Assembly (NCBI GenBank): GCA_016840065.1
Contig: JAEOTB010000010.1
Coordinates: 33,629 to 97,628, forward strand
Direction of reading: 5' to 3'
Source: Candidatus Hermodarchaeota archaeon
Lineage (GTDB): Archaea > Asgardarchaeota > Hermodarchaeia > Hermodarchaeales > Hermodarchaeaceae
Length of the DNA stretch: 64,000 bases
This document shows positions 1 to 64,000 of this stretch, in pieces. Position 1 is the stretch's first letter. Each line of letters begins with the position of its first letter. The notes under the pieces are model-generated. The model was not told where the DNA came from. It made no database searches and worked only from the letters and a program-made list of their open reading frames with translations. The translations under genes were made by a program, and so were the position numbers.

Positions 1-2020
1 CTCTGAGGAATCCAAGCTAGTAGAAGAATACTTGCCTCTCTTCTTGTCTCCTGCCGCTTATTTGCCCCGACTTTCTCTTGACATTGAAGTTGAGTCTCCT
101 ATAGCTGATAGAATTCCTGACCCCGTGGCAGCGGAGAATCCAGTCATCACGGTGGCTCTGTCAGATGACACTGGTACAGGTGTAGTGTTTCTACTCCTCC
201 GAAGCAATGAACAAGATGCCAAAGAACCAAATTTGCCTGAAGGAGTCTCCCACAAATATTTCACTGAAGAGCGCCAGCTCCTTGAGGCGGTTTTCCACAT
301 TCTCTGGCGGACTCCCATTCTAGCTACATTTAACGGAGATAATTTCGATCTTCGATATCTAGTAAACCGCGCGAAAAGGTTTGGAATCCCTACATCCGAT
401 ATTCCAATTCGTTTGCGCCAAGGATTGGGTAGTAATTTCGAAGCCCACCTGAAATATGGCGTTCATATTGACCTTTATCGGTTCTTCAATAATAGATCAA
501 TCCAGATCTACGCTTTCCGTAATCGCTATCGTGAATTTCGTTTAGAGGATATCAGCCAGGCCCTTCTGGGTGAAGGAAAACGCGAGCTTCCCGACTTGAT
601 TAGCCGCCTCCCCCCCGATATTCTCGCAGATTACTGCTGGCAGGACACGCATCTTACTATGAAACTCACCCAATTCGACAATAATCTAGTCCTCAGCCTT
701 ATTTTGCTTCTAATGCGAGTATCACACCAAGGGTTGCATGATCTCACACGTTCAGCAGTATCCAATTGGATTCGCAGCCTCCTTTACTACTCCCACCGAC
801 AGCGGGGTTACCTCATCCCACGAAAAGAGGAAATCGAAGCTCTGAAAGGAAAAGCTACCACCGAGGCGGTAATCAAGGGTAGAAAATACCTAGGAGCTAT
901 CGTCGTCGAACCTGTGGCAGGACTCCACTTCGATGTCACAGTCGTAGATTTCGCATCCTTGTATCCCAGTATTATGAAGGCATATAACATAAGTTACGAA
1001 ACAGTGCGATGTACTCATCCTGAATGTCGTAGCAACGAGGTGCCGGGCACTTCTCACTGGATATGTACCAAACGAAAGGGTCTCACAAGTCTCATCATAG
1101 GAATTATCCGCGATGTACGCGTTGAACACTTCAAACCCCGCTCGAAAGACAAAACTATGACAGAAACACAACGAAGCTGGTACAGCGTCGTAGAACAAGC
1201 CCTAAAGGTCTTTCTCAACGCGTCCTATGGTGTCATTGGGGCCGCCCACTTTCCTCTCTATTGCGCTCCTGCAGCTGAATCTATTACTGCGTACGGCCGG
1301 TATGCCATTACGGAGACTATCAAACAGGCTGAGTCACTCGGAGTTACCGTTCTGTACGGAGATACGGACAGCCTGTTCTTGGCGAAGCCGACAAAGGAGC
1401 AGCTGCGTAAGCTCATAGACTATAGCGAGCAGGCATTACGAGTAGAGTTGGATGTCGAGAAGGAATATCGATATCTCGCTCTTTCGAGCCGGAAGAAGAA
1501 CTATCTCGGAGTGACTAAGTCTGGTCACGTGGATATCAAGGGTTTAACTGGTAAGAAGCGGAACACGCCGCTCTTCCTTCAGAAGGCGTTTATGCAGATG
1601 GTTGATATTCTCCGCCAGGTTCAAACACCAAGAGATTTCTCAACTGCGAAAGATAGGATTCTACGACTTGCACGCGAACACCTAGCCAGACTAGAACGCC
1701 GGGAGTATCCTATTGAGGAACTGGCTATTCGAATGCAGATAACCAAACCCCTTGAAAGCTACGTAAAGACAACTCCCCAGCATGTCAAAGCTGCTCGCCA
1801 ACTCCAGGATGCTGGACGAGACGTATCCGCCGGTGACATTATCGCTTTCGTCAAGACCGTTGGTGGTGTCAAACCAGTAGAACAGGCATCCATTCAAGAT
1901 GTCGATATTGCGAAATACAAGGATTTAGTGAAAAGCACCTTCGAGCAGGTACTAGATGCTCTTGGAATCGAGTGGGTTGAAACCATCGGAATCCGTACGC
2001 TCGATACGTTCTTCGGATAA
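1..2020 (+). CDS. polB: Family B DNA polymerase (PolB1-type), 5'-truncated by the window edge
   Basis: Exo motifs DIE and TFNGDNFD, polymerase motifs DFASLYPS, KVFLNASYG and YGDTDS, C-terminal PIP box TLDTFFG. The frame is open from position 2. Confidence 0.97.
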   Translation, partial: SEESKLVEEYLPLFLSPAAYLPRLSLDIEVESPIADRIPDPVAAENPVITVALSDDTGTGVVFLLLRSNEQDAKEPNLPEGVSHKYFTEERQLLEAVFHILWRTPILATFNGDNFDLRYLVNRAKRFGIPTSDIPIRLRQGLGSNFEAHLKYGVHIDLYRFFNNRSIQIYAFRNRYREFRLEDISQALLGEGKRELPDLISRLPPDILADYCWQDTHLTMKLTQFDNNLVLSLILLLMRVSHQGLHDLTRSAVSNWIRSLLYYSHRQRGYLIPRKEEIEALKGKATTEAVIKGRKYLGAIVVEPVAGLHFDVTVVDFASLYPSIMKAYNISYETVRCTHPECRSNEVPGTSHWICTKRKGLTSLIIGIIRDVRVEHFKPRSKDKTMTETQRSWYSVVEQALKVFLNASYGVIGAAHFPLYCAPAAESITAYGRYAITETIKQAESLGVTVLYGDTDSLFLAKPTKEQLRKLIDYSEQALRVELDVEKEYRYLALSSRKKNYLGVTKSGHVDIKGLTGKKRNTPLFLQKAFMQMVDILRQVQTPRDFSTAKDRILRLAREHLARLERREYPIEELAIRMQITKPLESYVKTTPQHVKAARQLQDAGRDVSAGDIIAFVKTVGGVKPVEQASIQDVDIAKYKDLVKSTFEQVLDALGIEWVETIGIRTLDTFFG

Positions 2021-2126
2021 TCTGTGATAACTTTGAAAGTGCTTTCGCACTAATCTATTGATAGGTAACTTTATCATTAATCTTGTACACTTCTTTCTAG
2101 GAGATTCTATAGGAGTTGATGTTTAA

Positions 2127-3134
2127 TTGGAGCTCCGAGATTTATTGGTACGCGGCATAAACCCAATCTTAAATCCCCATGGATTGAACTCTAGTCTTGA
2201 TGAGTTTCTTTCTGTTTATGGCGGTGGATACCTAAAAAACATCACATCAGTTGTCAAAGATGTAACTGGCCGCACTTATTACTTGAGTAAAATGGCGCCG
2301 GCTGACGAGAAGTATCCCTCTTTCTTCACCGACCTTCTAGATGCAGCCGAATCAATTGGGTTTGTAGTTAGTGCCTACGTCAACGTTTTCGCTGATACGT
2401 TCTATGCTACAGATACAAGGTTTGCAGCTCATCGTGGTAATGGTCAAGGTCTCGAAGTGTTTGTATGTCCGAACAAACCCGAATTTCACAAACACATGAT
2501 TACAGTCGTGAAAGAAGTAGCAAAATACCCAATTCCAAGGCTTTTCCTAGGGAATCTGGGTTATGCTAGAAAAGACTGTTGTGTATGCGAGGATTGTCGC
2601 GCTGAATTTTCTAAGTATCTTGGTATTCGATATGAATTAGAAGGACCAAGTGCAATGGACCAAGAACAATATCAGAAGTGGGTTTTCTGGCGTCTGATGA
2701 AGATTAATGATATTGTACAACGTCTTGTAGAGGCAGCGAAGGAAGTGAATCGCGATTTGGACGTTATTCCTACTTTTCCCGTTGACTCTGAACTAGGTTT
2801 CTTGGAGAATTTCAAGACAGGGTTTGGCATAGACATTCAAACTATAGCAAGAACCGCCAATCATTTGGCTCTTGAAATAAGCCCCTACACACCTATTCTA
2901 CCCGATCCTGATGGTCCTGAATTCACTAAATTTGTAGATAATCTAAGTTTCATTTCAGACCTTCGCAGTGAAGGAGTTGACATCCATATTATTCATGGGG
3001 TCCTAGAGAATGAGGAGGAATATAGCCACGCAAAAGCACTCGCTGAAGCAGTTGGACTTAGGCAATTCTATACTCAGATGACTTATCCTCCTAGGTTTCG
3101 AACACTCCGTGAGGAAAGGCTAGGGCTCCGCTAA
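2127..3134 (+). CDS. Glycosyl hydrolase-like (GHL10/GH42-like) TIM-barrel protein, possibly non-catalytic
   Basis: CPNKPEF followed by the CxCxxC Zn motif (CCVCEDCRAEF) and WVFWR, as in GHL10/GH42-like proteins. Confidence 0.55.
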   Translation: MELRDLLVRGINPILNPHGLNSSLDEFLSVYGGGYLKNITSVVKDVTGRTYYLSKMAPADEKYPSFFTDLLDAAESIGFVVSAYVNVFADTFYATDTRFAAHRGNGQGLEVFVCPNKPEFHKHMITVVKEVAKYPIPRLFLGNLGYARKDCCVCEDCRAEFSKYLGIRYELEGPSAMDQEQYQKWVFWRLMKINDIVQRLVEAAKEVNRDLDVIPTFPVDSELGFLENFKTGFGIDIQTIARTANHLALEISPYTPILPDPDGPEFTKFVDNLSFISDLRSEGVDIHIIHGVLENEEEYSHAKALAEAVGLRQFYTQMTYPPRFRTLREERLGLR

Positions 3135-3150
3135 ATCGGGGCGAAAGATT

Positions 3151-3789
3151 ATGACAGAAGCAATTTCTCGACTCGAAGAACTTTACCGTTGGCTAATAAG
3201 TGCAGAAGTAACTACGAAACAAGAAATGGCAGCAAAAGCTGAAATTCTCTCCCTTCTTCCTCAAGTCAAAGCTGCGATACATTCAGAAGATTCACCTGAA
3301 GCAAGACAACTAGCTGAGAAGTTTGAGAAACTCCATGAACATATCACCCGATGGAATCCACTAACAGCTTGGTTCCGCGATGATGAAGTCATTGGGGAAA
3401 TCTTCTTTGAACTCCTCTCAAAAGTTCGGCTCATGTTGATTAGGCAGCAAGGTTCATCCTCTGGCCAATCAGCTTTAGTTACTGAGAGTCTGGAGTCAAT
3501 ACGCCAGACTGTCACTCAGCTTGCGGCTCGCGTTGATGAGCTTCAGAGTACGATGAAGATTATTCGTGAAATCATATCTCCAACCGAGGAGCAATGGCAG
3601 TTATACCAACGCATCGTAGGGTTATCTAACCGAGCCAATGAGCTAGAGCGCCGCATTGCAGAATTTGAATCCGGTGATGCTCCAAAAACCGAAGCTGATA
3701 GAGCAAGGATTGTAAAATGGAAAGAGGGTTTCCAAAAGCTGAATAAGCAAATTATCGCACTACGTAAACTGGCACTTCAAAGCAGATAA
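3151..3789 (+). CDS. Coiled-coil hypothetical protein
   Basis: 212-aa helical, heptad-rich ORF 16 nt downstream of the preceding gene. Confidence 0.7.
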   Translation: MTEAISRLEELYRWLISAEVTTKQEMAAKAEILSLLPQVKAAIHSEDSPEARQLAEKFEKLHEHITRWNPLTAWFRDDEVIGEIFFELLSKVRLMLIRQQGSSSGQSALVTESLESIRQTVTQLAARVDELQSTMKIIREIISPTEEQWQLYQRIVGLSNRANELERRIAEFESGDAPKTEADRARIVKWKEGFQKLNKQIIALRKLALQSR

Positions 3790-3824
3790 GCCTACTAAAC
3801 GCCTTCTCATTCTCGGGAAATCTG

Positions 3825-4631
3825 TTATTTCTGACTCCTTCTACAACGAGTGCAGAAATCAACTCCCACTCGCAAATCCTGTCCACAATGAACACAAAAA
3901 CGGTGGAAAGTACCAGTGGTTGAGCTAGGTGCAGTTGAATGTGTAGGGTGTTCGTGTCTTTGTTCCTCTTTGGCATATCTTCGCTTTGGGGTAAATGGTG
4001 CCTGTGGGGTGGTTCTATCACGAGAGGCGCTAGCAGTTCCGGAATGATGCTTATAACCACCGGAGCTGCTCTCAAAAAGACCACCAATATCGATTATAGT
4101 GTCTGAAGTTTTTGAGTGATGGGGTGCCGTGTGAGTGCTACCTCTTTCGTGATGAGTAGCTTGTGCTGACCAACCTCGTCTAGTTTCAAGGCTTCTCTCA
4201 CCCGTTGCTACTGCTGCAGAATGAGGAGTTGGTTGAGGTGCTGGTTGAATTAGTATTTCGTGGGGCCATCTCCGCTCCGCTGAATGTAAGAAGCGCTGAT
4301 GACACTCTTGTTGAATCGAACTGTATTCATCCTTACTCATTCCTAACAGCTGGAGTGCATCATCTCTAAGGCGACATTCTCGGGAAAGATCGCAACAAAA
4401 AGCAAGACTCCCGAAACAGGTGACTGACATGGCCTGAGCAGCTGATATCTTTGTGAGAGGGCGAATACGATGATTCCCGATGAAAAGCACGCCACCAACA
4501 TCGCGTACTTGTGTCATTGCCTGCTCTTCTAGAGCACTTATGACCTCTCTAGCAGAATAGGCTTGTCCATTAATGATAACAAGTCCTCGCCGCTGATACT
4601 GACCCATAATTATCTGAACCTCCGCTCCCAA
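3825..4631 (-). CDS. Methanogenesis-marker-9-like Cys domain protein with a C-terminal zinc ribbon
   Basis: TCFGSLAFCC-x5-C-x2-RD-x-AL motif, low-complexity linker, C-terminal CVHC...CTRC. Confidence 0.65.
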   Translation of the reverse strand: MGAEVQIIMGQYQRRGLVIINGQAYSAREVISALEEQAMTQVRDVGGVLFIGNHRIRPLTKISAAQAMSVTCFGSLAFCCDLSRECRLRDDALQLLGMSKDEYSSIQQECHQRFLHSAERRWPHEILIQPAPQPTPHSAAVATGERSLETRRGWSAQATHHERGSTHTAPHHSKTSDTIIDIGGLFESSSGGYKHHSGTASASRDRTTPQAPFTPKRRYAKEEQRHEHPTHSTAPSSTTGTFHRFCVHCGQDLRVGVDFCTRCRRSQK

Positions 4632-4802
4632 AGAAGGCGACTTAATTCTTTAATTTTACCTATCGTTGAAATAGGTGTAGAGCCTCTGAAACATCGTTTT
4701 AAGAATGCAAAAACTGGGAATATCACTGTTTATTAGGTTTGTGCGCCCTTTCATCACAGAAAACCTTTAAGCTAAAGGGGAAAAACTCGCGTTGAGAAAG
4801 AA

Positions 4803-4991
4803 ATGACTATTGTCACGTGCCCGAAATGCCAATTCCGATTTGATACAACGTACGGTCGTGCTATGGCCTGTGGGGGTTGTCCATCAGCCACATTGGGCAA
4901 TTGTGGGCATGCTAAATGTCCAAAATGCCAGCACGAATTCTCACTAGATACACAATCAGAAGGAACAACATATGGACGCCGCGTCACATGA
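4803..4991 (+). CDS. Small Cys-rich zinc-ribbon protein
   Basis: 62 aa with CPKC, CGGC, C and CPKC; TTTAAG TATA-like box upstream. Confidence 0.7.
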   Translation: MTIVTCPKCQFRFDTTYGRAMACGGCPSATLGNCGHAKCPKCQHEFSLDTQSEGTTYGRRVT

Positions 4992-5012
4992 TATACTTTC
5001 TCTATTCTCTGC

Positions 5013-7907
5013 TTAAACAAGATAAAGGGCTGGACGTCCAGGCAGTGCCTTAGATGCGCGGTTCTCAGGATCTTCCGATGGATTATCCGAATCTTGGATA
5101 ATTACAGTAAGTCCAGTTTCGGATTGGATGAGGTCAATGCTATCGGAAAGTGCCTGTAGCTCAGTAGCTTTGTCCGCGAAAGTCCAGAAGCCACCAGCTT
5201 TAGCGACAGCTTTAACAAGTTCGCCAATATCCTTTCCTCTCTCACGATGGTCTGGATCTGACATCAATACTGGCATTAGGTCCTTGATAGTTAGAGGTTT
5301 TTGTGAGGCATGAAGTTTTGAAAGGGCATCAAACTTCCAACTTGGACTAGTGTAGATGTGTACAGTTTTTGGTTGTTTGCTTTTGAGTAAACCCTTGACT
5401 TCCTTAATGTCAGCGATTGTCTGTAAAACTACCTCAATAGCTTTCTCCACTTTTTCGTCTTGGAATTGTTTTTCAACACCTGGCCATGACTCAAGTGAAA
5501 TGAATGAGATGTTACCCATTCTCTCCCAAATCTCTTCGCAAAGATGAGGAATGACTGGTGATAGAAGCTTCACCCATCTTTCAGCTACATAGCGTAGAAC
5601 TTTGTTTCGCTCAGGTTCATTGTTCTTCATTCTACGTTGGTAATACTCAACATGATTTTGGAGCTTGAAGAAAGCTTCTAGAATGTAGGTTCGGAATCGA
5701 TACTGTTCTAAGGCTTCTGTGGCTATATCGATTATTGTATTGACCTTAGATAGAAGCCATCGACTCGTGAGATTCAAACTTGCTGGCTCTAACGAAGCGA
5801 GTTCAATCTTAGTACTTGAGACAAGTGTGCGAACTAGCCGGTTCAGCCTTCGACGAATAGTAACTACTTCTTTGTCGCGCCAATCAATCAAGGTCGCTAA
5901 ATCGCCTATCTGACTGATGTATAGTCGGAAAAGATCAGCAGAATAACGCTTGGGAATCTCGGCCATCGGTATTACATTGCCCTTGCTCTTACTCATCTTC
6001 CTGCCTTCTAGAATTACAAATTCGTTCAACGTTATTGTCTTTGGCCAGTGGCGTTCAGGGAAAATGGCTGTATGATGATAGATGAAGAAGGAAAGATGAT
6101 TCGGTATGTGGTCATATGCGGTGTGGCGGTGCTCGTTTGGATACCAGTACTCAACTTCATTTCGCATAGTTTCAAGTAACGAGGGAGGTATTTTTGTTTG
6201 CTTTGCTACTTTGTCGATTTCTCCTTCTCCTAGCAATACAAAATCGAAGAATCCTTGGGTTAACTGGTCTGCCTTGATTCTATGCTCGCGTAAGTGATGG
6301 ATGATAAGGTAGAAGCTCATATAGATTGTTGAGTCTGAGAGGGATTCGATTATCCAGCGCTTATCGAAGGGAAATGGTGTGCCTAGTCCGCGTCTACGGG
6401 CACAAGGTCGTTCCCCAAGCCAATCGAATGTTGTCTCAAAAAGGCGCCTATAGCTTTCAGGAAATATTACCATCTGTTCTAAGGCTGAAGTCGCTTGTTC
6501 CTTCCATTCGGGGTCGCCGTAATTTATGAACCATTGATCTTGTAGTACTGCGACAATCGCATCAGTGCCGCAGCGGCAGATTACAGGTTTTCGATCAGGC
6601 TGGTAGAATCGAAAGGCTCGATTCTGCTCCTCTAAATATGCGATGACATCATCCTTGATTTCATTAACGCGGCGTCCGGCGAATGGTCCACAGTTGTCTT
6701 TCATGGTGCCTCCGTAATATTCAGCTTTGTATAGGATTTCGGTGGCTTCCTCTAATTTATCTGCCTCTTCTTGGCTAGTGATTTTCATCTTCTCTACAAT
6801 CTCTACTGCAGGGTGTTCGCCATACCCTTCAACAGTAATTATCGAGATTGGCTGAATTGACCTAGTTGCATAGGTACCAAGCTTGAAACTTCGTATCCTC
6901 TTGACATCTGCTTGAAGGTCACGAAGCGCCGCCCAATCAAAAGGCGCATGTGAAGGGACACTGTAGACGACGCCTGTTGCATTCTCAGGGTCTACAAAAT
7001 CGGCAGGAAGAATCGGAATATCTCGGTCTTCAACCGGAGATGAGCAGGATTTTCCAATGAACTTCTGTCCTAAATGTTCGGATACGTGTACTACTTTATG
7101 GCCTTGTTTGCGTAGCTTGTTTATTGCGGGTTTGGCTATATACCAATACTCCTCTCCAACTTTGATTTTTACAATAATGCTTTTCGGGTTCACCCAGATG
7201 TTGGTCAACCCATAAACAGTTTCAGGGCGAAGAGTAGCAGCCACTAGAAAACCATCATTAAAAGGAAATTTGATGGCTACGAACTCTGATATCTTGGCAT
7301 GCTCGCCTTCTAAAAGATCATCCTCGCCTACTGCATTGTTACAGGATGGGCAATAGAGAATTGGGTAAGCACCTTTGGTGATATATCCTCGCTTCTTCAA
7401 CTTGTTGAACTGCCAAGTAACGAAGGCATGATACTCTGGGTCGTTTGTTGTGAATTTCCTCCGCCAATCAACCGAATATCCCACCTTACGGAAGTCTCTT
7501 TCAATGTTTCCACTGAAAAACCGTGCTATGGACATGGGGTCAGTGAAAGAACCAAGAATCGTCTCAACTTCTTTCTTAGGGCGATAAAGCCTGATGTGCC
7601 CACGATACTCCTTCAAGATAGTGGGGTCCTTGTCCTGGATACGTCTAGCGACACCGAAAACTGGAGTACCAGTTACATGTGCAGCCATTGGCCAAAGGAC
7701 ATTGAAGCCACGCATGCGTTTGTAACGTGCAATGATATCACCAATAGTATATGGGCGACCATGACCCACATGTAGTGGTGCGTTAGCATATGGATAAGGC
7801 ACCGTTATGTAAAACTTAGGTCGTTGTGGGTCTGGATCTGCTAGGAATGCCTCAGCTTCACGCCAACGCATCTGCCACTTCGGTTCAATATCCTTAAAGT
7901 CAATCAA
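5013..7907 (-). CDS. leuS: Leucyl-tRNA synthetase (archaeal type)
   Basis: PYPYANAPLHVGH (HIGH), KMSKS, CP1 editing domain, C-terminal KALPGRPALY. Confidence 0.98.
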   Translation of the reverse strand: MIDFKDIEPKWQMRWREAEAFLADPDPQRPKFYITVPYPYANAPLHVGHGRPYTIGDIIARYKRMRGFNVLWPMAAHVTGTPVFGVARRIQDKDPTILKEYRGHIRLYRPKKEVETILGSFTDPMSIARFFSGNIERDFRKVGYSVDWRRKFTTNDPEYHAFVTWQFNKLKKRGYITKGAYPILYCPSCNNAVGEDDLLEGEHAKISEFVAIKFPFNDGFLVAATLRPETVYGLTNIWVNPKSIIVKIKVGEEYWYIAKPAINKLRKQGHKVVHVSEHLGQKFIGKSCSSPVEDRDIPILPADFVDPENATGVVYSVPSHAPFDWAALRDLQADVKRIRSFKLGTYATRSIQPISIITVEGYGEHPAVEIVEKMKITSQEEADKLEEATEILYKAEYYGGTMKDNCGPFAGRRVNEIKDDVIAYLEEQNRAFRFYQPDRKPVICRCGTDAIVAVLQDQWFINYGDPEWKEQATSALEQMVIFPESYRRLFETTFDWLGERPCARRRGLGTPFPFDKRWIIESLSDSTIYMSFYLIIHHLREHRIKADQLTQGFFDFVLLGEGEIDKVAKQTKIPPSLLETMRNEVEYWYPNEHRHTAYDHIPNHLSFFIYHHTAIFPERHWPKTITLNEFVILEGRKMSKSKGNVIPMAEIPKRYSADLFRLYISQIGDLATLIDWRDKEVVTIRRRLNRLVRTLVSSTKIELASLEPASLNLTSRWLLSKVNTIIDIATEALEQYRFRTYILEAFFKLQNHVEYYQRRMKNNEPERNKVLRYVAERWVKLLSPVIPHLCEEIWERMGNISFISLESWPGVEKQFQDEKVEKAIEVVLQTIADIKEVKGLLKSKQPKTVHIYTSPSWKFDALSKLHASQKPLTIKDLMPVLMSDPDHRERGKDIGELVKAVAKAGGFWTFADKATELQALSDSIDLIQSETGLTVIIQDSDNPSEDPENRASKALPGRPALYLV

Positions 7908-8162
7908 TTGTATGGACCTCCATTGGCTTTCGAATATGTAATTTGAATAATCTTCTGCTGCAAGTCTTTACAATCGCAGAGGGATTTGGCATAATATCTA
8001 CAAAAGAAACACGGTGTTGATTGTGAGAACGCTATCCCTCATTTCATAACACCAAGAAAAACAATAGCCACCTCTTACAAAAACCTTTCCCATTAGGTTG
8101 CTATTATTCTTACTGAGAAACACAAAAGAAGAAAAGCCTAATCCGCTTTAACCCTAGACAGA

Positions 8163-8921
8163 ATGTCTACTCTTCGATGCCCTCAATGCCACCATAGAGT
8201 CCATCCACAGGATCCGACTTGTGGGTTCTGTGGCTTTAGGTTTAGATATGATCGGTTTGAGCGGGTTCTTCCCTTTATGCGGAGACCAGAACGTCGCTGG
8301 CAGGGACGGCTTTCACTAAGGCAACGTTTGTGGTCGACACTAACTGTTCCAAGCATCGCTTTCTGGGACATCGCCCGGGACCCTGACAGAGCCGGACCGT
8401 TTCTAATATTCCTTGGAAACATTCTCTCCATATCTCTCTTTTACCTCCTGATAATAATGAAGACCACTAGTACTGCGAGTCTTCTCTATGGCTTTTTAGG
8501 GGTCTTCCTGATATATTCTCTTCTTCATCTGGTCTACAATCTACTCTTCTACGGTATAATACACATCATTATCCGTCTTTCAGGAAGGAAGGGGCCGTTC
8601 GGGGACACATTCATCCTTGGTCAATACTCTGCATTGCCTCTGCTGCTCGCTAATCTACTATCACTAGTAGTTCTGGCAATGTTTCTACCTTCTGTTCCAG
8701 TTTCAGAATTAATGTTCATAGTCTATCCTTACCAGTCTATCTGGCTTGTTTTCTGGATTCTCACAGCCATAGCCTCACTGTGGGGAGCAGTTCTCCTGGC
8801 ATTGGGAATTCGTGAGCGCTATCATATGTCAACCAGTTTAGCATTCATGGCTACATTCACGGTAACGGTGATAGTTGTAATGCTAGGAATATTTGCCAGA
8901 CTTTCATTGCCGATTATTTAA
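8163..8921 (+). CDS. Yip1-family membrane protein with an N-terminal zinc ribbon
   Basis: CPQC...CGFC, then LTVPSIAFWDI and about 5 TM helices with YSALP and GIRERY, typical of Yip1. Confidence 0.75.
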   Translation: MSTLRCPQCHHRVHPQDPTCGFCGFRFRYDRFERVLPFMRRPERRWQGRLSLRQRLWSTLTVPSIAFWDIARDPDRAGPFLIFLGNILSISLFYLLIIMKTTSTASLLYGFLGVFLIYSLLHLVYNLLFYGIIHIIIRLSGRKGPFGDTFILGQYSALPLLLANLLSLVVLAMFLPSVPVSELMFIVYPYQSIWLVFWILTAIASLWGAVLLALGIRERYHMSTSLAFMATFTVTVIVVMLGIFARLSLPII

Positions 8922-9945
8922 TGAGAACAAGAAGCTTTAGGGGTTGAGCGAGGCTCTTATCATTAATGAAAATTGGCTCCTTCTTCTTCACGCGCATTCG
9001 CCCGAGAATCTGGTCGTCGGATAATATTCGTCCCCGGAACATAATCTTGGGGGCTAATAGCCCAAAGGTCATGATGAGCCTGTTCTTCAACTCGGTTACG
9101 GATTCACCTCGACCAACCGTGAATATCTCACCTTTTATCCGGAACCGATCACTGCAAAGAAAACAATTTGGATTCAAAGCTAACTTGAGAGTGGTGAATC
9201 TCTGGTAGAGGCCATCATAGAAAAGGAAATTATCAAGGGCTTTACCAATACCCAGCAAATGCTTAAGCGCTTCTTGAAACTGAATACCAGCGATGACAGT
9301 AGCCACACTCAATAACGCAGGAAACTTGGGAGGCGGCTCCTCAGTCTTACGACGCTGACCTGGTGGAGTGCAAGCCTTCTGTAAACGCTCTTGAGGGATG
9401 AGGGGCTGACATTCTAAGCAGGGAGTCTGAAACGGAATAACCCGTTGCACATTTCCCCACCACCCAAACATACCTCCATGGATTAGTGGTTTCTTTTTTT
9501 GTACGCAGAGGGAGTTGAGCCAGCGGCGTGCTTCGAAGTTGTCAAGCCCATCTACAATGAGGTCTACTTCGTCCCAGATGGTGTGGGGGACCTGCTGGAT
9601 GGCTCTGTTTAGTGAGAGGACTTGGACATCAGGGTTTGCTGCTCGGAGTCTTTGGCCTGCTATAACCGCCTTTGGTTCTCCAATATCTTGGTCAGTGTAA
9701 AGGAATTGTCGGCTCAGATTAGACATTTCAATTGTATCGTAGTCAACAACTACTACTTTTCCTATCCCTGTAAGAACAAGATCAAGTGCAGTTATGGTAC
9801 CTAGTGCGCCAACACCAGCCACGAGCACAGAGGAACGTGCCAGTTTTTCCTGATCCCAACCATCCATCAAGAGTTGCCTTGCATATCGATCAAATGTATG
9901 ATAGATAGGTGGGCGCTTTTCCTCTGGCTTTGCTTGTTCTACCAC
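8914..9945 (-). CDS. Ubiquitin-activating enzyme E1 (ThiF/UBA domain, catalytic Cys, C-terminal ubiquitin-fold domain)
   Basis: DRYARQ, GVGALG, DYDTIEMSNLSRQFL, GLDNFEARRWLN, CLEC, catalytic ACT, CFLC. The likely start is GTG at 9945 after GAGGT. Confidence 0.93.
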   Translation of the reverse strand: MVEQAKPEEKRPPIYHTFDRYARQLLMDGWDQEKLARSSVLVAGVGALGTITALDLVLTGIGKVVVVDYDTIEMSNLSRQFLYTDQDIGEPKAVIAGQRLRAANPDVQVLSLNRAIQQVPHTIWDEVDLIVDGLDNFEARRWLNSLCVQKKKPLIHGGMFGWWGNVQRVIPFQTPCLECQPLIPQERLQKACTPPGQRRKTEEPPPKFPALLSVATVIAGIQFQEALKHLLGIGKALDNFLFYDGLYQRFTTLKLALNPNCFLCSDRFRIKGEIFTVGRGESVTELKNRLIMTFGLLAPKIMFRGRILSDDQILGRMRVKKKEPIFINDKSLAQPLKLLVLIK

Positions 9946-9947
9946 AG

Positions 9948-10409
9948 CTAAGACCTCTGTATTTGGTCCCATCCAGCATGACGGCGTATCCATTCACGGA
10001 CGGTTCGTTCAAACTGCGCTGGGTTCTGTTTGACTTGGCGTGCAGCACTCTGATTTAGCGGGTCATCGGGGTTAGGGAAGTTCAAGAGATTACGCAAGGT
10101 TTCAACGAGACCAGTTAGTGAAGTGCTAGGTAACCAATCCTTTCCTATAATCCCAACACACACTCGTCCCCTATGAATGTTAGGGTGCCATATCTTGGTT
10201 ACGAATCGAACCTTTGGCGGCTCATATGGGAACGCTCGAGGAACTATAATCTGAATTACAAAGACTCCTCCGTCGTAAACCCCAGTACCAAGGATGAAGC
10301 CCTGCCAGCGTCTAAGATCGCCATTGATTGGCTGGAATGAGGGCTCCTCAGTTTCCATGCTCTTCGCTTCTAGGGCAAGCCTTGCCCAAAAGTCCTCTTC
10401 TGATAGCAT
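9948..10409 (-). CDS. Ubiquitin-conjugating enzyme E2
   Basis: FPYEPPKVRFVTKIWHPNI-x4-VC (catalytic Cys), PNPDDPLN. Confidence 0.96.
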   Translation of the reverse strand: MLSEEDFWARLALEAKSMETEEPSFQPINGDLRRWQGFILGTGVYDGGVFVIQIIVPRAFPYEPPKVRFVTKIWHPNIHRGRVCVGIIGKDWLPSTSLTGLVETLRNLLNFPNPDDPLNQSAARQVKQNPAQFERTVREWIRRHAGWDQIQRS

Positions 10410-10605
10410 ATATGATACGCCTCGGTGGGAAAAACGTTCCCTGACTCAGAGATTTGTCATCTGCCTTGAATATTTTTTCGGTATAAAAATATATATTTCG
10501 GACGAAATTGCCCTCGTCTATCATAAATTTAGCATAACTTCTCGATAGAGTTGCATAATAAAGGGAGGGAGTGGCGCCCGTGAGGTGCACCATTCCTAAA
10601 GAACC

Positions 10606-10842
10606 TCAGCCACCTTCAGTTCGAGTGATGAGGTACAAAACATCCGAGTGTGTTATTCCTTCTCCCTTTATGGTCTGTTCATCGTTCATCTGATGACCAC
10701 GGTAGCTTAGAACGACGATGTTCGGAGGGATGCGTCGCATCTGAGCAACCTTCCGTCGGATTTCGCCGATCGTAGTGTTCGGTTCAACCTCTAGGAAGAC
10801 TGAATCGCCACCACCGATTGCAGGTCGGATTTCAATACGCAT
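10606..10842 (-). CDS. Ubiquitin (eukaryote-like, encoded as the mature form)
   Basis: Beta-grasp fold with LEVEP and IPP, C-terminal RTEGG; sits in the E1/E2/E3 cluster. Confidence 0.95.
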   Translation of the reverse strand: MRIEIRPAIGGGDSVFLEVEPNTTIGEIRRKVAQMRRIPPNIVVLSYRGHQMNDEQTIKGEGITHSDVLYLITRTEGG

Positions 10843-10851
10843 TTTAACTAC

Positions 10852-11097
10852 TCACCTTTTGACGGGTTTCAATTTTCTCAATGGGATGCGCGAACGACAA
10901 ATCGGGCAGACTCCTTTGACCTTCACCCATTCAGCGAGGTGGCCGTAATGGGCGGGGTTTCCGCATTTCGGACAGAACACTTTGGTCTGTCCTTCGCGAA
11001 TCGGTAATCCACAGACGCTGCATTGTTGCTGAGGAGTGGTCCAATCCCACGTCCCAATTTCTTTGATACGTGTGATTACGAATCTATCCTCAGTCAT
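10852..11097 (-). CDS. Small RING finger E3 ligase
   Basis: CSVC...CPKC...HYGH..EW...CPICR, immediately upstream of ubiquitin. Confidence 0.9.
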   Translation of the reverse strand: MTEDRFVITRIKEIGTWDWTTPQQQCSVCGLPIREGQTKVFCPKCGNPAHYGHLAEWVKVKGVCPICRSRIPLRKLKPVKR

Positions 11098-11261
11098 TGT
11101 AGCATTCCTTGTCGTTTTCGCTTGGCTCCTCTACTAAGCGCGTTAATAAAAATCTATGCAACTAGAGCTGATTAATTGTAGATACTTGTGGAGTGATTAA
11201 TCAAAGCTTTTAAGGCTGGTGTGAGTTACCTTGAACGTGCGCTTCAGGGGCGGATAATGCT

Positions 11262-11789
11262 TTGTCAGAGGCACCAAAGTTTAAAATTGAGATTGAAGCA
11301 ATTAAGACACCCAAAGGATTAGTGCCTACTGTTGAATCTCTGAGGCGAATAGTCAAAGCGCTCAATGTACTTGACGCAGATTTTAATCGGATGAATCTTA
11401 AAATGGAGGCAAATATTCGTGCGCTCCTTCGGGAGGTAAAAACACTACAGAAGCTAGTGGCTGACGACACAATAGCCTCCGAGTCATCTGTGGAGAGACT
11501 TGGCATCCTTGTTGAAAGAATGGATTCGCTAGAGAAGAACTTGAGAAAACGAAAGGCAGCACCTGCTGACGACTCTACAGCCGCATCTTTGAAGGCACTA
11601 AAGCGGGAGATCACTCCTACTCTTACAAAGGCTGCTAAGCGTTTGGAGGAAACAATGGCGCTCTTTGAACGACGTCTTGACGAGTTTCTCCGCGAACTTA
11701 AGAGTAGTATACTTCTTGCAGTTCGCCAAGCCACTTCTACATCTTCTTCTCCAAAGTCTACTTCAAGAAGGCGCTCTGGAAGGAGCTAA
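11262..11789 (+). CDS. Coiled-coil protein heading the ESCRT-I/II operon
   Basis: 175-aa heptad-rich ORF with a basic Ser-rich tail. Confidence 0.7.
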   Translation: MSEAPKFKIEIEAIKTPKGLVPTVESLRRIVKALNVLDADFNRMNLKMEANIRALLREVKTLQKLVADDTIASESSVERLGILVERMDSLEKNLRKRKAAPADDSTAASLKALKREITPTLTKAAKRLEETMALFERRLDEFLRELKSSILLAVRQATSTSSSPKSTSRRRSGRS

Positions 11790-11863
11790 ACTCGAATTGT
11801 TGCATCCCTTGCTAAAGATTAAATTCCCGCTCTCCCTAACATGATTCGAACACAAACGTCACG

Positions 11864-12631
11864 GTGAGTTTTATGGCACAAGCAGTGCGAAGGAAAACAG
11901 AAATGGCGATTGCTCGCGAAGCCCAGTTGATGTTCCGCAGGGCCCCAACATTCGCTCCTGTAGGCAACAATCTGCGTCGATGGCGCGGAAAAATTAAGGG
12001 TGGTCCACGTGGTAGAAAGGAATTCCTCGTTGAAATCATTGTGCCACCCAACTTCCCGGCTCAGCCGCCAGTTGCTCGCATGTTGACGCCAACGAAACAT
12101 CCTCGAGTAGATAGTGAATCTGGTGCTATTCATTTACGAATCGTAACTCAATGGCAGCCTCATTATCACATCTACCAAGTTGTAAACAGTATCAAGGGCC
12201 TCTTTGCTAGAGAACCTCCAAAAGTGGATGAAACCCAAGAACCTCCAGAGGTTGAGATGCCTGAAAGCGAAGAACTTCTGCAACGACGGTATCAAAGACT
12301 GGAACGAGAAGTCTCTCAACTCACTAGGAAGATTCAGGAACGTGATGAGCAGATTGCTCGGTTGTCTGCTCAAAGAGACACACATCGAATTCCAGTGAGT
12401 GAAGCATCAGGTGAAGAAGAAATCGATGCACTAATCCTACCAAGTGATCCAATGGAACGTCAAAAACTTGAGCTAGAGAGTGAAAGGCTAGCCATTGAAG
12501 ATTTGCTACAAAACTTAGAGGAGAAGTTTGAAAACGCTGAAATTACAGCCACAGAGTATACCAAGCTCTACAAGCGGTACAAGCGTCGTCTCTACCAAAT
12601 CGAGAAAGCTCTTCAGGAGCTAGGTAAATAG
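11864..12631 (+). CDS. vps23: ESCRT-I Vps23/TSG101-like protein (UEV, coiled coil, steadiness box)
   Basis: E2-like fold lacking the catalytic Cys (HPRVDSESGAIHL), coiled coil, C-terminal IEDLLQNLEEKFENAEITATEYTKLY. Confidence 0.9.
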   Translation: MSFMAQAVRRKTEMAIAREAQLMFRRAPTFAPVGNNLRRWRGKIKGGPRGRKEFLVEIIVPPNFPAQPPVARMLTPTKHPRVDSESGAIHLRIVTQWQPHYHIYQVVNSIKGLFAREPPKVDETQEPPEVEMPESEELLQRRYQRLEREVSQLTRKIQERDEQIARLSAQRDTHRIPVSEASGEEEIDALILPSDPMERQKLELESERLAIEDLLQNLEEKFENAEITATEYTKLYKRYKRRLYQIEKALQELGK

Positions 12632-12654
12632 AATAAAGGCTGAGGCGAGATTCC

Positions 12655-13296
12655 ATGGCTGTACGAGAACGGCGGCGCGAGCGAAGGCGGGTCCAAGAAC
12701 TAAAAGCAGATTTGTACGGGAGCATTGCAACCCTCGATAGCATCGTGAGGAAGTTCGAAGAGGGTGATCTGAACCCCACACTCTACAAGCGTCAACTCCG
12801 CTCTTTGGTTCGAGACACAATAACAGCACGGCAGCTGCTTGAGGCAGAGGGCTCCAGTTGGGAAGAGTTTCTACTCGAGGAACACATTACGGAAAGATTT
12901 CCCGAAGCCTCTGGAAAACTTCAGATTGCAGAACAGGCTCCTCAAGGAGAAACGCCTGAAGAATTTACGGGTCAAACTTCTGCCAAAATGGCAGCAAAAG
13001 CAGCGGACATTGTCTCTGACATAATAACCCTAATTGATATCGCCAAGCTTGGTGATGTCGCTAGGATGGATCTAATAGTTCCCTTACTTGATGATGCGAT
13101 TATTCTACTCACGAAATACCCGAATTTTCCTCCTGATTACTGGATTCTCGTTGCAATAAAAGAGTGGAGGGATAGGCTTCAACAGCGAGACCCGCGTGAC
13201 AAACTCTCACCTGAAGAGGCGAAACATCTAGAATTCCAGTCGATACGCTGGTTGAATGATTTCAAAAGACGTCTCCGGGAGATGGCTACCGAGTAA
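12655..13296 (+). CDS. vps28: ESCRT-I Vps28
   Basis: LKADLYGSIATLDSIVRKF N-terminal core, then a four-helix CTD (IITLID...LIVPLL...KEW). Confidence 0.9.
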   Translation: MAVRERRRERRRVQELKADLYGSIATLDSIVRKFEEGDLNPTLYKRQLRSLVRDTITARQLLEAEGSSWEEFLLEEHITERFPEASGKLQIAEQAPQGETPEEFTGQTSAKMAAKAADIVSDIITLIDIAKLGDVARMDLIVPLLDDAIILLTKYPNFPPDYWILVAIKEWRDRLQQRDPRDKLSPEEAKHLEFQSIRWLNDFKRRLREMATE

Positions 13297-13314
13297 TCAT
13301 GTCGAGGCCGATAG

Positions 13315-13611
13315 TTGATGAAGGGTTCGGCGTGGTCATATGCAGAGATGCGGGAGCGGCTGGTGAACGTTATAAACAAAGCCAACCTACAAATCAATGC
13401 CGAGTATGTCCTTGAGGACCTCGATGTCGTTGTTGCCTTCGCTCAAGCGATGCTAGGTGAAAATCACCACATTACAAACGAGGCACAAGAATGGTATGCG
13501 TATTTCTGGGATAAGTATCGATACAACCTAGAACAACATGTAGAGGAAAATGAGGCGCGGCGTTTTGCAATGTGCGCAGAGATGTGGCTGAATCATATTC
13601 GTCGAATTTAG
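13315..13611 (+). CDS. Free-standing Vps28 C-terminal-domain-like protein
   Basis: Aligns by eye over its full length with the CTD of the upstream Vps28 (EW and EA-x8-WLN motifs shared). Confidence 0.65.
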   Translation: MMKGSAWSYAEMRERLVNVINKANLQINAEYVLEDLDVVVAFAQAMLGENHHITNEAQEWYAYFWDKYRYNLEQHVEENEARRFAMCAEMWLNHIRRI

Positions 13612-13623
13612 GAGGAATTAGGT

Positions 13624-14361
13624 GTGTGTGGGCTTCATGAAATAGAAAAACGGGTGGAGATGGATGCCGCTTACCGGCGGAAACGTGCAAAGCTTATGCT
13701 CAAAGAACTGGAACATATGCTCCAAACCGTAGCAGAACTCGGTAGCCAAGCAGAAAACTTCGAAAAATCTTACGGAGAAATCCTGGAAGATATGCCAGAA
13801 CTTGGCGAAAAGGTTGCAGCAATTGCCCGGGAACTTGGGATAGCTCTACCTAGTGTTTCTACACCCACTGAAGTTGAAGATAAGCCAGGGCTGTTTGAGC
13901 GCATCACAGGACGTGGGCGTTTTTACGAACAGCTAGGATTACAGATACTTGATTTAGCTAAAAGGCGGAGGAGCGAAACAGGCGGAATTATGACTCTGGC
14001 TGAAGTCGTAATTCTAGTGAATAAACGTCGCCGTCACAACGTTTCACAAGTTGATGTAGCACGTGCTATCCACCATCTTACCAGTGCTAAACTGATTCCT
14101 GGGCTTCACAAACTCAAGTCCGGTATAAAAATCGTCGAGTTTGTACCCCGTGAATTTACTGAAGACCAAGTCATCGTGCTTTCCCTTGCCAGCCGAACTG
14201 GCTTTACAACACTTGAAGATGTTATGACTCAAACCCGATGGAACAGAGAACGTGCACTCGCAGCACTTCAAAGCCTCAAAGAATCTGGCGCTGCGAAACT
14301 TGACGAATCATATGCTCATGGAACGCGGTACTTCTTCCCTGGGCTAACTCCTTCGGCATAA
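13624..14361 (+). CDS. vps22: ESCRT-II Vps22/Vps36 (EAP30) protein
   Basis: FYEQLGLQI, ETGGIMTLAEV, tandem winged helices, WNRERA, YFFPGL. Confidence 0.92.
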   Translation: MCGLHEIEKRVEMDAAYRRKRAKLMLKELEHMLQTVAELGSQAENFEKSYGEILEDMPELGEKVAAIARELGIALPSVSTPTEVEDKPGLFERITGRGRFYEQLGLQILDLAKRRRSETGGIMTLAEVVILVNKRRRHNVSQVDVARAIHHLTSAKLIPGLHKLKSGIKIVEFVPREFTEDQVIVLSLASRTGFTTLEDVMTQTRWNRERALAALQSLKESGAAKLDESYAHGTRYFFPGLTPSA

Positions 14362-14410
14362 AAAAGACTCTACTAGAGAGTTTTATCCAACACCAAATTC
14401 ATTAAGCGTT

Positions 14411-15148
14411 CTAAATTTTTATTTCGAGAACTTCCTGTTCCTTGTCTAGCCAGCGGGCCCTCTTCTGTTTCACAAGAATGTCAAGGATTTCGCGTAGTTC
14501 AGACTTTGGAAGGCTTTCTAGATCATCACGGTGCTCTTTTAGCTTGAATAACGTAAATGTTGTACGTCCAGTCTCTAATGCCCAACGGTGAATCTCGTCT
14601 GCCCACTCCTCGTCTGTCTTCCAGAAAACACGGATTATTCCCTCCGCTTCATCAATCCAGCGACCTAATTCCTGTTTCACAAGACTCCCAAGTATGAATC
14701 TGACGGCACGCTGACGGTCAGAACGAATATCATTGAAGGGGCTAAGCATTACTAGCCTACGAGTGGAGACAATATGTAGGAGGACTTCCCTGCAGAAATC
14801 AAGTGTGAATCCTGCCCATTCAGCGCTCCACTGTTCAATGTCTCCTTCTGAACTGGGAATCGCGAACATGAAAGCATAGCGACCTCGCTTTGCAATCCAG
14901 ACATATCTTGATTTGAGTTGTTTTACTGCTAGTCTCGCAAGCTCCTCAACACTTCTCTCTTCTTCCTCTTCAACAGGGAGTACAAGAACCGCAGCCTCTT
15001 CCTCTGGTTCATCCTCTTCTTCAGTTGAACGGCTAGTCTCTTGTTCTGCCTTTTCAAGGACCTGGATGTACTCCTCCTCGCTGAGGTGTACTGGTTTGGG
15101 TTTATCCTCCTTCTCCCTTGAACGCCTTCTTGGCTTCTCCTTGACCAA
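14411..15148 (-). CDS. vps25: ESCRT-II Vps25 with a charged N-terminal extension
   Basis: WSAEWAGFTLDFC, VFWKTDEEWADEIHRWALETG, FTLFKL winged-helix motifs. Confidence 0.9.
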   Translation of the reverse strand: MVKEKPRRRSREKEDKPKPVHLSEEEYIQVLEKAEQETSRSTEEEDEPEEEAAVLVLPVEEEEERSVEELARLAVKQLKSRYVWIAKRGRYAFMFAIPSSEGDIEQWSAEWAGFTLDFCREVLLHIVSTRRLVMLSPFNDIRSDRQRAVRFILGSLVKQELGRWIDEAEGIIRVFWKTDEEWADEIHRWALETGRTTFTLFKLKEHRDDLESLPKSELREILDILVKQKRARWLDKEQEVLEIKI

Positions 15149-15162
15149 TATTCATCCCCTTT

Positions 15163-16326
15163 CTATGAGCCGTGCTTCTCTTCCCATTCTTTATACTTCT
15201 GTAATTCTTCCGGTGTTATTGTAGTATGAATGTGGCTCAAACTCTCAACAAAATCCTTCTGAGTGACAGGTCTAACTGGTTTCTCCTTATCTCGGATGTC
15301 TCCTGTGAGATCCAGTTCACGAATCGGTTCAAGAGAAGCCTCCCGGCAAATATGGGCAATATCTGAACCGGCATAACCCTCAGTCATATTTCCTAACTGT
15401 TCAAAATCCACATCACTATCTAACTCGATGCCCCTCGTGTGTATCTCAAAAATCCGTACACGAGCATCTTGCTCGGGTGTGGGAACATAAATACGCCGCT
15501 CAAAACGACGACGAAAAGCAGGATCGATATCCCAGGGCCGGTTTGTTGCGCCTAATACAACTACTCTGTCTCCCTTCCGGCTCTTCATACCATCAATTTC
15601 AACAAGGAATTGAGTCTTCAGACGCCGCTCTCCACCCACTTGATCACTACCCCGCTCAGCTGTTAAAGCATCAACTTCATCTAGAAAAACAATAGATGGC
15701 TGAGAATTCCTTGCAGCAGTAAAAAGCTGCTTAACCAGCCTTTCCGATTCTCCCAACCACTTAGAAACAAGCGACCCGGCGTCCGCGTTGAAGAAGGTGG
15801 CCTCTGTTTCATTAGCTACGGCTTTAGCAATCAAGGTTTTTCCGCAGCCTGGAGGTCCGAAGAGCAATACTCCTCTCCAAGGTCGGCGCGCTCCAGTGAA
15901 TAAATCCGGACGGAGGATTGGTAGAATAATGGCTTCGCGTAAAGCTTGCTTTGCTTCTTCTAGATTCGCCACATCATCCCATTTCACACTGGGTTTCTCT
16001 CGAACAACCAAGCTCGCAATATCATCCTGCAACTCCGAATCTGGACCCTCAACCTCTGTATCCCCAATATCGGGGCCAGAACCCCCTACTCTAACACGCC
16101 CACTCCTTAGTAATTTCGCCCGGGCAATATACTGCTCTGCCCTCTCCAAGGCAATAATACGCATCTTAGGCATCCTAGAAATCCTTGCTGCCTTGGCAAG
16201 AATATCAGCAGCTTCGATGTAAATGGAAGCAGCCTCTGATCGCTTCCCCGCTCTATCGTATTCAGCTGCCTTCCCCGCTTTTTCTTCAGCGATTCTCATA
16301 AGGTATTGTGCACTGCTCAACTCCAA
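15163..16326 (-). CDS. vps4: Vps4 AAA+ ATPase (MIT and AAA domains)
   Basis: MIT helices, RRPWRGVLLFGPPGCGKT, LVSKWLGESERLV, ATNRPWDID, RRRFERRIY. Confidence 0.96.
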   Translation of the reverse strand: MELSSAQYLMRIAEEKAGKAAEYDRAGKRSEAASIYIEAADILAKAARISRMPKMRIIALERAEQYIARAKLLRSGRVRVGGSGPDIGDTEVEGPDSELQDDIASLVVREKPSVKWDDVANLEEAKQALREAIILPILRPDLFTGARRPWRGVLLFGPPGCGKTLIAKAVANETEATFFNADAGSLVSKWLGESERLVKQLFTAARNSQPSIVFLDEVDALTAERGSDQVGGERRLKTQFLVEIDGMKSRKGDRVVVLGATNRPWDIDPAFRRRFERRIYVPTPEQDARVRIFEIHTRGIELDSDVDFEQLGNMTEGYAGSDIAHICREASLEPIRELDLTGDIRDKEKPVRPVTQKDFVESLSHIHTTITPEELQKYKEWEEKHGS

Positions 16327-16397
16327 TCAACCTACCAGACAGGTCACAAGCCACTAGTAATAAAACGCCTTCTTTAAGATATTGTGCGCTGCTCAAC
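16299..16397. repeat. 23-bp direct repeat (21/23 identical) duplicating the vps4 5' coding sequence into the divergent promoter region
   Basis: taaggtattgtgcactgctcaac (16299-16321) vs taagatattgtgcgctgctcaac (16375-16397). Confidence 0.85.
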
Positions 16398-16559
16398 ATA
16401 GAGTCTATGCGGAACGTAAGGGAGTAGAACCTCTCGTGCGTGTTACACGTCCCAGCAATGACAGCCATTTACAAAGACTTAATTTGTTGTATTCTAATTA
16501 ACTTATGTCGAAAAGATAATAAGCCTCTCTTTAGCTGGAGGAAACTGGAAGCTAATAAA

Positions 16560-17171
16560 ATGTCAGCAATAAGACGATTTAAGCAATGGCTCGGAGGCAA
16601 GCCTTCACTCAAACAACTTATCTTTAGACTTGATGTTTTCTGTCGGAAATTAGATTTGCAGCGGAAGATGTTAGAGAAGGAGGCTAGTAAGAGTCGTCAG
16701 AAGGCGAAGAGGTATCGGCTTCAGGGTAACATGGATGCTGTTCGTCTTTATCTACAGCATCATTTGCGTTTTCAGAAATGGGCTCTTTCTGTTGACGCAT
16801 ATCGCTTACGTATTGAAGGGTTACAAACCCAGTTACGACAGAGCGAGGCAATGGGAGACCTTGCGAAGATTCTTGGCCAGCTAAACGCTGCTTTGGGTGG
16901 ATTGAAAACCCAGGTCAAGGTGCCCGAAGTTGCCCAATTGGTGGATCAGATTGAAGGGAACCTTCGACACTTTGAAATGACCCAAGAGATTGCTGATACG
17001 GGTATGGAACGTATGTCGGTTTCAACTGAAGTTACTGATGGTGAAGTTAGCCAGGCATTAACTGATCTTGACCAAGAAATCGAAGTAGAAACTGGTACAG
17101 CACTTCCACAGCCAGAACAGCGAGTTTCACAATTAGAAGAAGAGATTAGGAGACTAAAGGAGGAAAGCTAG
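16560..17171 (+). CDS. ESCRT-III, Vps2/24/46 (CHMP1-3) class
   Basis: Snf7 fold with an amphipathic N-terminus and C-terminal MIM1-like LEEEIRRLK. The start is ATG 16560. Confidence 0.9.
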   Translation: MSAIRRFKQWLGGKPSLKQLIFRLDVFCRKLDLQRKMLEKEASKSRQKAKRYRLQGNMDAVRLYLQHHLRFQKWALSVDAYRLRIEGLQTQLRQSEAMGDLAKILGQLNAALGGLKTQVKVPEVAQLVDQIEGNLRHFEMTQEIADTGMERMSVSTEVTDGEVSQALTDLDQEIEVETGTALPQPEQRVSQLEEEIRRLKEES

Positions 17172-17828
17172 ATGGCAAAAGGAAGATTTAGCTCTCTCTG
17201 GGAGAGACTTTTCCCAAGGAAGCCTGAGCCAAAGGAAGACACTGTAGCTCGTATTCATCGTGTCGTCGATTTACTTGAGGTTCGCGGTCGGCAATACGAG
17301 ACAAAAGCAAAGGATTCTCGGGTCAAGGCGATTCGTTATGTGAAACGCGGAGACCGGAAAGCGGCAAAGCTTCAGCTTAGGAGGCGTTCAAGATACCTCC
17401 GAAAAGCTAGACTGGTTGAACAAGAAATCGACCTAATGGAGCGAGGAGTCGAAGCAATCGAGCAAGCCAAAGGCGAAGCAGAAGTCATGGGAGCGCTTCG
17501 CGGTATCGGAGCCACCCTCGAACAGCTACGTGAAACTGCGTCACCTGAATCTGCCCGGGAAACCATCCTAGAAACCCAAGCACTGATTGAGGAAGCAGAG
17601 TCAACAGAAGAAATTCTTGGTCTTGGCTTAGACGACGAAGAGTTGGATGCAGATGTCGAAGCAGAGCTGGAAGACATCGAGACATTAGTCGCTCTTGAAG
17701 AAGCAGGACAACTACCTACAGTTCCTGTAGGCGAGTCAGAGACTACAACAGGAGAACTAACGTCAGAGGAACGACGTGAGCGTACCCGCAAAGAACTTGA
17801 TCGCCTTAGGAAGGAATTAGAAGAATAA
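17172..17828 (+). CDS. ESCRT-III, Vps20/32/60 (CHMP4-7) class
   Basis: GDRKAAKLQLRRRSRY, DEELDADVEAEL, MIM2-like LPTVP. Confidence 0.9.
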   Translation: MAKGRFSSLWERLFPRKPEPKEDTVARIHRVVDLLEVRGRQYETKAKDSRVKAIRYVKRGDRKAAKLQLRRRSRYLRKARLVEQEIDLMERGVEAIEQAKGEAEVMGALRGIGATLEQLRETASPESARETILETQALIEEAESTEEILGLGLDDEELDADVEAELEDIETLVALEEAGQLPTVPVGESETTTGELTSEERRERTRKELDRLRKELEE

Positions 17829-17875
17829 TCGGTCGGAGCCAACCTGAATCGTCAGTCTTGTTGCCTGAGCCTTCA

Positions 17876-19372
17876 TTAAAGGAAGGATTCATCAGTTACA
17901 GAGTGTTCTCCAGTGGCTTCACTTATTCTAGTTTCAACAAGATAAAGCTCCCGGCTCAATGAACGATATTGCTTGAAGAAACTTTCGTTAGAGATTTTTC
18001 CTTCATCGAATTGCCGCTTCAATAACTTCAACGTAGCTTGGAGGCTATACTTCTGTTGCCGTAACTGAAAGATATGGTCGTGGGTGAGCGGACCCACCTT
18101 GCTTCTAGAAGGGGGGTAGAGTGTAGGTGTATGGCTTTGCGGTGAAGTAGGATGAGGGCGCCGAATCGAGGGAACTGAGGGGAGATCATTGGTAACTGCC
18201 TGATCTATTAGTTTATCTAGCGCATTGCGTAGCGCCATAATATCCACTTTCAGTTCTGTCACTCGTATAGATCCCTTTATAGTAACAAGACTGTGTTCGC
18301 TGAAATTCTGGGCTAAAGTAATGGTCTTTGAAATCTCCTGGAGTGTTTCAGAAGACCCCCGAAGCCTTAATTCCTCATCATCAGTAATGACAATAAGTCT
18401 TCGGCGGAGGCGCCCCTCCTCTCTTATACCAGTAATCGCTGGCAGAGGTAGAGAACGAATCACAGATGTGTCACGCTTAATCAAACCGGTTTGACCTAGA
18501 AACAGGAGTCGTCGGGTTGTCACGAAAAGAGTGCCTTGGCTCATCCTTTTTCCTGTCTCTGTTTTACCCAGACTGATAGAGGGAATTGCAGCAACAGCCT
18601 TTTCCTCTTCACCGATGTCAAGGTGATCAGAGTATTTAGTAAATATCGTGTGCCAGCGCTGCAGAGGTTGTAGGTCTTGTTCGATTGTCTCTAACACATC
18701 TTTTAATTCCTTAACTAGCTCTATGCAATACGTTTCGTAATCGTCGATGTCCTCTTGGATGCCCTCTATTAGTCCTGCTAGAAGTGGAAAATCTGAAACC
18801 TGCCATTTTTCTGGATGGATGAATCTTGCTTTGCTTGCTCTGTGTCGTTCAACTATCTTTTGAGCTCGAAATAATATTCGTTCATTTACTGCTGGAATAG
18901 CTTTCGTGATAAGTTCCAGTAAATTCTTCTCTATCTCAGGATTGTGGAGAAAACCGCCTGTACGAAGCTCTCTAATCTGCCACCGTACTGTTCTCAAGCG
19001 GGTAGCAAACCCTGTTAGTAATTCATGTCCCACTCGAAGCTCATAGTAAGCTGTGCGAAATCGGCTAACTAGGTTCTGCCGCATGTTGTGTATTGGTGTC
19101 ACGTTGTCTGAATTGCAGTTAACACATAGGTTCTCACGGCGGGTTGCAAGTTGTGCTGGCTCTCCGCATTCTCTGCAAACTGTCCCCTCATCAGTTTGCT
19201 CAATGGCACTAGGACCACACCGACTACAGGTATCGAATTCACTTACTTTGTGTCGAGAACATTTAACGCAGAAAACATAACCACAATCCATGCAGCACCG
19301 CTCAACTACACGGATGCGGCACACGGGACACAACGAATTGTTACTTTGTGGTCCTTGTTTTGGTAGGGACAT
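17876..19372 (-). CDS. ESCRT-associated multidomain protein: Zn fingers (FYVE-like), helical region, PH/GRAM domain, Vps23/37 steadiness box
   Basis: CMDCGYVFCVKCS plus further CxxC pairs; QGTLFVTTRRLLF; LKRQFDEGKISNESFFKQYRSLSRELY. Confidence 0.75.
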   Translation of the reverse strand: MSLPKQGPQSNNSLCPVCRIRVVERCCMDCGYVFCVKCSRHKVSEFDTCSRCGPSAIEQTDEGTVCRECGEPAQLATRRENLCVNCNSDNVTPIHNMRQNLVSRFRTAYYELRVGHELLTGFATRLRTVRWQIRELRTGGFLHNPEIEKNLLELITKAIPAVNERILFRAQKIVERHRASKARFIHPEKWQVSDFPLLAGLIEGIQEDIDDYETYCIELVKELKDVLETIEQDLQPLQRWHTIFTKYSDHLDIGEEEKAVAAIPSISLGKTETGKRMSQGTLFVTTRRLLFLGQTGLIKRDTSVIRSLPLPAITGIREEGRLRRRLIVITDDEELRLRGSSETLQEISKTITLAQNFSEHSLVTIKGSIRVTELKVDIMALRNALDKLIDQAVTNDLPSVPSIRRPHPTSPQSHTPTLYPPSRSKVGPLTHDHIFQLRQQKYSLQATLKLLKRQFDEGKISNESFFKQYRSLSRELYLVETRISEATGEHSVTDESFL

Positions 19373-19442
19373 GGTTCAACGTCAATGGAGTTGTAGAAAT
19401 AGTTTTCGTGAGACTACGAGACGCCTACAGAATGCAAAGAGG

Positions 19443-20192
19443 TCAGGTCTCGGGGCGACGAGAAGAAGATTGAGGGCGCCTAATAAGGAAGCTCTCTAAC
19501 CCGCGGGGAGATGGAAAATCAATTAATAAAATCCTCTTGCGAAGAGGTAAAGCTACATTGAAGATAGGTGTTGTTCCCACTAGACCTTGTTTTAACCCTT
19601 GGTGAGCGTGACCATGAACAGCCAAGGTTGGATTGTGCTTCTTGAGTAGTGCTTCAACGCGGCGGGACCCCATCTGGGGAAGTGCACGTCTCATTTCACC
19701 ACTGAGAGTCTTGAAAGATGGAGAATAATGCGAGAGAAGAATAGTGTGTTCAGCTTCGGAACTTGCTTTAGCGAGGAGTGTATCCAATGTTTTTACACGT
19801 CTAGTGTAACGATTACGGATTCCTTTCACATATCTAGACTGCCAGAAGGTCGGCTGATCAAGAACACCTCTCGTGCCCACAATCGCTACCCGCTCCGCGT
19901 TTAATGAGGTGATTCTCATCTCGTCATCTAGAAAGGTGATGACATCTTTAGTTCTCCTCCGTAATTCATCTTTTATTGTATCGTACTCGTCATTACCAAA
20001 AACTGCAAATATTGGGCAGTTTAGCTCTGCCAGAAGTTCTGTTAAAGGGTTTATGGCATCGACGTTACCACGATTTACCAAATCGCCTGCCAGTAATAAC
20101 AATGATGGACTACTAGATAGTTGGTTCAGGGACTTAACAAAGGATTCCCTGAATCGGGGCCAGTGTATGTCGCTTGTTGCGGCGAGATGCAA
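19443..20192 (-). CDS. Calcineurin-like metallophosphoesterase
   Basis: SDIH, AGDL, GNDE, LSH and HGHAH motifs. Confidence 0.9.
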   Translation of the reverse strand: MHLAATSDIHWPRFRESFVKSLNQLSSSPSLLLLAGDLVNRGNVDAINPLTELLAELNCPIFAVFGNDEYDTIKDELRRRTKDVITFLDDEMRITSLNAERVAIVGTRGVLDQPTFWQSRYVKGIRNRYTRRVKTLDTLLAKASSEAEHTILLSHYSPSFKTLSGEMRRALPQMGSRRVEALLKKHNPTLAVHGHAHQGLKQGLVGTTPIFNVALPLRKRILLIDFPSPRGLESFLIRRPQSSSRRPET

Positions 20193-20216
20193 GTGTTTTT
20201 CCTCTTTAATTAAGTG

Positions 20217-21143
20217 TTAAAGGGCAGCAAAGATGAAATTTATTAGACCTAGGAAAGCACCGAGTTTATCAGCTAGGCTAGCGCGGGAGGCATTTTTCCT
20301 CGGATTTCGCAAGATTAGGATGGCAGAGGCAGCAACACAAATGGTTCCTGGGACGAGTAGAATTATGTAAAGGGGACCGGTCCAAGGTAAACCAAACCAC
20401 GTCCACCCAACCCAATTCACGAGATATGGCAATAGGAAGCCTGAAACACCAATTACATTGAATACAGCAGCAATTCTTGCAGCTGTACGTACCCCATATT
20501 TCCGCGCAAGAGTTTGTACATCGCGTAGCTCATCACCCTCAATGTCTTCTATCCCCTTTATCGCTTCTCGACCTTGAAGGACACTGGCAGCAGTAATGAA
20601 GTAAATCCAAATGACTGGAGGTATTAAAGGAGAAGTGATAAGTGCGCCATAGAATAAGCCAAAGGCGAAGCTAACAGAAACAGCGAAATTACCCAAGAGA
20701 CCCATTACCTTTCCCTTTGCGGCATAGAGTAGGCCAACAAGGCAGAAGAGGGCGGCAATTGCTAATGTCCAAACCTCAACAGCGGACAGAGATATTGTAA
20801 AGAAGGAAAAAAGAAGACCAAAGAAGACAAGAATAACTGTCCATACTTTGGCTTGCCGAATCGACATTTCCCCACTTGGGAGTGGGCGGGTGGGTCGGTT
20901 TACCTTGTCAATTTCAAGATCGTAAATGTCGTTTACGACATTCCCTGCAGCGGCAATGCACAGATAGGTTATCGAGGCTAGAAGTAAAATCCACCCTAAT
21001 GGTGTTGTAAATAAGTGGGTCAGGTCAAAATAACCGGTGCCAGTTGTAAATCTGTAGCTTGTCAGAACTCCAATTATAACGGTAAGGGCTCCGACGAAAG
21101 TGTTTCCTGGACGTGTGATGGTGATGAATGCCTTCAGAGACAT
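20217..21143 (-). CDS. Digeranylgeranylglyceryl phosphate synthase (UbiA family)
   Basis: NDIYDLEIDKVNRPTRPLPSG, REAIKGIEDIEGD, multiple TM helices. Confidence 0.9.
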   Translation of the reverse strand: MSLKAFITITRPGNTFVGALTVIIGVLTSYRFTTGTGYFDLTHLFTTPLGWILLLASITYLCIAAAGNVVNDIYDLEIDKVNRPTRPLPSGEMSIRQAKVWTVILVFFGLLFSFFTISLSAVEVWTLAIAALFCLVGLLYAAKGKVMGLLGNFAVSVSFAFGLFYGALITSPLIPPVIWIYFITAASVLQGREAIKGIEDIEGDELRDVQTLARKYGVRTAARIAAVFNVIGVSGFLLPYLVNWVGWTWFGLPWTGPLYIILLVPGTICVAASAILILRNPRKNASRASLADKLGAFLGLINFIFAAL

Positions 21144-21319
21144 GGAATATTGCCTCGGTTACTGTTTCTGTTGTGTCTCTTGTTATAAATAGACATTACG
21201 TTTAGTACAAGGTCAAGGAATAGTTTCGATGAACACCCCTTTCGTTGTCTGTCTACCATAATTTCTTGTCATGAATACCCAATTAAAGGTAGTCTAACCT
21301 GGAAAAGACTGGGTTTTGC

Positions 21320-22297
21320 ATGGAGTCCGATGGAGCACCTCACATTATTCGGGAGCTCCCTAGTTTAAAGAGCCAGATAAAACTCGGTTATACGATAAAA
21401 GGGAGCGAGGCACACCCTTTCAATCTCATGCTGAAGGATTTCCGTAACCTAGTAATTTTGGGTGAACATGCTAAGGATATCTACTACCTTTTCTTAAGTC
21501 AGCTCTGTGACCAACTTCAGTTACCAATTGTAGTTCTCAAAGAAAAAAATGAAGATGACCTTGAGAGCTTGATTTGTGAGATTCCAATCTGGCATCTAGA
21601 CACTGAAGTCAGTCAGTTAATCCTAAATCCATTAGATTTAGGAGACAAGGCCACACCTATTCACGCCCACATCCTAGCCAGCATACTCTCGCATACTTAC
21701 AAATTATCCCTTAAAGCACAGAAGCTTCTCCAAGTTGCGATATGGAGTACCATCAAAACTAGTCCAAAGCCGTCACTCCAAGAACTTCGCCAAAGCCTTC
21801 AATATTTTGAAGAACATGAAGCTACTCACAACGAACTACATTACTTGCTAGAGGCTCTTGACAAAGCCAACATCTTTGGTTCCTTCGACAATGTATCACT
21901 CGGTCGGTTTCACTCTGTACCAACAATCCTCTCAGTGCCAAGAAATAGTAGAGGCCGCCTCGTAGCAAATCTACTTCTATTGAAGCTCCTTGCGGGTCAA
22001 GTTTTAGCTCTGCCCCCTCTGGTAATCTTCGATCTTCCCCTTGATACTCTTCTTATCGAATTACTCTTCAGGAGTTATGCGACTAGCGGTGATTTTCTCC
22101 TCTTTCTTGATTCAAAGGGGAGGTTCCCTCAACTAGAATCACAGATTCCCTATAATTTAATTTTCTCAGCTTTGAGTGAATCCTCCACTTTTTGCAGGCA
22201 ATTATCAACAAAAGAACGTGACATTCTCCAAAGCCATCATGATTTAGTCGCTGTGAAACTATTCAACAAACCCCTACAGCTAGTAAATGTATTCTAA
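21320..22297 (+). CDS. Degenerate HerA/VirB4-like ATPase-fold protein
   Basis: RNLVILG (Walker A lost), LILNPLD, helical insert. Confidence 0.45.
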   Translation: MESDGAPHIIRELPSLKSQIKLGYTIKGSEAHPFNLMLKDFRNLVILGEHAKDIYYLFLSQLCDQLQLPIVVLKEKNEDDLESLICEIPIWHLDTEVSQLILNPLDLGDKATPIHAHILASILSHTYKLSLKAQKLLQVAIWSTIKTSPKPSLQELRQSLQYFEEHEATHNELHYLLEALDKANIFGSFDNVSLGRFHSVPTILSVPRNSRGRLVANLLLLKLLAGQVLALPPLVIFDLPLDTLLIELLFRSYATSGDFLLFLDSKGRFPQLESQIPYNLIFSALSESSTFCRQLSTKERDILQSHHDLVAVKLFNKPLQLVNVF

Positions 22298-22353
22298 GCT
22301 GGATTTGGGCGAATATTTATCTAGTAATCCTATCTTGGAAAATAACGGTTGCA

Positions 22354-22554
22354 TTAGACGAGTTTCTGTAATTTCTCATCAACTCGAGCTATTTGATCCT
22401 TATCACCGAGGCGCACATACATATCTCTTGCCTGTGTATAGAGCTCCTTCGCCTTTTCTATCTCACCAATGCTCGCGTGATGATCTGCTAGCTCCTCAAG
22501 GTATGCAGCCTTTTTCTGGAAATATCCGCTAATCTGATCACTTGGCTTCGACAT
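22354..22554 (-). CDS. Small TPR-like helical protein
   Basis: LADHHASIGEIEKAKELYTQA TPR consensus. Confidence 0.65.
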   Translation of the reverse strand: MSKPSDQISGYFQKKAAYLEELADHHASIGEIEKAKELYTQARDMYVRLGDKDQIARVDEKLQKLV

Positions 22555-22614
22555 AGGTTTTCAATAATCACTTTCGCAGAATTGCATATTAAGCTAGTGA
22601 TGCATCTACTCAGT

Positions 22615-23976
22615 CTAAGGAACAAGACGTGTACGATCACGAGGGAAGAGACAGGTTTCTCGGATATTCTTGTAACCGAGCATCTGCATCGTTAGACGTT
22701 CCACACCAACAGCAAGCCCCCCGTGCGGCGGGGCACCATATTTGAAAGGCTCGATATAGAAAGCAAAGGTTTTGGGGTCAAGACCAGCTTCCTTCAGTTT
22801 ATCTACAAGCATATCATATTGGTGAATTCGTTGACCGCCAGTTGTAATCTCCATTCCTCGATAGACGAGATCAAATCCTCGAGTAAGGGTGGGATCAGAA
22901 TCTAGCGGCATCGTATAGAAGGGACGAATTGAAGCAGGATAGCGGGTTAGGAAATAGAAATCCTCTCCAGTCTCTCGTTTTACATATTGATGCAGCATCT
23001 CTTCGCCTTCACTGGAAATATCAATATCAGAGAGTATTTTCAGCCCCTCACTCCTCAAAATTTTCACAGCCTCTTCTATTTCGATTCGTCGAATCGGGAG
23101 GCGTGGTGTCTGAATGTCTACGCCAAGTTCTTTCAGCTCTTCTGAACAATACTTCTGTACGGCTGTAAAGGTTGATTTCAGCATTTTTTCTTCCATTTGC
23201 ATGACGTCTTCTTCGTTACGAATCCAAGCCATTTCGAAATCAAAGCTAGTGTACTCGTTCAGATGGCGTGGAGTATTGTGTTTCTCTGCACGATACACCG
23301 GTGCTACTTCATAGACCCTGTCGAAGCCACCTACAAGGCATAGCTGTTTATAGAATTGAGGGCTTTGGGCTAGGAAGGCCTCTCTTTCAAAGTATTTAAC
23401 GGAGAACAGGTCGGCTCCTCCTTCAGTCGCTGTTGCAACAATTTTCGGTGTATGAATCTCTCGAAACCCCTTGGTTTCTAGGAAGCGTCGCATCCGCGAG
23501 ATTGTAAAATGTTGGATCTTGAAGAGCAATTGGTTTTCATGGCGGCGCAGATCAATAACTCGGTGGTCAAGTCTGGTGTCTATATCCGCCTTGGTCTTTC
23601 CTGATATATCTAGAGGCAGAGTAGCAGGTGCGTGGTTTATGATAACTATGCGTTCAGGTACAATTTCGACACCCCGTCGTGCTTGTTCCTCTCTTTTTAC
23701 CCGTCCTACAATTGCTACAGCATATTCGTTGTCTAGTTTCTCCAAGATTTCCAGTAATTGTGGGTCTGTCCGTTTGTGATGTAAGATACACTGGGTGAGT
23801 CCTTCCCGGTCTCGTATAATTAAGAAGCTAAGCTTCCCGAGTGGTCGGATACGCTGAACGTGTCCCATTATTGTTACACGTCGACCTTCCATTTCAGGCT
23901 TCAATTGAGAGGAGTAGTGGGTTCGGTTAAGCCTACCGAGGGGATTAGCAGGGCTAATAGTTCGTGAAGGGGTCAT
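22615..23976 (-). CDS. aspS: Aspartyl-tRNA synthetase (archaeal type)
   Basis: OB fold, [33 protein letters not shown]. Confidence 0.97.
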
Positions 23977-24025
23977 CGAGAAACGCCTCGCCCTTTCCTA
24001 AGCTAATGGCGACTTAAACTTTTAG

Positions 24026-24604
24026 CTAAAGACCAATTAAGCGGCGCAGTTCCTTCATAATTTTATCAATCGCTGGAGTATTCAGGGCTGCAACCGCTTT
24101 CTCGGCAGGCTCGATGAAGTCTTTGAATAGGGATTTAGGAGAACGACCTGCTTGAACCAACTGAAGAGCATGAAGAACATTGGCCAGCCGATCAGCCGCC
24201 TCAACTATGAGGGCTTCTCGACTCGACTGCCCCTGATAATCTTTCCACGCCTCTTCAAGGGGAGGACGAAGCTTTGAGGGGAGTTCACCAATAAGAGAAG
24301 ACATTACTTGGTTTTCTGCTTCCCTTTTCACATCAAAAAATTCTTGGAGTTCCTCTGTTGGGTCACGCGGAATATCTCCTAGACGAGATTCTGGTAGGTC
24401 ATGGAACATCGCCATCAAGAATATCCTTTCGATATCTACCTTTTCACCAGTTAATCTGGCTAGAAGATAGGCAATGACTGTTACTGAATGAGAGTGAGCA
24501 GCTACATTTTCCGCAGTAGCTGATGGAATACCACGTAGCAACCAGCCAACTCTTAGAACCCATTTTAGATTATCAGCAGCCTGTAAGAAATCAAGTATAC
24601 CCAT
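24026..24604 (-). CDS. HD-domain 5'-deoxynucleotidase (YfbR/HDDC2-like)
   Basis: LKWVLRVGW, ENVAAHS, HDLPE...GDI, ADRL. Confidence 0.9.
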   Translation of the reverse strand: MGILDFLQAADNLKWVLRVGWLLRGIPSATAENVAAHSHSVTVIAYLLARLTGEKVDIERIFLMAMFHDLPESRLGDIPRDPTEELQEFFDVKREAENQVMSSLIGELPSKLRPPLEEAWKDYQGQSSREALIVEAADRLANVLHALQLVQAGRSPKSLFKDFIEPAEKAVAALNTPAIDKIMKELRRLIGL

Positions 24605-24627
24605 TTGAAAACACCAACTAGTTACGA

Positions 24628-25020
24628 TTATTTAAAGAGCTTTGATATTTCTCTACCAAAATGCCTAAACACTGAAACAGTATGTCCAAGTGCTTCAATT
24701 TTAACCCCTGCGCCAATCAGAACAAGTGGCCCAGCGTCAGTAACAATGATATAGCCCTTTTCTCCCCGAACAATGAGTTCGTATAATGGATCAAATTTCA
24801 ACTTGGTAGCTGCTTCGACTCCAGTCTGTAATAAGACTGCTGAAATTGCCGACATCAAGTCTGGGTCGATATCCACTCCTTTTGTTGCGCTATAGGCAAC
24901 ACGCCGTCCACCTTTCGTGACTGCAGCTAGGGTCTCTAACTCGGTGAATTGGGTAATCTCCCGCAGCATCAATACTAGTTGCTGTGCTTCGTTCTCGCCC
25001 ATCACAAACGGTTGCAACAA
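24628..25020 (-). CDS. Roadblock/LC7 domain protein
   Basis: AVTKGG, DPDLMSAISA, ELIVRGEKGYIIV. Confidence 0.88.
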   Translation of the reverse strand: MLQPFVMGENEAQQLVLMLREITQFTELETLAAVTKGGRRVAYSATKGVDIDPDLMSAISAVLLQTGVEAATKLKFDPLYELIVRGEKGYIIVTDAGPLVLIGAGVKIEALGHTVSVFRHFGREISKLFK

Positions 25021-25056
25021 TTTTCCCTCTTTGATGTTAATCTATACCTGCAAGCC

Positions 25057-25875
25057 TTACCTACTAGCCTCCGTTCCAGAAGATCGCACCAGTTCTGCTA
25101 GATGACGTTTTTCAACTTGATACTCCTGTTCTTTGACCTGTTTCAGGAATTCCACAGCTAGTACTTGTCCATTCTGAATCACTATTCTAGGAGTGTAACC
25201 CTGCGCGAAGAGGACACCTTCAGGTAAGCTATCTATCCGTTGTAGTCGATGGGTTACTGTTCTCTTTCCTAAAACAGATGTTGCTTCTTCTGTAATAGCA
25301 AAGGCGTCAAATCCTACTAGTACAAATTCCCTCCGAAAGCCAGGAACGGGCTCTAGCTGTTTTACTTGTTCGATGATTTCCTCACTTGTATGAGGAACCT
25401 GAACCGTTTTTTGTCTTGAAGTTTGTGTTGCTGTCCTAGCTGCTACAACGCTACTATAATCAGGACTAGGCTTTGGAGTCGCAGCTGGTTTCGGTTTTGC
25501 TACTGGCTTCGGAGTTGTATCTGACGGCGGTGTGAAGGGAGTTTCTGAGGGTTTTGAGGCCGCATCGTCGGGACGTGAGGTAGGCGCTTGACCCATGGCT
25601 TGAAGAAACTCCTCATCCTCTTCTCCCGCATCTTCTGACACAATCTTATAAGCCAGCCCTCTACCACCACGAATACCCTGTGCAGACCGGGCGGCAATGA
25701 ATTTCTTCCGGACAGGCGCATCAGCACCTTTCCAAATCCAGATACGCTTCAGCTCATCATCAATGACGATAAGGACTTGATCTACTTTCATATGAGAGCT
25801 AGCAGGTTCATCACCAGTAATCTGATCGACTTCGCCCGTATCTCTAACACTAAGCAATACCAAATTGTCGGCCAA
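25057..25875 (-). CDS. One-domain gelsolin with a Pro-rich linker and C-terminal extra domain (1DGelX-like)
   Basis: QVLIVID...RIWIWKGADA...KFIAA...DAGEEDEEF gelsolin repeat. Confidence 0.8.
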   Translation of the reverse strand: MADNLVLLSVRDTGEVDQITGDEPASSHMKVDQVLIVIDDELKRIWIWKGADAPVRKKFIAARSAQGIRGGRGLAYKIVSEDAGEEDEEFLQAMGQAPTSRPDDAASKPSETPFTPPSDTTPKPVAKPKPAATPKPSPDYSSVVAARTATQTSRQKTVQVPHTSEEIIEQVKQLEPVPGFRREFVLVGFDAFAITEEATSVLGKRTVTHRLQRIDSLPEGVLFAQGYTPRIVIQNGQVLAVEFLKQVKEQEYQVEKRHLAELVRSSGTEASR

Positions 25876-26054
25876 CAGAAGTTCAGCTCCAGCTCAATAG
25901 TTTACCTTTTGTATTAATAATATAAAGCGTTTATCTACCAACAGCCAAGATATTACAGTAACCAATAACTCGTACAAAGAAAACTTTTTGTGTTCACACC
26001 TCTTAGAAGGCGTAGCGAATTTAAACATCTATCTATTGATTAGGAGAGCATAAT

Positions 26055-26690
26055 ATGCGTCTAATTCTTCTTGGTGGAATGACTACGGGCATCGCCCTAA
26101 CTTTACTTGGGATAGCGATATTTCTTGACCCAAGTATCGCCTTTCTTGCCTATCTCGGTTGCGTGGTTTGCACAGGGATAGTTGTTGCTTGTGCAGTGGT
26201 GAATAGCTTAACGACCTGGCCTGGGTTTGTACACCCTGATGACAGGCTCTGGTCAAACATCCTAGCCTACCTCCTCACCCTCTTTTCAATTCTTACTCTT
26301 GGCCGCTTCCTTAAAGAAGACATACGTGCTGATTGGTGGTTCACTTTACTGTTCAACATTGGTACATTACTCCTGTTGGCTCTGATTTTAGTCCTAAGCC
26401 TTATTGGTTTAAGTGGCAGATTTCGACCGAAGGGTCTCACAGAGAAAGAAAAAGCCAAGGACCGTTCCAAGGAGGTTGCGTCTCGTCTAATCCTCTTTGC
26501 ACTACTCGTCGGTGCAGTTATGGCAGCTGGCCAAACAGGCCTAATACTTCTATGGGATTACTTCTATACAACGTACGGTTCGCCCCTTAGTTACTACTAT
26601 ATCTCAGTCACTATTGGAAGTCTAACGACTCTAATCCTGTTCAGTCTAGGGATTGTACTACGCGCAAAATACGAAGCGGTTCGAACATAG
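26055..26690 (+). CDS. Membrane protein (about 6 TM helices)
   Basis: Multiple hydrophobic segments; AGGAG upstream. Confidence 0.75.
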   Translation: MRLILLGGMTTGIALTLLGIAIFLDPSIAFLAYLGCVVCTGIVVACAVVNSLTTWPGFVHPDDRLWSNILAYLLTLFSILTLGRFLKEDIRADWWFTLLFNIGTLLLLALILVLSLIGLSGRFRPKGLTEKEKAKDRSKEVASRLILFALLVGAVMAAGQTGLILLWDYFYTTYGSPLSYYYISVTIGSLTTLILFSLGIVLRAKYEAVRT

Positions 26691-26760
26691 TAATCACTGA
26701 ATAATTTAGCTCTGTACAAAGAATGAAGTGGGTTAGCATACAGCAAACTCGCTTCACTTT

Positions 26761-29100
26761 CTAATATCGGAGGAACGGTTTACCTTTGACAATACGGCTA
26801 ATAATCGAGTTAATTTTCGCTCGCTTTACAAGGTCTTCAAAGCGCCGTTTAATATGTAGCATATTCACCTTCTCAGGTTTCACACGAAGTTTCTTGGCTA
26901 GTGCTATGAAGAGGCGCTCGAAATCATAGATTAGAAGCCTCTTCTCCTCCTCACCTTCACCGACGGCGAGTCCCTGCTCAATGGCAACACGCAGCTCGTT
27001 TATGTAGTACACCTTCGCCTTTTCAAAGCTCATTTCCTTTTCTTTTATTAGCTCCTGTAAGAAGGGGAGGCCAAATTTTGACCGGGCTATCTTCTCAAGA
27101 CGCGCTAAGAGGGCGTTTAGAACGTCATCATGCGACAACTGATCGTAGTCTTCAAGCTTGGTCGGAATCTGTCTGACAAGTTCCTGATCTTCAGTCAATG
27201 AACCAGAAAGTGGTACAGGCTCTGTAGTTATCGTGGTCTGTGTCTTCGGTTTTGGTGTAGTTCTTGTTTTTGGTTTGGTCCTAGTTCTTGTTTTTGGTTT
27301 GGTCCTAGTTCTTGTTCTAGTTCTGGTCTTTGGTGTGGTTTCGGTCTCTACTGTTGGCTCTGGAACTGTAATCTTTACTGTCGGCTTTGGCGTAGTGATT
27401 TCTACCGTTTTTTGTGGTAGGATTTCTACTGTTGGTTCTTGTGTTGTAATCCTTATTGTCGGCTTTGGCGTAGTGATTTCTGTAGTTGTTGGCTCGATAG
27501 CCGCATGGCTTGGTCTTGGTGCTGCCGGTTCTTGAGTTGGCTTTGGTACACCAGCATCACGGGCCCCTCTTGGTTTTGGCTCGATAGTTTCATGTGCAAC
27601 ATCAGGTACAGGGGCATCAGTAACTGTCGTCGGTGGGGGAGTTACAGGGTCTTGTTTTGGTATCGCTTTTGGAGTCTTGAACTGTCGCTTAGCGGTAACC
27701 TTTGGAATCTTGGTCTTTGGTTGTTGTTCAGTTGCTGAAGGAGTTTTAGGCACTTGCTCCGTTTTTCCTTTCAACTGTGGTCTAGGTGTAGGATCCATAT
27801 CGAAGCTCAGAATTTTCTTACCTTGTGCAAGTCGTTGGACATCATCTTCAGTCAAGGTAAGATGCTGAGTAAGGAGCCACCGGGTTCTGACGCGAATCAT
27901 GTTATTCGGTAAAGTAGGATTAACAACAAGGAACCTAGCGAGCGTTAAACGAGAAATCTCGTCGATGAGAGGTGTTTGGTTCTGCTCACCAATAGATTGG
28001 TCCAGCAGATGCTGAATCGTCTTTTGTGATTGCGGCGAAATAATGCGACCTAGTCCTAGAGTATTGAATTGATCAAAAGCCTTGTAATCGAGATCCCTAG
28101 GAGACTGAGTGGCCACCATACAGATAATACCATACTTTCGGGCTTGACGGAAAAGCATCAGAAATGTATCCTTAGGACCTGGCTTAAGGGTACCTGCTGG
28201 CACAAAAGGCGCAATCTCGTCTGTGAAGAAGATTAGCCTCGGTGTTTTCGATGATCCTTGCTGAAGCATCCAAGAATACATCTGACTTAGGAGGATGGAA
28301 ATGAAGAACATCTTCTCCTCCTCGCTCCTTAGTGTTTTCAAGAAGAAGATGTTTAGCGGAGTTTTTCCATCTACTTTCTCAATAACTCTTGAGAAGTCGA
28401 TGGGTTCACCAGTGCTGAAGAGGAGTTGAGAGGTTCCTATCGTTAAGCTGCGTATCGCATGGCTCAAGCGCACCCGCTCAGCTGGTTTCATGTACTTATC
28501 TAAAGGGATTCCCAGCTCCTCTGGTGTGAGGGCAACCAAATCAGCTAGCTCGGATAAGTTGCTTATTTCACGCTTTCTGTCCCAGAAGAACTTCAATATC
28601 TCAAAGATAACCGCAAAGGCTCGGCTCTCATGAGTTCCTGGCAGTCCTGCGGTTTTAATTAACACTCGAACGAGTGTACGTGACGAGTTATCTATAATCC
28701 GAATTACGTCCTCTGGGTCAGCCTTGCGACTGGGCAAGACAAGTGGGTTAACTGAGATGCGAGAGCCCTTTGAGCTAGCTGGGGTGAAAATTCGAACCGC
28801 GACTTTCTCCTTGAATTCCTCTTGCAGCTCCCGGCTTATACCATTTCTTTCTAGCTCCTCGGGATTACCTGGCATGGCTAGACTCGCAAGGTCTCCCTGT
28901 GGATCAAGAGCAATAATAGGGATTCCATGACGCGCCGCCTCCTCGAGAATAATCTTACAGAAGACGGTTTTACCTGAACCTGTCGTTCCAAACGTTCCAA
29001 GATGACGCCTAAGCATATTAGCATCGAGATGGACAAGTTTGTCAGTGATTTCCCCGTCTGCAGTAAATTCATAGCCAATCCAGAACTTCATCATACACAC
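26761..29100 (-). CDS. HerA/DUF87-DUF853-family P-loop ATPase with a Pro/Thr/Lys-rich linker and C-terminal helical domain
   Basis: RHLGTFGTTGSGKT, LDPQGD, FFTDEI, RQARKYG, ATQSP. Confidence 0.88.
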   Translation of the reverse strand: MCMMKFWIGYEFTADGEITDKLVHLDANMLRRHLGTFGTTGSGKTVFCKIILEEAARHGIPIIALDPQGDLASLAMPGNPEELERNGISRELQEEFKEKVAVRIFTPASSKGSRISVNPLVLPSRKADPEDVIRIIDNSSRTLVRVLIKTAGLPGTHESRAFAVIFEILKFFWDRKREISNLSELADLVALTPEELGIPLDKYMKPAERVRLSHAIRSLTIGTSQLLFSTGEPIDFSRVIEKVDGKTPLNIFFLKTLRSEEEKMFFISILLSQMYSWMLQQGSSKTPRLIFFTDEIAPFVPAGTLKPGPKDTFLMLFRQARKYGIICMVATQSPRDLDYKAFDQFNTLGLGRIISPQSQKTIQHLLDQSIGEQNQTPLIDEISRLTLARFLVVNPTLPNNMIRVRTRWLLTQHLTLTEDDVQRLAQGKKILSFDMDPTPRPQLKGKTEQVPKTPSATEQQPKTKIPKVTAKRQFKTPKAIPKQDPVTPPPTTVTDAPVPDVAHETIEPKPRGARDAGVPKPTQEPAAPRPSHAAIEPTTTEITTPKPTIRITTQEPTVEILPQKTVEITTPKPTVKITVPEPTVETETTPKTRTRTRTRTKPKTRTRTKPKTRTTPKPKTQTTITTEPVPLSGSLTEDQELVRQIPTKLEDYDQLSHDDVLNALLARLEKIARSKFGLPFLQELIKEKEMSFEKAKVYYINELRVAIEQGLAVGEGEEEKRLLIYDFERLFIALAKKLRVKPEKVNMLHIKRRFEDLVKRAKINSIISRIVKGKPFLRY
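27258..27316. repeat. 24-bp tandem repeat (about 2.5 copies) encoding TKPKTRTR
   Basis: tagttcttgtttttggtttggtcc x2 plus a partial copy. Confidence 0.9.
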
Positions 29101-29252
29101 TTCAATGCCTTGAGGAATTCCTCTCGATTAGTTACGTCCTCTTTTGTGATAATTCTATTCAAAGGCTTTAAACTATCGGTTTGCAAGAGCTAGCAATTAT
29201 CGAAGTTCATCTATTTCGCAGATACCATTTTTCTTTTAGAATTGGTGTTCTG

Positions 29253-30641
29253 CTAACTTTTTCGCATATGAAGTGGCGTGATAAACTTGAGTGGGGCTGC
29301 CTCTATGGGCTTCAAGTATTTCTGCAGAACCTTTGGAATAAGGATTCGACCATCAGGCTGAAGATTATTCTCAAGCACTGCTGTAATAGCACGAGTAGTC
29401 GCAATCACGGTTGAATTCAATGTGTGTACGAAGCCCTTTGTGGGGTGTCCACGCTTTTCTGCATACCTGATATCGAGCCGTGCGGACTGATAGTCAGTGC
29501 AGTTACTACAAGAAACCATCTCCCGATACTTGCCCTGGGATGGCATCCACACTTCCATATCATAGGTCTTTGCAGATACTTGTCCAAGGTCGCCACCACA
29601 CATGTTCACAATCCTAAAAGGAAGACCAAGAGGCTCCCAAACCTCTTCAACAACCTGGATCATTTTTTCAATCCATTCCCAAGAATCATCAGGATGACAG
29701 AACACAAACTGCTCAACCTTGGAAAATTGGTGAACACGAAAGATTCCTTTTGTATCCTTACCATGAGCTCCAGCTTCCTTTCTATAGCAGGGGCTATATC
29801 CTGCAAGAAGTAGGGGCAGCTCATCAATCTCAAGGACTTCGCGCATGTATCGTGCAGCAATTGGGTGCTCAGAGGTCGCAATCAGGTATAAATCGCGGTC
29901 TTCTAGTTTGTAAAGAGCATCTTCAAAGGCACCTATGTCTGTAACTCCGCTGTATGCATCATGATTCAATAAGTGAGGAGGTAAAACAGGAGTGAAACCT
30001 CGGCGCGTGATTTCGTCTAGTGCATATAGGCCAAGAGCTTGATTCAACCAAAATATATGATCAAGTAAGAAGTAGTACCTCGCACCTGTTGTCTTTGCAG
30101 CTCGTTCAGTGTCAATAAGACCGGTCTGCTCAGAGATATCATAGTGGCTCAACGGCTGCTCTTCTGTAACGATACACTTCACTGAGAGTCCTTGAGCATC
30201 AGCTAGAAATTGATCGTGGTGTTCTCGCCAAACCAGTGGTTTACCGATATACTTGACTGGGCGGTTCTCTGTATCATCCTTTCCCTCAGGAACACTTTCA
30301 TGTGCAATGTTTGGGATACTACGAAGTACAGCTGTTCTCTGCTTGTCAATCTTCTCGACCCGTCGTTCTTCTTTAGAAACCTTCTCAGAAAGAAGTTTAG
30401 TCTCTCGGATTAATCGTTGTTTTTCCTTGGGATCCTTAGTCTTTGCTATCTGTCTTGAAATCTCGTTTCGCTGCCGTTGGAGTTCACTGACTTTGACCCG
30501 AGTTTTACGCCATTTAGCGTCAAGTCTAATCGCCTTGTCGACAACGCCTGGATCCAATCTCCGCAAGCGTTGAGACCAGCGAAGTCTCTCAGGGTCATTT
30601 CGAACTGCATCGAGAATGCTCCACATGCTCATTATCTTCAC
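29253..30641 (-). CDS. serS: Seryl-tRNA synthetase
   Basis: N-terminal coiled arm, LIATSEH, YRKEAG, FRVHQFSKVEQF, SCSNCTDYQ, HTLNST. Confidence 0.97.
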   Translation of the reverse strand: MKIMSMWSILDAVRNDPERLRWSQRLRRLDPGVVDKAIRLDAKWRKTRVKVSELQRQRNEISRQIAKTKDPKEKQRLIRETKLLSEKVSKEERRVEKIDKQRTAVLRSIPNIAHESVPEGKDDTENRPVKYIGKPLVWREHHDQFLADAQGLSVKCIVTEEQPLSHYDISEQTGLIDTERAAKTTGARYYFLLDHIFWLNQALGLYALDEITRRGFTPVLPPHLLNHDAYSGVTDIGAFEDALYKLEDRDLYLIATSEHPIAARYMREVLEIDELPLLLAGYSPCYRKEAGAHGKDTKGIFRVHQFSKVEQFVFCHPDDSWEWIEKMIQVVEEVWEPLGLPFRIVNMCGGDLGQVSAKTYDMEVWMPSQGKYREMVSCSNCTDYQSARLDIRYAEKRGHPTKGFVHTLNSTVIATTRAITAVLENNLQPDGRILIPKVLQKYLKPIEAAPLKFITPLHMRKS

Positions 30642-30830
30642 CTTAAAGCACTCAAATCCCTTGACCCTAAAAGCATTCCTTTATGCTTCGTGCCTTCCCT
30701 CTTTTTGAGGGTACAAGAATATCACATCTTTTCGGAATGCCAACTTGTCAAATGTCAGAGCCGTTATCTATCCAGTATCTAGTGTTTCTACACGAATACG
30801 GGTTTTGGCGATGGCAGCATAACTATAACG

Positions 30831-32057
30831 CTAAAACCATTTCTTTCGGCGCCCTATGACCACAAAGATAACAAGGAAAGCTACAACCACGACTCCACCA
30901 ACGATTAGCCACGGGAATGGGGGTGGTTCAATGAAGATTATCTCTTCCAGCAGGTTCATTCGATTCAGCAGAGCAAGAGTGCTAACAGCCCAATGGGTTT
31001 GCAGAGCAAGACCGCTTCCTTCTGCCGAGTCAGCGAAACCGCCACCAACAGTCTGCTTGTTGATAATCCATGCGGCAGTGTCATCTACTTGAATCTGGTT
31101 TGTAGCACCAAGGATTAGTAGTGTGCGAATGGCGTAGTACGTGGCAAGATGGGTTGAAACCATATCATCTGGGGTAGCACTATAGCCCCCAAGATAATCT
31201 GGGTAATTTGTATTGTTTTGGTAAAGGGACGAGACAAACTGGATTGCTGCTGTTTGATTTATCGAGCCGAGTCCATCAACGATTTCTAAACTGCGAACGG
31301 CCATAAACGTGGATTGAATGTCTGATACAGTGCCATTCGGGCTGTTTAAGAAACCGCCATAGCTTGGCGAGTTGGTGGGTGATAGCACCTGACAAGAGTT
31401 CAGCCAAGGAACGACTAAGCTCGCATTGATTTCGCCAATGTAAGGTGCATAGATAGTATCATTACCGAAGAGTTCCAGAGCGTAATAGGTTGCTGCTACG
31501 GTAGCGTTTCCGTCAATTGTGTCAGCAAACCCACCATAGGTTATTGGGTATTCGGTTTCGTTCAGCCTCTGATGACGTGCGGTGAAGTTGACGACAATAT
31601 TGTAGTCAACGGCAAAGGTTTCATCGAGCTGGTGCAATATCAGGATGGCATAATGGGTTGCAGTCAAGGAGGCATTCTCGGCTCCTTCAGTCAGATAGAA
31701 CCCGCCATAATCAGTATTATTCGCCACATTAGTGTCGTTCCAGAAATCCTGCACCCAACTACTCATGTTTGCTGGTATGTTCCAGTCAGGGTGAGTGTCG
31801 TTTGCGGTAGCCCAACCATCAAGTGTTTCAAGAATACTTACTACTGCATAAGTAGCGGAAAAGGTCGGAGATTCCGCATCAGGATAGAGTAGTGCACCAC
31901 CAGACTCGTGTAAACAAGAAGCTGTGAATGAAACTACACGAGTCTGTCGTGTCTCTGCTCCTGCCACTGTTGCAGGACTTAGGCATATCAGAAAGATGAG
32001 GCTAAAGAAAAGGACTCCAAAGATCTGTTTACGCAACCGGCTTTTCCTCCGTTTCAT
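30831..32057 (-). CDS. Membrane-anchored secreted prenyltransferase/squalene-oxidase-repeat (alpha/alpha barrel) protein
   Basis: Signal peptide, repeated YGGF...ATYYA motifs, C-terminal TM helix followed by RRKKWF. Confidence 0.85.
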   Translation of the reverse strand: MKRRKSRLRKQIFGVLFFSLIFLICLSPATVAGAETRQTRVVSFTASCLHESGGALLYPDAESPTFSATYAVVSILETLDGWATANDTHPDWNIPANMSSWVQDFWNDTNVANNTDYGGFYLTEGAENASLTATHYAILILHQLDETFAVDYNIVVNFTARHQRLNETEYPITYGGFADTIDGNATVAATYYALELFGNDTIYAPYIGEINASLVVPWLNSCQVLSPTNSPSYGGFLNSPNGTVSDIQSTFMAVRSLEIVDGLGSINQTAAIQFVSSLYQNNTNYPDYLGGYSATPDDMVSTHLATYYAIRTLLILGATNQIQVDDTAAWIINKQTVGGGFADSAEGSGLALQTHWAVSTLALLNRMNLLEEIIFIEPPPFPWLIVGGVVVVAFLVIFVVIGRRKKWF

Positions 32058-32121
32058 TACGGGCTTCCCGTTACTGGGCGAATTCCCTTAAAAGATTTCG
32101 TTCCAGTCAGTTCAAGGCACT

Positions 32122-33045
32122 TCAATCGGGCTTTACCGATAACCAATGAGTAACTGCAACCACAGCATCTCCACAGGCTGTGACAATCTGGCGAGGGCTG
32201 TCCGAGCGAACATCGCCGACCGCGTATAACGCTGGAATATTGGTTCTTTGTTTTTGGTCGATTATAATGTGCCCCTTTTCGTCTGTTTTGACGCCAGCAG
32301 AGGAGGCAATATCGCTGTTGGGGCGAACACCCACTGCAATGAAGACACCATGGACTGGCTGGGTCCATTCCTTTCCTGTTCTTTTATTTCGAAGCTTGAC
32401 CTCTGCGACCACTTTTTCTCCTAATACCTCGGTCATTATGGTGTCCCAGAGAATCTCTATCTTCTCGTGTTTCTTTAAGCGCTCAGCGTAAGTGTGTTCA
32501 GCGCGAAGCTTGTCCCTTCGGTGTACGAGATAAACCCTTTCTACGATGTTTGCTAGAAAGAGAGCTTCCATCGCAGCAGTATTCCCCCCACCAACAACTA
32601 GCACGGTTCTTCCTCTAAAGAGAGGACCATCACAAGTAGCACAGAAGCTTACGCCACGTCCATCCAATCGGTCCTCGCCAGGTACTCCGAGTCTCGCATG
32701 ATGAGCTCCCATTGCTAGGACCATAGCTGGTGCGTGATATTCTTCACCATCAGCAGTGATAGCAACTTTGAGTTCTTCACTGAGGCGTAGCTTCTCGACT
32801 GCTGTTAATTCTTTAATTTCTGCTCCAGCTTTCAAAGTCTGTTCTTTCATTTTAGTAGCAAGGTCTGCGCCCATAATCGACTCGTAGCTAGGATAATTCT
32901 CTAACACCCACGCGTTTATCATCTGCCCGCCACAAATCCCTGATTCAATAATCGTTGTTCTGAGTCCCATGCGCGCAGCGTAGAGACCCGCAGTAAGTCC
33001 TCCAGGTCCTCCACCAATTATGATGATATCCCTTTTGTGAGCCAT
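32122..33045 (-). CDS. trxB: Thioredoxin reductase
   Basis: GGGPGG, GVSFCATCDG, GGGNTA, HRRDKLRA. Confidence 0.96.
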   Translation of the reverse strand: MAHKRDIIIIGGGPGGLTAGLYAARMGLRTTIIESGICGGQMINAWVLENYPSYESIMGADLATKMKEQTLKAGAEIKELTAVEKLRLSEELKVAITADGEEYHAPAMVLAMGAHHARLGVPGEDRLDGRGVSFCATCDGPLFRGRTVLVVGGGNTAAMEALFLANIVERVYLVHRRDKLRAEHTYAERLKKHEKIEILWDTIMTEVLGEKVVAEVKLRNKRTGKEWTQPVHGVFIAVGVRPNSDIASSAGVKTDEKGHIIIDQKQRTNIPALYAVGDVRSDSPRQIVTACGDAVVAVTHWLSVKPD

Positions 33046-33137
33046 TGTTCAATCACTGCTGGAAAGTGTCTTCTAAAGGCTTTTTCAGCGTTTTGCTTCT
33101 CTGTATACACACCAAACCCGAAAACTAGTGCTAGTAT

Positions 33138-33755
33138 CTACTTGAACTCGAATAACTCTCCGCGTGCTAGAGCTTCGAGTCTCTCTGCTCCCTCTCGGTA
33201 GCCCCCTGCGTAGATGATGTCACCTGGCTGAAGCTCAAATTGGTCCTCAGGATAATAGATCCAGCGGTCCTTTCGCTTTACTGCCAATATTCGCGCGCCA
33301 TGATTTTCTAGTCGGAGTTGTGATAGCCGTTTATGCGCTAGCTCCGACTTCGCCGAAACCACTTCTCGGCTAACGCGTTCATCAGCTTCCTTCAAAGCTA
33401 TTTGCATTACTGGGTGAACATCTACTCCGCGAAGCACAATTTCAGCTATTTGAGCGGCGGCATCCGCAAGATTCTCCGATGCCACACCTAAACGGATTAA
33501 TCCTAGGCGTCCCTTCTCTTCCCCCTTACCTAGCTTCATCCGTAAAACCTCTAGCTCGAATTCTGTGTGGAAAGCATCGAATGCTTCCTCCAATTCGAAG
33601 ATATCTTGAGCCATATCCTTGTTATTTGTCAGGAGTGCCGTGTAAGCTAGATTGATTAGGAGTTCTGAAGTGTCCTTCATCTGAATCAGCATATCGAGGA
33701 TACGCTGCTCCGCCTTCGGCTGTTTACTCGGTTTAAGCAATCTCTTCAAGCTCAC
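33138..33755 (-). CDS. PhoU-like plus TrkA-C (RCK-C) domain protein
   Basis: MKDTSELLINLAY, ENLADAA, ILAVKRK...LQPGD. Confidence 0.88.
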   Translation of the reverse strand: MSLKRLLKPSKQPKAEQRILDMLIQMKDTSELLINLAYTALLTNNKDMAQDIFELEEAFDAFHTEFELEVLRMKLGKGEEKGRLGLIRLGVASENLADAAAQIAEIVLRGVDVHPVMQIALKEADERVSREVVSAKSELAHKRLSQLRLENHGARILAVKRKDRWIYYPEDQFELQPGDIIYAGGYREGAERLEALARGELFEFK

Positions 33756-34344
33756 CGGTAGCTAACCTCTGTAATTTTTCTATACTTTCACTAGCTCCTC
33801 GGACTATGACTCGGTCTCCTTTTTGAAGCTGCCATGAGTCGGGAGGGTTTATCGTCCACTTGACCTTGCGCTTGATTGCGATGATGTCACAACCAATCTC
33901 TTCTTCGAGGTTAATCTCAGCTAGTGTCTTGGCAACTAGTATGGATTTACTTCGAATTACCGCGCGTCCAACTATTTCCTCTGCTTGATTGATAGCCTGT
34001 TGAAGAATTTTGGGAATACCAATATTCCGAACGACGAGTCCCGCTATATCTGCAGCTGCATCACTAATCTTGTTTGCAGAAGAGGCGGCTTTCATAATTC
34101 CAGCTATCTGTTCAGCGTCATCCTTGTCACGAACCGCTAGAGATGCATTCATTAGAAGTAAATAGCTCAGATAATCTACCCGCTTCTCTAGCCCCATAAC
34201 TTCCTCAGCCAGGTCCCCGTCATTAAACAAGACACACGAATAAGCGAGATCTATCATCAACTCGCTCAGATTCTTCATTTCAATGATTAGGTTTCTAACC
34301 GGGATGGGTTGATATTCAATTTCTCGAAGTTCGTCCTCTAGCAT
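33733..34344 (-). CDS. PhoU-like plus TrkA-C domain protein (paralogue)
   Basis: MKNLSELMIDLAYS, KISDAA, IIAIKRK...LQKGD. Confidence 0.88.
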   Translation of the reverse strand: MLEDELREIEYQPIPVRNLIIEMKNLSELMIDLAYSCVLFNDGDLAEEVMGLEKRVDYLSYLLLMNASLAVRDKDDAEQIAGIMKAASSANKISDAAADIAGLVVRNIGIPKILQQAINQAEEIVGRAVIRSKSILVAKTLAEINLEEEIGCDIIAIKRKVKWTINPPDSWQLQKGDRVIVRGASESIEKLQRLATGELEEIA

Positions 34345-34497
34345 TAAGGCCCACAGACTCCAAACATTGCGGAAACTGGGTTCGTGTCACAACTTTTCCA
34401 CTCTTATTTACTTGTATCTAGTTTTTCAATTTTTCTGGTAAGGCAATTATTTTTGTAGAGTAGTGAAACATGCTACCACAAATTGGTGAGCCGCTGA

Positions 34498-35175
34498 TTG
34501 ATAGGTCGAATAAAGGAGAAATTTAAGAAAGCGTTTGGACCAGTCGGTCGAGCTCTTGGGCGTACTGGAGTTCCGCCCAACCTACTCACGATTTTGGGAC
34601 CAATAATCGCAGTATTTGCTGCCCTCTTCTATTTCTGGCAAGACTTACTGGCAGCACTCTTATTACTACTGTTATCGAGCTTCATTGACGCGCTGGACGG
34701 AGCCGTTGCCCGCGCCCAGAAAAGGACAACTGCCTTTGGAGGAGTCCTTGATAGTGTTTGTGATCGATACAGCGATGCCATCGTGATTTTCGGGATAATT
34801 CTTGGTGGATGGTTATCGTCTTCTTGGGGATTAATTTGGGGGATACTTGCCTTAGTGGGGAGCCTGATGGTTAGCTACACTCGGGCTCGTGCCGAAGCGG
34901 CTGGAGTATCACAGCTTGGAGTAGGAATCGCCGAACGTCCTGAACGCCTCATCATTTTGATGATCGTAACATTGCTTGATTATCTAACTATCAACGGGTT
35001 ACTATTTACTCCCCCAGTTCTCTTCGGTGTTTCCCTCTGGATAGAGTATGGGATAATCCTCATCGTGATACTGGCGCATATTACAGTAGTTCAACGAACA
35101 GTCGCCGCTTACCGGGCTTTATCTAAGCAGTCGAAGGAGCAAGAGCAGCAGCCAAAATCTGAAGATACCTCCTAG
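34498..35175 (+). CDS. pgsA: CDP-alcohol phosphatidyltransferase, probable archaetidylinositol phosphate synthase
   Basis: PNLLT, DALDGAVAR...GGVLDSVCDR, SYTRARAE, ERPER. Confidence 0.88.
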   Translation: MIGRIKEKFKKAFGPVGRALGRTGVPPNLLTILGPIIAVFAALFYFWQDLLAALLLLLLSSFIDALDGAVARAQKRTTAFGGVLDSVCDRYSDAIVIFGIILGGWLSSSWGLIWGILALVGSLMVSYTRARAEAAGVSQLGVGIAERPERLIILMIVTLLDYLTINGLLFTPPVLFGVSLWIEYGIILIVILAHITVVQRTVAAYRALSKQSKEQEQQPKSEDTS

Positions 35176-35518
35176 CCTCTGACAAGGCACTCCGCCCCTT
35201 CTCTGTTATAGCATAATACTTCCTTGCAGGACGACGACCCTCTTGCCTCTCCCCGCTCCGCTCAACCAGCCCTTCACGTTGAAGCTTGTAAAGAAGAACA
35301 TAGGCAGTTACAGGAGCTATCTCTACACCGAATTGCTCCTGAACGGTTGCTCGAACCTCATACGCGAAGTATTCTCTCTGCTCAAGCAGGGTTAGGACAA
35401 AAAGCCAGAGATTTTCCTTTGTCGTTCTTGTTATAAGGCGTCGCATTGCCTTGGTTCCGTGCTGGGAATAATTCTGGACCGCCTCACTTAACTCCCGTCT
35501 ATCTGACAATATTTTCAT
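35123..35518 (-). CDS. PadR-family transcriptional regulator
   Basis: YVLLYKLQREGLV...RKYYAITEKG. Confidence 0.9.
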   Translation of the reverse strand: MKILSDRRELSEAVQNYSQHGTKAMRRLITRTTKENLWLFVLTLLEQREYFAYEVRATVQEQFGVEIAPVTAYVLLYKLQREGLVERSGERQEGRRPARKYYAITEKGRSALSEARRYLQILAAALAPSTA

Positions 35519-35549
35519 TCTCCTAAGGACTAATACTCTGCTTTTTTCA

Positions 35550-36164
35550 CTAATCTATACCTGTTCTACGTGCTAACTCGAGAAGTAATAATGTGATTAT
35601 TTGGCTCCCCAAAAGACTTTTTTCTCCTACACCAATTTTCCAGGCGTTCTGTTGCATCAACAGGGTTTCATGCTCGGGTGGTACGCCTTGATGATCACCC
35701 AGAACGAAAACAAGAGGTACCGAAGGGTTAATTTCGGTCTTCGCTAGGGGTTCACCCCCCTCAACTAGATAGAATAATTGCCCTTGTTCTCCTACTATGT
35801 CTTCAAGTGACTCTGCAAATCCTTTTCTTGTAACTGAGAAATGAGGCCAAACTTCAACTTGGGCTGGGTTTTGAGTCTGGGCACGTGCAAGCAAATCTTT
35901 CAGTAAAAGAGCACACGCAAGCCCGCTCTCAGGAACCATTCCCGCCAATACCTCCCTTACCTGGAGGAGGAGTGGCGGGTTTGGAGGACCACCAAGTACA
36001 GAGAGAAACCGTATGCTAGGACACAATTCAGGTACGCTTCGAAAGGTGGCTACTAACACTCGGCACAAAACGTCTAGTCGTCCACTCGTACCAGCAACGT
36101 CACGTATGAGAAAGTCTCCTGAAGTACGACAGTGAATTGCATCAAAGAGAACAGTTAGACGCAA
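35550..36164 (-). CDS. trmY: tRNA (pseudouridine54-N1)-methyltransferase
   Basis: SGRLDVLCR, FVLGDHQG, SPOUT fold. Confidence 0.9.
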   Translation of the reverse strand: MRLTVLFDAIHCRTSGDFLIRDVAGTSGRLDVLCRVLVATFRSVPELCPSIRFLSVLGGPPNPPLLLQVREVLAGMVPESGLACALLLKDLLARAQTQNPAQVEVWPHFSVTRKGFAESLEDIVGEQGQLFYLVEGGEPLAKTEINPSVPLVFVLGDHQGVPPEHETLLMQQNAWKIGVGEKSLLGSQIITLLLLELARRTGID

Positions 36165-36225
36165 AGGATTCCCTCAAACATATACCCAAAAATAGAGTGC
36201 CTCGAAACACTCCGTTGAATGAGGA

Positions 36226-36510
36226 TTATTGTCTAGACTTAGATTTCCTGGAGTCTCGGCTTCGGATAGTCACGACTCCTCGATGAACGGCACATGAAAT
36301 GCAATACCATTTTGAAATTTCACGGCGGGGCATAACGGTACCCGCTCGTCGAAGCTCTCTTGCCATCTGCGGGTCCACAAAAGAGGCTCTTGTTGTACGG
36401 CGCTTCGCCTTATCGCGGGGCACTAATTTCCCGCATTGAGTGCATTGAACTGAGCTTCCTCGGCCTTGTGAGCCTTTTCTTCGACCTTGACTCTTTCTTT
36501 TTGATGGCAA
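36226..36510 (-). CDS. rps26e: 30S ribosomal protein S26e
   Basis: PSKRKSQGR, VQCTQCG..VPRDKA, YCISCAVH. The likely start is TTG 36510. Confidence 0.95.
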   Translation of the reverse strand: MPSKRKSQGRRKGSQGRGSSVQCTQCGKLVPRDKAKRRTTRASFVDPQMARELRRAGTVMPRREISKWYCISCAVHRGVVTIRSRDSRKSKSRQ

Positions 36511-36640
36511 TGTCTTTTCATCTCGTAATATCCTATGCAAGTCGCTATCCTTGTGATCGGACTATCAGCCTGCAGTTTCAAGGGAGCATACAAAAGCCCC
36601 TTTCATAAACTTTGTGTTGAGAACGCTCTTTATCTTCGTT

Positions 36641-37069
36641 TCAATCGATTGTTCGACCTGATTCTGCTAAGGGGTGTCCTAAGCATTCCAGTCGAAAGGC
36701 TTTGTACCAACCAAAGGGTGCAATGTGTACAGTAAAACCTAGCTTTCCAAGTTCTTCAGCAAGAGTTTGTAACATACGTACTGCATACTTTGGTTTGGCG
36801 AGTTTTCGTGCGAAGATATGTGCGTGGGGGTAAACTACAATCTCTTTCACTTTCACGCGCTCTGCGACTATCTGAAGTTCCAAGGCTGCCTTCCCAGCTA
36901 TCGAAGACAGTCTGCCTTCATCACTGGTTTCGACAGCGCAGAAGGCAGTAAGACAGTTCTCAAATTCTTTCCACACGCCCTCTTCAGCGTCGTCACGTAC
37001 ACTAATTTTAACTGGCTCTGTTGCCTTGTAGGCGAGTTTTCCGTGAAAGATAAGCAATCGCAAAATCAT
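36641..37069 (-). CDS. Free-standing archaeal threonyl-tRNA synthetase editing domain
   Basis: MILRLLIFH, VYPHAH, APFGWYKAF..CLGHPLAE. Confidence 0.92.
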   Translation of the reverse strand: MILRLLIFHGKLAYKATEPVKISVRDDAEEGVWKEFENCLTAFCAVETSDEGRLSSIAGKAALELQIVAERVKVKEIVVYPHAHIFARKLAKPKYAVRMLQTLAEELGKLGFTVHIAPFGWYKAFRLECLGHPLAESGRTID

Positions 37070-37086
37070 TCATCTCCTTTTTTCGG

Positions 37087-38466
37087 TCATATTTTGATTT
37101 CTTCTCTTGTTTTCTGAAGATACCTCAAGCCTTGTTTAGCGAGTTCTTCTGCCCGGGCGTGGGTCTTTGCTTCGGCGAATATCCGGAACTTAGGCTCGGT
37201 TCCTGAAGGTCGGAGGAGAACCCAACCATCTGAGTATCGGAGTTTTATTCCGTCTAGTTTGTCACACTTGATATCTGTTGGTATCTGTTCAGCCACTCTC
37301 TCTAATAGGATTGCTTTTTCATCGTCGGTACAGGGCAATCCCGTTTTTACCTGTGAATATGATGGAAAACGTTTGTCTAGCTCGTTTAGCGATGCTTCTT
37401 CATGGGCTAGGAGACCCAGGATTGTTAATGTAGTAAGCAGTCCCTCTCGGGTCCAAGACCAACCATTGTAGATTACTCCCCCATTCTCTTCTCCTCCTAT
37501 CTGGGCATCCACCTCCTTCATTTTCGCAACGATGTTTGGTTCACCGACCTTCGTGAGAACCACTTCCGCGTCTATGGTTTCTGCAACGTCTCGAATAACA
37601 TCGCTCGTTGCCACTTGAGTGACTATTTTCTTATGTTTAACAGGGCTATCTCGTAACCGATAGTAGGCGGCAAGAGCAAAGCTACGATCGCCCATAATGA
37701 AGCGCCCCTTATGATCGATGAAAACTACACGGTCTGCATCGCCATCCCAAGCCATACCAACGTCTGCTCCAGTCTTTACTACTTGGTCCTTAAGCTTTCC
37801 AAGGTTTTCTTCCTTAGGCTCAGGATGTCGTCCTTGGAAGAGACCATCAGGGACACAAAATTGTGTTTCCACCTGACAGCCTGCCTGCTTCAGAAGTCGG
37901 GGGATCATTACCGATGCGGCTCCTCCGCCACAATCAGCTACAACGCGTAATCTCTGCTTCCGAATCCTACTACAATCTACCTGCTGAAGTAATTCCTGAG
38001 TGTAGAGGGGACGGAAATCTTCTGTTATGAGAGGCTTCCCGAAGAGTTTCCAAGAAACTCTGCGTTTTGACTCAGGTTGAGCAAATAATTGCTCTATCAG
38101 ACGTTCTGGCTTCGAGGTGTAAGATGCTCCGTCTTTACCCCATAATTTGATGCCATTGAATTCAGGAGGGTTATGGCTAGCGGTCACCATAACGCCTGCA
38201 GTGCTGTTTAACCTTGGAATGGCAAAAGACAACAGGGGAGTAGGAACAAGACCTAGATAATAGACATCGCAGCCTCCAGTCATCAAGCCTGCGCTAACAG
38301 CGTGGTTGAGCATTTCATTTGATGTGCGTGTATCCCAAGCGGTCACGACTGGCCCCTTACCATTCAAGGAGTTTGCTAAAGCTAGACCTACACCATATGC
38401 CATTGCTGGTGTAAGAGTCTCATTAACTATAGCACGCAAACCCTGCGTTCCAAAAAGCCGACTCAT
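37087..38466 (-). CDS. glmM: Phosphoglucosamine mutase / PMM-PGM (paralogue 1)
   Basis: LFGT.G.R, TASHNP, DGDADR, GGEENGG, RPSGTEP. Confidence 0.9.
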   Translation of the reverse strand: MSRLFGTQGLRAIVNETLTPAMAYGVGLALANSLNGKGPVVTAWDTRTSNEMLNHAVSAGLMTGGCDVYYLGLVPTPLLSFAIPRLNSTAGVMVTASHNPPEFNGIKLWGKDGASYTSKPERLIEQLFAQPESKRRVSWKLFGKPLITEDFRPLYTQELLQQVDCSRIRKQRLRVVADCGGGAASVMIPRLLKQAGCQVETQFCVPDGLFQGRHPEPKEENLGKLKDQVVKTGADVGMAWDGDADRVVFIDHKGRFIMGDRSFALAAYYRLRDSPVKHKKIVTQVATSDVIRDVAETIDAEVVLTKVGEPNIVAKMKEVDAQIGGEENGGVIYNGWSWTREGLLTTLTILGLLAHEEASLNELDKRFPSYSQVKTGLPCTDDEKAILLERVAEQIPTDIKCDKLDGIKLRYSDGWVLLRPSGTEPKFRIFAEAKTHARAEELAKQGLRYLQKTREEIKI

Positions 38467-38569
38467 AATAGGGACCTCTGAACATCAATACTACTCCATC
38501 CCCTCTTGAAAAAGCGTTATTCCTACATCAACTAGGCGACAAATCTAGAGAAATTCAGGGATGTTCTTC

Positions 38570-39301
38570 CTAGAATACGTTTAGAGGCCTACTCCTAGTA
38601 GATGTCGAGACAAGTGCTCTTGTGGTTTCTATATGCGTTCCTATCTCCTTTCGGATTGTCTCGATTCGCTCTGACTCAAGGTAGGGTTCCAATGTCCAAA
38701 GAAGTAGATGGGTGTACAATTCCTTAGGATCGATTATCTCTTCGATGTTACCAATTACCTTCATCCGGAACAGATACTCGTCCTCGTACATACTCACAAT
38801 AGTGCGTAGTTTCTGTGCAAGAGACTCGACATTGTCTACTAGCTGTCTTAACTTACGGTCTGGTTTCTCAGTACTTTGCAGCAATTCGGCTGCCCTGCGC
38901 TGTAAACCGCTCACCTGCTCGGTCATTAACCGCATCTTCCGGATTACTCCCTCGAAATCAGGAGCCAGAGCAAGGAGCTTTGGCAGAAGCTTATCAAGTT
39001 CCTCGAGGTTCTTAACCACCGCTTTGTCTACAATCCCTTCAAATGAAGCGAGCTTCCCAAGATCCTCGAGGTTCTTAAGGAAGTTAATCTTAGAGAGCGC
39101 TCCAAGGATTACTCGAATAGGACGAAGAGAGTTACGATGTGTCGACTCCCAGCGTGACATAGCGTCGTCTAGCCCACTCGTTACTTCCCGCATGGTGCGG
39201 CCAAACTCTCGGATTATTGCTGCCAAACTTCCATCGTCCACGGCGATTGTCTCCATAAGGTCTTTTTCTTGCCTTACTCGGAACTGATTCTTGTCTGTCA
39301 T
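38570..39301 (-). CDS. Helical-bundle protein, probable CINP/C1orf109(AIRIM)-like
   Basis: MYEDEYLFR...DP...LLLWTLEPYLES resembles the recalled CINP C-terminus. Confidence 0.55.
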   Translation of the reverse strand: MTDKNQFRVRQEKDLMETIAVDDGSLAAIIREFGRTMREVTSGLDDAMSRWESTHRNSLRPIRVILGALSKINFLKNLEDLGKLASFEGIVDKAVVKNLEELDKLLPKLLALAPDFEGVIRKMRLMTEQVSGLQRRAAELLQSTEKPDRKLRQLVDNVESLAQKLRTIVSMYEDEYLFRMKVIGNIEEIIDPKELYTHLLLWTLEPYLESERIETIRKEIGTHIETTRALVSTSTRSRPLNVF

Positions 39302-39407
39302 TCTATGAATAACCAACGTATTGCAGGGATTTAAACAATGCGCTTCAGGAAACGAATAAACGAACACTGTTAAGTATTCCTAACATCATTTTTTATCAGG
39401 TGAAAAC

Positions 39408-40793
39408 ATGGACGGAGAGTGGCGCCCGCGCTTTGGAAGTAGTGGAATTCGAGGCTGTGTTGCTGAGGAATTGGCGCCAAATGAAGCTTGGTTTCTAGGT
39501 AATAGCATCGCTACGGTCTTTAAGAGAGGTTCGATTCTGGTCTGCAGCGATCATCGTACCAGTAGCCCGCTCCTAGTCCACTCTCTTGCCAGTGGCCTCA
39601 TGTCAGGTGGTGCCCGGGTTGTCCTTGGGGGGCAAGTAATTACTCCAGCTGTGAGTCTATATGTCAAGCACCATCAGCTATCAGCAGCTGTTCTCGTTAC
39701 TGGCAGCCATAATTCCCCAAAAATTAATGGAATTGAAGTCCTAGCAGACGACGGGGCTCCTGTGGACCGCGCCACTGAGCAGCGAATTGAAGAGCTTACT
39801 GTGAGCCCACCTGCTCCTCTTCCTTGGGATCAACAAGGTGAAACCACCTCAGTCGACGATGTCGGTCAATACTGGGTAACAAAGATAACTCGTCTTGTGA
39901 ACACATCTCTTATCCAAAAACAAAATTTTCGCGTGGCAGTAGATGTGTGCAATGGTTCAGCAATCCCTTGGCTCCTAAATGTAATTGAAGAGTTAGGTTG
40001 TCAACTAGTAGGTGTTAATACTAAACAAGACCCTCTCTTTCCCGGTAGGTCTCCTAACCTAACCGTTGATTTACTCACTGAGGTCTCAAATACAGTACTG
40101 GAGAATGGTTGCCACCTAGGTGTGGCCGTTGATGGAGACGGTGACCGAGTGTTCCTAATTGACGAAAAGGGTCGAACATTACAAGGCGACATAAGTGGAA
40201 CAATCTTTGCCCGTCTAGAGCTAGAACGCCAGAGTGGAGGCACGATTGTTACCCCAATTAATACTAGCAATGTTGTCTATGATATGGCTCGGGAATTCAA
40301 AGGAGAAGTAGTGAATAGTCGAATTGGACCACCAGCTATTGTAGCCAAAATAAAAAGCCACCAGGCTATATTCGGGTTCGAGGAATCTGGGAAGGCAATC
40401 TATCCGCATATAAATTATCTTTCAGATAGTGGGTTAGCAACAAGTCAGATTCTTGAATACCTCGCCAAAAACAACATCAAACTTAGTGTCTTAGTAGACA
40501 GCCTCCCCAAGTATCATCAGATAAAGCGCTCTCTAGATTGTCCTAATTCAATGAAAGGAAAAGTGATGAAAGGGCTAATTAAGGTGCTGAAAACCCAATT
40601 CGTCAACGCGGACTTCGTAACAATAGATGGGTTGAAGGTAATATTTGACGACGGGTGGCTACTACTAAGACCCAGTGGGACTGAGCCAAAATTTAAAGTC
40701 TTTTCAGAGTCACAATATGCGCCTCGCGCTGAAGAACTATTTCAAATAGGCTTGAGTTATCTACAAAAGGAAATGAGTCGCTACCCAAAATGA
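39408..40793 (+). CDS. Alpha-D-phosphohexomutase (paralogue 2)
   Basis: FGSSGIRG, TGSHNS, DGDGDR, RPSGTEP. Confidence 0.9.
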   Translation: MDGEWRPRFGSSGIRGCVAEELAPNEAWFLGNSIATVFKRGSILVCSDHRTSSPLLVHSLASGLMSGGARVVLGGQVITPAVSLYVKHHQLSAAVLVTGSHNSPKINGIEVLADDGAPVDRATEQRIEELTVSPPAPLPWDQQGETTSVDDVGQYWVTKITRLVNTSLIQKQNFRVAVDVCNGSAIPWLLNVIEELGCQLVGVNTKQDPLFPGRSPNLTVDLLTEVSNTVLENGCHLGVAVDGDGDRVFLIDEKGRTLQGDISGTIFARLELERQSGGTIVTPINTSNVVYDMAREFKGEVVNSRIGPPAIVAKIKSHQAIFGFEESGKAIYPHINYLSDSGLATSQILEYLAKNNIKLSVLVDSLPKYHQIKRSLDCPNSMKGKVMKGLIKVLKTQFVNADFVTIDGLKVIFDDGWLLLRPSGTEPKFKVFSESQYAPRAEELFQIGLSYLQKEMSRYPK

Positions 40794-40815
40794 AAAATTA
40801 ATTAGGTGACAGAAT

Positions 40816-42228
40816 GTGGTTCCTTCATCTTCCCTTTTCGGGAGTTCAGGTATTCGAGGACTTGTGAATGAATTCATCACAGGTCCTTTAGCTATCCGTA
40901 TTGGGCTAGCTGTCGCACAACTTTACCGTGAAAAACACAGCAAACCCTCTATCATTGTAGGTCACGATCATAGGACAACCGGTCCCATGCTCACTTCTGC
41001 GCTGATTTCAGGGCTCCTAACCGGTGGGAGTCAAGTTGTCAAGGCAGGAATGGCGCCAACACCAGCAATTGCATATGCTGGGGGAAAGAGGGGAACGGTG
41101 GCTGCCGTAATCGTAACAGCAAGTCACAATCCTCCAGAATACAACGGCTTCAAGTTCCACAATCCTGATGGTGCAGGTTTTTCCACAAACCAGCAAGAAA
41201 GAATTGAACACCTCATCGACTCTAGTGAACCAGTAGCCTGGGAGGATTTTGGATCAACCACCGGTTTTGAACCAATTCCGATGTATATGGAAGCATTAGA
41301 GAGTGCTTGTACAGTTACTAAACAACACCGCGTAGTACTTGATGCTGCTCTAGGCGCAGGTGGGCTCGTCACACCACTAGTACTCGACAATCTGGGTGCT
41401 AAAGTTACCGCTATTGGTGTGCCTCCAAATGGGAGGGAATATGCACAGAATATTCCCCACTCAAAGATTCAAAGCGCAGCTGCTGCGGAATGGCAGCATT
41501 TTGTCAACCTCGATAAGCTTAGTGCCCTTGTGCAAACAAAAAAAGCCGAAGTCGGCTTTGCACATGACGGCGATGCAGATCGGCTCCTCGCCGTTGATGA
41601 CAAGGGACGCATCTTAGCAGGAGATACACTACTTGCATTAGTGGCTGACTATTATTTAGCAACTCGGGGGGGAAAGGTAATCGCTACAACAGTTTCGAGT
41701 TCCAGCGTCGTTGATATTGTGGCTAGGAAACACGGTGCAAGTGTTGTTCGTTGCCGTGTAGGCGATGTCTTTGTATCCAATCTTGTCAAGGAGCACAACG
41801 CGGTCCTCGGAGCCGAGCCCTCAGGTCCCTTCATTTTCCCCGAGGTCCATTACTGTCCAGATGGTCCATTGGCGGCCTGTAAGGTTCTAGAACTTCTAGA
41901 TTGGGCTAAACGCCCACTAAGCGCCCTAGTTGATGAGCTACCAGAAATGCATCTCCTACGCGCCTCAGTAAAATGCTCAAATGATGTAAAACCTGTTGTC
42001 ATGAAGGCTGTTGCTAACACTCTTGAAGACTTGTCTGATGTTGAGGAAGTCAGCAAGTTAGATGGGGTGAGAGCTAGTTTTAGTGACAATAGCTGGATAC
42101 TAATTCGCCCATCCGGTACTGAACCCGTGATTCGGATTACTGTCGAGGCTCAATCAGCATCAAGGGCAAAAGACCTCCTCAACAGAGGGAAAAACGCTAT
42201 TAGTTTGGTACTGAAACAAATTTCCTAA
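40816..42228 (+). CDS. Alpha-D-phosphohexomutase / GlmM (paralogue 3)
   Basis: FGSSGIRG, TASHNP, DGDADR, GAEPSG, RPSGTEP. Confidence 0.9.
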   Translation: MVPSSSLFGSSGIRGLVNEFITGPLAIRIGLAVAQLYREKHSKPSIIVGHDHRTTGPMLTSALISGLLTGGSQVVKAGMAPTPAIAYAGGKRGTVAAVIVTASHNPPEYNGFKFHNPDGAGFSTNQQERIEHLIDSSEPVAWEDFGSTTGFEPIPMYMEALESACTVTKQHRVVLDAALGAGGLVTPLVLDNLGAKVTAIGVPPNGREYAQNIPHSKIQSAAAAEWQHFVNLDKLSALVQTKKAEVGFAHDGDADRLLAVDDKGRILAGDTLLALVADYYLATRGGKVIATTVSSSSVVDIVARKHGASVVRCRVGDVFVSNLVKEHNAVLGAEPSGPFIFPEVHYCPDGPLAACKVLELLDWAKRPLSALVDELPEMHLLRASVKCSNDVKPVVMKAVANTLEDLSDVEEVSKLDGVRASFSDNSWILIRPSGTEPVIRITVEAQSASRAKDLLNRGKNAISLVLKQIS

Positions 42229-43511
42229 GACCGCCGTTTCTCCTCCACACAGCTCTGCTTGAGCCGAAGATGAATATTGTCTGGAACATCTTTTTCCACT
42301 ACAATTCCTGGGTCAATCCAGCTGTCGAATCCTATTGTACGGCCAGGTAATACAACAGCATTGCATCCGATTTTTGACTTTCCCCCGACAACAGCTCCGA
42401 ACTTGTCTGTGTGAGTTGAAACTAACTCCCCTCTGAGCATTACCTTGACGGTCTCACCGTCAAAGCGGTAGTTCGAAAGGACAACACCTGCTCCGATGTC
42501 TGCTTCATGACCCAGTATACTGTCACCTATGAAAGCGAGATGACCAATACTGCTGCCTGGCATCAACACAGAATTACGAACCTCACAGGCGAAGCCCACA
42601 CTAACGCCTTGTTCTAAAACGGTGTGATCTCGCAAGAGCGCATTATTCCCTACCACAACATTTTCGCCAACGTAGACTGGACCAACTAGGCTAGCTCCTG
42701 GAAATACTCGTGCGTTGGCACCTATCCATACATCTCCTGAAAGGTGAGCAGCCTTGCTCACTTTCGCTGTTGGGTCGATAGACGGAGTCTTGCCACTCGT
42801 CGTTTTCTGGTGTCGGAGTCTTTCAAAGAGAATCGGGGTAGCTTCTAGGATATTCCATGTGCGGCCAACATCCACCCAAGGAGTAGTTGAATGGCTCCCA
42901 AATACGCTGTGTCCCTCATCAATGAGGTGTTGAATTCCAACTTCCAGATCTTTGGTTTTTCGGATAGCATCAAAAATCGCCTGGGTAAAGATGTAAGCCC
43001 CTGCAACAATGAGATTGCTTGGTTCGGTCCCTGGTGGGGGCTTCTCAACGATCTTCGTAATCTTTTCGCCCTCTAGAGCAACAACACCGAACTGATTTGG
43101 GTTCGGAACCTCAAAGAGTGAAAGGGCCATGTCACTCGTCCCAGATGCCTTAATAGCATCCTTGAAACGTTGGGGTGTGGTAATGATGTCGCAGTCGGTC
43201 ATTAGGAACCGGTCAGCTCCAGCTAGTTCCCTCTCTGCTGATAAAACTGCGTCATACTCGCCCTTTGGGCTTTCTTGAATTGCATAGCTGATTTTGACGC
43301 CCAGCTCTTTCCCATCACCAAAGTAATCCTTAATTTGTTCCCGAAAATGACTTACTACTAAAACAATTTCTCTGATGTTAATTTCCCGTAGTGTGTCAAT
43401 TACATGGTGGAGCATAGGTTTGCCCAGTAATGGCAACATTGCCTTTGGGTGGAATTGTGTCAATGGGTGTAGTCTTGTTCCAAAACCTGCCGCTAATATC
43501 AGTGCTTTCAT
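42225..43511 (-). CDS. glmU: Bifunctional sugar-1-phosphate nucleotidylyltransferase/acetyltransferase (archaeal GlmU-like)
   Basis: LAAGFGTRL..PK motif and C-terminal hexapeptide repeats. The start is ATG 43511. Confidence 0.88.
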   Translation of the reverse strand: MKALILAAGFGTRLHPLTQFHPKAMLPLLGKPMLHHVIDTLREINIREIVLVVSHFREQIKDYFGDGKELGVKISYAIQESPKGEYDAVLSAERELAGADRFLMTDCDIITTPQRFKDAIKASGTSDMALSLFEVPNPNQFGVVALEGEKITKIVEKPPPGTEPSNLIVAGAYIFTQAIFDAIRKTKDLEVGIQHLIDEGHSVFGSHSTTPWVDVGRTWNILEATPILFERLRHQKTTSGKTPSIDPTAKVSKAAHLSGDVWIGANARVFPGASLVGPVYVGENVVVGNNALLRDHTVLEQGVSVGFACEVRNSVLMPGSSIGHLAFIGDSILGHEADIGAGVVLSNYRFDGETVKVMLRGELVSTHTDKFGAVVGGKSKIGCNAVVLPGRTIGFDSWIDPGIVVEKDVPDNIHLRLKQSCVEEKRRS

Positions 43512-43512
43512 T

Positions 43513-44964
43513 TCATTCCCACTTCCAGATCGGACCAGTCGGGCTATCTTCAATAATGATTCCTAGTTTCTTCAAGCGCGAACGGATTTGGTCGGATGTC
43601 GCCCAATCCTCCCGAGTTCGCATCTCTTCACGAATTGCTATTAATAATTCTATCAATCCTTCTACGACAGAAGAATCTCCGCGAGTAATTTCCTGTCCCA
43701 TCCGCTTACGATAAAGCCCAAGTATCTCACCGTACGCATCTAATGTCATAGATATCTCTTTGAGGGTTCCTGCAGTCACGGATTCGCTTCCTGCTAGAGT
43801 TGAATTCAGATGTGATAGGAATTGGCTAAGGTTCGCCAGCGCAATTGGAGAGTTGAAATCATCGTCCATTGCGCCCTCAAATTCCTCTTGGAACTTCTGC
43901 AGTGCCTGCCACAGCTCCTCATCAATAGGACTTGGTTTGGTTGGGGCTATGCTCTCAGCTTCAAGTGCTTCTCTCAATCTGCGTTGTAATATGTCAATTG
44001 AATTATGGATTCGGCTCAGCCGCGCTTTAGCCTCCTCTAATTGCTTGTCACTAAAGTCCACAGGGCTTCTATAGTGAGAAGAAACGAGGAAGAGGCGTAC
44101 AACTTCTGGATCGAACTTTTGAGTGATTTCTTGGATGGTGAAGAAGTTACCAAGGGATTTTGACATCTTCTCCTTATCGACGGTGAGGAATCCATTATGC
44201 ATCCAATACCGGACGAAGGGCTTTCCAGTCAAAGCTTCTGCTTGTGCAATCTCATTAGTGTGATGAGGAAACACCAAATCTAACCCGCCACCATGAATAT
44301 CAATTGAATCTCCAAGGTATTTCATTGACATCACCGAGCACTCTATATGCCACCCTGGTCGCCCTTTCCCCCATGGCGAATCCCAGAAGGGCTCGTCTGG
44401 CTTCATCGCTTTCCAAAGGGCAAAATCCTCAGGCTGTTCCTTTTCGCTTGCCGCCTCATCAGGTTCTGCATCTTGTTGCTCGGTTTTCAGTTTACGTCCT
44501 GATAGTTTACTATACTTATGGAATTTAGCAACGCGGAAGTAAACACTCCCGTTCACCTCGTAAGCATAGTCTTTCTCTACGAGTTGTTGGATGGTTTCAA
44601 CCATTTCAGAAATGTGCTCAGTGGCTATTGGGTAGATTGTAGCTCGTTTCACGAATAGCTGGTCAAAGTCTTCAAAATACTCCTTGATATACTTGGATGC
44701 TAGCTCAGCAGTGGTCACACCCTGTTCTTGAGCTCGCTTAATCATTTTGTCATCGATATCGGTGAAATTCTGTATGTACCTAATTTCGTATCCTTTGAAT
44801 TCTAGGTAGCGTCGGATGAGGTCAAAGGCTACAATAGACCGTGCGTGTCCAAGGTGGGACGAGTCATAAACAGTTGGCCCACAAACATACATCCGTACTT
44901 TGCCATCTTCTATGGTCTTGAAGCGCACTTTCCTACGACGAAGCGTGTTATAGACGACCAGCAT
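43513..44964 (-). CDS. cysS: Cysteinyl-tRNA synthetase
   Basis: CGPTVY..HLGH, GRPGWHIEC, KMSKS. Confidence 0.98.
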   Translation of the reverse strand: MLVVYNTLRRRKVRFKTIEDGKVRMYVCGPTVYDSSHLGHARSIVAFDLIRRYLEFKGYEIRYIQNFTDIDDKMIKRAQEQGVTTAELASKYIKEYFEDFDQLFVKRATIYPIATEHISEMVETIQQLVEKDYAYEVNGSVYFRVAKFHKYSKLSGRKLKTEQQDAEPDEAASEKEQPEDFALWKAMKPDEPFWDSPWGKGRPGWHIECSVMSMKYLGDSIDIHGGGLDLVFPHHTNEIAQAEALTGKPFVRYWMHNGFLTVDKEKMSKSLGNFFTIQEITQKFDPEVVRLFLVSSHYRSPVDFSDKQLEEAKARLSRIHNSIDILQRRLREALEAESIAPTKPSPIDEELWQALQKFQEEFEGAMDDDFNSPIALANLSQFLSHLNSTLAGSESVTAGTLKEISMTLDAYGEILGLYRKRMGQEITRGDSSVVEGLIELLIAIREEMRTREDWATSDQIRSRLKKLGIIIEDSPTGPIWKWE

Positions 44965-45039
44965 ACAGTTCCCGTCTCAAAAAGCCGCAAATTACATAAA
45001 AATGCAACTGCTTAGCTATCGTTTACCCAATGTAGCCCC

Positions 45040-46008
45040 TTAGCCATTGGCAAATTTCCTTGCTGCCTTGAGGACAGCGAGAGCAAGTGCCTTCTTTCGT
45101 CGAAGCGAAGTCATCATCGTTTGTTTTACTACCACTTGAATTCCCATCTCTTCTATCGACGATTTTAGCATTCGGTCTTGAAGGTCAATCACTAGAACAT
45201 CAAGGAAGTCATGATATAGCTCCGCAACGCCTCGCGGTGACACTTCCACTCCTTGGGCAGCCATCAACTTATCAGCTGGACCCTTCACGGGGCGTCCACC
45301 CACTATGGGACTGATTGCTACACATGGCGCACTGGCGTCAATCAAAGCTTGCCGGATTCCAGGGACCGCAAGGATAGGTCCTATACTTACGATTGGATTA
45401 CTAGGGGCAATAATGATGGTATCTGCCTGCTTTATGACTTCAAGGATACCTGGGCTAGGGCTTGCAGATTCGATGCCATCGAAAATCACATCCTCCACTT
45501 CATCCTTTGCCTTTCGTTTTACAAGGTATTCCTCAAAGTGCATAAGCCCCACATCAGTCATGATCCGTGTGGGTACCCAACTCTCTGTCATTGGGAGCAA
45601 CTGACAACGCACTCCCATTGATTCACTAATTGCCTTCGTCACCTTTGATAGTGACCGTCCCTGCTTAAGCATCATAGTTCGGGCAAGATGTGTACCTAAA
45701 TCCTGGTCACCCAGCTTGAACCAGGTATCAAAGCCTAGACGCTGAAGCATCTCTAAGCAGTAGAAGGTGTCGCCTTTAATTCCCCAGCCTGTCTTTGGGT
45801 TTACTTTACCAGCTAGTGTGTAAGTGACGATATCAATATCCGGAGAAATATATAGCCCCATGAAATTTGCCATATCATCTCCTGTGTTAATGATGACTGT
45901 AACCTCCACAGGAGGCATTACATTAACCTCCTCAGGAGGTATTACATTAACTAGACCCTCTAGGAATCGGGCAGCCCCAACGCCGCCAGCAAGCACGACT
46001 ACTCGCAT
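45040..46008 (-). CDS. cofD: 2-phospho-L-lactate (phosphoenolpyruvate) transferase
   Basis: GGVGAARF, NTGDD, ISPDID, WFKLGDQD, PSNPIVSIGPIL, KGPADKLM. Confidence 0.95.
   Translation of the reverse strand: MRVVVLAGGVGAARFLEGLVNVIPPEEVNVMPPVEVTVIINTGDDMANFMGLYISPDIDIVTYTLAGKVNPKTGWGIKGDTFYCLEMLQRLGFDTWFKLGDQDLGTHLARTMMLKQGRSLSKVTKAISESMGVRCQLLPMTESWVPTRIMTDVGLMHFEEYLVKRKAKDEVEDVIFDGIESASPSPGILEVIKQADTIIIAPSNPIVSIGPILAVPGIRQALIDASAPCVAISPIVGGRPVKGPADKLMAAQGVEVSPRGVAELYHDFLDVLVIDLQDRMLKSSIEEMGIQVVVKQTMMTSLRRKKALALAVLKAARKFANG
45900..45951. repeat. In-frame 24-bp tandem duplication within cofD
   Basis: taacctccacaggaggcattacat / taacctcctcaggaggtattacat. Confidence 0.9.
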
Positions 46009-46075
46009 TGAATCACCCGTACTCCAAGATAGTGATAAGGCTTGTTATTTACAGGGCTACAGGCTAGTCAGGATG

Positions 46076-47305
46076 CTATTCCATCCAACTAAGAATTGAT
46101 GAACACGAACGACCTGGTGCACCCTTTTGGCGTCCCTTGATAATGAAGGTGGCTCCTTCGTGTCCGCACTCAGGGCACTTAGACTTGTTATCACCGAGAT
46201 ATTTGATGATGTCGTCGACGAGAACCGCTGTGCAGGCAGCACCTTGAACCCCATACGGTGTTAGGACTTCAAGCAAGCCTTCAGCTCCTGGCTTCAAGGG
46301 CTCGAGTGTTTTAGGATGACGAACCACTATCATACTGGTTGGCGGGACATGCATGACAAAATCCTTATGTTTCTTTGACCAGTGGGCAAGGAATGCGCTT
46401 GGTGTTTCAGTGAAAGTATAGTTATCTCGGAAATGCTCTGTGGGAATGTGGAAGATTCGCTGGATGGTCTCCATGAGCTCAGGCTTGGGTAAAGGCTCCA
46501 TTTTGATTTGTGCCTTCACTCCATCCCAGCCGCCACCACCAGTCCCCACCCATCCGTACTTCCCGAGCGGATACTCCTCGCCTTTAAACTGGGTTGTTAG
46601 AAGGTGATTCATCAGGAGAGGATTTCCACCAAGAGTGAGGCTCTCGGTCTCCTTTCGGCGCTTAAGCATTTTGAGAACACTTTTCTTACAGATTTCCGCG
46701 ACAGCTTTAATCCTAAACTTGAAAAGCTGGGCAACTGTTTTCCAGAATCGAAACTTCACAGTGTATTCAACCGACGAATACGGATCCATTATTGCATTGA
46801 TGAAATCTACGTAGAGCCTGCGGTCTCTTACTTCTGCACCAGAACGCCTAGCAACAGCTTTCATTGCCGTATGTCCAGGGGCAAAGTTCAGGCAATAATC
46901 AGTGTTCTCAAGATTTAGAAACTTACGCCAAGCAGTCAACCAATTCTCCTTTATCTGCTCTACATCGCTTGCGGTTCGTCCAATAACGCTGGGGTCAGCA
47001 CTAGTGCTGCTGGAGATATGATATGTAACAATCCTTTCACTTGGTACCCTAAGCAATTGGTAATATTGTTCCAATGAAACCTTGAAGAACTGAGTTGGGA
47101 TAAAAGGAACTTTGTGCAGAGTCTTGTGTGTAATAGGCTCTCGAAAATCATATTCTTGGCCCTTGCATAGATCCCCGTACATCTCGCATTCGCGCGCGGT
47201 TGCAGCCACTTCTTTCTGTAAGTCTCTGAAGAAGTGCTTGTGATAATAACTTGTTCTGTCCTTTGGAAATTCTGGTCGCTTTGGTGACAAATGAATCCCG
47301 TCCAA
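46076..47305 (-). CDS. LuxE-like acyl-protein synthetase (ANL superfamily)
   Basis: VPFIPTQFFK, SSSTS, TGGGGW, RDNYTFTE, VVRHPKTLEPL..GAEGLL, GRSCS. Confidence 0.75.
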   Translation of the reverse strand: MDGIHLSPKRPEFPKDRTSYYHKHFFRDLQKEVAATARECEMYGDLCKGQEYDFREPITHKTLHKVPFIPTQFFKVSLEQYYQLLRVPSERIVTYHISSSTSADPSVIGRTASDVEQIKENWLTAWRKFLNLENTDYCLNFAPGHTAMKAVARRSGAEVRDRRLYVDFINAIMDPYSSVEYTVKFRFWKTVAQLFKFRIKAVAEICKKSVLKMLKRRKETESLTLGGNPLLMNHLLTTQFKGEEYPLGKYGWVGTGGGGWDGVKAQIKMEPLPKPELMETIQRIFHIPTEHFRDNYTFTETPSAFLAHWSKKHKDFVMHVPPTSMIVVRHPKTLEPLKPGAEGLLEVLTPYGVQGAACTAVLVDDIIKYLGDNKSKCPECGHEGATFIIKGRQKGAPGRSCSSILSWME

Positions 47306-47380
47306 ATTAGAAGGTGAGATTAGTTGTCATCCATAAAAAGGTTGGGCAAAGAAAAATTGAAGCGTTCTTCACAGTGTTAA

Positions 47381-47989
47381 TCATTTGAACTGAAGAATCT
47401 CAGAGTAGGGTCTCCGCCTTGGGCGAGATGGGTTTTCCGCGGGATAACCTAGGGTGATGAGAGCCTGCGGTTCAAGGTTTGAAGGTAATTTGAGTGTAGC
47501 TCTAACAGTTTCAGGACAAAAGAGAGGAGCACAACACCAGCAGGCACCCAATCCCTCCGCATGGGCAGCTAGAAGTATGTTCTGAATGGCAGCAGCTACG
47601 CTCTGAACCGCCAGTATCTGCTCCAACTGTTGCCTCTTCTCATCTGGATAGTCATCCATGTCCTCCATTGTCAAACACACTAACAACAATAGTGGAGCCT
47701 TTGTGAACCGTTTAACAGAGGCTGTTACAATCGCCTCTACTTCATGTGCCGTGACGCCCTCTAGCTTGAGATCATGTCGGTAAACAGCTGCCATCGCTTC
47801 AGCAAGTTTTCGCTTCGCTTCGGTTGTCTCAAGCACGACGAACCGCCATGGCTGAGTGTTATGGGCAGAAGGGGCCCAGGTTCCCGCTTTGATGATCCGG
47901 TTTACTCTTCTCCGAGAAATCGGCTGATTACCATACTTTCTGATACTCTGACGCTTTGACACAATCATGTAAAAATCCTGCATACCCAT
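47381..47989 (-). CDS. Nitroreductase-family protein, FbiB C-terminal-domain-like
   Basis: RQSIRKY, APSAHNTQPWRF, GLGACWCCAPLFCP; located upstream of cofD. Confidence 0.85.
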   Translation of the reverse strand: MGMQDFYMIVSKRQSIRKYGNQPISRRRVNRIIKAGTWAPSAHNTQPWRFVVLETTEAKRKLAEAMAAVYRHDLKLEGVTAHEVEAIVTASVKRFTKAPLLLLVCLTMEDMDDYPDEKRQQLEQILAVQSVAAAIQNILLAAHAEGLGACWCCAPLFCPETVRATLKLPSNLEPQALITLGYPAENPSRPRRRPYSEILQFK

Positions 47990-48142
47990 ACCACCATTTC
48001 GACTCCTATCAGCTATTCTCAGATATTTCATTATGAATTCTTGTTGAGCAAATGCTTAATAATGAGTTTTCCAAGACGAAATAAGGACAACTAGGTGTAT
48101 TAAGGTTATAGCCCAGCGTCCAAGATAGTAACTTAATCAGAG

Positions 48143-51100
48143 ATGGCTACAATGCGGGTAAATCAGTCGGTTTCACTTCTTTTACTAGTCGTTATTTTCT
48201 GCTCAATTCTTCCAACCCAGGGAGTTGGTAAAGGAGCTACTATTACGGAACCAAATCAGCATCCCCAAATATCTGATTCAATAGATGGTTCTCTGCCATC
48301 GCCTTCCTCTTCATCCGCCAATCAGGGCGTAGCCATCTCATCCATAACTCCACCTGCTCCTCCTGATACTCTTGAATTTACTGGCGCTCAGCGGTCAACT
48401 GAACTCCAGTGGAACCTTACCCAATCCTTCTATAATCAGAATCAGAGCTCTGCTGTTCAAGTTACCGCTAGCGGTGGGTTCCTAACACAAGAAGCGTTGA
48501 ATTTCACCCAAATTACGGTCCACAATGCGACGGTTACCATTGAAGATGACGTACTATGGTATTATGGTATTCCTAAGGATATCCCAATTTTCATGGGCTA
48601 TCAGATACGTTGGAATTCCACAGAGCGACTCGATGGGTTCTGGATGGCTTTTCGAACAGGTTCAGGAGGAAACGCTTATTATGCCGTCTATGCCGCGGAA
48701 AATGGTACTTACCCACACGCCCAACCCAACGTCTCTGCAATTATTGTACCACCGACTTTGATATCCATTCCCACACTCAGTTCTAATGATTGGGTCTGGT
48801 TTGAAACAGACGAATCCTCAGCTATACTAGATTCAGCCTCTACTTACAATAACACATTTTTTGTCTCCGTCTGGAGAACCCAAGCTCAAACAACACTCGA
48901 AATACTCGGAAATGATGATTATTTTCAAGGAATAGTGGGCCAAGACAACGTCGACGAAGGGGAAGCATATGTATCCACGACACTTTGGGATTCAGACTTC
49001 CTGCTCAAGACTGAGGTTTCTCGGAAAGAATATCCTGAAGACATCAATATGAGGGTAAACACCTATCCAGTGGCGAATAGTACAATACTTGGGGCGGGAT
49101 GGTGGGATTACGAACTTCCTTCTCCTTTTGACATGACTAGCCTCCAATCACGCTACTATGCTGTGACATCCTCATGGATTGATCTGACTTTTGATTGTGA
49201 TTGGATTGGTTGGTTCAAGAAAACTGCCAATGCCAATACAACATTCCAGATTTGGACAGATAGAACCTATACAGCTTGGAACGTTACTGTGGATGCAAAC
49301 TTTCCAGTCAGTGCGTATGATCAATTTATCATGGTAGATGTGGAACCATCTTGGACCGTTCATAACGTTACTCACGACGGCTTGAATCACACCGATTGGT
49401 CTCTTTGGTCAAACGGGGGAGCCTTCTATGTGTTGATTGATTCAGCAAGCGATGGTGAATGGATAATACATTGCACCGCATTCAACCATGTCGCGGATGT
49501 AGAGGTTCGAGACCTCGAAAATAATATCATCACAGAAACAAACGCCACTGAAATCGTAAACATTCAAGGCTACCTACAAGAGACGATAGGCACGAACATC
49601 ACCTCAGGTGACGCTTATCTCTATGTATACGACTCATATGACATCCTAAACTACACTTATAGTAGCTCTGTTCAAACGCCACCCGGAGGCATCTCGGAAT
49701 TCGAATGGATAATCAATCAGACGGTCCACACGGCAATAGTGCCTAGTGAATATACTATTCAAATCGCTTGGACGAATGGCACAGCGGCAGGAATGAACAG
49801 CACCCTCTTCACCGTGCTGCCAATGACACACTTGAAAATGATTTCGGAAACTCCCAAGCCAGGTACGGAGCTAACACGCACTCAGAAAATAGTATTCACG
49901 GCAAAATATACGACCCATGATGGGACTCCTCTAGAAGCTGCCACAATTACCGTGATAAATGACACAAATCAGGAGCCTTGGAATTCATCGGATACTACCC
50001 ACATCGGCGATGGAAAATACGTCATAGAAGTGGATGTTAACAACGCCCAGGTGGAAGTAACACATCACATCACTCTCGTGTTCAACCAGAGTTCCTACGT
50101 CGAACAGAACTACACCAGAAGCTTCGTTGTCATTACAGTCCCGTTATTTGCAGATTTAATCGAAGGATATGGATGTAGCTATGACTCTGGAGAAATGCAA
50201 TGGTTTGCATTACCCGATCCATACATCAATGATACAAGTTTACAATTTACAATAAACGTGACTGGTGCTGATGGTACAGGAGTTAGCGGGGCGCATCTAA
50301 CACCAACATTACATTGGAGTGGATTCACCAAGACATTAATTGGAGTTGACTTGTGGGAGGATACCAAATTACCTGAACACTTTGGTCTCTACAATATCAC
50401 CATAGATACTACTCCAATTCAAGGCGTTTCCTTTCACGATGGGGATGAACCCTATATCCAAGTGCTAGTAGACATGTTGGATTTCGAACTAGCTCTTACG
50501 GAACCCCTCTACATTCAACCAAAAGCGCGTCCTTGTTATATCGATGTTCAGCCAGAATTTGAAAACATCCAGTTATATTCCAATTGGACATACGCGGTTC
50601 CACTGCGTGTTATCCTTCGTGATAATATTACTTCTGAAGACTTCAGTCACGGCACTGTAACTGCTGAATTCCCTGTAATAGGCAACATCACCCTTGAACT
50701 TGCAACTCCTGGTATTGGGTTTTACGAGATTCCAGCCCTTGATACATCGACAATCCCTAGCGGAACGTATCTAGTGACTATTCGCTCCAATGCCAGCGAC
50801 TACCTTCCATCTGAAACCTATATTACGTTGACAATCCTTCAGAAGAGCACTATTAGGCATACTATAACAATCAACAGCCAGCCACCTCCTAATTTTGGTA
50901 CAGTGGTGCAGCTGGAGGCGTGGTTCTTCTTTGAGGGCGGTAGTAGTAGCACAAGGCAAGCCAGTAATCCTCTCCCTGAAGGCACAAGGGTGCTCCTAGA
51001 AATTGAGACAACCGCTGGCAACCTTGAGCCAGTAATATTGTACTTAGATATTGATGGTCATTTCGTCTACTCGTTTACCTTGGACCGTGAGGCAGTCTAC

Positions 51101-52195
51101 GAGTTCTATGTCACCGTCGAAGGATCCGAGGAGTATTCAGGCCTCAGCCGCCAATCCCTTGAGGAGAGTGAGGGGAATTCCGCTAGTGTTTCGGTTGTTC
51201 ACCCCTTCACTACATTTGTAGGTTACCTGCCTTGGATCGGGTTGGTTGCTGCTGTCGCGATAGGCAGTGTTGTAGGGTATCGACAGTTTGTCGTTCTTCC
51301 TAAACGTCAGGACCGTCGCAAGAGGCTCCAATCAATCTCTGATGCGTTCAGTGATGTAGCTAATCTCACACGGCTACTGGTTGTCCATAAGGAGAGTGGT
51401 GTATGTATATTCGAGCCCTTCGTCGACGAGAGTATGGACGCCACCCTCATGGCAGGTTTCCTCCAAGCCATCTCTACCTTTGGTGTTGATTTAGGTCAAA
51501 GTGGTGACCTTGCCGAAAAGGGTCAGGCAGCATCTGAGCTTCGAGACATAACCTACCAAGGATTCAAAATCCTCCTCCATGACGGTACATTCGTACGAAC
51601 CGCCCTAGTTCTCAGTGGCGACCCCAGCCCCCAGCTCCGAGAGCGCCTAGAAATCTTCACCTCTAAATTCGAAGAACAATACAAAGGCTACTTTGACCAC
51701 TGGACCGGACGTATCGACCAATTCAACAGCGCAAGCCACCTTGTTGAAGAAATCTTTGTAGTATCACTACGGCTCCCCCATCGAGTAGCTCCTAGACGTC
51801 CCCGAGGTGTTTCATTATCAGATCTTGAGAACCGCCTTTACAAGATTGCCAAGGAGCTCACTAAGGATCGTGAATACCTCTTCTTAGGACAAATAGCAGA
51901 CACATACTTAGCGGCTGCAAAAGAAGACAAACTAGAAGTGTTCATGGCCCTCTTTGTGCTGCGCCAAAAAACCCTCCTCATTCCTTGGAAAATAAAGCCA
52001 TCTCTCCAAGGTGAACTACCCTTCCCTGAGACAACAACCGCTGATACTGAACCCGAAGATGTTCTACTACCACAACCTCCGTCCGCGCCCGAAGACGCCC
52101 CACCAGAACAACCGTCAGAGAAGGAGAGTCAAGAGAATAGTGAAACCTCACCTCCGTTTCCTCCATTCGAAGACCAAGAAACAGATCCTGAATGA
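48143..52195 (+). CDS. Large single-pass surface protein with Ig-like ectodomain and cytoplasmic longin-like domain
   Basis: Signal peptide, many NxS/T sites, TM near aa 1030, then LLVVHKESGVCIF...LMAGFLQAISTFG. Confidence 0.85.
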   Translation: MATMRVNQSVSLLLLVVIFCSILPTQGVGKGATITEPNQHPQISDSIDGSLPSPSSSSANQGVAISSITPPAPPDTLEFTGAQRSTELQWNLTQSFYNQNQSSAVQVTASGGFLTQEALNFTQITVHNATVTIEDDVLWYYGIPKDIPIFMGYQIRWNSTERLDGFWMAFRTGSGGNAYYAVYAAENGTYPHAQPNVSAIIVPPTLISIPTLSSNDWVWFETDESSAILDSASTYNNTFFVSVWRTQAQTTLEILGNDDYFQGIVGQDNVDEGEAYVSTTLWDSDFLLKTEVSRKEYPEDINMRVNTYPVANSTILGAGWWDYELPSPFDMTSLQSRYYAVTSSWIDLTFDCDWIGWFKKTANANTTFQIWTDRTYTAWNVTVDANFPVSAYDQFIMVDVEPSWTVHNVTHDGLNHTDWSLWSNGGAFYVLIDSASDGEWIIHCTAFNHVADVEVRDLENNIITETNATEIVNIQGYLQETIGTNITSGDAYLYVYDSYDILNYTYSSSVQTPPGGISEFEWIINQTVHTAIVPSEYTIQIAWTNGTAAGMNSTLFTVLPMTHLKMISETPKPGTELTRTQKIVFTAKYTTHDGTPLEAATITVINDTNQEPWNSSDTTHIGDGKYVIEVDVNNAQVEVTHHITLVFNQSSYVEQNYTRSFVVITVPLFADLIEGYGCSYDSGEMQWFALPDPYINDTSLQFTINVTGADGTGVSGAHLTPTLHWSGFTKTLIGVDLWEDTKLPEHFGLYNITIDTTPIQGVSFHDGDEPYIQVLVDMLDFELALTEPLYIQPKARPCYIDVQPEFENIQLYSNWTYAVPLRVILRDNITSEDFSHGTVTAEFPVIGNITLELATPGIGFYEIPALDTSTIPSGTYLVTIRSNASDYLPSETYITLTILQKSTIRHTITINSQPPPNFGTVVQLEAWFFFEGGSSSTRQASNPLPEGTRVLLEIETTAGNLEPVILYLDIDGHFVYSFTLDREAVYEFYVTVEGSEEYSGLSRQSLEESEGNSASVSVVHPFTTFVGYLPWIGLVAAVAIGSVVGYRQFVVLPKRQDRRKRLQSISDAFSDVANLTRLLVVHKESGVCIFEPFVDESMDATLMAGFLQAISTFGVDLGQSGDLAEKGQAASELRDITYQGFKILLHDGTFVRTALVLSGDPSPQLRERLEIFTSKFEEQYKGYFDHWTGRIDQFNSASHLVEEIFVVSLRLPHRVAPRRPRGVSLSDLENRLYKIAKELTKDREYLFLGQIADTYLAAAKEDKLEVFMALFVLRQKTLLIPWKIKPSLQGELPFPETTTADTEPEDVLLPQPPSAPEDAPPEQPSEKESQENSETSPPFPPFEDQETDPE

Positions 52196-52256
52196 ATCCT
52201 CAGAAAAATCCAGCTGAACAAGTCTACAACAGGAAGTGCCCAAAAGAAGAGAAAAA

Positions 52257-52331
52257 TGGAGCCGAGGCAGGGATTTGAACCCTGATAGATCAGCTCTGCA
52301 GGCTGACGCGTAGCCACTCCGCCACCTCGGC
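52257..52331 (-). tRNA. tRNA-Cys(GCA), intronless, CCA encoded
   Basis: GCCGAGG acceptor stem, TCAGC-CTGCAGA-GCTGA anticodon arm, GTTCAAATC T-loop, ending TCCA. Confidence 0.96.
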
Positions 52332-52447
52332 GACGATTTCACTATTGATAGGATGTAATGGATTTTGATAATCTTTGTGTTTTTTGGTCTTTCGGTATGC
52401 ATATTTTTAAAGATAGCTTAATGATGGAGAAGTGGTTGCTGTTTAAT

Positions 52448-53722
52448 TTGCCTGGCTCGACTGAAACCTCCTTGAAAACCGTGCTTGTGGTTAGCGATGG
52501 ATTAGGTGACCATCCAATCCCAAGCTTGAGAGGAAAAACCCCCTTAGAGGCTGCACGCACACCAACTCTTGACAAGTTGGCAGATGAAGGCACGACAGGT
52601 CTAGTTCATGTTATCGCTCCTGGTATACCGCCTGGAAGTGACGCCGGCCACCTTGCACTTCTAGGATATGACCCTAAAAGTTGCTATACTGGGCGCGGCG
52701 CATTCGAAGCCCTAGGGGCTGGAATCAGTCTCCAACCTACAGATATTGCTTTTCGCGGAAACTTCGCAACAGTACAGAGCACACGAGGTAAGGAATTAAG
52801 GATTTTAGATCGCCGAGCTGGCCGCCATGTTCCTGAAGGCGACGAACTAGCAAAACTCGTCAATAGACTTTCCCTCCCCAGCTCACCCGATATTGAGGTA
52901 ATCGTAAAACGTACAGCGGAGCATAGATGCGTGGTTATATTGCGTGGAGCCAATCTTTCCCAAAAAATCGGTGACACGGATAGCCACAGTCGCAGCGATT
53001 ATGTGCAAAAATCAATCCCCCTAGATTCCTCAGAAGCTGCGCAGTACACCGCCTCAGTCGTGAACGAGCTAACAAGGGAATTTCATCGGATTCTCTCAGC
53101 TAGCCCAATCAACGCTGAACGCCGCAAATCTGATCTACCTGAAGCGAATATCGTGCTCTTGCGAGGGGCAGGAACTTTACCAGAGATATCTTCTCTCAAA
53201 GATCTCTACGGGATTCGAGCAGCCTGTGTTGCAGGGGGCGCGCTCTACAAAGGCGTAGCAAGAAGCGTTGGAATGGATATCCTCCCTGTTCCGGGCGCAA
53301 CAGCTGGCTATGATACCAATGCAGAAGCCAAAGCAAAAGCGGCTGCAAAAACGCTTAGCAAACACGATTTTGTATTTCTTCATTTCAAACCGACAGACAG
53401 CGCTGCCCACGATAAAAACCCTCAAAAGAAAATCGAGATGACAGAGAAGCTAGACCACCTTCTATCAACACTGCAATCTGCAATTGATAGAGAGAACACC
53501 TTAATCGCAATCACATCAGATCACAGTACCTCCAGCCTTACAGGCAAACACATTGGAGACCCAGTTCCTCTACTCATCAACGGTCCCAGAGTACGCAATG
53601 ATGTAGTTACTCGATTCTCCGAGCGTGCATGTGCCAACGGTGGTCTAGGTCATATAGTTGGTAAGGATTTGATGCCAATCCTGATGAACTATGTCGGTCG
53701 AACACCAAAATATGGTGCCTGA
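52448..53722 (+). CDS. apgM: 2,3-bisphosphoglycerate-independent phosphoglycerate mutase
   Basis: DGLGD, KTPLEAA, PGSDAGHL, DSAAHD, TSDHST. Confidence 0.95.
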   Translation: MPGSTETSLKTVLVVSDGLGDHPIPSLRGKTPLEAARTPTLDKLADEGTTGLVHVIAPGIPPGSDAGHLALLGYDPKSCYTGRGAFEALGAGISLQPTDIAFRGNFATVQSTRGKELRILDRRAGRHVPEGDELAKLVNRLSLPSSPDIEVIVKRTAEHRCVVILRGANLSQKIGDTDSHSRSDYVQKSIPLDSSEAAQYTASVVNELTREFHRILSASPINAERRKSDLPEANIVLLRGAGTLPEISSLKDLYGIRAACVAGGALYKGVARSVGMDILPVPGATAGYDTNAEAKAKAAAKTLSKHDFVFLHFKPTDSAAHDKNPQKKIEMTEKLDHLLSTLQSAIDRENTLIAITSDHSTSSLTGKHIGDPVPLLINGPRVRNDVVTRFSERACANGGLGHIVGKDLMPILMNYVGRTPKYGA

Positions 53723-53819
53723 TTCTAGCCTCAACCCATTTTGACCTGAAGTAGTCACCGAATAACACAAGCCTTTAAGGCAACCTAGGGTGAATAAACG
53801 AACTTCAGGTGCTTACACC

Positions 53820-54167
53820 ATGGCAAGAAATCGTGATCTAATCTTTGCTGGTTTCCTACTTTGCCTCCTCGGGGCACTTGCTGCACTTTTCGACGGATTA
53901 CTCGGTATGGTGAATTACCTCACCCCACCAACCAACTGGAACAACATGAACCCACTCATCAACGGAATTGTCCTTCTTGTTCTAGGTATTGTCTCGCTTA
54001 TCTTGACTCTTCGAGCGAGAAGAGTTCGAGAAATCCTATTTCCCATCCTACTGTTAATCTTCGGCATCGTCATCATAGTCTTTGCTGGTATTGGTCTCAA
54101 CTTGGGTTTCCTTGGCGGGATTCTAATCCTCATCGGTTCTATACTGTTCCTAGCAGCACGTTCCTAG
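53820..54167 (+). CDS. Small 4-TM membrane protein
   Basis: Hydrophobic; paralogue of the next gene (GFLL, RVR/AVR..FP, GGILI). Confidence 0.8.
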   Translation: MARNRDLIFAGFLLCLLGALAALFDGLLGMVNYLTPPTNWNNMNPLINGIVLLVLGIVSLILTLRARRVREILFPILLLIFGIVIIVFAGIGLNLGFLGGILILIGSILFLAARS

Positions 54168-54256
54168 CCCCTATCAAAGGCAGATTTAGCTCCTATCACT
54201 CCTACGTGAAGTTCTCCGCCGTGTAGGTGAGAACGGGCAGTATATTGATAGGGGCT
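54166..54256. repeat. 12-bp inverted repeat enclosing an internal hairpin (possible structured RNA or terminator)
   Basis: agcccctatcaa (54166-54177) / ttgataggggct (54245-54256); inner gttctc...gagaac; followed by a T-rich tract. Confidence 0.7.
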
Positions 54257-54324
54257 CGCCCTTTTCTTTTCCGTGAGCTGCACAAGAGTTTAAGGGAGCT
54301 AATAATAGGGGGAGTGGGTGATAA

Positions 54325-54684
54325 TTGTTGACTCGTAGCTCAATCCACTCGATGCGCTTTGTAGGTTTTCTGCTCAGCGTTATTGGCGCTATCCTAGTTA
54401 TTCTATACGCAGCCTTTGGTTTACTAGACGCTTTGAACCATCTACTTCATCCTTCGAACCCAGATATAGCCCCTATGATTACCATTGTCCTCCTCTTCGT
54501 TTTAGCAATCATCTCAATAATTCTTGCTTTACGGATGCGCGCTGTACGAGATTCCTTTTTCCCACTTGTTCTCATAATCGTCGCTGTCATAATGATGTGG
54601 AGAACCGGATTCTCGCTCATTCCCATAATTGGCGGCATCTTGATTATAATAGGTGCAATCTTGGTTCTAACAGCAAGGAAATAA
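54325..54684 (+). CDS. Small 4-TM membrane protein (paralogue)
   Basis: Hydrophobic and similar to the upstream gene. Confidence 0.8.
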   Translation: MLTRSSIHSMRFVGFLLSVIGAILVILYAAFGLLDALNHLLHPSNPDIAPMITIVLLFVLAIISIILALRMRAVRDSFFPLVLIIVAVIMMWRTGFSLIPIIGGILIIIGAILVLTARK

Positions 54685-54805
54685 CACCTCATTTATCAAA
54701 TAACAGATAACCATCTAATGCCTGCAGGAACGCTTCCACTTTCAGAAAGAATTCTGAATATTCAGTGTTAAGTGCTGTCCTTCATATGATGGCTCTGAAT
54801 GGAGG

Positions 54806-56341
54806 CTACAACACGGGTATCCAGGGCCAAATGTAGAAAGCCAGAATCAGAGTGATGAAAAGACTGAGGAGGTTCAGCAAAAAGCCTGTGGTAATCATGT
54901 CCCGCATAGACACACGGTCAGTACTATAGGCGATAGCGTTTGGTGGAGTACCCATGGGTAGCATGAAGTCGATACCTGAACTGATTGCTACCAGAACAGT
55001 GAACACCACAAGAAGCGGCGTATCCGCACTACCACCTACAGCCACTGCCAAGTTCATCGCGATAGGCATAAAGAGCGCCGCACTCACGGTGTTACTTGCA
55101 ACCATGCTGAAGGCCAATGTTCCCACACTTAACAAAACTACGATTCCTACATAGCCGACGAAGGGTTGTAATGACAGAATGTTATTTGTCAATAGAGCGG
55201 CTAACCCAGAGTCTTGTAAGGCGGCGCCGAGACCGAGACCACCTCCTATCAGAAGTAGGGTATTCCAGTCAACTCGGCTGACATCTTCCCTCTTCAGTAA
55301 TCCAGTTGCGAACAATGCAACAGCCACGGCTAGCGACACCATGGAAGAACTCAGGGGATGGAATTTCTCTGTAAGCCAAAGTACAACCGCGACCAAGAAG
55401 ATGGTGAAAGTACCCTTCTGCCAACCAGTGAAGTCTCGGGAGGCCGGCTCGACAATCGGGATTTTGGTAACTTCAGTGGGATATCGAAGAAACAGTAATC
55501 CCCACGCTACAAAGATGACAATAACAGCCAAAGGCAAACCGTAAAGGCTCCACCCCAGAAAGGATACTGTTCTAGGCGTACTAGCTAGAAAGGCTGCGGC
55601 AAGAGCGTTCGGCGGGCTCCCAATCAACGTCATGAACCCACCAAGTGAAGCCGCGTAAGCCACACCCAACACCATAATCTTCTGTAGGTTCCCACGAGGG
55701 TCTACTACACGATTAGCCACAGGAATCGCTACTGTCATCATAAGTGCAGCTGAAGCTGTGTTGCTGATCCAGCAAGATAGAAACGCAGTGGCTAGCATCA
55801 TTCCTAGCACAACCCTGCGAGGCTTTGTTCCCAGTCGACGAAGAATAGCAGCTCCAAGCTTATCATCTAAATCATGCTTGTCGACAGCAAGAGCTAGGAA
55901 AAATCCACCCAAAAGCAACACAACTATTGGATCGAAGAATGACGACAGTGCATCAGAAAACCCTCGAATTCCAAGCAAAGGCTGAAGTAGCGCAATTAAT
56001 AATGAGGTAGCACCAAGCGCCATTGATTCGGTTATCCAGAGGGCGGCTGCTAGAACCAGTAAAACCAAGGCCATCCTGAGCTGCCAACCAAGAGTGCCAG
56101 TCAGGAAATATACCACAAGGGCGACACAAATACTGGCAACTAATTTCACCAAGTTACGGGTAGGTCTCCACTTTGGATGGACTACATACCCCTCCTGTTG
56201 TGTTCTAGCCCGTTCTTTTTCCTTAGGAGGCCACGTCTCTTCCTTTTCCAAAATTGGCACCCATACCCTCTTTCTAAAGTCAACGTTTCTCAAGTTGATC
56301 AAATGTGATAATCTGGCAATTTTCCTGTTCCAATAATTCAC
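54806..56341 (-). CDS. DASS/SLC13 anion transporter
   Basis: WISNTASA, IGSPPNA, ASNTVSA, PMGTPPNAIAY. Confidence 0.93.
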   Translation of the reverse strand: MNYWNRKIARLSHLINLRNVDFRKRVWVPILEKEETWPPKEKERARTQQEGYVVHPKWRPTRNLVKLVASICVALVVYFLTGTLGWQLRMALVLLVLAAALWITESMALGATSLLIALLQPLLGIRGFSDALSSFFDPIVVLLLGGFFLALAVDKHDLDDKLGAAILRRLGTKPRRVVLGMMLATAFLSCWISNTASAALMMTVAIPVANRVVDPRGNLQKIMVLGVAYAASLGGFMTLIGSPPNALAAAFLASTPRTVSFLGWSLYGLPLAVIVIFVAWGLLFLRYPTEVTKIPIVEPASRDFTGWQKGTFTIFLVAVVLWLTEKFHPLSSSMVSLAVAVALFATGLLKREDVSRVDWNTLLLIGGGLGLGAALQDSGLAALLTNNILSLQPFVGYVGIVVLLSVGTLAFSMVASNTVSAALFMPIAMNLAVAVGGSADTPLLVVFTVLVAISSGIDFMLPMGTPPNAIAYSTDRVSMRDMITTGFLLNLLSLFITLILAFYIWPWIPVL

Positions 56342-56748
56342 GAAACATGCTTTCGAATCTAAACAGATCCTTAGCGTTCACCAAGGCATGAAGTACGGCT
56401 AGTGAAGGATACTGAAGTTTTTGAGCCATTCTGAATGGTGGAACAACAAGGGTTGCGCTGAAATCAGCATCTAGGTCTGAAGATGATAATTTTTCACCGA
56501 GTTTGGATACGATTTGGCGAAGCAATAGATTGCCGCGGATAATAATCTCGATACACTTTTGCTGACCCATAAGGCATATCTCCTAGTATTGATGTTCTCA
56601 CGTTAATTCTTCCTTAAGAAAAAGGCGTTGCTTTTCTCATAACTGTCTGCGATTCGGTTTGGTTTGGAATATTGACTGTGAGTAAGGTATATAGACGACT
56701 CGTTAAGGTAAATATTTGGTGCGGCTAGTATAAACACGAGGTGTTTTT

Positions 56749-57867
56749 TTGGAAAAGCACGAACGAAGAAAAATCATGAAACTCGGTAAATCCTCACTCG
56801 TCGTTTCATTACCGAAAAGCTGGGCAAGTAAATACAAGCTAGATCCTAGTTGTCATGTGATGCTCCTACCCCAACGTGACGGCTCCCTTGCCATCTACCC
56901 AGCTAAGGCTGTCAAAGATGAGCCAACCCAGGCAGAAATCACCACTAACCCTGAAGATGAGCCAGGTATCCTAGAACGACGATTAATCGCCGCTTATTTA
57001 AACAACTTTAGCCGAATTCACATCAAATCCACTGGAGTCTTAACACCAGAACAGCAGACACTGGTCCGTAAGCGTGTCCGAATGCTCACTGGTCTGCAAA
57101 TCATCGACGCATCAACAACCGAAATTCTCATCCAATCCCTCATGCAGTTAAACCAACTAGATATCCAGAAAAGTATGCGTCTAGCCCATCGCATCACATC
57201 AACTATGTGCGTTGATGCTCTGACAGCGCTTCAGATGCGTGATTCCGAACTAGCTCAAACAGTCATTGGATTAGACGAGGATGTTAATCAGTTCTATTTC
57301 TTGGTCTTCAAGCAGCTCCGTGCTGCTCTCCTTGACCCGCGTTTCATGAATGAACTTGGTATTGACTCAATCGACTCTCTGACTTATATGATGTTCATTC
57401 AGCGGGTCGAGAATGTAGCTGACCACGCGAAAGCTATCGCTACAGCTGTTACCACTCTCGGTGCGGAAGAATGTCCGAAGGATCTTCTCAACCTCGCTCT
57501 CAAGTGTGGTAACCAGGTCCACCAAGCTTATACAACCGCTGCTGAGGCTCTGCTCTCTGGCGACGATGAAGGCGCTAACCGTGTAATCAATGAAGAAAGT
57601 ACCTTCTTACCTATGCGCCAACAGGCAGAACAACTCATGGAGCAAACCTTGGTCAAACTATGTGAAGAAATGCTCCCCTCCCTCACACCAGAAAGCTGTG
57701 CCCTTTTCGGTCCAAGGCAAAAAGCCATGTTCTGTCTCGAAAGCATCTTCGCAGCCTTTGGCAAAATCCTCGAACATAGCTGTGCCATTGCCGAGATCGC
57801 TATTGACCGAGCCTTAGAGTACGGCACTCGATGGCCAGCCAAACCAGAAAAAGACACAGCGTCCTAG
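56749..57867 (+). CDS. AbrB-PhoU phosphate uptake regulator
   Basis: ERRKIMKLGKSSLVVSLPKSW AbrB N-terminus, ENVADHA PhoU repeats. Confidence 0.9.
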   Translation: MEKHERRKIMKLGKSSLVVSLPKSWASKYKLDPSCHVMLLPQRDGSLAIYPAKAVKDEPTQAEITTNPEDEPGILERRLIAAYLNNFSRIHIKSTGVLTPEQQTLVRKRVRMLTGLQIIDASTTEILIQSLMQLNQLDIQKSMRLAHRITSTMCVDALTALQMRDSELAQTVIGLDEDVNQFYFLVFKQLRAALLDPRFMNELGIDSIDSLTYMMFIQRVENVADHAKAIATAVTTLGAEECPKDLLNLALKCGNQVHQAYTTAAEALLSGDDEGANRVINEESTFLPMRQQAEQLMEQTLVKLCEEMLPSLTPESCALFGPRQKAMFCLESIFAAFGKILEHSCAIAEIAIDRALEYGTRWPAKPEKDTAS

Positions 57868-57983
57868 ACTGGAACCTGTCGTCTACACCTTTTCGATACC
57901 ATCGCCATTCAATCTAGGCGTGAGATTATCAAGAATGCTTAAGGGGAGGAAACCAGAAGAGGAATGGAGAGGTAATCGATACC

Positions 57984-58535
57984 TTGAGCCGTCGAAACCT
58001 TACACTTCTTTGCCTGAGCCTTCTCGCATTCACGCTATTCACAAACGCTAATATATCCCTCCAGGCTCCCGTTGTCAGAGCGGACTGGACCCTCATTGAC
58101 AGCGACAGCCTCGACCACACCCTAAACAGCTACACCATCGTCTACACCACATGGACGGGCTTCGCCGCTGGTCAAAGAATCCAAGTCGACTGGACAACGG
58201 GAATTATTGGTGTCGACTTCCTCATCATGAACGAAGCAAACTTCAACAACTACATCACCAGTCAACTCGCTTATGTCGAACTTTCCACTGACGGAGCCAC
58301 TGTAACCGTAATCTGGCATGTCCCCCGCAACTACGAAACTTGGTATGGCGTCTGGCATAACCGCGGCCTACTTGACACCCATCTCGCCTGTACGTGGTAC
58401 CAATTCGAGTGGGAAGGCCCTCCACCCCCATGGTACACTAATCCCTTCCTCCTCATCGTCGCCGTCATCCTCACCATCGTAATAATTGGTCTCGTGGTAT
58501 TTGCCCTCAAGCGCTACAGGCTACGTAAATCCTAG
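57984..58535 (+). CDS. Type I membrane protein with a GOLD-like beta-sandwich
   Basis: Signal peptide, VDFLIMNEANFNNY, WYGVWHN, C-terminal TM helix and basic tail. Confidence 0.7.
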   Translation: MSRRNLTLLCLSLLAFTLFTNANISLQAPVVRADWTLIDSDSLDHTLNSYTIVYTTWTGFAAGQRIQVDWTTGIIGVDFLIMNEANFNNYITSQLAYVELSTDGATVTVIWHVPRNYETWYGVWHNRGLLDTHLACTWYQFEWEGPPPPWYTNPFLLIVAVILTIVIIGLVVFALKRYRLRKS

Positions 58536-58615
58536 AACCAGTGCTGCCGCATAGGATACACTTTTCTGACAAACAACTCGAATGTCAAACCTCATCCAAT
58601 AGGAGGTATATCATT

Positions 58616-59965
58616 ATGAGGAAGACATTTGGATTTACCCTCTTTTTCCTACTTTTTCTCTTTACAACTCCACTTCTGTTCCAATCAACGGCTCTATCAC
58701 CTCCAAGAAACAATTCCACTCCAGCGTTATCTCAGAAAATGCAACCAACTGGGAGTGACGCTCTTTGGATTCAGATCTACGGCGGGGCTGGCAGTGAATG
58801 GGGGCACTCCGTGATTGAATGCACTGGGGGTGGCTTCGCCCTCGCTGGGCACACAAACAGCCTTGGTAGTGGCGATCGTGACGCTTGGCTTATCCGCACC
58901 GACGCAAACGGAAACCACCAATGGAACCAAACCTTCGGTGGCGCTGACCGAGATGAGAGCTACTTCATGGTTGAATGCACTGGGGGTGGCTTCGCCCTCG
59001 CTGGCTTTACTTACACGTTTGGAGCCGGGGCTTCAGATGCGTACCTTATCAGAACTGACAGCACAGGGAACCAGCAATGGACCCAGACCTTCGGTGGACC
59101 TGCCCGAGACGAAACAATCCCCGTCGTGGAATGTAGTGATGGTGGCTTCGCCCTCGGTGGATACACCTATAGCTTTGGTGCTGGAGGATCAGATGTCTGG
59201 CTCCTTCGAACAGACAGCAACGGGAATCACCTATGGAACCAGACCTTTGGCGGCGCGAACAACGACGAGGCATGGGGAATGGCACCCTGTGTCGACGGGG
59301 GGTTTGTCCTTGTGGGAATAACAGAAAGCTACGGGGCTGGCGACTCCGACATCTACGTAGTACGCACAGACTCCAATGGCGCCCTACAATGGAACCAGAG
59401 CTACGGCGGTTCTGACGAAGAATGGGGGGTATCCATTGCAGAACTCAGCAACGGAGACTTCATCATATCCGGTCGAACCGAAAGCTTTGGAGCAGGTTTT
59501 GGTGATGCCTGGCTCATCCGCACCGACAGCACAGGCAACGCTCTATGGAACCGCACCATCGGTGGCACACTAGACGATATGGGCCAAGGAGTAATCGAAT
59601 GTAGTGATGGCGGCTTTGCCCTCATCTGCGAAACGCAAAGTCATGGCGCAGGATCCTACGATGCGTGGTTACTACGAATCGACGAAGACGGAAACACACT
59701 CTGGAGCAGAATCTTTGGAGAATCGGGTAGCGACGAAGCTTTCGTGGTCACCGAAAGCAGCACAGGAGACTACGTAATCACTGGGTCAACCGAAAGCTAT
59801 GGATCAACCCTTCGTGACATCTGGCTTATACACGTCTCTGGAACAGCACCAACAACGCCGCCAGCAATACCTGGCTTCCCATGGCTAGCAATTATCACAA
59901 CCCTCACAGCCACTCTAAGCCTAACCTTACTCCAACGACGCAGGCGCAACACCCACAATAAATAA
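58616..59965 (+). CDS. Secreted beta-propeller repeat protein with an IPGF-TM-basic C-terminal sorting signal
   Basis: 52-aa repeats (GGFALAG.T.S.G.G..DAWLIRTD..GN..W.QTFGG), ending PAIPGFPW-TM-RRRR. Confidence 0.88.
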   Translation: MRKTFGFTLFFLLFLFTTPLLFQSTALSPPRNNSTPALSQKMQPTGSDALWIQIYGGAGSEWGHSVIECTGGGFALAGHTNSLGSGDRDAWLIRTDANGNHQWNQTFGGADRDESYFMVECTGGGFALAGFTYTFGAGASDAYLIRTDSTGNQQWTQTFGGPARDETIPVVECSDGGFALGGYTYSFGAGGSDVWLLRTDSNGNHLWNQTFGGANNDEAWGMAPCVDGGFVLVGITESYGAGDSDIYVVRTDSNGALQWNQSYGGSDEEWGVSIAELSNGDFIISGRTESFGAGFGDAWLIRTDSTGNALWNRTIGGTLDDMGQGVIECSDGGFALICETQSHGAGSYDAWLLRIDEDGNTLWSRIFGESGSDEAFVVTESSTGDYVITGSTESYGSTLRDIWLIHVSGTAPTTPPAIPGFPWLAIITTLTATLSLTLLQRRRRNTHNK

Positions 59966-60080
59966 GACTAACGGCAACAACTCAAATCCAACAGGGAAGA
60001 CACCGTACACTTATTGAACCAATGAATAAAGATTAAATCTTCTCCCTGCCTAGCCCTCCTCAAGTAGAGGGAAAAACACA

Positions 60081-60713
60081 ATGCACAAGATTACACTCAC
60101 CTACCAGGCCGATGGCGGCAGGCAACAATGGAGCGAACACCACCCGCTCACTGAGGTTATCGACCTCATTTTTTCTGGAATCGAGACCATAGACCTTGCA
60201 CCTCTCCAATACTGCAGAAAACTCCGTCACCTCCTACTCGGCGGGAATGTGCTGATATCAATAGATCTTGATCCCCTCCAACACTGCAAAAACCTCCAAT
60301 ACATCACATTCGATGGAAACCATCTAGCGAAGCTAAACCTGGGCCCCCTCCAACACTGTACGAAGCTCCAATACCTCTGGCTCAGCGGGAATCAGCTGCA
60401 GAGGCTAGACCTGGGCCCCCTCCAACACTGCAAAAACCTCCAAAACCTCCACCTCGACTACAACCAGTTGAAAAAGCTAGACCTAGACCCCCTCCAACAC
60501 TGTGCAAAACTACGCCACCTCCTACTCAATGGCAACCCATTGAAGAAACTAGATATATCTCCTCTCTTCGCCTGCACCAAACTCCAAACACTACTCCTAG
60601 GCGAAAAAGTGGTTCTAACAGCACACACCGACCTCCAAGGCACAGCCAAGATACCTAAAGCGCTTCGCGCACTAGTTGCAAAGGACAAAATCAAATGGCG
60701 ACCAAGCAGCTAA
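60081..60713 (+). CDS. Leucine-rich repeat protein (22-aa repeats)
   Basis: LDLxPLQHCxxLxxLxLxxNxL repeats; 66-bp DNA periodicity. Confidence 0.92.
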   Translation: MHKITLTYQADGGRQQWSEHHPLTEVIDLIFSGIETIDLAPLQYCRKLRHLLLGGNVLISIDLDPLQHCKNLQYITFDGNHLAKLNLGPLQHCTKLQYLWLSGNQLQRLDLGPLQHCKNLQNLHLDYNQLKKLDLDPLQHCAKLRHLLLNGNPLKKLDISPLFACTKLQTLLLGEKVVLTAHTDLQGTAKIPKALRALVAKDKIKWRPSS

Positions 60714-60784
60714 CGCACACCAGATTCAGCGATAATCTCCTTCACGATCTGCTCAAAACCAATCGCTATGATATGACAACCAGC
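60710..60784 (-). pseudogene. metF 3'-end fragment, copy A
   Basis: Encodes AGCHIIAIGFEQIVKEIIAESGVR*, 23/24 aa identical to the metF C-terminus. Confidence 0.92.
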
Positions 60785-60873
60785 CGTATACAACAATGGT
60801 TGCTAGTCAGGCACTAAACCGAAGATATTAATTTTAAATTCGGAGATAATAGGATAAGGGAGCGTGAGCAGAA

Positions 60874-61557
60874 ATGCGGATTCTTACGTTTAGTGATATC
60901 CATGGCAATACTGAAGCAGTGAGAAAACTAATTTCTGAAGTGTCAGACACTGAATTTGACGCAATTGTCTTCGGGGGTGATTTCACCAATGCTTGGTTTG
61001 AAGGGTTAGAAGCGGGGAGACGCCAAATGGATGAAATAACATCTCTACTCCAATCACTCGATCGCCCTTTCTACTACGTATATGGTAATAGAGACTTTTC
61101 ATCATTCGAACGAGGTATAGTTAAGTGCTCATTTGGAAAAAATATTGATGAGAAGGATTGGGACTTGGGGGACTACACGCTTACTAGTAAAACCAAGAGA
61201 TTAGACAAACAGAAAATACTAGTCACTCATATATTTCATCAGGCATTGAAGAACAAACAAGCACAATCCTTACTGTATCTATACGGACATGACCACAAAG
61301 CCCGTATCTACAAGAACTACATTAACCTTGGATTTCTTTATCGAGGAAAGGGGGCTCACGGCGCCTATCAGTCATTATTCGGTTGCTATTGGTTCATCGA
61401 CTTGGAAGACGGAGAATTTAACCCAGAAATCCATCTTTGGCAGCTAAAAGAATCTGTATGTCCAAATCATGAGGACCAAGGGGTATTCTACATCCCTCAT
61501 TACTGGAAAAGAGCTTGCCCACTTTGTTATGACGAAGAAACTCGGTTAGATTTCTAA
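60874..61557 (+). CDS. Metallophosphoesterase with a C-terminal Cys/His motif
   Basis: SDIHGN, GGDF, GNRD, VTH, GHDH; CPNH...CPLC. Confidence 0.85.
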   Translation: MRILTFSDIHGNTEAVRKLISEVSDTEFDAIVFGGDFTNAWFEGLEAGRRQMDEITSLLQSLDRPFYYVYGNRDFSSFERGIVKCSFGKNIDEKDWDLGDYTLTSKTKRLDKQKILVTHIFHQALKNKQAQSLLYLYGHDHKARIYKNYINLGFLYRGKGAHGAYQSLFGCYWFIDLEDGEFNPEIHLWQLKESVCPNHEDQGVFYIPHYWKRACPLCYDEETRLDF

Positions 61558-61704
61558 TGTAATTCAGAGCCCTCAAAAGTAACCAGAAAAACTACGTACT
61601 CGGATATGGATAAACACAATGCATTATCCTTAAGAACATAGTACGAGTTAGTAGTCGATGCTCAATCAACAATATTATTCATAAATTAAAGCGAGGGAAG
61701 AATA

Positions 61705-62268
61705 CTGCCAGAATATTACTTCGATATGGAAACAACTGGGTCAAATCCTACCCAAGATGAGATTGTTACAATCCAATACCAGCGAATGGATATGAGAACT
61801 GGCAAACCAATTGAGCCCTTGGTGATATTGAAGCGATGGGACTCCTCAGAGCAAGAAATACTTCAAAAATTCCTTGAAACATTCAATAACTTTACTAACC
61901 CATGGGTCTTCGTCATGGTTGGTAGCAATCTAAGTTTTGACAAAACTCTACTTATAACACGCGCCAAAGCGCTTCTAAACCTTGAGATAAACCCGATTCA
62001 TTTCTTCCACAACCATCCCACGTTCGATCTAAAATCAATCAAAATCCTCTTGAATAAGGGACAATTCAGAGGTTCTAGCTTCGCCAATTTACTACAAGAA
62101 GAACGACAGGGCGGTTTAGTGCCCGAATGGTACAATAACGAAGAATACCCAAAAATAATCGAATACATTGAGAACGAAACTAAATTCTTCTTCAAGATAT
62201 ACAAGGTTCTACTCGACGAGATAAGGCAGCTACCAGGAATCAAAAACATCTTTACAACTTTTGACTAA
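61705..62268 (+). CDS. RNase H-fold DEDD 3'-5' exonuclease-like protein
   Basis: YYFDMETTG (ExoI, needs a start upstream of 61726), GSNLSFD, DL, YIENE. Confidence 0.75.
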   Translation: MPEYYFDMETTGSNPTQDEIVTIQYQRMDMRTGKPIEPLVILKRWDSSEQEILQKFLETFNNFTNPWVFVMVGSNLSFDKTLLITRAKALLNLEINPIHFFHNHPTFDLKSIKILLNKGQFRGSSFANLLQEERQGGLVPEWYNNEEYPKIIEYIENETKFFFKIYKVLLDEIRQLPGIKNIFTTFD

Positions 62269-62317
62269 CCCAATCGTTCATTTTTCATAGGTGTGCTCCA
62301 AATCAACAATAGCTTTC

Positions 62318-62680
62318 TCACACTGACCCCTCTTCAACTCGTGCATAATCCGCCCAACTCTCTCCAGATAGCCGCTCGATAACAAATTCAGAATAGAACT
62401 GCCGAGTCTGCAAATCATAGTACAGAACTGGCGTTTCAAGCATTTTAGCCAAGCGCACCTCATCAAACACCCCCCTCCCTATTATCCCCTCCACTTTCGC
62501 CATAAACACAACCAAATCCGCCTCACAAACTCGCCGAAAATAAAAACTCATCCTCTGCGAAGGAAAATCTGCAGGGTTGTAAATAATCGCATCAGGAAAC
62601 TTCTGCCTAATCGCCTTCAGAACCTCACTTTCCTGTTTCGAATCATAGGTAGGAATCGGATGAGCAAAATAAATCTGCAT
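62318..62680 (-). CDS. Nucleoside 2-deoxyribosyltransferase-like protein
   Basis: IYFAHP, IYNPA, ADLVVF, GRGVFDEV..A. Confidence 0.7.
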   Translation of the reverse strand: MQIYFAHPIPTYDSKQESEVLKAIRQKFPDAIIYNPADFPSQRMSFYFRRVCEADLVVFMAKVEGIIGRGVFDEVRLAKMLETPVLYYDLQTRQFYSEFVIERLSGESWADYARVEEGSV

Positions 62681-62792
62681 ACAATCTGACCTCTCGAATC
62701 CTAAAGATAACCTAGCAAACTACTCCATTCTAATAACTATTCCTGGTAAAGATGACTACTGCGTAAGGACTAGAACCATCCCTCAAACTAGA

Positions 62793-62909
62793 TTAACGCA
62801 CACCTGGCTCGGCGATAGTCTCCTTCACAATCTGCTCAAAACCAATCGCCATGATATGACAACCAGCAGCACTGGTGGTCTTGCGAATCTCCCTCACAAG
62901 ATCGCTAAA
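62793..62909 (-). pseudogene. metF 3'-end fragment, copy B
   Basis: Encodes FSDLVREIRKTTSAAGCHIMAIGFEQIVKETIAEPGVR*, 31/38 aa identical to metF. Confidence 0.92.
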
Positions 62910-62933
62910 AATGAGTGTAAAGGGTCAGCTGGA

Positions 62934-63386
62934 TTAGATTTTCCCTTTCACAGCGCCCCCGTGATAGCGCACGTGGTGGACTTCCCATCCTTTATAATAT
63001 ATCTTCTCAATTCCCTGGAACAGGTTGATGTCCCCCTCGCTCCTGTCCGTGTATCTGAAATGACCCTCCTTGAACTCACTTGGTCCTCGGAAAGGTCTGT
63101 CTCCCTTTACAAGCATCATGGCTTTACGCAGGAACTCGAATATCTGCTCATCTGTGACCTCCCCTGACTTTGACCAGCCATAATAGTTCAAAATCCAGAT
63201 AACTTCGCCGTCTTTCCAGACAACTGTCTCACCTGCAAAAGGATTGAACCCAAAATACCTGTCCCTGAACCTGAATTCACCCTCTTCATAAACAAACTCC
63301 ATGCTGCCGTCATCCAGAACCTTGCCCTCGCTCCCGCTTGCGTAAGCGCTTCTATTTGCCTTGACCAGGAACTCATCAAATTGCAT
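62934..63386 (-). CDS. DUF5680-like protein
   Basis: FLVKA...YA, DRYFG..FAGE, PFRGP, F.G.E.I, YHGG. Confidence 0.75.
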   Translation of the reverse strand: MQFDEFLVKANRSAYASGSEGKVLDDGSMEFVYEEGEFRFRDRYFGFNPFAGETVVWKDGEVIWILNYYGWSKSGEVTDEQIFEFLRKAMMLVKGDRPFRGPSEFKEGHFRYTDRSEGDINLFQGIEKIYYKGWEVHHVRYHGGAVKGKI

Positions 63387-63420
63387 AGCTCATTTTACCA
63401 GCTTTTGATTTAAATTTGTA

Positions 63421-63442
63421 TGCGGCTGCCGGGATTCGAACC
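63421..63442 (-). other. Isolated tRNA 3'-end relic (T-arm plus acceptor strand), att-like
   Basis: Reverse complement GGTTCGAATCCCGGCAGCCGCA with no 5' half upstream. Confidence 0.75.
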
Positions 63443-63602
63443 AATTCACACCCAAAATCACTCCACAACAAAAAGAAATCCTCCTATCCCAGCAAACACA
63501 ACCCCGCCGCCCCGCTGGGACCCAAATCACCCAGCGAATGGGAACTATAAGTGAAGAACAAAGAACGCTCTTTTTCTATCCTTTAAATAAAGCGAATTCA
63601 GG

Positions 63603-64000
63603 CTAGCCTCGCACACCAGACTCTGCAATGATTTCCTTCACAATCTGCTCGAAACCAATCGCCATAATATGACAACCAGCAGCATTAGTCGTCTTGCGAA
63701 TAGATTTAACCAGATTCGCAAAGTACTCCACGTTTAAGCGATATGTCTTTTCTTTTCGGGTTGGCTTGTCTTCAATCTTTGATAATTTCTCCATCTCGCT
63801 CATTAGGTCGTCAGGTACTGTCATCCCCGGGACGTACCGATGGACCCATTGGGCCACCTTGAAGCTCTTCAATGGGCATAGTCCTATGAGGGTGGGGATT
63901 TTGATGTGTTTGATTTGATTCATGAAGTCCTGGGCTTCCTGTACGGTGTAGACTACTTGGGTTTGTATGAATTCGGCGCCGATGGATTCTTTTCTTTCGA
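63603..64000 (-). CDS. metF: Methylenetetrahydrofolate reductase, C-terminal part (truncated by the window)
   Basis: GAEFIQTQVVY, PTLIGLCPLKS, VPGMTVP, GCHIMAIG. Confidence 0.88.
   Translation of the reverse strand, partial: ERKESIGAEFIQTQVVYTVQEAQDFMNQIKHIKIPTLIGLCPLKSFKVAQWVHRYVPGMTVPDDLMSEMEKLSKIEDKPTRKEKTYRLNVEYFANLVKSIRKTTNAAGCHIMAIGFEQIVKEIIAESGVRG

What the first reader, a model, noticed from the sequence alone, without database searches (positions are those of the whole stretch)
10852..11097. RING E3 with an Rbx1/Apc11-like N-terminal cullin-binding strand
Seen: RFVITRIKEIGTWDWTT precedes the first CxxC. This mirrors Rbx1 (RFEVKKWNAVALWAWDI) and Apc11 (KVKIKCWNGVATWLW) in the WxW motif and its spacing to the RING. 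Established: this strand completes an intermolecular beta-sheet in cullins and Apc2. Inference: a precursor of cullin-RING ligases, implying an unknown scaffold partner. No cullin is visible in this window.
Basis: partly seen in the sequence, partly recalled or inferred. Interest (0 to 1): 0.7.

Follow-up and report, generated by a model that had tools for sequence, protein, structure and literature searches.

The report
Asgard RING ligase with docking arm
This is the already-known small RING ubiquitin ligase of an Asgard-archaeal ubiquitin operon. Its conserved front arm lines up with the strand that eukaryotic Rbx1/Apc11 plug into cullins, but no cullin was found, and the arm behaves as a portable plug that travels with a hairpin-headed coiled-coil protein encoded next door.

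Summary
Window 10852-11097 (-) encodes an 81-aa RING protein heading a RING-Ub-E2-E1 operon in an Asgard ubiquitin-ESCRT cluster. The arm RFxIxxVKxIGxWDW is conserved in 12 or more GTDB Asgard families. It aligns in register with real Rbx1 and Apc11 sequences, with the same RF-to-WxW and WxW-to-Cys spacing.

Statistical support for that likeness is modest:
- hhalign probability 81-84%
- in-place shuffle 1/300
- arm alone 13/400
- HMMER tests negative

The RING itself is generic, with no third zinc site and zf-rbx1 below cut-off. No cullin or Apc2 scored over cut-off in the own genome, and no cullin in 301 Asgard genomes.

The arm is already published as the "N-loop" (bioRxiv 10.1101/2023.07.25.550441), said to aid UEV-Vps23 binding.

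The best partner candidate lies in the window: gene X (11262-11789, +), a beta-hairpin head on a long helical hairpin. It is adjacent to the RING in 55 of 64 genomes. The arm-head pairing recurs with a paralogous RING and with a UFC1-like E2, each next to head-bearing AAA+ ATPases.

This works like a cullin-RING ligase, but membership and descent are not shown. Earlier follow-ups of this scan on other genomes reached the same reading.

The parts
10852..11097 (-). Small RING E3 gene (81 aa), first gene of the RING-Ub-E2-E1 operon
   Evidence: ORF; Pfam zf-RING_2 27.9 bits against a cut-off of 27.3; AF2 RING core pLDDT 85-95; Foldseek hits to RING/U-box folds; a 91%-identical homologue is named 'RING finger protein [Promethearchaeota archaeon]'
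11041..11085 (-). N-terminal arm, residues R5-W19 (RFVITRIKEIGTWDW)
   Evidence: Family consensus RFxIxxVKxIGxWDW; G15 and W17 invariant, R5, F6 and W19 present in at least 90%; one copy per genome, found in 12 or more GTDB families; pLDDT about 58 and no secondary structure in the monomer model; aligned in register with the Rbx1/Apc11 strand
10894..11022 (-). RING domain, C26-R68. Ligands are C26, C29 / C42, C45 / H50, H53 / C64, C67. W57 and R68 sit where the E2-contact Trp and the linchpin Arg are expected.
   Evidence: Invariant columns in A5; alignment to the RING-H2 protein EL5; functional residues I30/W58/R69 of the C. subterraneum srfp are described in PMC5654768
10606..10842 (-). Ubiquitin (78 aa) that ends in GG directly before the stop codon
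   Evidence: Pfam ubiquitin E 8e-12; translation
9948..10409 (-). E2 (UQ_con)
   Evidence: Pfam UQ_con E 5.5e-34
8914..9993 (-). E1 (ThiF) with a weak ubiquitin-fold match near the C-terminus
   Evidence: Pfam ThiF E 6e-64; ubiquitin E 0.0057 at residues 291-338
11098..11261 (.). 164-bp divergent intergenic region between the RING gene and gene X
   Evidence: Coordinates; the head-to-head arrangement recurs in most related loci
11262..11789 (+). Gene X (175 aa; apparently the preprint's asCOG005522): small N-terminal beta-hairpin head plus a long helical hairpin. Candidate docking partner of the arm.
   Evidence: AF2 pLDDT 79, strands 13-16 and 19-22, helices 24-97 and 104-159; adjacent to the RING in 55 of 64 genomes; no cullin likeness
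11277..11333 (+). X head, residues 6-24 (KFKIEIEAIKTPKGLVPTV), the most conserved part of X
   Evidence: A8: T16, P17, G19 and V21 invariant; alignment; the same head occurs on AAA+ ATPases encoded next to other arm-bearing enzymes
11864..12631 (+). UEV-Vps23 (ESCRT-I), the published substrate and weak arm-dependent binder of the Helarchaeial RING E3
   Evidence: Pfam UQ_con, Vps23_core and UEV matches; preprint 10.1101/2023.07.25.550441

Best explanation
The gene encodes the small RING-type ubiquitin ligase (srfp type) of the Asgard ubiquitin operon. Residues 26-68 form a generic two-zinc RING that should activate the operon's E2~Ub; this is inferred from conserved W57 and R68 and from published activity of orthologues. 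Residues 5-19 form a conserved arm that is disordered on its own and serves as a docking element. The most likely socket is the beta-hairpin head (IKTPxGxVPTV) of the coiled-coil protein X encoded head-to-head with the RING gene. On this reading the arm would add one or two strands to X's hairpin, tethering the catalytic RING to a long helical stalk. X heads the ESCRT-I operon (X, UEV-Vps23, Vps28), so this tether would place the ligase beside its published substrate UEV-Vps23. The arm-head pair looks modular, because the same arm sits on a paralogous RING and on a UFC1-like E2, each encoded next to an AAA+ ATPase that carries the X head. The principle resembles Rbx1-cullin (a catalytic module anchored by an N-terminal strand to an elongated helical scaffold). 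X is not a cullin, and common descent of the arm with the Rbx1 strand is not established. Shown here: the sequences, their conservation, the gene linkage and the monomer models. Inferred: physical arm-head binding, its strand-addition geometry and the link to ESCRT-I.
For: RING identity and operon. Orthologue activity: PMC5654768 and the preprint. Arm conservation. Arm copy number: one per genome, in families f1, f2, f7, f8, f12, f14, f15, f18, f20, f28, f30 and f31. The arm is unstructured in the monomer model. X is adjacent (same contig, within 1.6 kb) in 55 of 64 genomes where both were located (tables; loci). Three gene orders occur: divergent in most genomes, RING then X in f27 with no Ub, E1, E2 or UEV within 8 kb (L039), and X then RING in G129 (L058). 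In f27 and f7 the UEV-Vps23 gene lies on other contigs; in f27 the RING-X pair stays together. Every family that has the arm also has X; f4 (0/31), f9, f13 and f23 lack both. Portable arm, case 1: in f18, all 6 genomes have a 74-aa arm-bearing RING divergent from a protein made of an X head, a coiled coil and an AAA+ domain. Portable arm, case 2: in f28, f30 and f31 (5 genomes with enough flanking DNA), an arm-bearing UFC1-like E2 lies next to an X-head AAA+ ATPase, both co-directional and divergent. X model: a small hairpin plus a long helical hairpin.
Against: Part of the adjacency could simply reflect the conserved order of the whole Ub-ESCRT cluster. In f7 and f8 the RING and X are not adjacent. 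The only experimental data point to a different partner: deleting the N-loop weakened binding to the UEV domain about 3-fold, at sub-millimolar KD. No consistent compensatory changes between arm and head were seen. Related genomes are not independent samples. The UFC1 assignment is over the Pfam cut-off for only one member.
Confidence: 0.55

Rival explanations
1. One reading: the arm is homologous to the Rbx1/Apc11 cullin-binding strand and inserts into the beta-sheet of a still unrecognised cullin- or Apc2-like scaffold, so this protein is a precursor of cullin-RING ligases.
For: hhalign places the arm in register with Rbx1 (probability 84%) and with Apc11 (80.7%). The arm alone picks the same register. 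Shuffle controls give 1/300 and 13/400. The conserved positions 1, 2, 4, 7, 10, 11, 13 and 15 coincide in both families. The arm is unstructured without a partner, as I recall is the case for free Rbx1.
Against: No Cullin, Cullin_Nedd8 or ANAPC2 match scored over cut-off in the own genome (84% complete), and no Cullin match in 301 Asgard genomes. The RING lacks the third-zinc insert, and zf-rbx1/zf-ANAPC11 stay below cut-off. Rbx1 ranks only 32nd and 40th among structural matches. The arm-only HMMER tests are negative. The hypothesis was formed after seeing the match. X, the linked neighbour, has no cullin-like fold or sequence.
Confidence: 0.15
2. The arm is a substrate-recognition loop that binds the UEV domain of UEV-Vps23 directly, as proposed in the 2023 preprint. 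On this reading X is only a neighbour within the ESCRT-I operon.
For: SPR in the preprint: the UEV domain binds the full-length Helarchaeial RING E3 (KD 2.6e-4 M), and deleting residues 1-19 weakens binding about 3-fold. UEV-Vps23 K201 is mono-ubiquitinated by the E1/E2/RING cascade. UEV-Vps23 is encoded 767 bp from the RING gene in this window.
Against: The affinity is very weak and the effect small. In f27 the RING-X pair is kept while UEV-Vps23 lies on another contig. The arm also occurs on a paralogous RING and on a UFC1-like E2, and the constant neighbour of those is an X-head AAA+ ATPase rather than a UEV protein. The two readings are not exclusive, since X could bridge the RING to ESCRT-I.
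Confidence: 0.2
3. The arm mediates self-association of the RING (an oligomeric beta-sheet) or binds the backside beta-sheet of the cognate E2, raising E3 activity without any scaffold.
For: Long-form orthologues in f15 and f27 carry three tandem copies of a strand-like unit, the last of which is the arm (DPHYIEL / DGVYIET / DGNYVALE...GSWDW). This pattern often mirrors oligomerisation of single-copy forms. Many RING E3s act as dimers or carry E2-backside binders (general knowledge).
Against: This does not explain why X-head proteins are the constant neighbour in three different enzyme contexts. There is no structural test; the long forms were not folded.
Confidence: 0.1

Closest known systems
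Asgard RING E3 of the ubiquitin-ESCRT cluster (Helarchaeial enzyme, bioRxiv 10.1101/2023.07.25.550441) and the archaeal small RING finger protein srfp of Caldiarchaeum subterraneum (PMC5654768)
   Same: It is a small single-domain RING encoded with Ub, E2 and E1. The Trp and linchpin Arg positions are conserved. It has the conserved N-terminal region that the preprint calls the N-loop (residues 1-19). It lies in the same cluster with UEV-Vps23 and an uncharacterised protein the preprint calls asCOG005522, apparently gene X here.
   Different: Nothing essential differs in the gene itself; it is an orthologue in another Asgard lineage. Three things appear to go beyond those papers: the in-register likeness to Rbx1/Apc11, the tight RING-X linkage, and the arm's occurrence on other enzymes next to X-head AAA+ ATPases. 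The term 'Rbx' does not occur in PMC5654768. My reading of the preprint and my paper searches turned up no Rbx1 comparison for this arm.
Rbx1/Rbx2/Apc11, the catalytic RING subunits of cullin-RING ligases and the APC/C
   Same: Each is a small RING protein with an N-terminal [KR]-[FV]-x-[IV]...W-x-W segment just before the first CxxC. The spacing is the same and conserved positions coincide. The arm is not folded on its own. The implied principle is a catalytic RING tethered by an N-terminal strand to an elongated helical partner.
   Different: There is no third zinc site or insert. The ligand order is C4H2C2 rather than C3H2C3 plus extra ligands. Pfam zf-rbx1/zf-ANAPC11 stay below cut-off. 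No cullin or Apc2 was found. The candidate partner X is a hairpin plus coiled coil, not a cullin. Statistical support for homology of the strand is modest.
Cullins / Apc2 (compared with gene X)
   Same: Both are elongated and mainly helical, carry a small beta element that could accept a strand, and are linked to a RING protein.
   Different: There is no sequence or fold match. X has 175 residues against more than 700 in cullins, with no cullin repeats, no 4-helix-bundle/alpha-beta/winged-helix C-terminal domain and no neddylation site region.

Membership tests
Archaeal/Asgard small RING E3 (srfp type) of E1-E2-RING ubiquitin operons | Cross-brace RING with eight zinc ligands | tested here: met
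   C26, C29, C42, C45, H50, H53, C64 and C67 are invariant in A5. zf-RING_2 scores 27.9 bits against a 27.3 cut-off. AF2 pLDDT is 85-95. Foldseek hits RING/U-box folds with E down to 1e-4.
Archaeal/Asgard small RING E3 (srfp type) of E1-E2-RING ubiquitin operons | Encoded in an operon with ubiquitin, a UBC-type E2 and a ThiF-type E1 | tested here: met
   The order RING-Ub-E2-E1 on the minus strand spans 8914-11097. The same order is seen in related loci.
Archaeal/Asgard small RING E3 (srfp type) of E1-E2-RING ubiquitin operons | E2-contact Trp and linchpin Arg/Lys after the last Cys (W58 and R69 in the C. subterraneum srfp) | tested here: met
   W57 is invariant. R68 directly follows C67 in the window protein. 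The functional roles are taken from PMC5654768. No direct alignment to the C. subterraneum protein was made.
Archaeal/Asgard small RING E3 (srfp type) of E1-E2-RING ubiquitin operons | Conserved N-terminal region ('N-loop', residues 1-19 of the Helarchaeial enzyme) | tested here: met
   Arm consensus RFxIxxVKxIGxWDW; the preprint describes the region.
Archaeal/Asgard small RING E3 (srfp type) of E1-E2-RING ubiquitin operons | E3 activity in an E1/E2/Ub reaction | not testable with these tools
   Shown only for orthologues.
Rbx1/Apc11 family | N-terminal strand motif ([KR][FV]x[IV]...WxW) about 6 residues before the first CxxC | tested here: met
   In-register hhalign alignments. Spacing is identical in the window protein. 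Statistical support is modest and the HMMER tests are negative.
Rbx1/Apc11 family | RING-H2 with the extra insert forming a third zinc site | tested here: not met
   Only 12 residues lie between C29 and C42, against 29 between the equivalent Cys residues in Rbx1. hhalign has to open a 14-residue gap.
Rbx1/Apc11 family | Match to Pfam zf-rbx1 (PF12678) or zf-ANAPC11 (PF12861) over the curated cut-off | tested here: not met
   The best E-value among 22 family members is 0.0014. The window RING is not among the own genome's best sub-threshold hits.
Rbx1/Apc11 family | Cullin or Apc2 partner encoded in the genome | tested here: not met
   No match over cut-off for PF00888, PF10557 or PF08672 in the own genome (84% complete). 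For PF00888, 0 of 301 Asgard genomes were over cut-off. A structure-based search of the proteome was not possible.
Cullin (for gene X) | Cullin repeats and a cullin-homology C-terminal domain | tested here: not met
   The AF2 model is a hairpin plus two long helices. Foldseek gives no match with E<=0.001. The PDB profile search finds only coiled-coil noise.

The most novel reading that the evidence does not exclude
The arm-head pair may be a modular plug-and-socket system that recruits ubiquitin-family enzymes (a RING E3, a paralogous RING, a UFC1-like E2) to coiled-coil or AAA+ scaffolds in Asgard archaea. The Rbx1/Apc11 N-terminal strand may descend from this arm, which would mean the two-part 'RING plus elongated scaffold' architecture of cullin-RING ligases predates eukaryotes.
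Probability: 0.15. Interest if true: 0.85.

Novelty: new variant of a known kind. Interest (0 to 1): 0.55.

Why it matters
Cullin-RING ligases and the APC/C are central to the eukaryotic cell cycle and proteostasis. In the papers I searched I found no report of a cullin in Asgard archaea and no account of a prokaryotic origin for these ligases.

The Asgard operon RING may already work as a two-part ligase, anchored by an N-terminal strand to a helical scaffold that heads the ESCRT-I operon. If so, it would offer a concrete, testable archaeal analogue, and possibly a forerunner, of that architecture. It would also explain how the ligase is brought to UEV-Vps23.

The arm's presence on a UFC1-like E2 and on a second RING, each next to head-bearing AAA+ ATPases, suggests a general recruitment code for ubiquitin-like systems in these archaea.

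The gene itself and its N-loop are already known, so the value lies in the partner hypothesis rather than in the gene.

Tried and rejected
I obtained context through the genome search and the fetch from genomes instead.
- **Arm-only profiles against the PDB**, with or without CxxC, gave only chance hits such as neuraminidase GQWDW and an LPXTG protein. No Rbx1 or Apc11 appeared.
- **A 15-column HMM of real Rbx1+Apc11 strands** did not separate arm flanks from other archaeal RING flanks.
- **Intramolecular fold-back of the arm** is not supported by the AF2 monomer model.
- **Cullin, Cullin_Nedd8 and ANAPC2 searches** gave nothing over cut-off. Weak hits also occur in control genomes.
- **X as a cullin-like or otherwise known fold** was rejected; only coiled-coil noise was found.
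- **Charge-swap covariation** between the arm (WDW versus WKW) and the head (KTPKG versus STPLAD) looked attractive in the f18 paralogues. It is contradicted by L038 and L043, so I dropped it.
- **Rosetta-stone fusions of arm-RING with X:** none was found. P0022 and P0062 are longer RING proteins with partial arm-like segments but no X head.
- **No RING phylogeny was attempted.** The domain is too short and the eukaryotic sample too narrow.

Full report
**What is there**

Window 10852-11097 (minus strand) is an 81-codon ORF starting with ATG. It is the first gene of a minus-strand row:
- RING, 10852-11097
- ubiquitin, 10606-10842, ending in GG directly before the stop codon
- UBC-type E2, 9948-10409
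- ThiF-type E1, 8914-9993

Diverging from this row on the plus strand are a 175-aa coiled-coil gene (X, 11262-11789), UEV-Vps23, Vps28 and EAP30/Vps22. Further along lie Vps25, Vps4 and two Snf7 genes. This is the ubiquitin-ESCRT cluster described for Asgard archaea (PMC9192718; preprint 10.1101/2023.07.25.550441). A 91%-identical homologue is named 'RING finger protein [Promethearchaeota archaeon]' by NCBI.

**The RING**

- The zinc ligands are C26, C29 / C42, C45 / H50, H53 / C64, C67, invariant in 22 diverse orthologues. W57 is also invariant, and the window protein has R68 after the last Cys.
- Pfam zf-RING_2 is just over its cut-off, at 27.9 against 27.3 bits.
- The AF2 model has pLDDT 85-95 for residues 23-75.
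- Foldseek finds ordinary RING/U-box domains first (TRIM37, a WDR19 RING-like domain, Prp19, TRIM21, EL5). Rbx1 appears only at ranks 32 and 40.
- There is no Rbx1-type insert or third zinc site. hhalign has to open a 14-residue gap to align the two.
- zf-rbx1 is sub-threshold, with a best E of 0.0014 among 22 members. In the own genome the window RING is not among the best sub-threshold zf-rbx1 or zf-ANAPC11 hits.

**The arm: conservation**

RFVITRIKEIGTWDW is residues 5-19. The exhaustive representative search and the genome searches show that the motif RFxIxxVKxIGxWDW is kept down to about 35% overall identity. G15 and W17 are invariant, and R5, F6 and W19 are present in at least 90%. A profile of the arm plus CxxC finds one copy per genome in families f1, f2, f7, f8, f12, f14, f15, f18, f20, f28, f30 and f31. 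It finds none in f4 (0/31), f13 or f23, and only one weak hit in f9 (1/135).

In the monomer model, residues 1-20 have pLDDT about 58 and no secondary structure. The second refutation test, intramolecular fold-back, therefore also fails to refute, within the limits of a shallow-alignment monomer model.

**Is the arm Rbx1-like?**

I fetched real Rbx1 and Apc11 sequences using short typed probes, which returned hits 100% (Rbx1) and up to 99% (Apc11) identical. The alignments are A6 and A7.

Evidence for the likeness:
- hhalign of the Asgard family (A5) against Rbx1 gives probability 84% and pairwise E 7.6e-6. The alignment starts at the arm and is in register: RFiIs-vk-VG-WDWt over RFEvKKWNAVaLWaWDI.
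- Against Apc11 the probability is 80.7%, again in register.
- The 21-column arm profile without the CxxC picks the same register in full-length Rbx1, with score 14.6 and HH P 0.0086.
- Controls: 13 of 400 column shuffles of the arm reach that score. Shuffling the arm columns in place within the full alignment drops the score from 35.7 to about 29, and 1 of 300 shuffles reaches the observed value.

Evidence against, or weak:
- The arm alone against Apc11 gives P 0.076.
- HMMER arm-only profiles do not retrieve Rbx1 or Apc11 from the PDB.
- A mini-profile of the eukaryotic strands does not separate arm flanks from 137 other archaeal RING flanks. None of those 137 flanks has WxW/F near the CxxC.

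My verdict is that the likeness is real and in register, with modest statistical support. Homology is possible but not shown, and the comparison was chosen after the fact.

**Is there a cullin?**

- Pfam Cullin: no match in the own genome, which is 84% complete. None was over cut-off in 301 Asgard genomes; 8 weak hits were no better than those in control genomes.
- Cullin_Nedd8 and ANAPC2: nothing over cut-off in the own genome.
- The papers I searched report no Asgard cullin.

**What is already published**

- PMC5654768 shows that the C. subterraneum srfp is an active E3 requiring I30, W58 and R69. It makes no mention of Rbx.
[quoted passage not shown] The UEV domain of UEV-Vps23 binds the E3 with KD 2.6e-4 M, and deleting the N-loop weakens binding about 3-fold. 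UEV-Vps23 K201 is mono-ubiquitinated by the cascade.
- The arm as such is therefore known, with a weakly supported partner.

**A better-linked partner: gene X**

The most conserved part of X is its N-terminal head, k-x-I-x-I-x-A-I-K-T-P-x-G-x-V-P-T-V, with T16, P17, G19 and V21 invariant. AF2 (pLDDT 79) gives a small beta-hairpin (13-16 and 19-22) followed by a long helical hairpin (24-97 and 104-159). It has no cullin-like or other specific match.

Linkage between the RING and X:
- Combining the tables, the best RING hit and the X hit lie on the same contig within 1.6 kb in 55 of the 64 genomes where both were located. Several of the exceptions involve very short contigs.
- The order is usually head-to-head. 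In f27 it is RING then X with no Ub, E1, E2 or UEV within 8 kb (L039). In G129 it is X then RING.
- UEV-Vps23 lies on other contigs in f27 and f7.
- Every family that has the arm has X.

**The arm is portable**

- In all six f18 genomes, a second 74-aa RING with the arm (E-[KR]-Y-I-T-L-T-K-[RH]-F-[LV]-G-x-W-K-W-N-C) lies head-to-head with a 459-463-aa protein. That protein has an X head (RRIxVDYISTPLADVPTV), a coiled coil and an AAA+ domain.
- In f30, f28 and f31, a UBC-fold protein carries the arm at its very N-terminus. Examples are MDDLFNIKFVRGKIVGHWDWT and MDDLDFNITLGEVKGYWNWK. It is UFC1-like: Pfam UFC1 scores 28.6 against a 25 cut-off in one member and is sub-threshold or undetected in the others.
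- In the five genomes with enough flanking DNA, this protein is adjacent, co-directional or divergent, to an AAA+ ATPase that begins with an X head (…EFEIKRITTPQGDVPTV…, …IVIERIATPEGDVP…, …KIEKIGTPAGD…). In G307 a ThiF E1 is next to it.

Three enzyme contexts with one constant neighbour feature argue that arm and head are a functional, probably physical, pair.

**Mechanism proposed**

The RING domain activates E2~Ub. This is inferred from conserved residues and from the activity of orthologues. The arm docks on the X head, probably by strand addition to its hairpin; this is inferred and not tested. X's helical stalk, as the first gene of the ESCRT-I operon, plausibly joins or approaches UEV-Vps23/Vps28 and so delivers the ligase to its substrate; this too is inferred.

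This works like Rbx1-cullin in principle. Membership in the Rbx1/Apc11 family fails on the RING type, the Pfam thresholds and the missing cullin. X fails every cullin test.

**Limits**

- There was no multimer prediction and no experiment.
- The alignments behind both structure models are shallow.
- Related genomes are not independent samples.
- The adjacency counts were compiled by hand from the tool tables.

**Relation to the rest of this scan**

After completing my own analysis I looked up earlier notes. Seven follow-ups on other genomes reached the same reading: the arm is weakly Rbx1-like, there is no cullin, and the arm travels with a neighbouring hairpin-plus-coiled-coil gene. One of them also describes the portable plug. 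This scan has therefore found this feature before on other DNA.

Noticed in passing
L033, L036, L050 (f15) and L039, L046 (f27); proteins P0024, P0031, P0053, P0065: Long-form orthologues of the RING (126-146 aa) carry three tandem strand-like units before the RING, for example DPHYIEL / DGVYIET / DGNYVALE...GSWDW. The last unit is the arm. This hints that the arm pairs with like strands.
   Followed up: partly
L059 (G307:C220) 2744-6219; also L072-L076: A second ubiquitin-like conjugation cluster: a ThiF E1, an arm-bearing UFC1-like E2 and an X-head coiled-coil AAA+ ATPase, followed by another Walker-A protein. It occurs in GTDB families f28, f30 and f31. No Ufm1-like modifier gene was identified.
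   Followed up: partly
L057 (G038) 2110-4573 and L061-L065: The f18 genomes have a paralogous 74-aa arm-RING head-to-head with an X-head AAA+ ATPase. It is flanked by a 235-301-aa protein with a C-terminal RING; in L057 that protein also has weak M48/SprT-like peptidase matches.
   Followed up: partly
protein P0062 (316 aa): A RING protein whose long N-terminal region, which looks by eye like winged-helix repeats (not tested), is followed by an arm-like segment (AIGNWEF) directly before the RING.
   Followed up: no
window 10606-10842 (-): The ubiquitin gene ends in Gly-Gly-stop, so no C-terminal processing is needed. I saw no JAMM/Rpn11 gene among the cluster genes I annotated.
   Followed up: no
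window 8914-9993 (-): The E1 has a weak ubiquitin-family match at residues 291-338 (E 0.0057), possibly a C-terminal ubiquitin-fold domain. The E2 and E1 ORFs overlap by 46 nt (9948-9993).
   Followed up: no
L003 (G078:C40) 2739-2891 in record coordinates: A weak match (E 7e-4, below cut-off) to positions 552-604 of the Pfam Cullin model in a 519-aa ORF of an f16 genome. It is probably a winged-helix-like chance hit.
   Followed up: no
window 8163-8921 (+): A Yip1-domain membrane protein sits beside the E1 gene. The same neighbour recurs in L038, L043 and L053.
   Followed up: no

Follow-up and report, generated by a model that had tools for sequence, protein, structure and literature searches.

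The locus examined here raises the question whether an Asgard archaeon carries a relative of CINP and C1orf109, which in human cells bind the N-domains of SPATA5 and act as adaptors (PMC12019325), and, if it does, how one archaeal gene relates to two eukaryotic ones and what its product may do. In the human 55LCC complex, two T-shaped CINP-C1orf109 heterodimers and the N-domains of SPATA5 and SPATA5L1 together form a ring above the ATPase (PMC12019325). We analyzed a stretch of 64,000 nucleotides, in the following called the window, which corresponds to contig C69 of an Asgard MAG with a size of 2.59 Mb and a completeness of 84%. The gene in question, whose product is referred to as P0001, and the elements that matter for its identification are the following:

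38570..39301, minus strand: CDS of the CINP/C1orf109-like protein P0001, stop codon 38570-38572 included
39302..39407, between two divergent genes: intergenic region of 106 bp separating the P0001 gene from the plus-strand phosphohexomutase gene at 39408-40793
39041..39151, minus strand: residues 51-87, N-terminal conserved block, W51...S58...I62...L81-G82-x-L84-x-x-F87
38666..38800, minus strand: residues 168-212, most conserved block of the family, I-V-x-M-Y-E-x-E...K...P...Y-L-x-x-W-x-x-E-P-Y-L-E

The reading frame starts with ATG at 39301, ends with the stop codon at 38572-38570 on the minus strand and encodes 243 amino acids. Both peptides that the initial annotation had singled out, LGKLASFEGIVDKAVVKNLEELDKLLPKL in the middle of the protein and IVSMYEDEYLFRMKVIGNIEEIIDPKELYTHLLLWTLEPYLESE in its C-terminal part, are present in the translation. 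A longer frame of 265 amino acids could begin with GTG at 39367, and its 22 additional residues enter the 106-bp divergent region. From the nucleotide sequence, a TATA-like TTTAAAT at 39335-39329 (minus strand) is a putative promoter element of the P0001 gene, and since it lies about 28 nt 5' of the ATG at 39301, this codon is probably the start and is preferred over the GTG. That the gene is real and conserved is shown by its presence in 16 of the 18 genomes of the window's own family and by dN/dS values of 0.05-0.065 against three orthologues from the same genus, which reveal strong purifying selection; it is also single-copy. Neither PF15011 nor the Asgard profile described below detected a second copy in the window's genome, at its completeness of 84%. 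The closest homologues, with 59-93% identity, are hypothetical proteins from MAGs labelled 'Promethearchaeota' or 'Candidatus Hodarchaeota'.

As a single sequence, P0001 yields evidence for a resemblance to CINP and C1orf109 that is marginal but specific. The Pfam family PF15011 (C1orf109-like, CA109-like) matches residues 38-187 with 27.1 bits at a gathering cut-off of 27, and phmmer against the PDB sequences retrieves four human CINP chains with E values of approximately 0.015-0.02. In these alignments residues 170-212 are paired with human CINP ...MYRKELLLKRTVAKELAHTGDPDLTLSYLSMWLHQPYVESDS, taking in MY..E.L.K...DP...YL..W..PY.ES, which bears out the C-terminal CINP pattern pointed out in the initial annotation. 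DUF3198, COG6_N, Sec10_N, MCPsignal and other weak Pfam matches, together with the PDB match 'Protein quaking', fell far under the cut-offs and were set aside as helical or low-complexity noise.

Profile comparisons establish homology of P0001 to both CINP and C1orf109 over its whole length. A profile built from 17 Asgard sequences (A1) found CINP with an E value of 5.7e-5 and C1orf109/AIRIM with 0.036, and its search of 1.84 billion representative proteins returned 113 matches that fell into four groups. Among the profiles made from these groups, A2 represents eukaryotic CINP (human CINP 2e-40, C1orf109 8e-8) and A3 the eukaryotic C1orf109-like proteins (C1orf109 1e-15, CINP 6e-7). A4 consists of further Asgard proteins (CINP 8.6e-11, C1orf109 0.055), and those of its members that could be named come from Asgardarchaeia, Promethearchaeota or Hodarchaeota MAGs. 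When compared by hhalign, the Asgard profile aligned with CINP at a probability of 99.75% (E 2.5e-27, 189 columns, score 174.8) and with the C1orf109-like family at 99.4% (E 3e-21, 192 columns, score 142.9), and both alignments were collinear over the full length; CINP and the C1orf109-like family matched each other at 99.4% (E 6.6e-22). In the opposite direction, a profile of the eukaryotic C1orf109 family retrieved the P0001 locus at E 3.1e-20. These matches go beyond a generic coiled coil, and the proposed homology to both families holds.

The predicted structure points in the same direction. AlphaFold2, run with an alignment of 17 sequences, folds P0001 into an all-helical bundle (mean pLDDT 86, pTM 0.79), in line with the earlier description of an all-helical protein of about 240 residues. 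Helices are predicted for residues 23-76, 90-110, 113-143, 149-188, 192-204 and 210-236, and residues 1-17 and 235-243 are disordered. The model has the five-helix bundle fold of the solved CINP and C1orf109 chains, and when it was compared with the PDB by Foldseek, as the initial annotation had proposed, the natural proteins among the top matches were CINP or C1orf109 chains exclusively. Since helical bundles score high structurally by background, this margin counts only alongside the sequence evidence.

The conserved residues concentrate in the two blocks listed above. Across the Asgard sequences the invariant or near-invariant columns of the C-terminal block are I168, M171, E173, E175, L177, L199, W202, E205 and P206, and the block aligns with MYRKELLLK...MWLHQPYVES of human CINP. 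W51, L81, G82, L84 and F87 are invariant in the N-terminal block, which is shared with the 'W..LQ...nYG.L' block of C1orf109-like proteins and carries the alignments to PF15011 and C1orf109. P0001 therefore contains the motifs of the superfamily, i.e. the N-terminal W, the 'G.L..F' turn and the C-terminal MY(E/R).E...K ... W..(E/Q)P(Y/N), and the Asgard motif residues align with the consensus both of CINP and of the C1orf109-like proteins. Overall identity is 16-18% with human CINP (PDB 8cih, 9gwj_B, 8rhn_C, 9lgo_J) and 14-15% with human C1orf109/AIRIM (PDB 9gwj_A, 8rhn_A, 9lgo_H; PF15011). P0001 differs from the former by an unstructured N-terminus of approximately 20 residues, and where the eukaryotic C1orf109 family has QPNI in the C-terminal motif, P0001 has EPYLE.

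The family as such is known. The suggestion that P0001 is an unlisted eukaryotic signature protein has to be given up, because Köstlbacher et al. (bioRxiv 10.1101/2024.07.03.601958; Nat Microbiol 2026, PMC12962969) had already reported Asgard homologues of CINP in 2024 and 2026. In that work these 'CINP-like' (CINPL) proteins are classed as isomorphic ESPs; structure and profile searches recovered them from five major Asgard clades, Hodarchaeales among them, and from no further prokaryotes, and eukaryotic CINP is sister to Hodarchaeales in the published tree (PMC12962969). P0001 fits the definition of CINPL, being an Asgard protein in the range of about 200-240 amino acids that is found by CINP-type profiles and has no other prokaryotic homologue among the named matches, and it belongs to the same family of Asgard-only prokaryotic CINP homologues. 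In the accessible text of the paper CINPL is related to CINP alone and C1orf109 occurs only in the title of a reference, whereas in our analysis the same gene also matches the C1orf109 family and is the sole such gene per genome. What is added here is modest: the relationship to C1orf109, the evidence for a single copy, the negative results on gene context and the occurrence of both paralogues across the eukaryotes.

The explanation that accounts best for these data, to which we assign as a whole a probability of roughly 0.6, is that P0001 is a member of the Asgard CINP-like family, a bundle of long helices of about 220 residues that is homologous to both paralogues of the 55LCC heterodimer, that it represents the state before these were duplicated, and that by analogy it would serve as an adaptor of a Cdc48-type ATPase. 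Following the human complex, P0001 may self-associate and act as a small helical adaptor of a Cdc48-type unfoldase of archaea, docking on the N-domains of this enzyme and directing it to substrates of ribosome assembly or replication, as its eukaryotic descendants do for AFG2/SPATA5. Taken on its own, this mechanism is tentative, and participation of P0001 in a different complex has a similar probability. Two features of the human system do not carry over directly. C1orf109 binds the N-domain of SPATA5L1 in 55LCC and SPATA5L1 is without an archaeal counterpart, and the contacts of human CINP with GTPBP4 and ES27A use eukaryote-specific elements (PMC12019325) and are not to be assumed for P0001.

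We looked for links to Cdc48 and to candidate substrates in the genome of the window and in its relatives. Two Cdc48-type genes are present in this genome, on contigs C102 and C15, neither of them near the P0001 gene. Each of the 41 relatives (41/41) has an orthologue of the paralogue A N-domain, regardless of whether it possesses the CINP-like gene, and clear orthologues of the paralogue B N-domain occur beyond the window's family only in families lacking the CINP-like gene; co-occurrence of the CINP-like gene with a Cdc48 paralogue thus gave no positive signal in the 41 relatives. Co-folding of two copies of P0001 (residues 20-236) with the N-domain of paralogue A scored 0.02 against a mark of 0.32, a value that speaks neither for nor against binding. 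When searched with PF01246, 40 of the 41 relatives each showed a single L24e gene, and no second paralogue accompanies the CINP-like gene, so that the eukaryotic substrate Rlp24 is without a separate counterpart in these relatives. The L24e proteins of the window's family have a basic C-terminal tail. The protein comprises about 86 amino acids in the window's genome (contig C81:120-290) and about 63-75 amino acids in other Asgard families; in the sister genus (L046, 378-794) it reaches 138 amino acids, and its tail is Lys-rich and of low complexity. Outside the window's family tail length does not follow the presence of the CINP-like gene.

The immediate surroundings of the P0001 gene comprise the following genes:

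35550-37069, minus strand: translation-related run downstream of P0001 on the same strand (ThrRS editing domain, eS26, RNA methyltransferase)
37087-38466, minus strand: phosphoglucomutase/phosphomannomutase-family paralogue, 459 aa
39408-40793, plus strand: phosphoglucomutase/phosphomannomutase-family paralogue (phosphohexomutase), 461 aa, divergent from the P0001 gene
40816-42228, plus strand: phosphoglucomutase/phosphomannomutase-family paralogue, 470 aa
42225-43553, minus strand: nucleotidyltransferase/hexapeptide (GlmU-like) gene

The three phosphohexomutase paralogues that flank the P0001 gene share 31-36% identity with each other, and the order PGM1-CINPL-PGM2 is conserved in every family member examined; these flanks are conserved within the window's own family only. 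The run at 35550-37069 is small and comprises genes for an archaeal ThrRS editing domain that stands alone (PF08915, 142 aa), for ribosomal protein eS26 (104 aa) and for a SAM-dependent RNA methyltransferase (PF04013, 204 aa). Distant Asgard lineages show different contexts, with genes for PolB, MetRS, RNase HII, SUI1 and Roadblock, and a Cdc48-type neighbor was found in none of the gene contexts read, be it in the window's family or on the distant Asgard contigs. The neighborhoods are not conserved beyond the family, and no function is deduced from them.

An alternative, about as likely as the adaptor mechanism, is that the protein is a homologue by descent whose archaeal role is independent of a Cdc48-type ATPase, for example as a scaffold in replication or repair. 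Such a role would agree with the missing linkage to Cdc48 in gene context and phyletic pattern, with the family-B DNA polymerase genes beside or near the gene on the distant Asgard contigs L020 and L024, with its position directly upstream of RNase HII on contig L024, and with the fact that replication complexes were the first setting described for CINP (references given in PMC12962969). Against a function in replication, the replication neighbors vary between lineages, and in the window the downstream genes on the same strand encode a phosphohexomutase, the ThrRS editing domain, ribosomal protein eS26 and the RNA methyltransferase.

The Asgard profile finds the gene in 132 of 400 Asgard genomes, clearly in about 128 of them, from approximately eight GTDB families; in several large Asgard families it is absent or gives weak matches only. 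Members of the family distant from the window protein share 17-26% identity with it across these roughly eight families. Every gene-bearing genome has one locus, the few double matches being fragments at contig ends, and a search of all 400 genomes in six frames with the eukaryotic C1orf109-family profile revealed no second gene of the C1orf109 type and matched the same loci. In the library of 1.84 billion proteins no prokaryotic homologue outside Asgard occurs among the named matches, some matches being unnamed. Among the sampled prokaryotes the family is restricted to about one third of the Asgard genomes. On the eukaryotic side, the C1orf109-like group includes Lactuca (At5g43822 family), Vanilla, a chlorophyte, Cyanophora, Pharyngomonas and Paratrimastix, and the CINP group includes Piromyces, Rhodelphis and Stephanoeca. 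The eukaryotic CINP-like and C1orf109-like matches (P0059, P0072, P0085, P0091, P0052, P0060 and P0064) are scattered over distant supergroups, with plants, a glaucophyte, Discoba, Metamonada, an anaerobic fungus, Rhodelphis and a choanoflagellate as hosts.

A maximum likelihood tree of 80 rows (LG+C20 PMSF, unrooted) resolves into three clans, Asgard (support 100/97), CINP (99/76) and C1orf109-like (98/94), with stem lengths of approximately 0.49, 0.23 and 0.48, respectively. The stem of CINP is the shortest, and the archaeal proteins consequently resemble CINP more. Because the CINP and C1orf109 groups each span distant supergroups, their duplication predates the last eukaryotic common ancestor (LECA). 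The position of the root, and hence sisterhood, is unreadable from the topology of an unrooted tree with three clans, which fits equally a duplication on the eukaryotic stem and an older duplication after which the Asgard archaea lost the C1orf109 copy. The simplest history is that of one archaeal gene which was duplicated on the eukaryotic stem before LECA, and P0001 probably represents the unduplicated state. Of the single pre-duplication homologue proposed in the initial annotation, the single copy is thus supported in every gene-bearing Asgard genome, and its pre-duplication status is plausible on this unrooted tree.

Simple orthology with CINP fits the closer proximity of the Asgard proteins to this family as well. 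Under this alternative P0001 would be a strict orthologue of CINP, and C1orf109 would be a paralogue that is older or arose independently and of which archaea lost, or never had, a counterpart. Both Asgard profiles favor human CINP (A1, 5.7e-5 vs 0.036; A4, 8.6e-11 vs 0.055), as does the hhalign score (174.8 vs 142.9), and Köstlbacher et al. class the family as CINP. We nevertheless consider strict orthology doubtful. It requires that a copy of the C1orf109 type was lost from every sampled Asgard lineage, and none was found in 400 genomes; the Asgard clan lies outside the CINP clan (99/76); the closeness is explained by the short stem of CINP, 0.23 as compared with 0.48 for C1orf109; and the similarity between the Asgard proteins and C1orf109 is not below that between CINP and C1orf109. 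The Asgard proteins form a single clan in our tree, whereas eukaryotic CINP stands beside Hodarchaeales in the tree of Köstlbacher et al.; the two studies differ in sampling.

A more far-reaching reading, unlikely in this combined form, is that P0001, as the unduplicated ancestor-type of both 55LCC adaptors, also caps the N-domain ring of a Cdc48 in archaea as a homo-oligomer. If this were true, an adaptor-capped AFG2-like unfoldase for substrates of ribosome assembly or the replisome would predate the eukaryotes, and the description of CINP and C1orf109 as 'human-' or 'eumetazoan-specific' additions to the Drg1/AFG2 machinery would not hold.

That the Asgard genes are not ancestral and were gained from eukaryotes by horizontal transfer is very improbable. 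Their patchy occurrence within Asgard, with 132 of 400 genomes and several large families without the gene or with weak matches, would agree with such a transfer. Against it, the Asgard clan (100/97) is nested in neither eukaryotic clan, the Asgard sequences are single-copy and deeply diverged (about eight families, 17-26% identity to P0001), and Köstlbacher et al. interpreted their phylogeny as vertical inheritance. Convergence or chance resemblance between generic helical bundles or coiled coils is hardly credible in view of collinear full-length profile alignments (E 2.5e-27 and 3e-21), shared particular motifs (W51, the G82 block and MYE...W..EPY), top natural structural matches that are all CINP or C1orf109, and named matches, among the 113, that are all Asgard or eukaryotic.

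CINP was termed 'human-specific' in the 55LCC paper (PMC12019325), and another recent paper on 55LCC, relying on reciprocal BLAST, called the complex 'eumetazoan-specific'. Both labels are contradicted by the published Asgard work and by the occurrence of the two paralogue families in distant eukaryotic supergroups, which together with the single homologous gene in some Asgard archaea makes the adaptor older than the last eukaryotic common ancestor. P0001 offers a tractable single-gene archaeal model for the CINP-C1orf109 heterodimer.

Some further observations concern the remainder of the window. An ORF of 1350 amino acids at 48143-52195 (plus strand), which had no Pfam match at E 1e-5, is followed by a tRNA-Cys (GCA) at 52257-52331 (minus strand). 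Between 58001 and 60000 the G+C content amounts to 0.525 as opposed to about 0.46 in the rest of the window, and neither rRNA nor another Rfam family was found in this part. About 10 kb upstream, at 26761-29100 on the minus strand, a HerA-type helicase of 779 amino acids (PF01935, PF05872) is encoded.

What the first reader, a model, noticed from the sequence alone, without database searches (positions are those of the whole stretch)
60710..63722. Integrase-free gene-capture array delimited by diverged copies of the metF 3' end
Seen: two extra copies of the metF 3' end lie downstream of metF in the same orientation, at 62793-62909 (117 bp) and 60710-60784 (75 bp), each with its own stop codon. 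Copy A differs from metF at 10 of 24 codons, all at third positions, and 9 of these are synonymous. Copy A's stop overlaps the stop of the convergent LRR gene, as an ancestral gene junction would. The copies bracket cargo: [MPE, exonuclease, deoxyribosyltransferase-like] and [DUF5680, tRNA relic]. No integrase or transposase is present. Inference: the fragments are displaced tails of formerly functional metF alleles. Successive incoming DNAs supplied a new metF end plus cargo, pushing older ends outward. The unequal fragment lengths favour homology-anchored capture (or erosion) over a fixed att core. This would make a housekeeping gene tail act as an integron-like accretion site.
Basis: partly seen in the sequence, partly recalled or inferred. 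Interest (0 to 1): 0.85.

Follow-up and report, generated by a model that had tools for sequence, protein, structure and literature searches.

The report
Homing-nuclease relics stack old metF tails
Behind a folate-enzyme gene of an Asgard archaeon lie two discarded former ends of that gene with unrelated genes between them, most likely left by a selfish DNA-cutting-enzyme gene that repeatedly swaps the gene's end, much like the yeast WHO elements and unlike an integron.

Summary
The two metF 3' copies are real. The host is a Hermodarchaeia (Asgard) archaeon. Relatives have empty, single-insert and multi-insert versions of this site, and no integrase was found there. It has no Pfam hit but folds as a two-domain LAGLIDADG homing endonuclease (Z 17), with both catalytic acids kept in 154/155 homologues. 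The window keeps only scraps of it, beside the active metF end and beside the long tail. In the sister genus the displaced tails group with empty-site alleles while the active ends are foreign. The same family sits beside displaced tails of other housekeeping genes (16 of 37 testable loci; controls 1 and 0). Best reading: an archaeal counterpart of yeast WHO elements and fungal mitochondrial mORFs that also carries cargo genes. Cleavage, read support and the cargo-entry step are untested. This scan found the same class before on other Asgard DNA (mvhA, atpB, polB, tfb).

The parts
63603..64000 (-). Active metF, 3' part (contig ends inside the gene); its end is presumed to be the most recently delivered one
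   Evidence: PF02219, E 9e-14; contig end
63440..63526 (+). Relic of the convergent LAGLIDADG endonuclease gene: two scraps (internal codons ~601-615 and N-terminal codons ~70-83 of the G001 gene)
   Evidence: 82% over 45 bp and 88% over 41 bp to the G001 gene; score 64 against a maximum of 36 in 300 random genome windows
63421..63442 (-). tRNA 3'-end relic, 21/22 identical to the spliced form of this genome's intron-containing tRNA-Gly(TCC); edge of the captured segment
   Evidence: a more decayed copy precedes DUF5680 in G002
62934..63386 (-). Cargo: DUF5680 gene, inside a 519-bp segment (62925-63442) 93% identical to G002:C53, where it lies in an unrelated context
62793..62909 (-). Displaced metF tail, long copy
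62765..62796 (+). 3' tip of an older endonuclease gene (reads GLEPSLKLD-stop; G001 gene ends GLEPVLQLN-stop); its stop overlaps the tail's stop as in the intact G001 locus
   Evidence: 0 of 1000 random windows score as high; tail plus tip align over 148 bp at 81% with the G001 junction
62318..62680 (-). Cargo: nucleoside deoxyribosyltransferase / DUF4406-like protein (lead only)
   Evidence: ESM Atlas features 0.89-0.90; no Pfam or NCBIfam hit
61726..62268 (+). Cargo: DEDDh exonuclease-like protein
   Evidence: PADLOC DEDDh E 1.5e-4; PF00929 weak
60874..61557 (+). Cargo: metallophosphoesterase; this cargo block is 40% GC against 47% for the genome and was not found in 18 family genomes
60710..60784 (-). 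Displaced metF tail, short copy
   Evidence: 96% over 71 bp to the active G001 allele
60081..60713 (+). LRR gene: cargo of an older round, shared with G001 where a further tail lies beyond it
59974..60032 (+). Weak relic of another endonuclease 3' end; the tail that precedes it in G001 is lost here
   Evidence: scores 32-42 against random maxima of 30-32; weak
56749..57867 (+). phoU-like gene, the direct convergent neighbour of metF at an empty site; marks the outer limit of the accreted region

Best explanation
The array is the residue of repeated homing by a free-standing LAGLIDADG endonuclease element whose unit is a replacement metF 3' end plus a convergent endonuclease gene. Step 1 (inferred): the enzyme, arriving on DNA from a relative, cuts a sensitive metF allele near a conserved 3' motif. 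Step 2 (inferred; outcome shown): repair on the donor copies the donor's metF end, the endonuclease gene and whatever lies behind it, and rejoins through the donor's own displaced tail or through an illegitimate joint. Step 3 (shown in the sister genus): metF becomes a chimera and the resident end is pushed outward with its old flank. Step 4 (shown): the endonuclease gene is later deleted down to scraps while cargo and tails persist, and the site is invaded again. Cargo enters between endonuclease and tail by non-homologous joints (inferred from the 519-bp segment shared with an unrelated locus).
For: Intact convergent gene at the metF end in G001, L100, L102, L104, with a displaced tail beyond it in the last three. 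LAGLIDADG fold: Z 17.2, rmsd 2.6 over 193 residues to the TliVMA intein endonuclease, 16.1 to I-Tsp061I, 15.7 to PI-PfuI. Both catalytic acids in 154/155 homologues. Relics in the window at the expected places and strand; the same tip follows tails in G001 and G003. Discordant metF trees: 5' parts pair L100 with G010 (100/99) and G012 with G018 (97/96); displaced tails group with empty-site alleles (99/99), G012's tail with G018 (100/99); active ends fall outside, and identity drops about 240 nt before the stop. Five tails outside the window's genus start 208-233 nt from the stop, at the VPG motif. 16/37 endonuclease loci carry direct copies of their 3' flank beyond their 5' end; inverted control 1/37, far control 0. 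Endonucleases cluster by target gene. No tyrosine recombinase detected in 159 loci.
Against: No intact metF-type endonuclease in this window and no cleavage data. Tails in the window's genus are shorter and uneven (68-126 nt), so they need erosion or a second cut site. The short tail has no endonuclease tip behind it. Other tail arrays of G000 (ino1, HD gene, small RNA) and L151 show no relic of this family. More than half of endonuclease loci show no detectable tail. Loci are related and not independent. The 3' tree rests on 195 columns and no topology test was run. The chimera test was done in the sister genus, not in G000.
Confidence: 0.8

Rival explanations
1. Site-specific integrative elements insert at an att site inside metF, bring a replacement 3' end and then lose their integrase; the endonuclease is a passenger (like e14 and phage 21 at icd, or CIME accretion at fda; both from own knowledge).
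For: The anatomy of displaced ends is the same; tails in two genera start at a fairly fixed place; a tRNA 3' relic lies in the cargo; 14 of 19 family genomes hold a tyrosine recombinase somewhere.
Against: No integrase in any fetched locus or in G000 (the leave-one-out control recovered 6 of 8). Minimal inserts are the endonuclease alone with a tail 70-200 nt before its start (L086, L089, L091, L110). Endonucleases cluster by target gene.
Confidence: 0.08
2. Nuclease-independent, homology-anchored capture of DNA from relatives: recombination in metF on one side, an illegitimate joint on the other; the endonuclease merely hitch-hikes.
For: Uneven tail lengths in the window's genus; cargo with abrupt non-homologous ends; several tail arrays lack any endonuclease relic.
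Against: Only a handful of about 2,360 G000 ORFs have orphan downstream tails (8 hits, some of them paralogues) against 16/37 endonuclease loci; tail starts cluster at conserved motifs; catalytic residues are strictly kept. This route may still explain how cargo first enters.
Confidence: 0.09
3. Local duplication or a strain-chimera misassembly.
For: The contig ends inside metF; reads could not be checked.
Against: Mostly synonymous divergence; tails resemble other genomes' alleles more than the local one; the same layout, including the short-tail/LRR junction, occurs in independent assemblies.
Confidence: 0.03

Closest known systems
WHO elements of Torulaspora and Lachancea yeasts at FBA1 (Coughlan et al. 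2020, PMC7282813)
   Same: Free-standing LAGLIDADG gene behind the host gene; replaces its 3' end; old ends pushed outward into clusters; chimeric host gene with discordant trees; endonuclease genes decay.
   Different: Archaeal chromosome; no zinc finger and no sign of an intein splicing domain; many targets (metF, hydrogenase subunits, FAD oxidase and others), not FBA1; unrelated cargo genes between tails; tails of 70-230 bp against about 400 bp; cleavage not shown.
Mobile endonuclease ORFs of fungal mitochondria with a foreign C-terminus (Allomyces atp6; Glomus atp6, atp9, cox2, nad3; PMC3630166)
   Same: Endonuclease ORF between a foreign, expressed C-terminus and the displaced native one; the native tail groups with relatives' alleles.
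   Different: Organellar, co-transcribed with the host gene, mostly single inserts, no cargo stacks; here the gene is convergent and 640 aa or longer.
Phage HEG-islands (PMC10448857)
   Same: Homing endonucleases move neighbouring cargo by recombinational repair, without integrase.
   Different: Phage genomes, other nuclease families, essential-gene cargo bracketed by two HEGs; no displaced host-gene tails seen in the passages read.
Integrons and tandem integrase islands (icd/e14, fda CIMEs, tRNA/tmRNA; own knowledge)
   Same: Polar accretion of cargo at one site; islands also leave displaced gene ends.
   Different: No integrase detected; the repeats are pieces of the host gene, with uneven starts.

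Membership tests
LAGLIDADG homing endonucleases (associated gene in relatives) | Two-domain LAGLIDADG fold | tested here: met
   AlphaFold model pLDDT 87.5; Foldseek E 3e-6; VIA Z 17.2, 16.1, 15.7, with unrelated folds at 5 or less
LAGLIDADG homing endonucleases (associated gene in relatives) | Catalytic acid at the end of both motifs | tested here: met
   154 of 155 homologues
LAGLIDADG homing endonucleases (associated gene in relatives) | Site-specific cleavage of element-free alleles | not testable with these tools
   needs a biochemical assay
WHO-type homing element (mechanistic class) | Free-standing endonuclease gene downstream of the host gene, not spliced | tested here: met
   Intact in G001, L100, L102, L104; relics only in the window
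WHO-type homing element (mechanistic class) | Displaced 3' fragments of the host gene beyond the endonuclease | tested here: met
WHO-type homing element (mechanistic class) | Chimeric host gene with discordant 5' and 3' trees | tested here: met
   Sister genus; no formal topology test; not testable for G000 because its 5' part is missing
WHO family proper | C-terminal Cys-x-x-Cys zinc finger | tested here: not met
   A CxxC in the last 120 aa of only 4 of 143 proteins
WHO family proper | Intein-derived splicing (Hint) region | tested here: inconclusive
   N-terminal model is mostly helical, best Z 5.3, no Hint fold listed; no Pfam hit
WHO family proper | Target is FBA1 | tested here: not met
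   Targets are metF and other genes
Integron | IntI tyrosine recombinase at the array | tested here: not met
   None downstream of metF in the window, nor in loci that span both sides of metF
Integron | attC sites | not tested
   No attC model was run; the repeats are metF coding sequence
Integrase island at a protein gene (icd/e14, CIME) | Cognate integrase in fresh inserts and one fixed crossover | tested here: inconclusive
   No integrase detected, but the control missed 2 of 8 divergent ones; tail starts 208-233 nt in two genera, 68-126 nt in the third

The most novel reading that the evidence does not exclude
An unannotated family of free-standing LAGLIDADG endonucleases (637 clusters at 50% identity; 213 at E<1e-30) is an active class of tail-swapping homing elements in Asgard archaea, and homing carries cargo genes with it, making the 3' ends of many housekeeping genes integrase-free entry points for new genes.
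Probability: 0.55. Interest if true: 0.85.

Novelty: new variant of a known kind. Interest (0 to 1): 0.68.

Why it matters
[quoted passage not shown] Literature searches here found no archaeal description, though the library is incomplete. If right, the class exists on Asgard chromosomes, hits many conserved genes and brings cargo, which gives a mechanism for gene gain without integrases in a lineage close to eukaryotes. It predicts chimeric 3' ends in marker genes, a hazard for phylogenies. It also supplies hundreds of candidate meganucleases whose target sites can be read from tail boundaries, so the claim is directly testable in vitro.

Tried and rejected
Pfam and NCBIfam give no hit for the endonuclease family; a sequence search of PDB gave only E 0.1 to the TliVMA intein. 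The N-terminal model found no clear fold and no Hint domain in the list. No tyrosine or serine recombinase in G000. A broader endonuclease profile finds no relic at the ino1, HD-gene or small-RNA tail arrays of G000, and does not detect the short window relics either, which show only at DNA level. The second cargo block has no DNA match in 18 family genomes, and PADLOC gives only a weak DEDDh hit, so a defence role is not supported. LRR as ancestral neighbour was rejected. The tRNA relic as att site of this array was rejected: it travels with DUF5680 to an unrelated locus. PMC6221350 was not informative.
Full report
Observation. The window ends at the end of contig C69, inside metF (PF02219); only the last 131 codons are held and the 5' part is absent from the assembly. 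Two copies of the metF end lie downstream in the same orientation: 62793-62909 (92 bp at 87% to the local allele) and 60710-60784 (10 of 24 codons differ, all third positions, 9 synonymous). No further copies exist in the genome. The cargo annotations hold at the levels given under parts. Record titles of close relatives place the organism in Hermodarchaeia, Asgard archaea.

Relatives. metF tails recur downstream of metF in G001 (two), G003, G006, G012, L100, L102, L104 and L151, each with different cargo, while other genomes have an empty or nearly empty site. One empty site joins metF to phoU with a 9-bp gap; the sister genus has another conserved gene there. So the roughly 5.7 kb between metF and phoU in the window is probably all acquired. 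LRR is cargo of an older round: the short tail plus LRR aligns to G001 over 470 bp, and G001 has a further tail beyond LRR.

The missing actor. In G001 a 766-aa ORF lies tail-to-tail with metF, the stops overlapping. Homologues of 639-647 aa occupy the same position in three other assemblies, with 0.5-7 kb of DNA and then a displaced tail beyond them. The family has no Pfam hit. Its model (pLDDT 87.5) matches two-domain LAGLIDADG endonucleases: Foldseek E 3e-6; VIA Z 17.2 (rmsd 2.6, 193 aligned) to the TliVMA intein endonuclease, 16.1 to I-Tsp061I, 15.7 to PI-PfuI; also 15.5 to the domesticated WhiA. Unlike WhiA (own knowledge), it keeps both catalytic acids, in 154 of 155 homologues. It has no zinc finger. 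The family comprises 637 clusters at 50% identity and was found in 13 of 17 genomes of this family and 8 of 17 of another Asgard family.

Relics in the window. Directly after the long tail's stop lies the endonuclease's 3' tip (62765-62796), with the same overlapping stops; tail and tip align as one block to the intact G001 junction (148 bp, 81%). Two scraps of the gene lie at 63440-63526 behind the active metF end (82% and 88%; none of 300 random windows scores as high). A weak tip lies beyond LRR. The short tail has none. The DUF5680 gene and the tRNA-like relic form a 519-bp segment 93% identical to G002:C53, where the surroundings are unrelated. The relic matches the spliced 3' end of this genome's tRNA-Gly(TCC) at 21 of 22 bases. 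It is therefore an edge of captured DNA, not the attachment site of this array.

Which end is old. In the sister genus the 5' tree pairs L100 with G010 (100/99) and G012 with G018 (97/96). In the 3' tree all four displaced tails join the empty-site alleles (99/99), G012's tail next to G018 (100/99), while the active ends lie outside. L100 is 81-90% identical to G010 up to 240 nt before the stop and 55-72% after. Displaced tails are thus former resident ends and active ends are foreign. The 3' tree has only 195 columns and no topology test was run. Five tails outside the window's genus begin 208-233 nt from the stop, at the conserved VPG motif; in the window's genus they are 68-126 nt, which needs erosion or a second site.

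Generality. Of 37 testable endonuclease loci, 16 have direct copies of their 3' flank beyond their 5' end (9 of 14 full-length genes in this family), against 1 in the inverted control and none in the far control. In G000 only 8 of about 2,360 ORFs give an orphan-tail hit, some of them paralogues. Targets include a complex I 49-kDa type hydrogenase subunit (up to four tails), a NiFe large subunit and an FAD oxidase; acetyl-CoA synthetase-like and cysteine desulfurase-like genes were recognised from motifs (own knowledge). The longest tails start at conserved motifs such as DPCFSC, DPCLSC and RSGK. Endonucleases group by target: metF 99/99, hydrogenase 100/100. These loci are related, so the counts are descriptive. 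No tyrosine recombinase was detected in 159 loci or G000 (control 6 of 8); the family's integrases lie elsewhere.

Mechanism and comparison. The anatomy matches the model published for yeast WHO elements: cut in a sensitive allele, repair on the donor using its displaced fragment as second homology arm, replacement of the 3' end, old ends pushed outward, endonuclease decay (PMC7282813). It also matches fungal mitochondrial mORFs (PMC3630166). The WHO comparison came from earlier notes of this scan and was then checked in the paper; the endonuclease reading was reached before that. It works like a WHO element but is not a member of the WHO family: no zinc finger, other targets. New features are the archaeal chromosome, many targets, strict convergence at metF and unrelated cargo. 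Shown: tails, chimerism in the sister genus, fold, catalytic residues, association, decay. Inferred: cleavage, DNA transfer between cells, and the non-homologous joints that first bring cargo in.

Verdict. A real feature and a new variant of a known kind. The window is a decayed example; the strong evidence comes from relatives. Reads could not be checked. Some tail arrays in the same genome show no relic of this family, so it may not explain all of them. Interest 0.68.

Noticed in passing
L079:17040-19421 (G000:C78:115339-117720): G000's own intact 793-aa member of the endonuclease family lies directly upstream of an aglB/STT3-like gene on the same strand, with a 165-bp 90% copy of its own 3' end 13 kb upstream. 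This is a different layout from the convergent metF type.
   Followed up: partly
L080:4776-6758 (G000:C74): Second intact family member (660 aa) in G000, near three copies of a 100-140 bp repeat.
   Followed up: no
L083:1712-1945 and 6678-7742 (G000:C65): 238-bp displaced tail of an ino1-like gene with two large unannotated ORFs as cargo; no relic of this endonuclease family.
   Followed up: partly
L084:232-4348 (G000:C88): Five copies of a roughly 60-bp repeat separating single genes.
   Followed up: no
L150 (G000:C78:~77947-78052): tRNA-Gly(TCC) gene with an intron in the T-loop, missed by ARAGORN.
   Followed up: partly
L089, L090, L091: Arrays of 3-4 displaced tails behind a 401-aa group 4 hydrogenase / complex I 49-kDa gene, with intact endonucleases: the best substrates for a cleavage test.
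   Followed up: partly
window 58619-59965: Beta-propeller protein with a Loki-CTERM sorting domain; absent at this position in G001, so a separate insertion in the accreted region.
   Followed up: partly
L107, L108, L112, L114, L122, L135, L136: In another Asgard family several members overlap the start of a co-directional downstream gene by 1-22 bp, a possible variant that supplies a 5' end; no displaced heads were seen where testable.
   Followed up: partly
L039:2038-2967 (G013): metF with an element-type 3' end but no endonuclease or tail behind it, as expected after pop-out between active end and tail.
   Followed up: no
window 53790-54684: Two tandem small membrane-protein paralogues next to the phosphoglycerate mutase gene; the sister genus has one.
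   Followed up: no
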